A stretch of DNA of 64,000 nt from Salpingoeca rosetta (GCA_033442325.1 JAWQFM010000004.1:2260458-2324457), one strand, 5' to 3'; shown: positions 1-64,000, counted from the stretch's first letter. Program-made: numbers and translations. Notes: generated by a model not told the origin, from the sequence alone.

Positions 1-31
1 ATGATCACGACGACCGTCACCACCATGACAG

Positions 32-265
32 CTCCACGCGCGCCGGTTGCTGTCGCACGGGCTCGGCCGTGACATCAACACGAGCGACCAGCTCCTCACT
101 GCCATTGCCCAGTACATGGCGATCGCAGATGATGGTGGTGCTGGTGGTGATGGTGATGGTGGTGGTGATGGTGGAAAGAAAAGTGGGGGTGGGGGTGGCA
201 AGGGTGGCAGTGGTGGTGTTGGGAGAAGGAAGCGAAGGACCAGCAGGAACGTGGCGAACGCATAG
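32..265 (+). CDS. 3' terminal exon of a gene entering from the left (unknown product, Gly/Lys-rich basic tail)
   Basis: Possible cag acceptor at about 29-31, then an open frame LHARRLLSHGLGRDINTSDQLLTAIAQY...GRRKRR...ANA ending TAG at 263-265. Non-repetitive, coding-like composition. Confidence 0.45.
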   Translation, partial: LHARRLLSHGLGRDINTSDQLLTAIAQYMAIADDGGAGGDGDGGGDGGKKSGGGGGKGGSGGVGRRKRRTSRNVANA

Positions 266-575
266 CAGACATCACACCATACATGCAAGCAGACGGCTCA
301 GCATCCACGCATGGCAGACGGCTCAGCATGATTTCACAGTTAGGTCCACACACACTCGTGAGCAGCAGCCAGCCCGCAATCCCACCTAACACATGACTCG
401 CATGTGGACATCAATAATCAAGTTGCCTGTCTTTTCTGCTGTACCCACGTGCGTATATGTGTTTACGTGTCTATTTGGAAACGAATAAACGAACGAGTGC
501 CCAACGTGTGAAAGCAGCACACGATTACAAACACCAAGTCAGTGGCCAAGCCGCACACGCATGACACGAGACGCA

Positions 576-677
<102 letters not shown>

Positions 678-678
678 A

Positions 679-1831
679 TCACACGGCGGTGTCAGTGGCA
701 ACATCCATCTGCCTCTCGTCACCATCACCATCACCACTGCCACGTTGTTCTGGCCTACTCCGCTCGTCGTCACTCCGGCGACCATCACCACCACCATCAT
801 CACCACCATCATCACCACCACCACCACTGTCTCGATGACGCCTGTCCCTGTCGTCGTCGTTGCCGGCATTGCGCCCACCATCGCTGTCGTCGTGGTCGCG
901 GTGTCGTCGTTTCTTGTGCTTCTTCTTGTGCTTCTTCTTGTGGCGGCGCCGGTGCCGGCGCTCGCTGGCCTCCTCGTCCGAAGGATAGCTCCTATCCTCC
1001 CGGTCCTCCCGGTGTTCCCGCGCATCGTCGCTTGCGGGCCGTTCGTCCGCATCACTGCCGCCGGCACGTGACGCACTACGACTGCGACGACGATGACGAC
1101 GACGGTCACGATCAGCATCATCTTCGTCTTCGCGGCGGTGGTGGTGGTGGGATGGGGTGATGCTCCGCCGGCTGCGGTGGTGCCGGTGACGGCTGCGACG
1201 GCGATCATCAGCATCATCGTCAAAGTCGTCGTGATCGTCATCATAGCGGCGGCGGTGGTGGTGGTGGCTGCGACGGGAACGGCTGCCACGGTGGTGGTGG
1301 TGTCGCCGCTCTTCCAACTGCTGCTTGCGCTCCTTCTGTCTCCGCTCCCACTCCTCATCGCGGGCAACACATTTGGAGATGGATGCGACAGCGAGCGCAC
1401 CGAGCTCGGGTGGAAGCTCGCGCCCGTTCTCGGCAAACAGGTCCACCTGGTCCTCAAACAGCGTTGCCTGGCGGTAACAGATGGTGGGTGGTGTGGGGTC
1501 ACAAAAGGGTGTTGTTGAGGCACTTACTTTATCGTGTTTTTCACCGTCACAGACACACAGACACACACACAGATACACACAGGCACACACAGACACACAC
1601 AGACACACACACAGACACACACACACGCCCCTTCGCACCTTGATGGTGGTGAATCTGAGGCGGGTGTCCGGGTGCCAGAAAACGCCAAAGGAGACGGCCT
1701 TCTGCGGGAACGGCGTCTCTGCAATCGTCGGTGGTGTCGTCATCAGACCCGCACTGAACAGCACAGCACATTGTCGTGTCAGGGGAATGACAAGGCGAGT
1801 GTGTGTGTGTGTGTGTGTGGATGTGTGTGAG

Positions 1832-1869
<38 letters not shown>

Positions 1870-1949
1870 AGTGGGGCATAGGCTCCAGAGATTGTCTCCG
1901 TGTCAAATGTAAACCAACAAAACGCGAACACACACACACGCACACACAC

Positions 1950-2018
<69 letters not shown>

Positions 2019-2167
2019 AACACAAACGCACACAATTTCGTGATTGTGAGTGCACCTCACCACATAAAGTATTGCGTGTCAACAGGACTAAAGACAAACT
2101 CGACACGTTCGCTGTCCTTGAAAGCGCGCGCGAGCACAGGTTCGAGTTGTGCCTGCCAGTAATCAAT

Positions 2168-2211
<44 letters not shown>

Positions 2212-3640
2212 TCGCGTAGGCGTGCACATCGATGAGCGGAAATGGCTGAAGAACCATACATTGTGGCAAAGCGCGTGCCAGTCAAGGTGCATGCTCTGTG
2301 TTTGTATATGTGTGTGTGTGTTGTGTGCGCGCGCGTGTGTTTGTCATACAGTCGTGGATCTTCTGCTTGGGGAGAGGCAGCAGCCACAAGCGCACCGCCC
2401 ACTGCTCGTGTGTGCTCACATCGCGACAACTGCGGTGGGTGCGTGTGCGTGTGCAAACACGACAACAACAACAATGTTGACAACAAGTGGTGGGGGTGGA
2501 GTCATCACACGCACATATGACATTGTACGAACATGATCCACTGATGTGTACACGTGTATAGGTGTGGATGTGTGAAGCTGTTTTCATGTGTGCATGTGGA
2601 TTGGTGAACCTGTCTTCATCTTTGCGTGTGTGTACCTGTGTGGTTGTCCACTGTCCGGTGGCGCGGCTGGCAGTGAGGGCCTCGCGCGTGCCGCGCAGCA
2701 CAAAGTAGCGGATCTTGGGCGGGTTCGACAGGTCTGGTCGCCACACGCGCGCCAGTTTTTTCCGGCGGGCGATGAACTTGTCCTTGCCGCCCTGCACCTC
2801 ATACGCGGGCTCAAGCAGGTCCTCGCCCACATACTTGCGGATGGGGAACGGGCCCTATGGATGTATGTGCGTATGGTTTTGCATGCATGTAGTTGCATGA
2901 GCATGTACATGCTTGAACGTGGGCTCAGGTGGACATGCACGGCGAGTGCACAGGATCAAGTCGCAAGCACGCACACACACATACACGTTCACACACACAC
3001 ACTCACACACACATACACATTCACACACACACACACACACACATTCACACATTCACACATTCACACATTCACACGCACACACACACACACACACACGTTC
3101 ACACATGCGTGTGTGTACATTATATGCGCTCACCGAGAAGTTGCGAAAGGATCGGTAACGAACCCTGAACTTCTTCAGATCCTGCTTGGTGAGGAAGAAT
3201 TCACGGGCAGCGTCTTCCTCGCTGTACAAAGCCTGAACAGAGCGAAAACACTTGGGTGAGAGACACTCAAAGAAAGCCTATCATACTCACGCACACCGTA
3301 GACAGTACAGGCGCAACGCACGTAGCCATGTCGTCAAGTTACAGCACAAAACAAGCATACGCGATTGGTGAACGTTCGCACGCCCACTGACCTCCAGGTC
3401 CGGGATGACGCCCTCTGGAATCTCCTCCTCGCCGTTCTTCTTGGGCTCCTCCTCTTTCTCTTCCTTGCCACCTCCTCCATTCTCTGGCTTCTCCCCTTCA
3501 TCCTTTGCGTCCGTGGCCGTGGACTCCCGCGTCTCTCCTCCATGTTCCTGCTCCTGTTGCGGCTGCGGTTGCTGTGGTTCGCCGTCACGTTCCGCCACAA
3601 CAGCGGGAGCAGTGGCAGCGTCGCCTTTCTCGTCGCTCAT
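679..3640 (-). CDS. Spliced gene: acidic N-terminus, XPA C-terminal-like module, divergent YTH domain, Arg/His/Asp-rich low-complexity tail
   Basis: Approximate exons 3640-3392, 3232-3134, 2854-2636, 2152-2061, 1753-1639, 1467-679, with GT/AG ends that keep the frame. The joined peptide RYFVLRG..ALTASRATGQWTTT..LARAFKDSERVEFVFSP...YFMCAGLM...FGVFW...LRF...ENGRELPPELG follows the YTH pattern (RYFI.KS..GVWST..L..AF..V.LIFSV..FQG.A.M..F.V.W..L.F..RDGQEI...G). Confidence 0.7.
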
Positions 3641-3753
3641 GTTTTGCTGCTGGTGCTGCACAGTGTAGAAAATTGAGATAAAACATCCACGAATTATCCA
3701 CGACACGCTGATAGCAAGAGATGCTGGGCAGAGCTTTGCAACTAGCTTCCACA

Positions 3754-3854
<101 letters not shown>

Positions 3855-4442
3855 CGCATCACTCCCACACGCTGGCATGGCTTGTTCTTGGCTTTTGCTG
3901 TCGTTCCCTGTGTACTTTTATGATTGAACCCACAACACCTGATGTGACTGATGTGAGATGCATAGATATGGGGTGGGCTGGAAGTGTGATACGAAGGTGG
4001 GATGGACATGTGATGCGAGAAAGCGAGGTTGGCAAACAGCAACAACACCACAAACACACACACACGCACATACAACGCCAAGCCAAGCTAATCGACGATT
4101 GTTATTGGGTGTTTTGGTCAATTTTCTCTGTGCCACACCTTTTCCCAAAGCCACCATTCACTTCTCCTTTGCAAGTCCTGCGCCACAGCGCCACAACCTC
4201 AACCACAGCCACAGCCACAACCTCACATCATCCTTCGTCTGGCTCTTGCTTGTTGTGCCAAACAAGGTCTCCCTTCTTCTCATCCCCTCTCATCCCCCCT
4301 CCCCCTCATTCCTACATTTGGCTGACACTGTGTCCGCTTTGATTCTTTCCCAACGACAACCACCACTGCGCGGTTGTGTGTTGCGTTGTTCGAAGAACAC
4401 CAACACCAACACCAAAATCACCAACACAGCACAGCGGCAGTG

Positions 4443-4773
4443 ATGACTCGTTCGGCGGGCGTCCTGGCAACAAGCGTTGCGTTGGTGCTGGTGGTCTGCT
4501 GCTGCTGTGAGAGCAACGCTGTGCCCGTATCCTCCTCTGCAGGAGTGCGGGCACTCAGCTTCTCCGACCTGTTTGCGAGTGTTGAAGAAGCGACCTTCTT
4601 TGAGAACTGGTACCAGCGCGAAGTGCTTGTGGGTACGCACAACCAGACCCTGGCCAATCGGTTGCTCCCGCTCACCGACGTCAAATCCACCTGCCAATGG
4701 GGTGTGCAAGACAACCGCCAGGCCCACCCTGCCGCACTCCGGGTCAGTACCCCTGTGCGGGTGCTTGTGTTTG

Positions 4774-4834
<61 letters not shown>

Positions 4835-4841
4835 GTTGTTG

Positions 4842-4909
<68 letters not shown>

Positions 4910-6572
4910 CCTGTCCCTGTTTCCACTGTACGCATCTCGCAACGTCTCCTCTCCTTCCCCACCCCCCTCTCCTCTCACACTCACACTCACCCCACCCCCA
5001 ACACCCAACAGATCAAAGAGCAAGGCGAGACACGGGCCGTGTTGTCGTGCGAGCAGATGGAAGACGAGCTCGCTGCTGGTGCGGGCTTGCTCGTGCGCTA
5101 TGAAGACCTCCCCGGCTCCCCTGCCGACACCGCAGTCAAGCAGCTGCAGGACGGCGTGCGCGACGTGTTTGGCACAGAGTCCACCGTCCACCTGTACCAC
5201 GCCACGCAGAACGAGTCGCGCGCCCTCATGCCGCACACGGACCCCTACGACGTCCTCGTGATTCAGCTCCACGGCTCAAAGCGCTGGACTACCTGCACCC
5301 CGTATGGGTACCTGGCAGACGTGGACGTCACGGACGAACGCGCCGTGCGCGCGCACGAGAAGCGGCACAACCTGGAGCACCGCCCTGTTCACGAGTTGCA
5401 AGCAATTGCGCAGTTCACAACAGCGCAGCTGGGCCAGCTGCAGGAGATCAGGCAGCAGCGGCAGCAGGGGTGCACGCGCTACGAGGACACGGCACTGCGC
5501 GGCATGCGCTGCTCCAACTTCACGCTGCGTGCCGGCGACACCATGTACATGCCCAAGGGCATCATCCACTACGCCGTGTCTGGCGCAGAAGGCTCGTCGC
5601 ACCTCACCGTCTCCCTCCAACGCAAGGGCCTGACGTGGGCGGATGCACTGGTGTTTGCAGCGCAGAGCGGTGCGCATCTTGTGGACGCGGATGTGTTTGG
5701 CGCGCGGTGGCGCGAAGCCATAACCGCCGTCATTGGCCGCGATCACGAGGGCGTCTCCTATCTCCAGGCCATGCCATCCTGGCAGCTCAAGCGTGGTGGT
5801 GGTGATGGTGGGGGTGATGGTGGTGGTGATGGCATGTGTAGCGTTCTTGAAGATGAGCATGCAGCACCTGACAGCAGTGACAGCGCCGCCGGTGGCGGTA
5901 GTGGCGGTGGTGGTGAGGTGGATGCATTTGTGCGCACGTTCCAATCGCTGTGTGAGGGTTTGCTGCCCTTTGTGCTCAACGCGTACGAGAGTGCCGGTGA
6001 TATGACTGCGTATGCGGACCCGTCAACGATTGAGTCGCGTGTCTCGCGCGTGTGCAGCGTCGACAGTGCACATGCTGTCCTGCATCAGTTCTGCGCACAC
6101 GGTCGCATGCCAGACGACGTGACGGCGACCACGCTGTCCACGCAGCAAAGATCGGAGGACGAATTGGCAGCAGGAGCAACGGAGGTTCGTGTGCATGTGT
6201 TGATGGGGTTGAGTGCGGGTTGTGGATGCCAAACGGCAGATTAGGTGTGGGTGAGCGTGTGCGGATGCATGGGTGAGCGCGTGGAGGGCTTGCTCTCAGT
6301 GTTGTTCATCACACCACACCTCACACCTCACACACGCATCTCACACACGCATCTCACATGTCCTCCTCCACACCACATGCACGATGCACGATGCACAACA
6401 TACACATCCCATCGCCCTTCCACTGCACGTGTGATGCAGGTGCATCAGCGCTCCCGTCGGTCAACAGACCACGGCTCATACACCTGCTTTGACGGCTGCA
6501 ACACCGATTGCGTGTAAGTACTCGACGAACGTGCGCACATCATGCAAGAACATGTGTGCATATTCATAAAAG

Positions 6573-6640
<68 letters not shown>

Positions 6641-7407
6641 CACGCAACCGTGTCGTCACTTTGTTTCTGAGACTCACACGACTGCATGTGCTGTGACATG
6701 CATTTCCCCACCCCCTTTAACCCACCCCATCACCACACCGTTGATGCACGTGTGGTGGCGCATGTAATCGCTTCCAGCATGATGTGTTCCGGATGTGACG
6801 GCGACAGCTGTGACATCTGCTCAACCACGTGCACGGGCTCATGCGATGAGGACTGCAAGTGCAACCCGGGGTACCATGGCTCTGGCACGACGTGCTACAA
6901 CTGCGCCGACAACTACTACTCCACAGAATACAACTCGAACAACTGCATGCGGTGTGACGACTGCCCAGAGGAGCACCAGTATAGGGCTGGCTGCAGCCGT
7001 GGCACAGCGCTCACGCCGTGTGTTGACTGCGGCACGTGCGAGAAAGACGAGTACAGGGTAGGATGTCGGCAAGGCGAGGAAGGCAATTGTCGTCCCTGTT
7101 ACGGCTGTCAAGCAGGCCGGTACCGCTACAACTGTGGTGGTTTCAGCATTGGGTTCTGCGTCACGTGTGGGTATTGCCCGCCTGGCCAGTTCCGCGATGG
7201 CTGCATTGGCACCAGCCCTGGCACGTGCAAGGACTGCCAGCCATGTCCCGCTGGATACCAGCGAGAGGGCTGCACTGGCACCAGCGGTGGCACCTGCGAG
7301 CCCTGCCCAGAAGGGTAAGAGAGATTCTGTGTGTGTGTGTGTGGGGGGGGGGTTGTGTGTTTGCGGGTTTCAGTGTGTGTTTTGTCTGAGTTTGTGTGTG
7401 TGTGTGT

Positions 7408-7479
<72 letters not shown>

Positions 7480-10400
7480 GTGCGTGTGTGTGCGCGCGCG
7501 CGTGTGTGTGTGTGCATGAGCCCATGTACTTGTGCGTGTCTCTGGTGTCTGTGAGCTTTCTTTGTATGACGTGGTTTGCTGATGTGCACTGCATTGCGTA
7601 TCGCGTCATCCAACGGCTCACACCACCTCCTCACCAACCACCCAACCAACCATCCCCCCCCCCAAACCACCAGCACCTGGCGCCACACCTACTCCACGTA
7701 CCAATGCTTCGACTGCCAGGCGTGCAGCAGCGGGTACGAGCGTGTCTACTGTGGCGGTTCGTCCTCCGGGAGCTGTCGTGGCATCCTGTGCGACGCAGCG
7801 CCAACAGTGGCCCACGCCACCGTTCACGTGACCAACGGTCGGCGGTATCAGAGCACTGCGACGTACACGTGTGGCGCGGGATACGAGCTGAAGAACGCCA
7901 ACCGCAACTCGCTCAGCTGCGCCACCGATGGTTCATGGAGTGGCACGCTGCCAGAGTGTGTTGGCGTTGCGTGTCCGCCCATTTCCCTCACCAACGGCGA
8001 CGTCTCGCCGTCCGGCACCATTCGCTACCCAGACTCAGCCAGTGCGTTATTCTTTCGCGTGTGTATGGCGTGCGTATGCTCTGTGTGCGTGTGTATGGCG
8101 TGCTTATGCTCTGTGTGTGTGTGCTCGTGCTGTGTGTGTCAGTGCTGTGTGTGTTCGTGCTGTGTTGTTTGATGTTTGCCCCGTGTTGCAGGATCCAATC
8201 CTCCCTTCCATCCCTTTCAGCTCACCACCATCACCACCATCACCACCATCACAACTGTTCTTTTCCTTGTTCACCCCCCCCCGTCTCCGCCTTTCAACCA
8301 CCATCCATTAGGCCTGTCGTGCCATGTGGGATATGTGTTGCAAGGCGGTGCCACGCAGTCCTGTCAGGCCGACGGCACGTGGAGCTTTCCGGACCCTCCA
8401 TCCTGTCAGCCCCTCTATTGCTCGCCGGTCACGCCCCCTGAGAATGGCGCCGTGTCGTACAGCAACGGCCGCCGCTATCCGTCCACGGCAACGTTCACGT
8501 GCAACAGCGGCTATGTGCTTGAGGATGGGGACGCCGAACACACGTGCAGCGCAACAACGCATGTGTTTGTGGGCGAGACGCCCAAGTGCCTGCGCCCCAC
8601 GTGCCCAGCCCTGCCGCCCCCCACCCATGGCAGTGGGGGTGCTGCTGCCAACACGCTCCGCTACCCTGCTGCTGCCTCGTTCTCCTGCGACACGGGGTAT
8701 GTGCTCATGGGGCCGGCAACGGTGCAGTGCAAGGAGGAAGGGACGTGGGCCACAGCTGCGCCGACGTGCATTGGTCGCCTGTGTACGAAGGTAACTACCC
8801 CAGAGAACGGCCGTGTGACGTACAGCAACGCACGCCGCTACCCGTCCACGGCAACGTACACGTGCACGGAGGGCTACGAGGTGGTCGGTGCGGCAACACG
8901 ACAGTGCCAGGCCGACAAGGGCGAGTTTGATGGCGTGGATGCAACGTGCAGGGGCAAGCTGTGCCAGCCTCTCTCAGCACCTGCCAATGGCACCGTCACC
9001 TTCACGCCACGCAGCTTCAATCCCCGCTACCCGGCAACCGCCACCTTTGCGTGCCTGGATGGATATGTGCGCATTGGTGCTTCGACAGCGGAGTGTGATG
9101 CAGACACGGCGTGGTCAGCACAGCCACCGCGCTGCCAGCTCGACTGCGACCCCGGTTACGTCAAGAGCGGTGGTGTGTGCGTGGACGACAACGAGTGCTT
9201 TGATGGCACGCACTCGTGCGACATGAATGCAGCCTGCACCAACACGGCGGGCAGCTACACCTGTGCATGCAATGACGGCTATGAAGGCGATGGCTTCACC
9301 TGTGACGATGTGGACGAGTGCGTGCAGGCAACGCACGGGTGTGACGTGAATGCAGCCTGCACCAACACGATCGGCAGCTACACCTGCGCCTGTGTTGAAG
9401 GGTATGAAGGTGATGGCCGTTCGTGCCACGATGAAGATGAGTGTGCGGATGGCACCCACTCCTGTCATGAAGAGGCAACGTGCACCAACTCAGTGGGCAG
9501 CTACACCTGTGCGTGCAACAGCGGCTTCACAGGCAGCGGTTTCACGTGCGAAGACGTGGACGAGTGCATGGAAGGGACGCACGACTGCGACGTGAATGCA
9601 GCCTGCACCAACACGATCGGCAGCTATACCTGCGCCTGTGTCGAAGGGTACGAAGGTGATGGCGTTTTGTGCCGGGACGAAGATGAGTGTGTCGATGGCA
9701 CTGCAAGGTGTGCTGTCAACGCAACGTGCACCAACACAGTGGGTAGCTACACGTGCGCGTGCAACAGCGGCTTCACAGGCAGCGGGCTCGTGTGCGACGA
9801 CGTGGACGAGTGCATGGAAGGAACGCACGACTGCGACGTGAATGCAGTGTGCACCAACACAATCGGCAGCTACACGTGTGCGTGTCAGACGGGCTACCGT
9901 GGTGACGGCTTTGAGTGCGAGGACAGAAATGAGTGCCTGTACAACACTGCGCCGTGCCACGCACATGCAGCCTGCACCAACACGGACGGCAGCTTCGTGT
10001 GCACGTGTGAGCGCGGGTATGCAGGTGACGGCATTGCCGTGTGCGACGACGTCGATGAGTGTGCGCTCGGCACTCACAACTGCGCCGCAGACGCCACCTG
10101 CTTCAACAGCGATGGGTCGTTCCGGTGTGTGTGCAACTCAGGATTCCGCGGCAATGGCACGGCGTGTGCGGACGTGGACGAGTGTGTGGAGGGCACAGCG
10201 CCATGCGATGCAAACGCCACGTGCACCAACACACCAGGCAGTTTCCTGTGTACATGTGTGGACGGGTTTGCCGGTACGGGCATTGCCTGCGTGGACGTGG
10301 ACGAGTGTCGCCAGGAGACGCACGAGTGTGACCCCAACGCACGGTGCACCAACACGGATGGCGGGTACACGTGCACATGCAGGGACGGCTTTGTTGGTGA

Positions 10401-10834
10401 CGGCTTGACATGTGCCGATGTGGACGAGTGTGCAGCCAGCAACGCAGCCGAGCTGTGCCATGCCAACGCCACGTGCACCAACACGGCTGGCTCATTTGCG
10501 TGCGAGTGCAGTGCCGGGTTTGTTGGCGACGGCGTGCGCGTGTGCTCGCCTCAGCCCAGCGTTGGGCAGAGCGGCACGAGTGCGTCTGTGGATATGGCAA
10601 TCCCCGTGTCGATTGTCGGCGGCGTGATTGGTGTTGTCTTCATTGCGGCCGCAGTTGTCTTTATTGTTCGCCGCAGGCGCCAGGCCGCCGCCGACGCTGC
10701 CTTCACGGTGCGCTTGTTGTTGGTGCCTTGCGTTGGGTTTGCGAGAGAGAGAGAGGGGGGGGGGGGGGTGCTGTGGTGTGTGTGTGTGTGTGGTGTGATG
10801 TGCGTGGTGTGTGTGTGTGCGGTGTGATGTGCGT

Positions 10835-10883
<49 letters not shown>

Positions 10884-12380
10884 GTGTTTGGGTGAGTCAG
10901 TGTAAACAGATGCACTGCTCATTCACAGCGCTTTACCCCCTTTTTTTCGCGACTCACGCTGCTCTGATACCACCCGTATGACGCGCAACCACAGGATGGC
11001 AACGCAGCTGCTTCAAGCGATGGCAAGACCGGTACGCAAATGCGCATACAAATATACATGTTTTAGTTGCTGTTACTGTTATTTCATGAACGTTATCAGT
11101 GCAAACGTCGTACCTCTGCAACCGTCTCACGTTCACGGTTTTCCTGCCTTCGACACCACCAACACCAACCACACACACGCACCTACTCACTCACTCACTT
11201 ACTCACTCACACACTCTCCCTGCTTTGCAACTGTGCATCAGGCGGCCTCTTCAAGAACCCGCTGTTCTCTGGACAGGATGGCATGTCCCCAGCACCACTA
11301 CCATCATCGTCATCATCGCCACCACCACACCCAGCGCACGCGTGGAACCCGACATGCTACGATGTCAACGACAGGACTGGCAACGCCGCAGGAGATGGGG
11401 TGTACCATGTTCCAACACAAGATGCAGGGTACGAATTGCCACGAGGGGAAGGCAAGAACAAGAAGCAGCAGCAGCAGGAAGCTGACATGTATCGTGTTCC
11501 CAGCGTGCAAGCGCCGTACGATGTTCCACGCCGCGCGAAGAAGAATAAGAAGGGTACTGATGGCAGTGATGGTGGTGGTCATGAGGATGAGGATGCCTAC
11601 TGTGTCCCCACCGTGCACGCGCCATACGATGTGCCACGCCGCGAACGGAAACAGAAACAACAGCACAGCAGTGGCGATGATGGTGGCGATGGGAGCGTGG
11701 ATGCTGGTGATGAGTCACAGGCGACAAACCGCTACAGCATCAACCCGACATATGCAATGCCGCGCTTTGAAGGGCGGCAGCTGCGAGCAAACCAGACCAG
11801 CACCACAAATGCAAATGAAGATGCCAATGCAAATGCCACCACCACCACCGGCACCAGTGGCAGCCGCGGTGGGCTGGTGAGCGGGTATGTGGAGCCACCT
11901 GCCCGCACACACGACAAGAACCATGGCAGCAGGGGTGGGCAGCGACGCAAGAATCCAAAGCTGCCACCTCGAGTGGGTGCTCCACCTCGCTTGAGTGCAC
12001 GCATTGCCAACGACAGTCAACCACCGCCACCATCATCATCATCGTCATCATCAGCACCGCAACAGGGGACGGCAGAGCCACAGACACTGTCATTTGTTGC
12101 GTCGCGTCACAACAGCAGCACGAGCGTGGGCTACTTGCAGGTGCTGTCTGAAAACGACAACGGACCGTCGGAAACAAACACGGAGCCTTCGTTCGTGTAC
12201 GACCCAACGTGGCAGGGAGCCAATGCCAACAACAGCAGCGGTCACGAAAGCGATGCGGGCAATGCACCAATGCTGGCGAGCAGCTATGTTGTGCTGCATC
12301 GTGGACACACGGAGGAGGTGACGGACGACGATCCAGACTACGTGGACGTGCACACGAGACCAGCCTCCATGATGCAATGA
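4443..12380 (+). CDS. Type I membrane receptor: signal peptide, JmjC (ROX/NO66/YcfD, Cupin_4-like), RSRR, Cys-rich repeats, 6 Sushi/CCP, 11 Ca-binding EGF, TM, Tyr-motif cytoplasmic tail
   Basis: Exons 4443-4742, 5012-6184, 6440-6513, 6778-7314, 7674-8041, 8312-10707, ~10995-11031, 11242-12380, all GT-AG and phase-compatible. Signal peptide MTRSAGVLATSVALVLVVCCCCESNA. JmjC motifs PHTDPYDVLVIQLHGSKRW and LRAGDTMYMPKGIIHYA. Repeated DVDEC...CTNTxGSYTCAC. TM IPVSIVGGVIGVVFIAAAVVFIV followed by RRRR. Confidence 0.85.
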
Positions 12381-12454
12381 GTTGGCGGAATAGCGGGTGC
12401 GTGAGTGTAAGTGCGTGAAAGGGCATGTGTGCGTATGTGTGTGTGTGTGTGTGC

Positions 12455-12529
<75 letters not shown>

Positions 12530-13100
12530 CGGGTGATAATAGCATATATGTGTGATGTCAACGTATGCGCGTGAGTTTAGTGAGAACCAATATTAGTGAG
12601 TGCGTGAGTGGGCGACGTGTATGGTAGAGTGTGTGGGTGTAATAGAACCTGCGTGAGGCGGGCGTATGCTCGACCAAGTTGTATGCCTGCTCATTTTACT
12701 CGCCACTCCGTGTTGCAACCATTGTCATGCTGCGAGTTACACGTTGATGCACTTGCTTGTGCGGTGTGTGCATCGTTCCTTTGTTCTTCCCTCTTCCCCC
12801 CCCCTTCTTCTTTCTCCCTCTCTCGCCTTGCAATTGGTGCTTCATTGCCATTTGTGGGTGATGCGTTGGCAGTGCGACAGTATTGTTCTTCTTGCTGTCA
12901 CACTCTTCCGCCTGTAGCACACCACTTGTTTTCCATCTAATACATGACCAAATGCAACGTTGTACTCACGCAAGGAAAAAAAATCGAACGTGCGATATGG
13001 AAGCGAGAAAGTTTTATTTGGGGGCAGTTGGTCATGGGCGGTGAACGCAATTGCCAGCATGTCACCGCATGGCTGTATCGCTGTGTGTGTGTGTGTGTTC

Positions 13101-14366
13101 TCATGCGTCGCCATTATCCTTGCCGATGTCTTGTGTGCTGTCATCCTTGGTCACATCTTCCCGCTTGTCCTCCTTCTCATCATCATCATCATCATCATCA
13201 TCACCAGCATCAGCGTCACTGGCCGTCCGTCCATCCTCGCCACCATCGCCATCGTTGTTCGTCACGGTCTTGCTCGGCCAAGAGAACTCAAACAGCACCT
13301 GCACATTCTCGTGCAGTTCGTTGAAGTGCAACTCCAGTTCTTGTTCGTCCCCGCTCACCTGAACAAGATCGAATGGGGAGGTGTTGGGGGTTGGTGTGGG
13401 TATGATGTGAGATGCGCACGTGTGCTTTGATTGCGAGAGAGAGGGAAGAGGGGGGGGGGGGTGGAGGGATGGGAGACACGAGGACAGAGGCACATGGACG
13501 CAGGCAGGCATGCAGGCAGAAAGAACAATGCGGGGGAGCAAAAAGCATACACACACTCAAACACACACATACACATGTGCACACACGCATGCACAACATC
13601 GTAGACGGACCAGTGGGTTTGCTTTGTATTCTGGCTTGAGTGGCGCAATCTTGCACTCGAGCCCGCAGTCTCTCAGCGCTGTGATGAACTCCTTTGCGCC
13701 CTTGCTGTTGGCGGTGGATGTGGTGGTGAATGTGGTGGTGGTGCAGCTGTGAGTGTTTTCGGCAGAGGTAACGAGCAAGAGATCACAACGACAGTCGCAA
13801 ACAAACACAAACAAACAAACAAACAAACAAACAAACAAACAAACAAACAAACAAACAAACAAACAAACAAACAAACAAGGCTGCTTGCATGCACGAACCG
13901 TTTTCCGCCAGAGACGTAAAAGAAAGTGCCATGTGGTGCCAGGCAGCGGCGAACAAGATTGCACAATGGCGCAACAAGAGGCGTGTCGTAAACCAAATCG
14001 CACCCAAGCAGCACATCAAACTGGCACAGGTTTCCATCCTACCCAAGCAAATACACGTTGTCATGGTGGTGGTGGTGGTGGTGGTGAGACTCGAGAGAAT
14101 GGTGGAACGGGTGGGGATGGATTGCAGACGGAGGAAGTGTGTGCTGGGGGAGGGAGCGAGTCGTTACAAAAAAACCAAGGCTCAACCAGGCACACGTGTG
14201 CTGGTGCACACATGTTGGCACATGTCCATGCATTGCTCACTTACGCTCTCGTGCAGCCACGTGTTCTCGTTGTTCCAATCCAGCGCGTGCACGTGGCCCT
14301 GTTGTGAACGAAAACGTACACGTGAGCAGCAGGAGTGTAGCCAGGATATGTGTGTGTGTGTGTGTG

Positions 14367-14451
<85 letters not shown>

Positions 14452-14626
14452 TGTGTGTATGTGTGTGTGTGTGTGTGTTCGGTTTGGGGGGGGGGAGGGC
14501 ACCGAGTCATGTCCATGATGAGCATCAGCGTACCCGCTCTGTCAGTGTTGGGATGTGAGCATTGATGGAGAGGTTGTGCCTGGGAGAACAAACGACAGAA
14601 GAACAAGCAGTGAGCCCAAAGTTACG

Positions 14627-14719
<93 letters not shown>

Positions 14720-15341
14720 TTGGCATAAACCGGAGTGCTGGTCTCACTTGATGTTGTCGACGGTGTGGGAAAAGTAGTCTGTGATGACAACCTGGAGGTG
14801 TGAACCATCGCAGCACAGTGGGCCGAGGTTCCACATGAGGACACTGGAGGTGGACACAGGGGGGGGGAAGAAAGGTCGCAATACCGCATGGACGCACAGC
14901 GATACAAGCACTAACACACACACACACACACACACACATACACACACACACACACAGACACACATACACACACACATACACACACACACATACACACATA
15001 CACACACATACACACACACACAGACACACGCACACACACGAGCGTGCGCACCTGCTTTGCATGAGTGTATGCGAGGGCAGCGAGACCCGGCAGACCGCAG
15101 CCGGCACCGAGCTCAAGCACACGCGCACCATCAAGACGCGCAGCAACGTCAACCACCCACCTGCACACACACATATATGAATACACGTGCACACACACGC
15201 ACACATGAGCATGCACGCACACGCATACATGCACGCACGAATCAAAGTTGAAAGGTGATGTGTTGGTGCTGGCGTTGTTCGCGTGTGACAGCAGGGGGAT
15301 GGTAGATACGAAGCAAGTGGTTCTGTGTGTGTGTGTGTATG

Positions 15342-15383
<42 letters not shown>

Positions 15384-15550
15384 GTCATGGGAGGACCACT
15401 GAAACATACGCGTTAGCGAGCACGGCATTTCACCATACATTCACGTGCATGCACACACATACACACATACACACGCACCGAGCAGCGATGAGCGACGCAG
15501 CCCACAGTTGAATGCCAGTGGTGTCATCTTCTGGCATGTCGCCGAACACC

Positions 15551-15581
<31 letters not shown>

Positions 15582-16679
15582 ATGGTGAGTGATAATGGTG
15601 ATGATGATATGGGACACAACCAGTCACTGCTGGCAAGCATTGCACCAGCACACACAAACATACACACATACACACACACATACATACACACACACACACA
15701 TCACCACGACACCAGGTAAGGCGCACCTTGCCGAACCAATCGGTTGCAATTTCGCGCACGTGCACCTCGGGTCCGTCTGGTGAAAACCTCATGTCGTGCG
15801 TGTGTGTCTGCAGCACTTGACTTGATTCCGCAGTGTCATCGCGGCCGGCGGTGCTCTTGCTGTCTGATGCGTCTGATGTTGCCTTGTCCTGTTGTGCCGT
15901 GCTGGCTGTGGCTGTGGCATCGTCTTCCTTCTTCTTGGACGCGTCCTGCTTCTGCTTCTTCCCCTTTTGCTGTGGCTTCTTCTTGCTGGCGGCGGTACCT
16001 TTCTTTGCTCCACTGCCACTGCCACCTTTACCACTGCTGCCGTCCTTGCCCTCCTCCTCGAGTGCAGCTGCGCTCGGGTGCTCCAGCACCAACTTCAGAA
16101 TCTGCTGGTCCTGCGCATTGAACGCTTCCGTCACAGCGCTCTTGCCTGCAAGACAGTGGATGTCAGTGAGATTGTGAGATTGTGAGATTGTGAGATTGTG
16201 AGATTGCACAGCAACGTTCGAGTGGGCAGTACGGGGGACAGTGAACAATCAACGGTGAAGAAGTCCACGACAAGGCAAACGACCACGATACATAAGACGA
16301 ACATCATGTGCACCATGAACATGACGTCAATGACGAGCAAGGCAAAGAAAATGAACATCCGCCAGTGCAACTGGCCCAAGGCAGGTGATTTAGAGCAAGC
16401 AGACACATGGGCGATATTCTTCTCGAGGCAATGTCGTGAGGAAGGCGAGACAGCGAGATGGAACGACGCACCAAACTCGTTGGTTTGCAGCACGTTCACT
16501 TCCGGGTACGACTTCATGAGAAGCTGGACGACATCTGCAGCCTTGTTTTGGATGGCCCAGTGCAGCGGAAGGTTGCCGCTGTTGTTGGGAAGGTAAGGAC
16601 ACTTCTTCTTCACCAAGTATTCCGCGCAATCCATCAAGCCATTCGCCGCAGCATAGTGCAGCGCTGTCCACAAGTGTGC

Positions 16680-16738
<59 letters not shown>

Positions 16739-17043
16739 CGAGTGTGTGTGTGTGTGTGGTTGGGTTGTGAGTCTCAGTGAGAAGCCCGTGGCATATGCGA
16801 GAGACGCAAGAGACACAGCATGAGCACTACATCCACACAATATCACGCACTCTCATGCAGCATCTCTGACACTCATACAGCATCTCACCACGCACACCAC
16901 GCACCGGTGTTGCCCATGCCGTCTTTGCTGTCCACTGGCACGCCCAGCTCGATGAGCTCCTTCATCTCGTCCACCTCGCCGTATCGGGCGCACAGCAGCA
17001 TCTCTTCCACATCCTCCTCCGTCACACTTCTCTTCTCCGCCAT
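13101..17043 (-). CDS. Ankyrin-repeat (Yar1-like) + Methyltransf_16/METTL21-family SAM-dependent protein methyltransferase fusion
   Basis: Ankyrin motifs EMLLCARYGE, GNTALHYAAANG, GNLPLHWAIQN, NEFGKSAVTEA. Methyltransferase motifs DTTGIQLWAAS, VLELGAGCGLPG, VVITDY, LDW, LLGCDLVY. The ankyrin and methyltransferase parts are linked through the 16150-15725 exon. Acidic C-terminus, stop at 13101. Confidence 0.85.
13799..13877. repeat. (CAAA)n tetranucleotide microsatellite, intronic
   Basis: Directly visible. Confidence 0.95.
16166..16207. repeat. (GTGAGATT)n octamer tandem repeat near an intron 3' end
   Basis: Directly visible, about 5 copies. Confidence 0.85.
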
Positions 17044-17224
17044 GGCTGCTCGCTTGCTTGCTTGCTTGCTGGTTGGATGTGCGTGAGTGTGCGTGCGAGT
17101 GTGCAAGTGTGTGTGCGCTCTTGGGTCAACGTGGGTGGCGCAAAGTCCTGAATATTTGTGAATATTTTCCACAAACAATCGTCACACAAAGGACGTTGCT
17201 GACTGCCAAGCAACAAGGAGGAAG
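17044..17224. promoter_or_regulatory. Very short bidirectional promoter region (181 bp ATG to ATG)
   Basis: Divergent starts at 17043 (-) and 17225 (+), with AT-rich GAATATTT repeats in the middle. Confidence 0.5.
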
Positions 17225-17649
17225 ATGCTGAGGCGACGAACGAGACCCGGCGAGAACGGGGCTGCTGGCGACGAAGGTGATGGTGGGCAAGGCGGTGTGA
17301 GGAGGGATCAGCCCAAGAGGCAAGAGAAACAGGAACAGGGTGACGACAAACAACAGCAACGGCAACTGCAAGAGGGCGGAGACCGCGAACGCGAGGCCAC
17401 GACGAGGCGGCAAGCTGCGCATCAACAACAGCAACAAAAGGGTTCCACATGGACTGTGGAGATTGTGCGGGGCGTGGTGTTGTTGGTCATCTTCTTTGCC
17501 ATCTTCCTTCCGCTTCAGTGGTATGTCCTCGACCCTTGGCGTGGCATTTCGAACGCATCTCACGAGTCAGCTCGCCAGAAGGTCTTGGACGTCATTTGCC
17601 CTCCAGGTGCGGTGTGTGTGTGTGTGTGTGCGTGCGTGTGTGTGTGTGT

Positions 17650-17718
<69 letters not shown>

Positions 17719-17912
17719 TTGTTGTGTTGCGTGGACCTCGTGCGGGAATCGCGTTGCTGATTCACATGTATGCATCTCCCGTGGATGTATTGTGTTGACA
17801 TGGACGCTGATGATGCGAGCAACTCACACGACAAGGTTTACCTCTCTGTTTCTGGTTCACAGATGTTGACTGCAATCACGGTGACATCAATCTGGACAAG
17901 CTCGCACCATGA
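17225..17912 (+). CDS. Small single-pass membrane protein (~143 aa), unknown function
   Basis: Exon 17225-17606 (charged N-terminus, TM VVLLVIFFAIFLPLQWYVL), a GT-repeat intron, then exon 17863-17912 (DVDCNHGDINLDKLAP*). Divergent from the ankyrin-methyltransferase gene. Confidence 0.6.
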
Positions 17913-18014
17913 CTTTGAGGGCCGCCTTTTTCTTGGGGTGTTTAATGTGTCAAACGAGGCGCACAAGCACACTGAAACGAAGCAGCAAGCACTAGTCGAG
18001 TTCGGTAACCCTTT

Positions 18015-18424
18015 TCACTCCTCCTCATCGTCTTCCTCCAACTCAACAACATCGTCGTCGTCTTCCTCGTCGATCTCCTCCACCCCACCATCAACGTCAT
18101 GGTCCTCGTCGTAGTCACCTTCGTCTTCATCGTCGTCACCAACAATGGACTCCTCTCCAAGTTCGACACCCTCAGCGTCGTCAACATACGCGGTAACATC
18201 GTCGTCGTCGTCGTCTTTCTCATCCTCGTCATCACCATCGATCTCCTGTTTGCCGTGATCAGTGGATGGTGGATGGCGGGCGTGAGCGGAGCAGCCGCAG
18301 ACGTCGAGATGAAGGTGAAGTTGAGAGCAAACAGACAGAGCCACCAGTAATCGAGAGCGCTCTCCCTACCACCACCATAACCACCATAACCACCACTACC
18401 ACTGCACCACTGCATGAGCAAGGC

Positions 18425-18463
<39 letters not shown>

Positions 18464-20001
18464 CTGGATAAGCTCCATGGCTTCGCGGTCCATTTGTTCG
18501 CGTCGTCTTCGCTCCCGCTCGCGTCTTCGCTCCTCCGCTGTCATCGGCACACCACCACCACCACCACCATCACCACCACTGCTATCGTCTTGATCGCCAC
18601 TGCCAGTGCCCGGATGCTGCTGGCTGTCCGCGCGTGTTCCGCCCGTGCTGCCGCTGCTGTCTTCATCGTTGCTGGGCTGCTTCCGGCGCTGTCTCCGTGA
18701 TGATGACGATGATGATGATGATGATGATGAGCGAATGTCCGGACGAACAGACGACCACTTGAGCAGCGCATCGTTCTCGAGCACCTGGTGTTGATGGCGA
18801 CGGAAAGCAGCAGTTTGGGTGGGGGAGGGGGATGGATGTGAGGTGGACATGTGGGTGTCTACTTATGCACTTGTGCACTTGTGCACTTGTGTGTATGGGG
18901 GGGGGGACAGGTGTGGTTGCATGTGCGCGCGTGTGCACGTGTGCCCCTGCACGCGCGTGCGCCTTGCATCCATATCCACTTCCACTTCGCTTGCACTTGC
19001 ACGTGTCATGCATCCACACCCATTGCTGCCTCCAACCTCGTGGATGTGGTCTGCCAGCTGCATTGCGTTGATCGACCCGCCATAAACAGACACGCCAAAC
19101 TGTACAAACCAACAGCAGCACACACGTGGTGGTGATGTTGTGAGAGATCCGGGGGGGGGGAGGGGTACATGATGACATGGATCAATGGTGCTGTGTTGAC
19201 GAGTGGAAGACACGAAATCCAGCGACTTTCAACGCATAAAACACAACACGCAATATATTTCATTGTCACCACAGCCAGTACAGTCATCACAGCAATCCAT
19301 ACCATCAACCACAGTCGGGTTCAGTCACAACAACACCGCCACCATATAAGGCATGTTCATCGTGAACATTGGTGCCTATGATAGTACCTTGTTGCTTGTT
19401 GCGTTTCGTTTGCGCACAACGAAGATGGTGGGCGTTTCGCTTTTCTCAATGTTCGCAGCCCGGCTCTCCGCAACGCCTGTGGTGGTGGTGGTGATGGTGG
19501 TGGTGTGAGTCGGGGAGAGTTGTATGTGACACACAGACACACACAGACACACACACACGCACGCACACACACACACACACAGACACACACACACACACAC
19601 GCACACACACATACGCACACACACACACACATGCAGTAAGTTTATGCGCCAAATGAACACTCACCAAGATGGAGGCGGGATTTGGACGTGTCGATGGATA
19701 CAAACGAGACCGTGCGGTGCTGTGTATGTGGGGCAAAGAGTAGGGATGAAGATGCATCATGAGACACTTGCCATGTCATGACATGGTGGGCACATCGCAA
19801 CACGCACAAATATGCATACGTTCACCACACCACAACACACCCACACAGAGACACACGCATCAACGCACCTGCTCCATGGCTTTGTACAATTCTGTAGTCG
19901 TTGATGTGTCCAGTGGTCCTTTGTGGGCGACAATGACACATGCCTTCTTCCTACAGTCGCCAACACGCAAGGTGAAGAATGTGTGTGTGTGTGTGTGTGT
20001 G

Positions 20002-20068
<67 letters not shown>

Positions 20069-20288
20069 TGTGGTGGGATGTGGCCTGAAGCCAGGGGATG
20101 GGGTTTGCCTGCAAGCAATCACGCAAGCATTGCTCAGTCCCTACCGTGTGCACTGCTCCTGGAACTTTTGACTCGTGCGCGGCTCGTACAACCTCAGCTG
20201 TGGTGCGGTGCGACAGCACAAGAGCGTGTAAGTGTACGCACGGAAGAAGCTTGGAGAGAGATGGAGACAGAAAACAGGGTAACGGAGC

Positions 20289-20327
<39 letters not shown>

Positions 20328-20670
20328 ATACATGCATGCACGCACACGCACGCACACACACACACACACGTGCGTATCCGAGGCACTACAGCGTTGAGCT
20401 TACCCGAGTAAACGAGTCCACAAAGGAGATGAGTCCAGTGCCCGTCTGCATACGGCAATGCCGAACACGCATTGGTGATCGGGATGGGTGAGCTGTGGTG
20501 GTGGTGATGTCCAAGACAAGACGCCAATTGAACAGGTGAAGAGCACGCGCCGCGGTGGTGAACATGGAGTGCTCACCTTGGTGTACGTGCGTGGCACCTG
20601 CTTTGCCTTCTTCCCGTTGCCAGTTGCCACAATGACGGGCTTGCTCTTCAGATCAATCCCAAACCTGTGC

Positions 20671-20701
<31 letters not shown>

Positions 20702-21528
20702 TGTGTGTGTGTGTGTGAACGCGTGTTATCGATAGCTCGCTCGCGAGCACACAGTTGGCTGCCTATGCAAACACTTCTTCTGTGCACGTACCTTGATGCC
20801 ACTGTCTTCCCAGACGGCAGCTTGCTCCCGCAGTTGAGTTGTCCAAAGCTGACACCGCGCTTCGAGAGTGACTTCATGGCGTCCGTGAACTCTTTTGGTG
20901 GCTCGGGTGCTGCAAGCACACGAATTGACATGCGTGTGGACAAGAAGCGTGCGTTGCGTGTGTTGGGTGCGTTGCGTGCGTTGCGTGCGTGGGTTGACGA
21001 TGATAACAAGCAGGTAGGCAAGCACACACACACACACACATACACACAACACACAACACAACACAACACAACACAACACAACACAACACAACACAACACA
21101 ACACAACACAACACAACACAACACAACACAACACAACACAACACAACACAACACAACACAACACAACACAACACAACACAACACAACACAACACAACACA
21201 ACACAACACAACACAGCACAACACAATGCAGCACGTGCAGTGTCGCACCTCGCTTGGAGCTGCAGTAGACCATCCACGGCTCGCCAGACAGGAAGACGCG
21301 CTGCATCTGCGACTGGTCGCTGGCATCGAGCAGCTGCACGTGCGGTCCCATCCAATACAGTACCAGGCCAGCCACGCCAGCGAGCCCCAGCACGGCAGCG
21401 AGCAGCAGCATGCCCACCTGCGCCGGGCTGCGACCGCCGCCATGTCCGCCATGTCCGCCAGCCGCCACTGGCCTCCTCGCTGCCGCCGATGGCTGCTGCT
21501 GCCCCTTACCAACTCGCCTCCTCACCAT
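18015..21528 (-). CDS. Type II membrane protein with probable non-catalytic thioredoxin/PDI-like fold(s) and a very acidic C-terminus
   Basis: N-terminal TM (MLLLAAVLGLAGVAGLVLYW), then VFLSGEPWMVYC...GVSFGQLNC...FGI...PVIV, a thioredoxin-like pattern with no CxxC. Later ACVIVAH, an EERRRERERRRREQM helix and a D/E-rich tail. Internal exon boundaries only partly resolved. Confidence 0.55.
21051..21225. repeat. (ACACA)n pentanucleotide microsatellite, intronic
   Basis: Directly visible. Confidence 0.95.
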
Positions 21529-21943
21529 GATGCTCTGCTGTCCACTGCTGCTGCTGCTTTGTGTTGTGTTGTGGTTTGTTGAATGGTGTTGTTGTTGCTG
21601 GTGTGTGTTACTGTCCTTCCTTCTTTGTTGACCTTCGCTGTCACGTGTGTTGTCTGACCTAATATGGTTTCATTCTCGTCACCCAACGATATGCACAGTG
21701 CACACACGCACACGCCAAGCAAGTGGTTGTGGCTGTGGCTGCCCGCCTCTCCTGTCTGTTCATCTGACTCTCACTCCCACTCTGTGTACAGCAACACAGA
21801 CAAACACGCGGACAAGTTACAAAGACATGATGGTGTGACATGACCACAAATACTATGTATCACCAATCACCACAACAGCTTGCCACGGCACCACCACCAC
21901 CACCACTACCTATCACCACCATTCCTGCCATCACGGGCGACAG

Positions 21944-28278
<6,335 letters not shown>

Positions 28279-28889
28279 GGCTGGCAGGATGGCAAGATGC
28301 GCAGCGCAACTACTCTGTTGTTGTATGCGCGACCTCGTCCGTTCTGGCAAGTAAGAAAGAAATACCCACGTTCAGCGTGGTTAGGGAGATGGAGAGAGAA
28401 GTAGAAAGAAGTGGAGGGAGATGAAGAGAAGTGGAGAGAGATGGAGAGAAGTGGAGAGATGCAAATGGAGAGGCAAGGTGGGGTGTATCAGATCGCCATC
28501 AGCATCAGCATCACCTTCAAGCAATCCACGAAGGCTGTTGTTGTGTTGTGCGAGAAAATGATGGGATGTGACACACTGACTTACTTGGGAGGTGTGGTGA
28601 GGCTTTCCCCTTGTCAGTACCAAAAGCCTCTCATGCGTGTGCCTTTCTGTTGTGTCCGCAGCTGTTGTGTCCGCAGACCTTTATGCTGTGTCCGCTCTGT
28701 GTGTGTGACGTCGCACACAACAGCCGCAGGCAGTCAAGTCAGTGCGACCAAGCAAGTGAATGTGTGTCTTGGGAGGTCGGAACGCGAACGTCGCTCACGT
28801 TTCCTCTCTTTCCGTGTGTCGCTGTCGTCACTCAGCGCAGAACAAAAACTTGCTGAGTCAGCACGATGGGATACAACTTTTTGTGTATG

Positions 28890-28983
<94 letters not shown>

Positions 28984-29385
28984 GTGTGTGTGTGTGTGTG
29001 TGTGTGTGTGTCTGTGTGTGTGTGTCTGTGTGTGTGTGTGTGTGTGTGTGTCTGTGTGTGTGTGTCTGTGTGTGTGTGTGTGTGTGTCTGTACACTTTCA
29101 CTTGCTGCCTTCTTCCTCTTCTTGTGTATTGTTTGCCGACACAAGACGTTACGCACGATGAGGTGAGGTTGATTGGAACGACAACTTCAAGACTTCAGCA
29201 GCAAAGCCGTCGTCGCAGAAGGAAGAAGGGACGAAGGTTCGGTAACAGAGGCAGAGAGATGACACAACGCTGACGCAAGCAGCGTGAGGAGAAAGGAGAA
29301 TGCGCGAAACACACACACACACACAACCAATAACAGTTGTAACTGCAGCAAAACCAACCAACAGCACTACAGCAACAACTACTGC

Positions 29386-29417
<32 letters not shown>

Positions 29418-29451
29418 GCAACAGAACCTGCAGCAAAACAAACAACAAGAA

Positions 29452-41352
<11,901 letters not shown>

Positions 41353-41410
41353 CCCCTCGGTTGTTGATGGCGATGAAAGCAAACGCTGGAAAGTGGTGCG
41401 GTGAGTGCTC

Positions 41411-41446
<36 letters not shown>

Positions 41447-41980
41447 CGACTTAGAGCTTTGTATGGGGGCGGTGTCTGTTTGTTTGTTTGCATTTCGATC
41501 ACGCGATTGCCGCCGTTGCGTGGTCGCCGACGGTGGCGTGAGGGTGGGTTGAACTGCAGAAACGCGGAACGCAAGGCGTCGAGTGGGTTGCCGATCGTTG
41601 GCGAATGGACCACCCTCATTACTCGCGTTAGTGCGGATTGAAGGTCTTGCGACTGAATTGACGAAAATTAACTGATAATATATGCAATACTGCAGACTAC
41701 TTGCCCAAAAAATGCTCGAGCAACGATAACGACAGGATTGCCTTGCTTCTTGCGTGAGTGCGCAACAGCCACACCCATCCGCCAGCGTTGCCTGCTGACG
41801 TTGTCGCGAAAGCCCACACGACGATCACGCCACTCCCAGCAACCTCAACTGGACCACACCCAGTCACATTCATCCAAACACAAACAAACAAACAGAAGAC
41901 AACACAAACTACAGGTTCATTCTTCATTTGGTTGCTTGGCCATTCACCAAGCAGAGTGGGCAGGGCCACGAATCAAGATC
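41353..41980. promoter_or_regulatory. Probable bidirectional promoter region of the two dermatopontin-domain genes
   Basis: About 630 bp between divergent ATGs, with an AT-richer core near 41650-41700. Confidence 0.5.
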
Positions 41981-42103
41981 ATGACGGTGCCACAACCAGC
42001 AGCGATCGCGTTGGTGCTGCTGGCAATGCTCGTCGCACCACCACCAGTTCACGCCGTCACGTACTCGAACAACTTTGTGAGTGTGCAATTTTCTGTGTGT
42101 GCT

Positions 42104-42161
<58 letters not shown>

Positions 42162-45100
42162 GTCTGTCTGTCTGTTTGTTGTTGTTCTGTGTGTGCTTTT
42201 GTGTGTGCGTGTGCCTTTGTGTGTGCGTGTGCTTTTGTGTGTGCGTGTGTTATTGTGTGTGTGTGTGTGCGTGTGTTATTGTGTGTGTGTGTGTGTGTAT
42301 GTGTGTGGTGGAATCCTTTTCCCACAAGCGCCAGCACAAACCCACCCTGAGTACGTTAACGCGACACCCGCTGCCTTGTTAACCTTCTTCCTCGTCTTAC
42401 AGGACCAACCTCTCAGCTACAATTGCCCCAGTGGCCAAGGCATCAGCCAGATCTACAGCTACCACGACGTGCGTGTGCTAACACAGCACATGCTGCGAAT
42501 GCACATGCGTCCTCAACACCTGCTGAAGTGTGTGCGTGCACGAGTTCCTTCCGTTCTCTTCTTCCCATCACTTGATAGACTCACCTAGCCTGCATTTTCC
42601 CTCTTTCTCTCCCTTTGCCTTCGTACCTTCATGTGGTGTGCGACAGAATGGAAAAGAGGATCGCCGCTGGGGGTTTGAGTGCACCTCGTATGGGGCTGGT
42701 GCCTCGAGTGTAACCACAACCACAAATTACCTCAACAACTTTGACCAACCCGTGGACTATCTCTGCAACACAAACCAATGTGCGATCCATGTGTGTGTGT
42801 GTGTGTGTGTCTGCGTCTGTGTTTGTGTGTCTATGTGAGTGTGCGTTGTGGAAGTGAGCCCGTTTACGTGGGTGTCCTGTGTCAGTGACTCACCTGTTCT
42901 CTCGCCAGACTTGGTTTCGCTCACAATGATTTGCCCAACCATTTCCTATCCGCAGTTCTCGACGGTGTTTACAGCTACCACGATAACGGCCCAGGTGTGT
43001 GTGTGTATGTGTGTGTGTGTGTGCATGCTTGCTTTTGTTATCTCTGTCATGATCGCACCGATTCAAAAATACATCGTTCATCACCAACCCCTGAGTTGAT
43101 GCCTGTCACCGCTCACCTCCCCGTCTTCCATACATGCATGTGCACGTGTGGCCGGTGTTGCGCTGATGTACGCTTCTGTTTTCCATGTGTTGTCCTTGCA
43201 TCTCGTGGCGTTTGCAGAGGACCGCAGGTGGAAGTTCAGGTGCCGCGGAGTTATTGGCGCAAAGCTCACCGGCTGCGCAAAGACGTCGTATCAGAACAAC
43301 TACGGTAATGCCTGCTTGTGTGATCGTGTGCTTTCCTGCTTACTTACGCGCACGCACGCATGCATGCCTGCTTGCCTGCACGTTGCAACACACCCGCCAA
43401 CCCTTGCAACAATAACATCGACCATCACACAAACAAGACCTCACACAACACCACATGACCAATCCTCAACCCCCACGCTCCAATCATGCCACAACTATCA
43501 AATGCAGACCAACCAATCAGTTTCACCGTTCGCGACGGCTACGCCATTGGTGGTAGGTGTATGCTGTATGTGTGTGCACGCACGCTGATGCGAGTCTGTA
43601 TCCGTGTATATCTTCAAGATGGCTTGCTCTGACTTGCTTCCTGACAACCGCTCCTCTCTTTAATGCGTGTCGATTCGCCCTCATGTCTGCCCTTTCCTTT
43701 GGTTCTGTGCTGCACGGTACAGGTCTGGCAAGCGTGCACGACAACGGCCCAGAGGACCGTGTGTGGCAAGTGTATCAATGTCAGGTGGGTACGCAACACT
43801 ACGCTATCACCATTTACTGAAACCACAACACGGCCATCACCACTCCCACTGCAACCACAACGAACGCCACCCGCGTTCACTTTCCCCGCTCGAATGCTTC
43901 TTCGACTACTGCTTGCTGCTGAAAGTGATGAGACGGTAATGGTTGGCGAGATGGATATACACAGCCGCAACACTGTGTCGCAACACTCACCCACGTTGCT
44001 CGCCATGCTGTGCGTACACACGACTGCATTGCTTCGCTGCTCGCAGATTGACTGTGACTCTGACAACGGCTACGTGAGCAGCGGCACGTTTGGCTGCGAA
44101 AGTGAGTGGTGACACTTAGCATGCGCGGTGTGTGCCCCTGTTATCGCTCCATGCGATGGCAACTCCCTTTCTCACTGTATCCTCTGTCATACACGTGATG
44201 TATAAATGCCACTGTGCACATGTGTCGCGTTGTCCAGAGGTGAGCTGCGGTGCGCTATCGCTGACCAATGGCGAGACCAGCGGCGACTGCAGCGGAAACT
44301 TTGGTCAGTTGCAGCACACGATGCACACGATACGACAGTCCCTGAACGTGTGACGATGACCTTGTGTGTGTGTGTGTATTGGTGGCGCATGCATGGCAGA
44401 GTGCACCCTGTGTCAGACGCGCTGACAGACTGTGGTGCGACGCTTTCTTTCTTCTCCGACACAGCACATGCCTACACGCGGCAATGCCTTACTTTCTCCA
44501 CACAACATGGCATGACACGACCCAAAATTGGTGCACGCACGGTCAACCACTGACTTGGTGAAACATTCAGGTGACAAGTGCACGTACAAGTCGTGCAACG
44601 CCGGTTATGAGCTGTCGTCCTCGGGCAGCTTTGGTGCTCGCGAGTGCCGCGTGATTGGCGGAAAGGGCTCGTGGTCCGGCTCCCCGCGCACGTGCGATGA
44701 CATCAACGAGTGTACCTCTGGCACCCATGACTGCGTCTCCCCCGCCAAGTGTGTAAACGACGCTGGCACGTTCCATTGTGACTGTCCTTATGGTGCCCTG
44801 GACGCCACCGGCAAGAAATGCGATGGTACGCACATGCAACAAGCGTTCGTGCGTCTGTGTGTCTGTGTGTCTGTGTGTCTGTGTGTCTGTGTGTCTGTGT
44901 GTGTGCGGCTTTGTGCACTGGCAGTGACTTCATGTTCACAACATTCACTTGAGCGTTCTGTTTGCACCTCATTACTGTCCACCTTCTTCACGTATGTTCT
45001 GTGTCTTATCATGTGATCTTGGGTCTGTCTGTAGTTGGTGGCCCGTCCGCCACCATAACCGCCAGTGCGCTTGAAATCAGCATGGCCATATCGGGTGCAA

Positions 45101-45337
45101 CAGCGTTCCCAAAATACGAGGTATGGCAGTATGACGCGGCATGAAGCGTGCCACACATACATGTCTTTACACGCGAGCGAGTGTTGCACTCCAGTCGTGG
45201 TGGGACTGTGTGTGTATGTGTCTGTCTGTTACATGTGTGTGTGTATGTGTTTGTCTGTTACATGTGTGTGTATGTGTTTGTCTGTTGCGTGTGTGTGTAT
45301 GTGTGTGTCTGTTGCGTGTGTGTATGTGTTTGTCTGT

Positions 45338-45384
<47 letters not shown>

Positions 45385-46438
45385 CTATCTGTGTGTCTCG
45401 CGCGCGTTCCTTTCTCTCCCCTTTGTCTCCGTTTACCTGTGTGTGAATACACGTGCAGTCAACACACGTGCGGTGAACACACGTGCGATCAGACGCGCAT
45501 GATTGCGCACCGTTGTGCATCCACCCGTTCACTCGCGTGCTGTGTCTCACCCTGTGCTCTATTGTGTTCTTGCATTCGTTTCGACCACACAGCTCTCAAT
45601 CGGGCAGTGGGCCTTTGACCTGTCCCAGACCACCATCCTGCCAGACTATCCAGTCACCCTCAACGGTCCCCTCACATCCCGCTCCTTCACAAACCTCAAC
45701 CCAGGGCGACGATTCCAGGTTGGTATTGTCAATGTGTGTGTGTGTGTGTGTGGTGTACGTGTGTATGTCAGTGTGTGTGTATGTGCGTGTGTGTGTATGA
45801 GAGTGTGTGTTTGTGTGTATGTGTATGAGTGTGTATGAGTGTGTGTGTGCCTGTTTGTACATGTGCATCTATGTATACACCCTGATCTTCCCTTATTGCT
45901 GTTCTGTTTGCACCCTCACACCAAAACTCATCACTGCCACCACCACCAACACCACCACTCAAACACCCAACACCGCTCACTCAACAACGATGCAACTGTA
46001 GATCATGATCACGCCCATTGACAATGACGGCAACAAGGTTCCGGCGTCACAGTACGTCGGTGGTGATTCGTCTGGCGACATCTCCACCTACTGCGGCTGC
46101 ACGACAGCGGACACAACGGGCGCGCCAACCGAGCTGTCCCTAACGCAATCCTACGGCAAGGTGCTCTTCGCATGGACAGACCAGAGCTACTGCGAGTCTG
46201 GCTTCAGCTTCAACCGCAATGGCGTGGGCCTCTCTGCCAACTACGATGTCACCTCGGAGAAGGAGTGCGGTGGTGAGCACAAGCCAACCAATGTCTACGA
46301 TGATCTTGCTCTGCAAAAGGATGATGTGTATTCATCCATCGACGACAACATGTTCTACGCGCTGCCCGAGGGCTCCATCTTTGTTCCCGTCACACTTCCA
46401 GCCGGCACCCGCTATGCATACCCCGCCGAGCTCATCGA

Positions 46439-46494
<56 letters not shown>

Positions 46495-49400
46495 TCGTGT
46501 GTGATCGTGTGTGATTGAGTGTGTGAGTGTGTGAGTGTGTGCGATATGTATGTGTGTGCGATATCTGTGATTTGGTTTTCAGGGTTATGTGCTGTCCGTC
46601 TTGCAAATTGCAGCTTCATCTTCCTCCCCCCCCCCCACCCAACACAACACACACGCTCACACATATACACGTTTTCACGCACACACACGCAGGGGACCAC
46701 TTTGCGTCGCCGTCAGTGTCGACGCAAGCAGCTGTGACAACGCACACGACAACAACAGCAGCAGAAGCAGTGACCACCTCGACCACAGACGGGAACCTTG
46801 ACGTCACAACATCCGCCCATTCTTGGACAACACCAGTTGTTGGAGGAACGACGCTCGGCGAAAACTACTTTACGCCACCAGCCAACACCGTTCCCACGAC
46901 AACCACCACACCGCCAGGTGACAGCGACCAAGAAGCCGCAACAACCACCACCCCTGCAAATGCCCTGGAGACAGAGTACCTCACAGGCACGTCCACGGTC
47001 GTGTTCACTGCGCGCGAGTGTGCTGATCTGTGCATCGAGCGGGCAGAGTGGTGCATCGCCATCACGGTGCAGGAGCGCACGGACGGTCAACTGGTGTGCC
47101 ACCAGCTGCGCCTCATCCGCTACACGGGCATGTCCCAGGACGACGTGTCTGTGCAGACGCTGCGCCGTGTCGATATCACAGGCACGGGTGTTGAGGGCTC
47201 CTACATCTTCCAGGGGTCCAAGAGCGATTGCGAAACCGCGTGCTCCAAGACAGAGGATTGCGTCATGACGATCCTTGACAAGCAGTTTTGCGCAACTGCT
47301 AACACGCGTGTGGCCACGATGGTCAACCCCAACACGTACGACCAAGACCTGGTCCCCGAGTACTACCGGCGTTACGTCGGCACAGCGCCAGGCCAGCAGC
47401 TGAAGTATTGCGTGCTGGCCACCAACCCCATTGACTACTCTGCAAGCGGATACAGCTCAAAGGAGACGTGCGAGTACCTCACGGTGCAGGTGCGTCGCTC
47501 GCATGTTGTACTGCGGTGTGTTGTGCCCTTGAACGTGCTTGCACGGGTGTGTGTGTGTTTTGTGTGTTTTGTTGTGTTGTGTGTATCATGTGTTCATGTG
47601 CATGTATGTATGCACAAGTACGCGTTCGTTGACGATAGCTCTTTCCTACCACACACGCACACACACACACACATACACACACGCACAAACACACACACAC
47701 ATACACATACAGTGGGAGGCTGCTGTTCGGGGCCAAGTCACAATTGACTCTGAGGAAATTCACCTGCCTGTGGATGGCGTCACCATCGAGTATGAAATCG
47801 GTGATGTGAAGGGCACGCGCACAACGGACGCTGACGGCTTCTTTGAAATCCACGTCGAGACAAACAAGATCACCCGATCCCACGCAACCGTGACGCTTCG
47901 CTTCTTCAAGTCAACTGGTAGTATCCAGCACACCTTCTCTTGCGGCGGCATGCCCTGTACGGAGACCAAGCTCATTGTTGAACACCTTCGTTTCGACCAC
48001 CAAGTTGACATCCGTGACACGACTTCCATGCCCTTCTCGGGTCGCGTGACCATCAAGGGTACAGAGCACCCTGGCTTCCCAGCAGGCTGCCCGCTCAAGG
48101 ACGTGGAGGTGTGCCTGTACGACCGCAACCAGGGCGACTACGTTGTTGGCTGCGCCATCACGGACGCCAAAGGTTACTACACAGCACAGGCGGTATTGGG
48201 CGCCTCTGTCGGCGTGCGCCTCTCGTTTGGTAACTCCTCGCACACCTTTGAGCGCGCTGCATACACGGACAACACGCCTAACGCACCCAGTGGGTTCTTC
48301 ATCCGTCAAGACCCCGTGACAAGCAGAGACGTCAAGACCCCCTACTATGACATCACCGAGGAGAAGCTGTGGGAACGCATCAACTTCCAGGACATCACCA
48401 CCAACGAGGCGACAGTGGATGTGGCGGGCGGCAAGTGCAACCTGGTGCTGGGGCGCACCACCCTTGAGTTCCGGTACGACAGCTGCCCAACGTGGGTGCG
48501 AACAGAGCACACGACGCAGCGCATCTCCAAGTGGACGCTGCCTGCACACCGCATTGCCGTGCGGTTTCAACGGCTCGTGCGCGACGGAAACGTGCGTGAG
48601 GAGATTACGCGGTACTTCTCTGCTGCGATTGATGACTCGCGCTCGCTGTATGTTGAGCTGCAGGACCCAAAGAACACGAACCAGACACTGAAGACCGCCC
48701 GGTTTGAGTACCACCCGCCGCCGCAGCTGGGCATCAGGTTCACAGGGGAGGTGAAGAACAACTGCACGTACAGCGACCACACCCCATACCACGTCATCAA
48801 GCAGAACACGCAGTCGCAGGTCACCATCACCGTGACAGAGTACTATGGTGCTGGCGTGGGCACGTGCGACATTGTGCCCGGCGAAGTTGTGATCACCAAC
48901 CATCTTGGCGAGTCCCCAGACACTGTCGCTGCGCTCAACGGATCGTCGTCACTCACCAACACGCAGCTCAACCTCTTGAAAGAGTGCTACTACCCGTGCA
49001 CAAGGCACGTCATCATGGACACCACGTCCACGGCAAAGGGTGACGTGCTTTCCAACTCGCGCGTGGAGCTGGTTGTGCTCACGGGATCGCCGGAACTCAA
49101 CGCACAGGTCCTGGACAGCGAGCACCCGTACACCAAGCTCTTCAGCGCCACCATGCACAACAAGCCATACGACCCCGTCACGGACGTGGTGCGCGTTGTC
49201 GTGACGGGTGACGTTGCGCTGAAGCCACTGGCATCCATCCCCTTCCCGCGCTACAAACCGCTGTTGGTGGTGCAGGACCCGCCTGGTGGCCTGTCCTCTG
49301 CTGCGTACTCCAATGTGTACGCCAACTACAAGATGGAGAGCGACACGTACGACGAGTATGGTGGGTTCTTCCTTGGGCTTGAAGTGACGCCCTTCAAGGT

Positions 49401-50959
49401 GGACGCCACACTCGACTTGTGTGTGGGTCTCGGTGCTGCCAACTGCATCAACCTCGTCACAGCAAAGTCCTCGCCAGTCACCATCATGGCCGAGACAACG
49501 AACCTGTTTGGCACCAAGGATGCGGATGACAACGAGGAGACGGGGAAGGTGTGGTCGTTTGAGATTGATGTGGCCACGAGCGAGGCTGCGGTGCTGGCTG
49601 GTGAGCGCTCCGACATGTTCCTTGTGCCGGCTCTCAACGTGGTGTTCCTGGACACGTACACCATCTCCTTCGACAAGGCCACGTGCGGCGCGTCAAAGTC
49701 GAAGCGAACCAAGTGGTCGCTGGCGTCCAAGGAGAACAGGGAGGTCATGTCCTGGCTGTCGGCATACGAGATTGAGACGAAGGAGCTGCCAGACCTGCGT
49801 GCACGCCTGGCCAACACGGCCAACAACGACACGGCCGAGCAGAAGGCGGAGCTGCGCAACGCAATCACGGCCTGGGAGAACAACCTCAAGCGCAACAAGG
49901 ACGTGCGGGCGATGGCTGGTGCAGGCTCGCTCAAGTCTGTGCAGTCGCTGTGGGCGACAGATGACTTTGATCACGCCGACGCAGACAACATTGACGGGGG
50001 AATGGGCAAGGGTATTGCGCTTGCACCGCACAAGCTCATTGAGCAGGCGAAACAGCTCTCTGGTGCGACAGCAACGGAGCAGCAGCAGACTTCTCTCAAG
50101 GCCATCAACACGATCAAGTTTTCCGGAGGTGTTGTTGTTGTTGTTTAAGTTGTTGTTTTGCAGTTGTTGTTGGTTGTTGTGACTACTAATCGCGTCACTG
50201 CCTATCAATGCACGCGCACATGCGTGTGTGTGTGTATGTGGTGCGTTGTGTGTTGTGTGTGTGTGTGTGTTTGCTTGTCTATGTGTGACTATAACAGCGG
50301 CGGATTGCCTAGAAATCAATCTACTTCGCGCGCGTGAACCTCCAACTCGTGCACACTCGAGCAAGTCTAGCACCCACACAATCTTCCTCACCCCCGCATG
50401 TCGTGTACACTTTGTCTTGTGTCTGCTGTCTTCGTGTGTACAGGCGGGTCAACCTACACGTTTGCATACGACACAAGCTTGGACAAGTCTGCGACGTCCG
50501 GCACCATGCGGGAACACGAATTCAAAGGTGGCGCTGCTATTTCACACGAGTTCACGGGCTCTGGTATTGGCACCGAGTTCAAGATCACTCCCCTTGGCAT
50601 TGGCAAGTGGGAGGCATCCTCCGAAGACCAGGAGGGCTATCAGCTCGAGGAGCACGTCGAATTCACGGTGTGTACACGTGTGTGTGTGTGTGTGTGTGTA
50701 TGTGGGTGGTGTGTGTGTGTTTGGATGTGTGTGTTTGGATGGGTGTGTCTGTGGATGGGTGTGTCTGTGGGTGTGTTTGGATGCGTGTGTCTGTGTGTGC
50801 TTAGTCAGCCATCTCTTGCTGCAACATCTTCTCCTCTCCTCTCCTCTCCTCTCCTCTTCTCCTGCATCGTCACGACAGGCCACCTGCTCACCTCCATCCC
50901 ACCCCGCCGCCACCACCACCACCACCACCACCACCACCACCACCACCACCACCACCACC

Positions 50960-51005
<46 letters not shown>

Positions 51006-51007
51006 CT

Positions 51008-51047
<40 letters not shown>

Positions 51048-53515
51048 CTTAAACAACAACTTAAACAACAACTTAAACAACAACTTAAACAACAACTGCC
51101 CCCGCCGGCATTAGCTTGGAGACGATGACCCGTTTGATGTGTTCGACGTGGAAGTGTTCAAGCACCCCGACTTCAACACGCTCGTGTTCCACACGGCCTC
51201 TGGCCAGTCGTCATGCCCACACGAGGAAAACACGCTTGAGCTTGAAAAGCCAGGCATCTCCGTGCTCGAAGCGCCATCTGCACCCGTACTGCCTGACGAA
51301 CCGGCCGTGTTCCGCCTGCTGCTGAGCAATGACGGCGACTACACGACGTACATGCAGTTGTACGCCGTCAACGGCCAAAACCAGGACGGCCTGGAGATTA
51401 GCGTTGACGGGCGCTCGCTCGTGGCACCCATCGACTACGTTGGCTTTGCGCCTGGCGCGACGCAGATCACCGTGATTATGAGGCGCGGGCCCAAGGTGTT
51501 CAAGTACGACCCGGTAGACCTCTGGTTCTCATCGCTGTGCGAGCAGGAACGGCTGGCAGACACGGGCTACCTGAGCGACGAGGCCGTGGCCCAGAAGCGC
51601 GTGACACTGCAAGTGGAGTTCCTGCAGCCGTGTTCACCGGTACAGCTGGTCGGCGCCATTGGCGAGGCGGGCACGTTTGTAGTCAACGCTGCGACGGACC
51701 AAGCAACTTCGGGCACCACAGACGAGACGAACCTACACCCTGGTGAGCTGCGCCTGGTGGCATTCAACCCGGACCACTCGAAACGCACGTGGCAGGAGGA
51801 TGATCGCCTCAAAGGCGTCATTGTTGAGTACAAGCGGCACATTGACGGCGACACGGCGTGGATGCCTGCCCGCGACAAATCAGGCAACACGCTTGAGATC
51901 AGCGGCCAGGCCAACGAGTACGGCTATGTGACGGTGTGGTGGGACGTGAGCGGGTTGCTGGAGGGAGAGCATGACCTTCGCATCAGGGCGCGCTGCGAAA
52001 AGTCCATCAACCAGGTGCCGGATGGCATTGATGAGCAGTACTCGCAGGTGGCGTTTGGGGTGGTGGACAGGACACCACCGCGCGTGCTGGGCACCCCTGA
52101 GCCCGCAGACGGCGAGTACAAGCCTGGTGACATGATTTCGTTTGAGTTTGATGAGGCCATCCAGTGCTCCAAGCCGTTCCAGTTTGAGGTGCGCATGGAG
52201 GTTGACGGCTTGGACCGCGTGTTTGACAACAGCAACATGGTGATTGTGTGCGAGGGCCGCAAAATCGCCATGTCGCTTCGCCGCGGGTTCACCTGGGACG
52301 ACGTCAACGCAAAATCTGCACAGCTCGCACTGGGCATGGTCACCGACAAGTACGGCAACGCGGTGCAGCAGAACATCATGTTGTTCTTCACCTTTGCCAC
52401 GCTGTCCCTGCACGACGCCACCGCACACGTGTCCGGCCTGAAGCTGAAGACGGCGTTTGACCGCGCCTTCTACAACACGTCGTCGCCTCTGTACAAGGCA
52501 ACGGCAAACAAGGTGCGCAGCGACATTGCGCACGCACTTGGCATCAACCCCTCCCGCGTCATGGTGGTTGGCCTGTCGCCCGTGGACAGCATTGAGTTTG
52601 ACCGCGGCACGCACGTCGACATCAACTTCCTCCCCGCGTCGGCCAACACTTCATTCCCCGCAGGTGCACCGGCTCTCAATGCGCGGCGAAGAGAGACAAC
52701 GGCAATAGAGCAGACACCTTCAGCACTGGCCACGATGCTTGAGATGGTGGTTGCTCGCCCTGATGCTGCTGGTCTGGAGGAGAGTAATGTGCTGCTGCAG
52801 CTGACGGCTGACTCACGCGTGGACACGGAGCTCACAGCAGCAGCCATGTACAACACCACCACCACGCCGTTTTCCGTCACCTTTGAAGGGTCCACGTCCT
52901 CCGACACGCCCCACGAGATCAAAGTTCCAGTTTGTAAGTTTGTGGTGTCATGGGTGTGGGTGCTCTGTGTGTGTGTGTGGGGGGGGGGGTTGCGAGTGTG
53001 TGTGTGGTTGCGCGTGTGATGCGTGATTGTGTGTGTGTGGGGGGGGGGGTTGCGAGTGTTTGTGGGTGGTCTGTAATTGTGTGTGTGCGGTGTGTGAGTT
53101 TGTGATATGTGCACAGACACGCGATTGAATGTGGAAATGCTTGTGCACGTGTGATTGTTGCGGCTGCCACTCACCCTCTCTGCTTGCCACTACCCCGTGA
53201 TGTTTCCAACACACACACACACATACCACAGACTTTACTCTGGCGCTGCTGTTTGTGATCCTGGGCGTGCAGGTTGTCACGTGCCTCCGTGTTGGTGGCG
53301 GTACGGGCCGAAGGTCCTACAAGATGCCGGGGTCCTTCCGCGTGTCGCCGGAGCATCGTCCCATGTCTCATATGAGCGGACTCAGCGCAGCCACCACACT
53401 TGAGGAGAGGGGTACACATGTTCATGAGACGGCGGTGGATGTCGACCCCCACGCCGATCATCCTGGCAGCAGCTTTGAAGAGAATCCACGTTCCCTCGGC
53501 ACCACAAATGCCTGA
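41981..53515 (+). CDS. Large type I membrane protein: signal peptide, dermatopontin domain, Sushi, cbEGF, FN3-like, Thr-rich and PAN-like regions, a module resembling Bacteroidetes secreted proteins, SEA-like, TM, short tail
   Basis: Signal MTVPQPAAIALVLLAMLVAPPPVHA. Three dermatopontin repeats (NNFDQPLSYNCPSGQGISQIYSYHDNGKEDRRWGFEC, YSYHDNGPEDRRWKFRC, SVHDNGPEDRVW). DINECTSGTHDC. Long exons 47713-50128 and 51115-52930. TM FTLALLFVILGVQVVTCL. Stop at 53513-53515. Confidence 0.8.
50910..51096. repeat. (CAC)n-(AAC)n array with CTTAAA interruptions just upstream of the 51114 acceptor
   Basis: Directly visible. Confidence 0.95.
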
Positions 53516-53539
53516 TCAAGCCCCTGTGTGTGTGTCTGT

Positions 53540-53573
<34 letters not shown>

Positions 53574-53933
53574 CTGTGTGTGTCTGTGTGCCTGTGTGTG
53601 TGTGTGTGTCTGTGTGTGTGTGTGTGTCTGTGCGTGTGTGTTACGTGTGTTGTGCTCATGTGTGTGCGTGTGTGCGTGTGTTTGGCCCGTTTACTACACT
53701 CAATGTTGGCATGGTTCACGTACCTCTTTCGCTTCCCAAGCGTGTGACCATCAATTTCCTTCGTTGTGTTATCACAAAAGTCTCGCCTTTCCTCAGCCTC
53801 ATCTTGAGCGAGGAGTACATCGGTGAATGCACATGCTGTTCCAGTCTTGTTACCGCTCAATAGAACAGCCAAGCCTCTCATCGCACACGACATGTGACCA
53901 TGTGTGTGCCCGTCTGTCTGTATGACCGTGGTC

Positions 53934-54025
<92 letters not shown>

Positions 54026-54319
54026 GTGTGTGTGTGTGTCTGGTAGAGTTGTCTTGTAATCTTGTTTCATCGTGGAGATGATGCCATGTGGCTGTGCTTC
54101 ACCATCAAGTCAACACACTGTGCTGTTTAATGGGGGTTGGAAAACCGGGATGCTGGTGGCGATACAGAACAAACGCACAAGAAAAGGCTGACATCACGCA
54201 ACGAAGACAGATTGGAGGTGTAACACGCCATGTTGTTCACGCAACGCACGACGCACGACTCACAGTGCATACAAGCATGTGTCCGTGTGTCTGTGTGAGT
54301 GTTTTGTGCGTGCATGTGT

Positions 54320-54682
54320 TCAGAGTGCGTACTCCTTGAGCAGCTTGCCTGCAATCACCAGGCGCTGGATCTCGCTTGTGCCCTCGTAGATCTCCGTGAT
54401 GCGCGCATCGCGGTAGTGCCGTTCGGCCGGCATGTCCGTCACAAACCCCATCCCTGGTGGATGGCATGTGCGTGTGTGTACGTGTGAGGATGACGTTTGT
54501 CTGTGTGTGTGTGTGTGTTGTGCATTCAAGACGGCAGTGGCAACCCACACTTCACGCACGCACACACGCACGCACGCACACACTCACAACACAACAAGCA
54601 CACACACACAAAAAAAAACACGCACACACACACACACACGAAACACAGGCATGCACACACGCACACACACAACACAACACAC

Positions 54683-54741
<59 letters not shown>

Positions 54742-54977
54742 CCACTGCGCCCACCTCCGAGGATCTGGATGGCCTGGTGGGCGATGAACGTCGCTGCCTC
54801 CGACGCCGCCAGCTTGGCCATCGCGGCCTCCTTCGTAAAGTCCCGGCCCTCGTCCTTGTAGACTGCCGCCTTGTGTGTCAGCAGTCGAGCTGACTCCAGA
54901 CGTGTGCCCATGTCAGCCAGCTTCTCCGCAATCATCTGGTGGCTCGAAAGCGGGCGCCCCATGCTCTTGCGTTGCTG

Positions 54978-55061
<84 letters not shown>

Positions 55062-55941
55062 GCGATCAAGCGTGACAAACTCCGGCATGTTAAGCACATG
55101 ATTATGTCTCTTCTCAACCCCCCCCCCCAACCACGATGTCCACTGCGCACCTGTGCATACTCGATGGCGCACTCAAAGGCGGCCTGGCCAATGCCCAGCG
55201 CCTGCGCAGCGATACCAATCCGGCCACCATCAAGCGTCGCTGGTGGTGATGGTGGTGATGTGGTGAGACTTCAGTCATGTCATCAAAGTGAATACGAACA
55301 CACACACACACACATACATGCACACACACACACACATACATGCACACATACACACACACACATATACATGCACACACATCACATACATACACACACACAT
55401 CACACACATACGCACACGATCAACAGGGCCACCGCGATGGCGTGTGTGCAGCGTACCCATTGCAATCTTGAAGCCCTGGCCGCTGCTGCCGAGGAGATTC
55501 TCCTTTGGAATGCGGCACTCCTCAAAGATCAGGTTGCACGTGCTCGACGCGCGGATGCCGAGCTGATGGTGGTGGTGGTGATGGTAGGCAGTGCGAGAGA
55601 GTGGATGTTGTGGTGATGGTAGGAGGGAGTGGTGATTACAGGCAAGAAATGCGTGTATGTGTGTCTGTGTGTCTGTGTGTGTGTATCTGCGTGCATCTGC
55701 GTGTGTGTGTGTGTGTGTGTGTATCTGCGTGCATCTGTGTGTGTGTGTGTGTGTGTGTATCTGTGTGTGTGTGTGTGTGTGTGTCTGTGTGTGTGTGTGT
55801 GTCTGTGTGTGTGTGTCTGTGCGGCCATCTATCATGGTGCATCCAACTTTTCAAGTTGCAACAGCACTGCACCTTATCCTCCTTCTTGCCGAGCGTGAGC
55901 CCCTCCGTCGGTTTTGGCACCAGGAACGCGCTGATGCCCTG

Positions 55942-56031
<90 letters not shown>

Positions 56032-58093
56032 AATACGTGTCAATACGTGTCAACACGTGTCAATTTGAGTGAGACAGTGTGTGCGTGTGAGCGAAACAAT
56101 GACAGACAAGCAATTCCCCACCCCCTGCGCACGCACAGACACACAGACACGCGCAACAATTTCTGCGTGCGGCCGAGACCTTGTGCTTGAGGGATTTGTC
56201 CGTTGTGGCGAAGACGACAGCAGCATCCGCCTCGTAACCTTACACGCACACACACACACATACACACACATACACACACACATACACACACACATACACA
56301 CACATACACACACATACACACACGTACACATACACACGATGTGCGGCCACGATGGGATCACGGCGCAACGAGTCGGTGAGCTTTGCGTGCTGTCGACAGC
56401 GCACCCGGCCATGCATCCACGCAGGAGAGTTTGCACTGACAGCGCTTGCGCGACAAGTGTACGACCGCACAGCCAGGGAACGCAACAAGTCGGGAGGGAA
56501 CGCGACAAGACCACACGTCACGACAACGACAACGACAGTGACAGCAACAGCGTACCGTTGGTGATCCAGGACTTGGTTCCATTCAGCACCCTGATCGGAA
56601 CAACACGATGCGAAGGTGAGGAGGAAGCATAGCACACATACACACACACACACACATACACACACACAACGCAGCAAAGCAGCAAAGCAGCAAAGCAGCA
56701 AAGCAGCAAAGCAGCAAAGCAGCAAAGCAGCAAAGCAGCAAAGCAGCAAAGCAGCAAGCAGGGACGTCTGACCAGTGGTCGCCTTCGTCGCGGGCAGTCG
56801 TGGACGCAGCGCCAGCATCACTGCAAAACACACACACACAGACACACAAACACGCACACACGCACATACATACACACACGCACAGATACAACCAAGAGCA
56901 GTGATGAGTTGAGACACAAGGCTTCAAGGTGACATGATGGTGATTCATTCGCCAACGACAAGCAATTTCAATTGCAAATTGCAATTGCAATGGCAAGGAA
57001 GCAAGCAAAGGCTGTGTTCGCAGTTGCCGTCGCTTGACACATGAACACGCACGCACCTTCCGTTGCCAGGCTCGCTCAGAGCAAAGCAGCCGAGCTTCTC
57101 ACCTATCCACGCACGCGCAAGCACGCACAACACACGACAGAACCAGATGAGGTGAGTGGTCGAGTATGAACGCGCCAACGCACACAAAGAGAGGTGGTAC
57201 TACACCTACGCAAGCAGGGCAACAAACTCAAACAATGACCAGCGCCACACATGTCACAACGCACCGGCAGTGAAGGGCTTGAGCCATGTTTCATACTGCT
57301 CCTCGCTGCCATACTTGAGCACGGGGCTGCTGTACAGGCTCTGCAAAGCAGAGAAGCGCGAACAAGCACGGGCAAAAAGCGTAAGAGCACGATGGCGTCG
57401 TTGCCTGCAAGCAGGCAAACCACAAAACCACAAGTTACAGACCAGCCGCCTTTCACGACAGTTGATGCGTCAATCATTTGCAATGACTCACGTTGTTGAC
57501 GGACATGATGACGCCGGCGGAGGCACAGCCGCGGGAAATCTCCTCCAATGCGACGGCATATGCCAGTGCATCCAGGCCGCTGCCGCCATATTCCGTCGGC
57601 ACCTCGATGCTCATCAACCCAAGCGACGCCATCTCTTGAACCTGCAAGTATGTGATGGGCGGGTGAAACGTGAGATAGTGAAGAGGAGATATCGAGAGAC
57701 CGATGAGGTGAAGAGAGACAGGGAGAAAGGAGGAGGAGGAGGAGGAGTGATGCTCGTGGCTTTGAAGTGTCGGTGGCAAGCGGTGGCATGTGTGACGGCG
57801 AACTGAACAACCCCCGGTTCCTCTTCCTCTCACCGCATCGGCGGGGAACGTGTGGTTCTTGTCCCACTCTGGGGCGCCTTTGACAAGCACGGCATCGGCA
57901 AAGTCGCGGCAGGTCTTTTGCAGCATCTCGTGCTCACTGCTGAGCGTGAATGCACGCACGCATTGCCTACATTGACAAGTCATGAACCACAAACATCACC
58001 ACAACGCAAGATGTCAGGATTGATCCACGCTGAAAAGCGGAAACAAGCACCTGCAGTCTGATCCCAGTATGTGCGCAGATGCGCATGTGTGCG

Positions 58094-58143
<50 letters not shown>

Positions 58144-58217
58144 TGTGTGTGTGTGAACGCCAATCGACCTCACTTGAGCACTGAGGCGGTGCGCCCGCGA
58201 ACACTGGAAGACAGCAT
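54320..58217 (-). CDS. ACADS: Short-chain (butyryl) acyl-CoA dehydrogenase, mitochondrial precursor
   Basis: Exons give [142 protein letters not shown]. Basic presequence [15 protein letters not shown]. Confidence 0.93.
56671..56757. repeat. (GCAGCAAA)n octamer tandem repeat in an ACADS intron
   Basis: Directly visible. Confidence 0.9.
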
Positions 58218-58924
58218 TGCTGGTTGTTGGTTGATTTGTTTGTCTTGGCTGGCTGTAAGGGTTGTGGAGAAATAGCTCAAGATTTCATGCAACTTTCGGC
58301 AGCACAGTGGCTATGGTTGTTGTTTGCGTGTTGTTTGTTTCTGTCTTTGTGTTGTTCTGTCTTTGTGTTCTTGTGTTGTCTCTGTCTGCCTTCTTGCTTG
58401 TCTGTTGTGTTGCTGAGTGAGTGTTTGTCACCCATCACACACACACACACAACCCCATATGCGCAGCAAAGCACAGCTTTTATCGAAGAATGCCAATGGT
58501 AACACGGGCAATGAATGGGAAGCAAAGTGGCGCGAACACTGGCGAGGAAAGGGAAGTAAACTGCAAACGGCAAACGGCTGGCATATAACCGAGATCCAGC
58601 CAACAATGGAGGCGAGCAAGAGTTAAGACATGCTCGTCACCAGCGAAGCTTCAAGGGGCTTTAAGAACGAACTACATCTGCGAAACGAGCGAAGGGTAAA
58701 ATCACGAGACCCAAACTGACGCAACAACAATACTATGAAAATAACGTGTGATGTTGTGACATGACAGCATGCGAATGCAACAAACAACAACAAGCAACAC
58801 ACTGGAACTTGACAACACAAAGCCGCGAGTGCGACATCGCAACATGATCAACAAGTCGCGTCAAGAACAGAGATAACGCAAGCCATTCACAGGTCGTGTA
58901 AGGACAACTGAAAAGACGCTGCTA

Positions 58925-58983
<59 letters not shown>

Positions 58984-59164
58984 ACGACAGTGTGTGTGTG
59001 CGTACGACAATGTATGGCTGCAGGAATCAAACAAGGGAACAAGGCCGCGGAGAAGTCGAGGAGGAACAACGACGCAGTCTATGTGCAGGTGTGTCTGTGT
59101 GCGCATGTGTGTGGGACCGACAAGAGGTGACAGCGGGCATTGCACCCATATCTGACTGACCAAG

Positions 59165-61636
<2,472 letters not shown>

Positions 61637-62026
61637 AGAGTTGATGTATCTGAGCTTTCTTGAGTCGTCTTGGATCAAGGAGAGTAGGGTGGAAATATAA
61701 GGCAGTTCGACGTGCTGACAAGCAAGTTATGAACAGCAGACGTCGGTTGTCTCACGAAGCAAGGCCGATCAAAGCCCGCTTCTTCCTCACGGCACAGGCA
61801 AAGTCACAAACGAAACAAATCCGTGTGGGAGGGAGAGAGAGAAGGTTCGTGTTGCTTGTTGTTTGTGGTTGCGTCGTTCGGGTGCAGAACGAACGAATGT
61901 GCATTGTCGCACTGTCTGTTGTGTGTTGGTCGTGCGTTCGTTCCTTCTTCTTCAAATCAAGGCTTGACTATTTACGGAAGATATCAGCAAATCGCCAACA
62001 CTTGCTATGATCCTAATTCTAGGACG

Positions 62027-63506
62027 ATGTCGGAGTCCAAGGTGCTTGCAAAACAACGAGAGGAAGGAAGCTGACTGTGTTGGTGTTGTGGGGGTGTGGC
62101 TTCGCTGCAGTGTGTGTGTGTGTGTGTGTGTGCGACTGTGTATGTGACTGTGTATGCGACTGTGAGTGTGTGTGTGTGTGAGTGTGTGTGTGTGAGTGTG
62201 TGTGTGCTCGTCTCTATCCCTCCCTCTCTTCCTCTCTTCCTCTCATTCTCCCCCCCCCTTCTGTCTCCCTCTCTCTCTCTCTCTCTCACCTGTAGTTGCA
62301 TTCTCACGCGTGTACGTTTCCTCGTGCCTCGTGTGCAGTTCAAACGAGGGGGAAGCCACCGTGGCAGCATCACGGGAGGCGTGGTGCGGCCGGGCCAGCC
62401 AAGTGTTGGGCTGCACGCATCCGGGTTTCCGGTCTACCAACACCTCCCAGATCGCTTGGACGAGACAAGCGAAGACTATCGCGATCATGTCGCCACATTT
62501 GTCTCCGACATTGACATTTCAAGTCAGTCAGTGCTTGTGTGGAGGGGTGGGGTTGTTTGAGGAAGGGTGTGTTTGATTTTGCGCTGTATTGCGCATGTGC
62601 TTTGTGTGTGCTGTGATGTGTGTGTGTGTGCGGTTGTGATGTGTATTTGCTTGTGTGTGTGTGTGTGTGTGTGTGCGTGCGGTTGTGATGTGTACGTGTG
62701 TTCGTGTGTGCGTGTGCGTGTGTGTACGTGTGTTCGTGTGTGCGTGTGCGTGCGGTTGTGATGTGTACGTGTGTTCGTGTGTGCGTGTGCGTGTGTGTAC
62801 GTGTGTTCGTGTAGGCATGTATTCGCGCACTCATGTGCGTGTACTGTTCTGTTTCGGCGTGTCATTAGCCCATGTGTTGTCGCATGAACATAACCGATGC
62901 CTGCTGTCACATGTACACCTTTCACTCACTGTAATGCCTGCTGTGAAATGCGCCCCAGAGCTCAAGATGCCGAGTAGCATGACGTTTAGTGAGGAGGGCA
63001 TTTATGACAACTTGCCAGCAGACAAATCAAACGTATGCGTGCACATGGTGGTGAACCCACAGCTCACGTGCTATGACGCCCATGCCACCGCCCACACACG
63101 ACGTGTGCTGTTCATTTTCCACTTGTCATCGCAGCCCCAACACACGCGAACTCACGCTCTCTCACGCACACGCAAATGCGTGCATATGCACAACACTTTT
63201 CACACACACACGCACGCACACGCACACGCACACACACACCCTTCACTTTATGTCCACTGTTCAGTCGCAGCCGGATCTGCCGTCCAAGATGTCGTATTCG
63301 CAGGAAGGCGCCTATGAGACGCTGCCCATGCGTGGAGAGGTACGTGTGCACTGCTAACATTGTGGCGTGTTTGTGGTGTGTGCGTGATGTGTGTGTGTGT
63401 GATGTGTGTGTGCGTGATGTGTGTGTGTGTGATGTGTGTGTGATGTGTGATGTGTGTGTGTGATGTGTGCTCCCTGTGTTCTGTGGAACTGTGTTGTGTA
63501 CAGTAG
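62027..63506 (+). CDS. Small intracellular protein with repeated tyrosine motifs (VYQHLP, IYDNLP, AYETLP); end uncertain
   Basis: Putative exons MSESK (62027-62041), FKRGGSHRGS...SDIDIS (~62339-62522), LKMPSSMTFSEEGIYDNLPADKSN (~62959-63032), SQPDLPSKMSYSQEGAYETLPMRGE (~63264-63339), separated by GT/CA-rich GT-AG introns. Confidence 0.5.
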
Positions 63507-63639
63507 GTGGACGCCACAGCTGATGACCGCTGCGCTCCACTGCGATGCGTTGGTGCCGTATTCGTGCATTGCAGGAGGAGTACGCAAAAGGACAAACGAA
63601 TGTCAAGGCGGGAAAACACAAAGCATTCTTGTACGCGTG

Positions 63640-63690
<51 letters not shown>

Positions 63691-63849
63691 TGCGCGCCAC
63701 ATCACGGCACAACAACACTTTCACGCGCTCGTTTGAACGACAGCTACTGCGTTATGTCTGCAAGTCATGTCATGCCACGCACATACACGCATACACTGCG
63801 AAAACAACCACACCCTATGCTCACATTCTCATCTTCCCATGTTCCTTGT

Positions 63850-63873
63850 TTATTGCTCAATACCACCACCGCC

Positions 63874-63937
<64 letters not shown>

Positions 63938-63965
63938 CCACCACCACCACCACCACCACCATCAA

Positions 63966-64000
<35 letters not shown>
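63850..64000 (-). CDS. Possible Asp/Gly-rich 3' end of a gene entering from the right (or a simple repeat)
   Basis: The minus frame reads D/G runs followed by IEQ and TAA at 63850-63852. Similar D/G tails occur in other genes in this window. Confidence 0.25.

Follow-up and report, generated by a model that had tools for sequence, protein, structure and literature searches.

The Salpingoeca rosetta locus at positions 4443–12380 of the analysed window (a DNA stretch of 64,000 nucleotides, GCA_033442325.1 JAWQFM010000004.1:2260458-2324457) is a single plus-strand gene of eight exons, whose product of about 2007 amino acids is a type I membrane glycoprotein and, judged from its sequence, a member of a choanoflagellate receptor-like family with a lumenal or extracellular JmjC domain of the ROX clade. 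The existence of such receptors, surface proteins whose ROX domain has entered the secretory pathway and looks functional, has been predicted since 2010; new here are transcript proof of the JmjC fusion in S. rosetta, covering exons 1–4, a census of the family that counts 12 paralogs in S. rosetta and extends to six other species of choanoflagellate, and three conserved features beside the enzyme, namely a furin-type site, cysteines specific to the family and a juxtamembrane NPx[YF] motif.

Gene structure, transcripts and protein topology

All introns of the gene are GT-AG, and the spliced exons (Table 1) form one open frame of 2007 amino acids with no internal stop. An upstream stop lies at about 4371, with no in-frame ATG from there to 4443, and a second in-frame acceptor candidate is present near exon 7 at 11099/11100.

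Table 1. Features of the S. rosetta gene, in window coordinates.
Feature	Position	Strand	Content or basis
Exon 1	4443..4742	+	Signal peptide, then start of ROX fold
Signal peptide (aa 1-26)	4443-4520	+	S-N-A|V cleavage motif
N-terminal ROX motif FFENWYQREVLV	4596-4631	+	Aligned to MINA53 N-terminus in profile search
Conserved Cys84	4692-4694	+	Exon 1
Exon 2	5012..6184	+	JmjC (DSBH) core and subsequent helical region
Fe(II) H-T-D	5234-5242 (H175 5234-5236, D177 5240-5242)	+	Sequence
2OG lysine K190, in GSKRW	5279-5281	+	Sequence
Family-specific Cys195	5294-5296	+	Exon 2
Family-specific Cys254	5471-5473	+	Exon 2
Family-specific Cys267	5510-5512	+	Exon 2
Distal Fe(II) ligand H286	5567-5569	+	Sequence
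Exon 3 (74-nt micro-exon)	6440..6513	+	RSRR, then start of Cys-rich region (YTC...C...C)
Furin-type site RSRR	6449-6460	+	Exon 3
Exon 4	6778..7314	+	TNFR / GCC2-GCC3 (Ephrin_rec_like)-type Cys-rich repeats
Exon 5	7674..8041	+	End of Cys-rich region, Sushi 1, first half of Sushi 2
Sushi array	7789-9135	+	Pfam and Cys pattern
Exon 6	8312..10707	+	Sushi 2-6, 11 cbEGF, TM helix, RRRR stop-transfer
11 cbEGF	9184-10545	+	Pfam EGF_CA, 11 stretches
TM helix I1581-V1603	10600-10668	+	Hydropathy; RRRR after it
Exon 7 (37 nt), putative juxtamembrane linker	10995..11031	+	Inferred from GT-AG and frame continuity
Exon 8	11242..12380	+	Cytoplasmic tail; stop codon 12378-12380
NPLF, in LFKNPLF	11256-11267	+	Exon 8
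NPTY	11742-11753	+	Exon 8

The mRNA is spliced across exons 1–4. A transcript contig of 2665 nt splices 6184/6440 (GT..AG, 255 nt skipped), and its 30-nt loose end behind 6513 coincides with the first bases of exon 4, from 6778; in another contig, the loose end before 5011 is the end of exon 1, supporting the 4742/5012 junction. Both joints that the earlier note had marked for checking, 6184/6440 and 6513/6778, are therefore found in transcripts, the latter as a loose end rather than a mapped joint, because reads and contigs were mapped on 4925–6560 only, avoiding the long (GT)n/(CA)n introns. The contigs come from one public run whose record is not labelled RNA; the run behaves like RNA, with zero depth in introns and spliced joints. 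Three raw RNA-seq runs reached 1–3x depth at this paralog with no joint over the reporting threshold, and a read pile-up at 5135–5290 corresponds to cross-mapping from more strongly expressed paralogs (95–99% matches, with a foreign loose end).

An alternative reading of the locus is a tandem-gene artefact, with a secreted JmjC gene beside a separate Cys-rich/Sushi/EGF receptor gene, and retention of intron 2 would indeed let the exon 2 frame reach a stop at 6244. However, the 2665-nt contig joins 6184 to 6440 and runs on into exon 4, exon 4 is without a signal peptide of its own, and the same fusion occurs in full-length transcriptome ORFs of other species, making a two-gene arrangement extremely improbable. 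It was rejected because the transcript contig crosses from the JmjC exons into the Cys-rich exon, which bears out the earlier proposal of one spliced gene joining these two parts.

The encoded protein consists, in order, of a signal peptide, the JmjC domain, RSRR, a Cys-rich region, six Sushi repeats, 11 cbEGF repeats, a TM helix and a Tyr-rich tail; every sequence feature listed in the earlier note was located at the coordinates given there. The signal peptide and TM helix are predictions, based on hydropathy, on the S-N-A motif for cleavage and on their recurrence in homologues; the JmjC domain begins about 25 residues past the signal peptide, in the same exon. With this predicted N-terminal signal peptide, and no TM segment between the JmjC domain and the Sushi/EGF modules, the JmjC domain must by topology be lumenal or extracellular.

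Database searches were run exon by exon rather than with the full spliced protein as query. The Cys-rich exon 4 gave a weak TNFR_c6 match and nothing else in Pfam at E <= 1, and homologues score as Ephrin_rec_like. Pfam finds one Sushi stretch in exon 5 (43.6 bits) and five in exon 6; the count of six follows from the pattern of cysteines in the spliced product, in which one repeat is split by intron 5 and the 8041/8312 splice restores Sushi 2 exactly. A motif scan found D-x-[DN]-E-C together with C-x-[DN]-x4-[FY]-x-C-x-C in 11/11 EGFs, the latter motif in agreement with the earlier note. The exon 8 tail (378 aa) contains 14 Tyr and five Y-x-V-P motifs, and returned no Pfam domain even at E <= 1, including SH2 and kinase domains.

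A ROX-clade JmjC domain with conserved catalytic residues

Profile searches and a predicted structure place the JmjC domain in the ROX (MINA53/NO66) clade, as the earlier note had assigned it. Pfam JmjC_2 (PF08007) scores 60.6 bits, where 22 is the gathering threshold, and the exon sequence matches MINA53 and NO66 in the PDB at E ~1e-6, in alignments that match up H-x-D, K and H. A family profile matches MINA53 at E 1.7e-24, improving to 4e-31 for the full-length profile, which includes the N-terminal motif; its alignment starts at residue 15 of the MINA53 chain (construct numbering) and extends through the F-F-x-x-[WY]...P-L-L motif. At E < 0.01, this family profile matches structures of the ROX clade only. 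Likewise, the best Foldseek and VIA matches of an AF2 model of the domain (pLDDT 88.3) are NO66 and MINA53, with VIA Z-scores of 15.9 for MINA53 (rmsd 2.2 Å, 151 aa) and 15.6 for NO66 (212 aa), and lower values of about 11 for JMJD5 and FIH. The alignment with NO66 spans model residues 1–365 and chain residues 264–506, including the helices after the barrel; no match to a winged-helix domain was present in the VIA alignment, and the module ends at about residue 490.

The Fe(II) triad, the GSKRW lysine and the NO66/YcfD-like N-terminal motif noted earlier are all present, and the triad and the lysine are kept across the family. Among 50 diverse family members (22–54% identity), H175 and D177 are conserved in 48 each and K190 and H286 in all 50, and the H-x-T motif is likewise kept in 48–50/50. 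In the same 50 members, Cys195 and Cys267 are invariant and Cys254 is found in 48; MINA53 has Tyr and Val at two of these three positions.

A choanoflagellate family and its constant modules

The S. rosetta genome contains 12 paralog loci of this family, with Cys-rich and Sushi exons downstream of the JmjC domain in at least seven. Homologues occur in six further choanoflagellate species. Transcriptome ORFs are full-length in Hartaetosiga balthica, Salpingoeca infusionum and Didymoeca costata; Microstomoeca roanoka has one that is truncated at the N-terminus, Choanoeca flexa has one ORF, and Monosiga is represented by gene models (P0022, P0025, P0033, P0170, P0097). Among the full-length homologues, N-termini resembling signal peptides are seen.

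The furin-type site is kept in 7/8 paralogs searched, the eighth having masked N at this position, and in 24/40 longer family members against 0.08 expected; proprotein-convertase P-domain loci are present in the S. rosetta genome. A juxtamembrane NPx[YF] lies 23–42 aa past the TM window (in one case 66) in 11 of 20 TM-bearing homologues scanned. The constant partners of the enzyme are the furin-type site, four family-specific cysteines and the Cys-rich/Sushi stalk.

The earlier note knew of no described protein with such an architecture; the class had, however, been predicted by Iyer et al. 2010 (NAR 38:5261, PMC2938197), who describe Monosiga brevicollis receptor-like proteins with an extracellular JmjC domain of the MINA/NO66 clade, partnered with GCC2/3, Ig, disintegrin or Sushi modules, and suggest surface-protein hydroxylation or redox sensing. 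Choanoflagellates are not mentioned in a paper on RIOX1/RIOX2 phylogeny (PMC6006756), and we found no bench study of an extracellular ROX-JmjC receptor family in the literature.

Proposed function and relation to known systems

What we infer of activity, substrate, cleavage and disulfides in this family is as follows. Catalytic-site conservation and the structural model suggest that the JmjC domain is a putative working Fe(II)/2OG protein hydroxylase, which would act during transit of the receptor through the ER/Golgi, whose lumen supplies other 2OG oxygenases with Fe(II), 2OG, ascorbate and O2; Fe(II) and 2OG are scarce outside the cell, making activity at the surface doubtful. Predicted family-specific disulfides may stabilise the domain, and a cut at the furin-type site would separate it from the stalk, after which it could stay attached or be shed. 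The substrate may be a protein of the secretory pathway or the cell surface, or the adjoining constant Cys-rich stalk, rather than the cbEGFs, and the FxNPxF, NPxY and Y-x-V-P motifs of the tail could connect to PTB/SH2-type adaptors and endocytosis. Taken whole (ROX-JmjC receptor, lumenal hydroxylase, furin cut, non-EGF substrate and adaptor-linked tail), this account seems to us somewhat likelier to be right than wrong. Points against it are that no winged-helix domain was detected, that the tail is without kinase or SH2 and that raw-read depth at this paralog is 1–3x.

The earlier note had raised the idea of a self-modifying receptor, in which the JmjC domain would β-hydroxylate Asn of C-x-N-x4-[FY]-x-C-x-C in its own 11 cbEGFs, replacing AspH. 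JmjC hydroxylases such as FIH hydroxylate the Asn β-carbon, EGFs and enzyme share one lumenal polypeptide, and every EGF carries the consensus. Against this, the 11 other S. rosetta paralogs keep the JmjC domain highly conserved, with no cbEGF array in the readable part of the ~15–17 kb downstream, the hydroxylation consensus is found in one of 150 family representatives, and Pfam EGF_CA is absent from five homologues examined. The residues hydroxylated by the ROX enzymes known so far are His or Arg, according to a published abstract (PMC9994133). Moreover, S. rosetta encodes AspH-family (PF05118) enzymes at six or more loci, with strong matches of 131–153 bits, so that a replacement enzyme is unnecessary. 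Since cbEGFs, found in 1/12 S. rosetta paralogs, are not a constant partner of the family, the most striking part of the first reading falls, and we regard self-modification as very unlikely. A broader version, coupling own-cbEGF Asn hydroxylation in this one paralog with a role of all 12 JmjC receptors as O2 sensors behind aerotaxis, is a long shot.

A sensor of O2, Fe or 2OG (redox), in which a change of the ectodomain brought about by JmjC turnover or occupancy is passed on by the Tyr-rich tail, aerotaxis being one example, would fit the many pTyr-type motifs of the tail, and the last common ancestor of animals is said, in the title of one paper (PMC5800844), to have lacked the HIF pathway. 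Sensing was also put forward by Iyer et al. 2010 (PMC2938197), and aerotaxis has been reported in S. rosetta (PMC5122458). Yet the conserved furin-type site would cut the sensor off its transducing stalk unless both stay associated, the extracellular supply of 2OG and Fe(II) is questionable, and this paralog has neither kinase nor SH2 domain; we consider a sensor unlikely. The JmjC domain could otherwise be non-catalytic, acting as a pro-domain to be cleaved off, as a chaperone for folding or as a head that binds ligand, with its retained residues binding metal structurally only; its place ahead of a conserved furin-type site recalls a pro-domain, and the ROX winged-helix domain was not detected by VIA. 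The Fe triad, 2OG lysine and H-x-T are nonetheless near-invariant across diverse members, the pattern expected with selection for catalysis, leaving a non-catalytic role as a minor possibility. For the lumenal hydroxylase that we favour, S. rosetta is genetically manipulable, making it testable what a lumenal or extracellular ROX enzyme hydroxylates and whether oxygen is reported.

To our knowledge, JmjC/ROX oxygenases are known experimentally as intracellular enzymes only. With MINA53 (RIOX2), NO66 (RIOX1) and YcfD / YxbC, the S. rosetta domain has in common the JmjC_2 (Cupin_4) fold, the H-x-D...H triad, the 2OG lysine, H-x-T, the N-terminal F-F-x-x-W/Y and the post-barrel helices. Whereas canonical ROX enzymes are intracellular, hydroxylate ribosomal proteins and have a C-terminal winged-helix domain, the S. 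rosetta domain sits behind a signal peptide in a protein with no detected winged helix, and differs by an insert of about 60 aa, specific to the family and containing conserved Cys, at ~20% identity. Animal AspH is likewise a secretory-pathway enzyme, an ER-lumenal Fe(II)/2OG oxygenase, and the cbEGF consensus that it recognises occurs 11 times in the S. rosetta protein; it belongs, however, to a separate family, and PF05118 has no match in any exon product of this gene. Other JmjC proteins of the secretory pathway are the secreted metazoan JMJD5-like and the extracellular FIH1-like sets (Monosiga, stramenopiles), described by Iyer et al. as predicted cell-surface protein hydroxylases with conserved disulfide cysteines (PMC2938197); these represent another JmjC clade, whereas the S. 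rosetta family profile is confined to ROX structures at E < 0.01.

Compared with the Monosiga receptors, the 11-cbEGF array is particular to the S. rosetta member, cbEGF being absent from the module list in the available part of Iyer et al., which is also silent on the furin-type site, on cysteines specific to the family and on a juxtamembrane NPx[YF] (PMC2938197). The S. rosetta tail has pTyr/NPxY motifs only, whereas some Monosiga members have an SH2 or kinase domain. Both are type I membrane proteins with an N-terminal lumenal or extracellular ROX-clade JmjC domain followed by Cys-rich GCC2/3-type and Sushi modules, and the Monosiga family, as in S. rosetta, is a lineage-specific expansion.

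Gene model and transcript support

The gene at window 4443-12380 (+), in the 55.4-Mb, 68-contig S. rosetta assembly, was resolved into eight exons with GT-AG at all introns, and its spliced translation gives 2007 aa with 0 internal stops. All elements named in the earlier note, from the H-T-D motif, distal His, GSKRW Lys and N-terminal FFENWYQREVLV motif to the Sushi and cbEGF repeats, TM helix and tail, are present and correctly placed. There are six Sushi repeats, one of which is split by intron 5 and rebuilt exactly by splicing, and 11 cbEGFs, all carrying D-x-[DN]-E-C and C-x-N-x4-[FY]-x-C-x-C in a motif scan (11/11); the cytoplasmic tail is ~400 aa long. Long (GT)n/(CA)n microsatellites occupy introns 1, 3, 4 and 6 and the 3' flank (4745-4905, 6570-6645, 7330-7520, 10770-10880 and 12440-12530), and the same intron positions in paralogs also hold microsatellites.

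Features of the JmjC receptor gene and related loci in the S. rosetta assembly G000 (C, contig; L, locus)
Feature	Position	Strand	Remark
Exons 1-8	4443-4742, 5012-6184, 6440-6513, 6778-7314, 7674-8041, 8312-10707, 10995-11031, 11242-12380	+	frame and GT-AG
FFENWYQREVLV	4596-4631	+	N-terminal motif, position confirmed
H-T-D	5234-5242	+	position confirmed
Lys of GSKRW	5279-5281	+	position confirmed
Distal His	5567-5569	+	position confirmed
TM helix	I1581-V1603	+	single TM, C-terminal of Sushi/EGF modules
Contig 29 cluster, L019, L020, L021/L039	G000 contig 29, 541-594 kb	two on +, one on -	
AspH-family loci, L024-L027	G000:C6:590980-591441, C15:848624-850918, C2:78427, C9:90997		PF05118

Reads were mapped to window 4925-6560, a stretch picked to keep out the long microsatellite introns, and in the public run X4 the introns within it were at zero depth. 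A 2665-nt contig from this run covers 5560-6184, skips 255 nt (GT..AG), resumes at 6440-6513 and continues for 1966 nt more, the first 30 letters past 6513 agreeing at every position with the opening of exon 4 at 6778. A second X4 contig, of 620 nt, stops inside exon 2; the loose end that precedes 5011 in it is the end of exon 1, and it includes ~166 nt upstream of the ATG. From these joints and matching loose ends it follows that RNA contains the junctions 4742/5012, 6184/6440 and 6513/6778 and that the JmjC and Cys-rich parts lie on one spliced transcript; the earlier claim of a single gene thus holds, the 2665-nt contig showing 6184/6440 as a mapped joint and 6513/6778 as a matching loose end.

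Raw RNA-seq runs cover this paralog thinly. A pile-up at window 5135-5290, with depth to ~120 in run X21, consists of reads from paralogs, not from this gene; the reads match at 95-99% identity and bear a loose end of foreign sequence (GACCTCGTGGACTCC...) encoding DLVDSPAQDH of the contig 29 paralog, which is expressed far above this gene in the same samples. Exons 5-8 were defined by frame, splice signals and domain integrity. The 37-nt exon 7 is the weakest point of the model because of an in-frame alternative acceptor at 11099/11100 (window 11032-11241), which would join exon 6 directly, and in frame, to the tail ORF, with ~47 residues of CA-rich, intron-like sequence replacing exon 7.

Identity and placement of the JmjC domain

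The exon 2 product matched JmjC_2 (PF08007) in Pfam with 60.6 bits (cut-off 22) and, among PDB sequences, MINA53 and NO66 only (E ~1e-6), with the H-x-D, 2OG lysine and distal His aligned. Searched against the PDB, a 50-sequence family profile found MINA53 at 1.7e-24 and NO66 at 6e-19, with YxbC and YcfD far lower and no match to FIH or JMJD5 at E <= 0.01. Adding the N-terminus brought MINA53 to 4e-31 and aligned the FF..W/Y motif to the MINA53 N-terminus, confirming the ROX-like character proposed for this motif. In structural comparison, an AF2 model of exon 2 (pLDDT 88.3, pTM 0.87) matched MINA53 best (Z 15.9; rmsd 2.2 A, 151 aa aligned), followed by NO66 (Z 15.6; 212 aa aligned), with JMJD5 and FIH behind at Z ~11; no winged-helix domain was detected in this comparison. 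Together, these matches support the assignment as a ROX-type JmjC domain. The 50 sequences of the family alignment are 22-54% identical to this protein; 48/50 retain H175 and likewise D177, and 50/50 retain K190, H286 and the H-x-T motif.

By hydropathy, the signal peptide has an Arg in its n-region, an 18-residue hydrophobic core and S-N-A ahead of the likely cut, and it is encoded in one exon with the opening strands of the ROX fold. From the JmjC domain to the disulfide-rich Sushi/EGF modules the protein has no hydrophobic span, and its sole TM comes after these modules; by this topology the enzyme domain has to lie in the lumen or outside the cell, in agreement with the extracellular placement first suggested. 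C195, C254 and C267 (exon 2) are fully or almost fully conserved in the family alignment; at two of these sites MINA53 carries Tyr and Val. C84 (exon 1) recurs in closer homologues; these four cysteines would fit two disulfides.

A family of JmjC receptors

S. rosetta holds 12 loci of the JmjC-receptor type at E < 1e-50, including a local tandem cluster of three within 55 kb on contig 29; one paralog product is PTSG_11500. The paralogs have in common an exon 1 and an exon 2 parted by a microsatellite intron, and Cys-rich and Sushi exons lie 1.5-3 kb downstream of JmjC in at least 7 of them, in a census where runs of N in several loci (L012, L016, L019, L021 and others) affect four of the 12.

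A search of 1.84 billion representatives returned 1284 relatives, among them homologues from six other choanoflagellate species: Hartaetosiga balthica (3090 aa), Salpingoeca infusionum (3044 aa) and Didymoeca costata (1180 aa), all 'type:complete' transcriptome ORFs, Microstomoeca roanoka (2799 aa, an N-terminally truncated ORF), Choanoeca flexa (2360 aa, a transcriptome ORF) and Monosiga brevicollis (several gene models). Full-length homologues have a hydrophobic N-terminus, then JmjC, and a TM close to the C-terminus; truncated ones begin with the end of the JmjC module. In the haptophyte Prymnesium parvum, two JmjC relatives (P0040 and P0171, 1210 and 1347 aa) match in their C-terminal half at E 1.6e-22, and choanoflagellates may not be alone in having secretory or unusual ROX-clade JmjC proteins. 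Environmental assemblies hold close relatives, at 51% identity, in the P0002 cluster (31 members, from ENA marine metagenome assemblies and including one TARA gene); P0002 itself is an uncorrected genomic ORF running through the equivalent of intron 1.

A Cys-rich and Sushi stalk accompanies JmjC across the family, and a furin-type R-x-[KR]-R lies directly after the JmjC module, before the first stalk cysteines. In this gene it is RSRR, on a 74-nt micro-exon; it occurs in 7/8 paralogs searched (the eighth is masked N at that place), in homologues from all six species and in 24/40 family members long enough to test, against 0.08 expected per window, as estimated on the remaining sequence of these proteins. 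Proprotein-convertase P-domain loci are present in the genome. Past the TM window, a juxtamembrane NPx[YF] at 23-42 aa (one at 66) was found in 11/20 TM-bearing homologues scanned; here it is LFKNPLF, resembling the FxNPxY sorting/PTB signal, and the tail also carries NPTY and five Y-x-V-P motifs.

Substrate, mechanism and earlier description

The most probable reading is a receptor-like glycoprotein whose ROX-type protein hydroxylase would be active in the ER/Golgi lumen, like other lumenal 2OG oxygenases, and which a furin-type convertase would then cut at RSRR; activity, cleavage and disulfides are all predicted. The earlier note had offered the EGF repeats as substrate, in which case JmjC and cbEGFs would be expected to co-occur, but across the family they do not. 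Scanning ~15-17 kb downstream of each S. rosetta paralog, a census cut off in one locus by the contig end and interrupted in three by masked N, placed a cbEGF array in 1/12, this gene only; the hydroxylation consensus is absent in 149/150 family representatives, and five homologues have Sushi, Ephrin_rec_like, HYR and TNFR modules in Pfam, with EGF_CA in 0/5. The genome also has strong AspH-family loci (PF05118, 11 matches, top 153 bits), so the cbEGF consensus of this protein needs no new enzyme; the loci on contig 15 form a divergent pair, one product carries a membrane anchor at its N-terminus, and the ORFs inspected showed no TPR region. EGF self-modification is accordingly very improbable, the idea perhaps surviving as a special case of this paralog, and the array is variation, not key to the gene.

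As a cis candidate, the constant neighbour of the enzyme, its Cys/Asp/Asn-rich stalk, ranks above the EGFs; trans substrates are equally possible. That the JmjC domain, set just ahead of the furin-type site and with K190 and H286 kept throughout the alignment, serves as a non-catalytic pro-domain appears unlikely, and a role as O2/2OG sensor, akin to the redox sensing already proposed for such proteins, is slightly less likely still.

The architecture had been thought undescribed, wrongly: Iyer et al. 2010 (PMC2938197) described receptor-like Monosiga proteins with extracellular MINA/NO66-clade JmjC domains and proposed that these hydroxylate cell-surface proteins or sense redox, so that both functional hypotheses, and the class itself, were already in print. 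A literature search found no later or experimental papers on the family. The gene is an added member of a class known computationally and experimentally untouched, in an organism amenable to genetic manipulation, and many enzymologists would not expect a ROX enzyme outside the cell.
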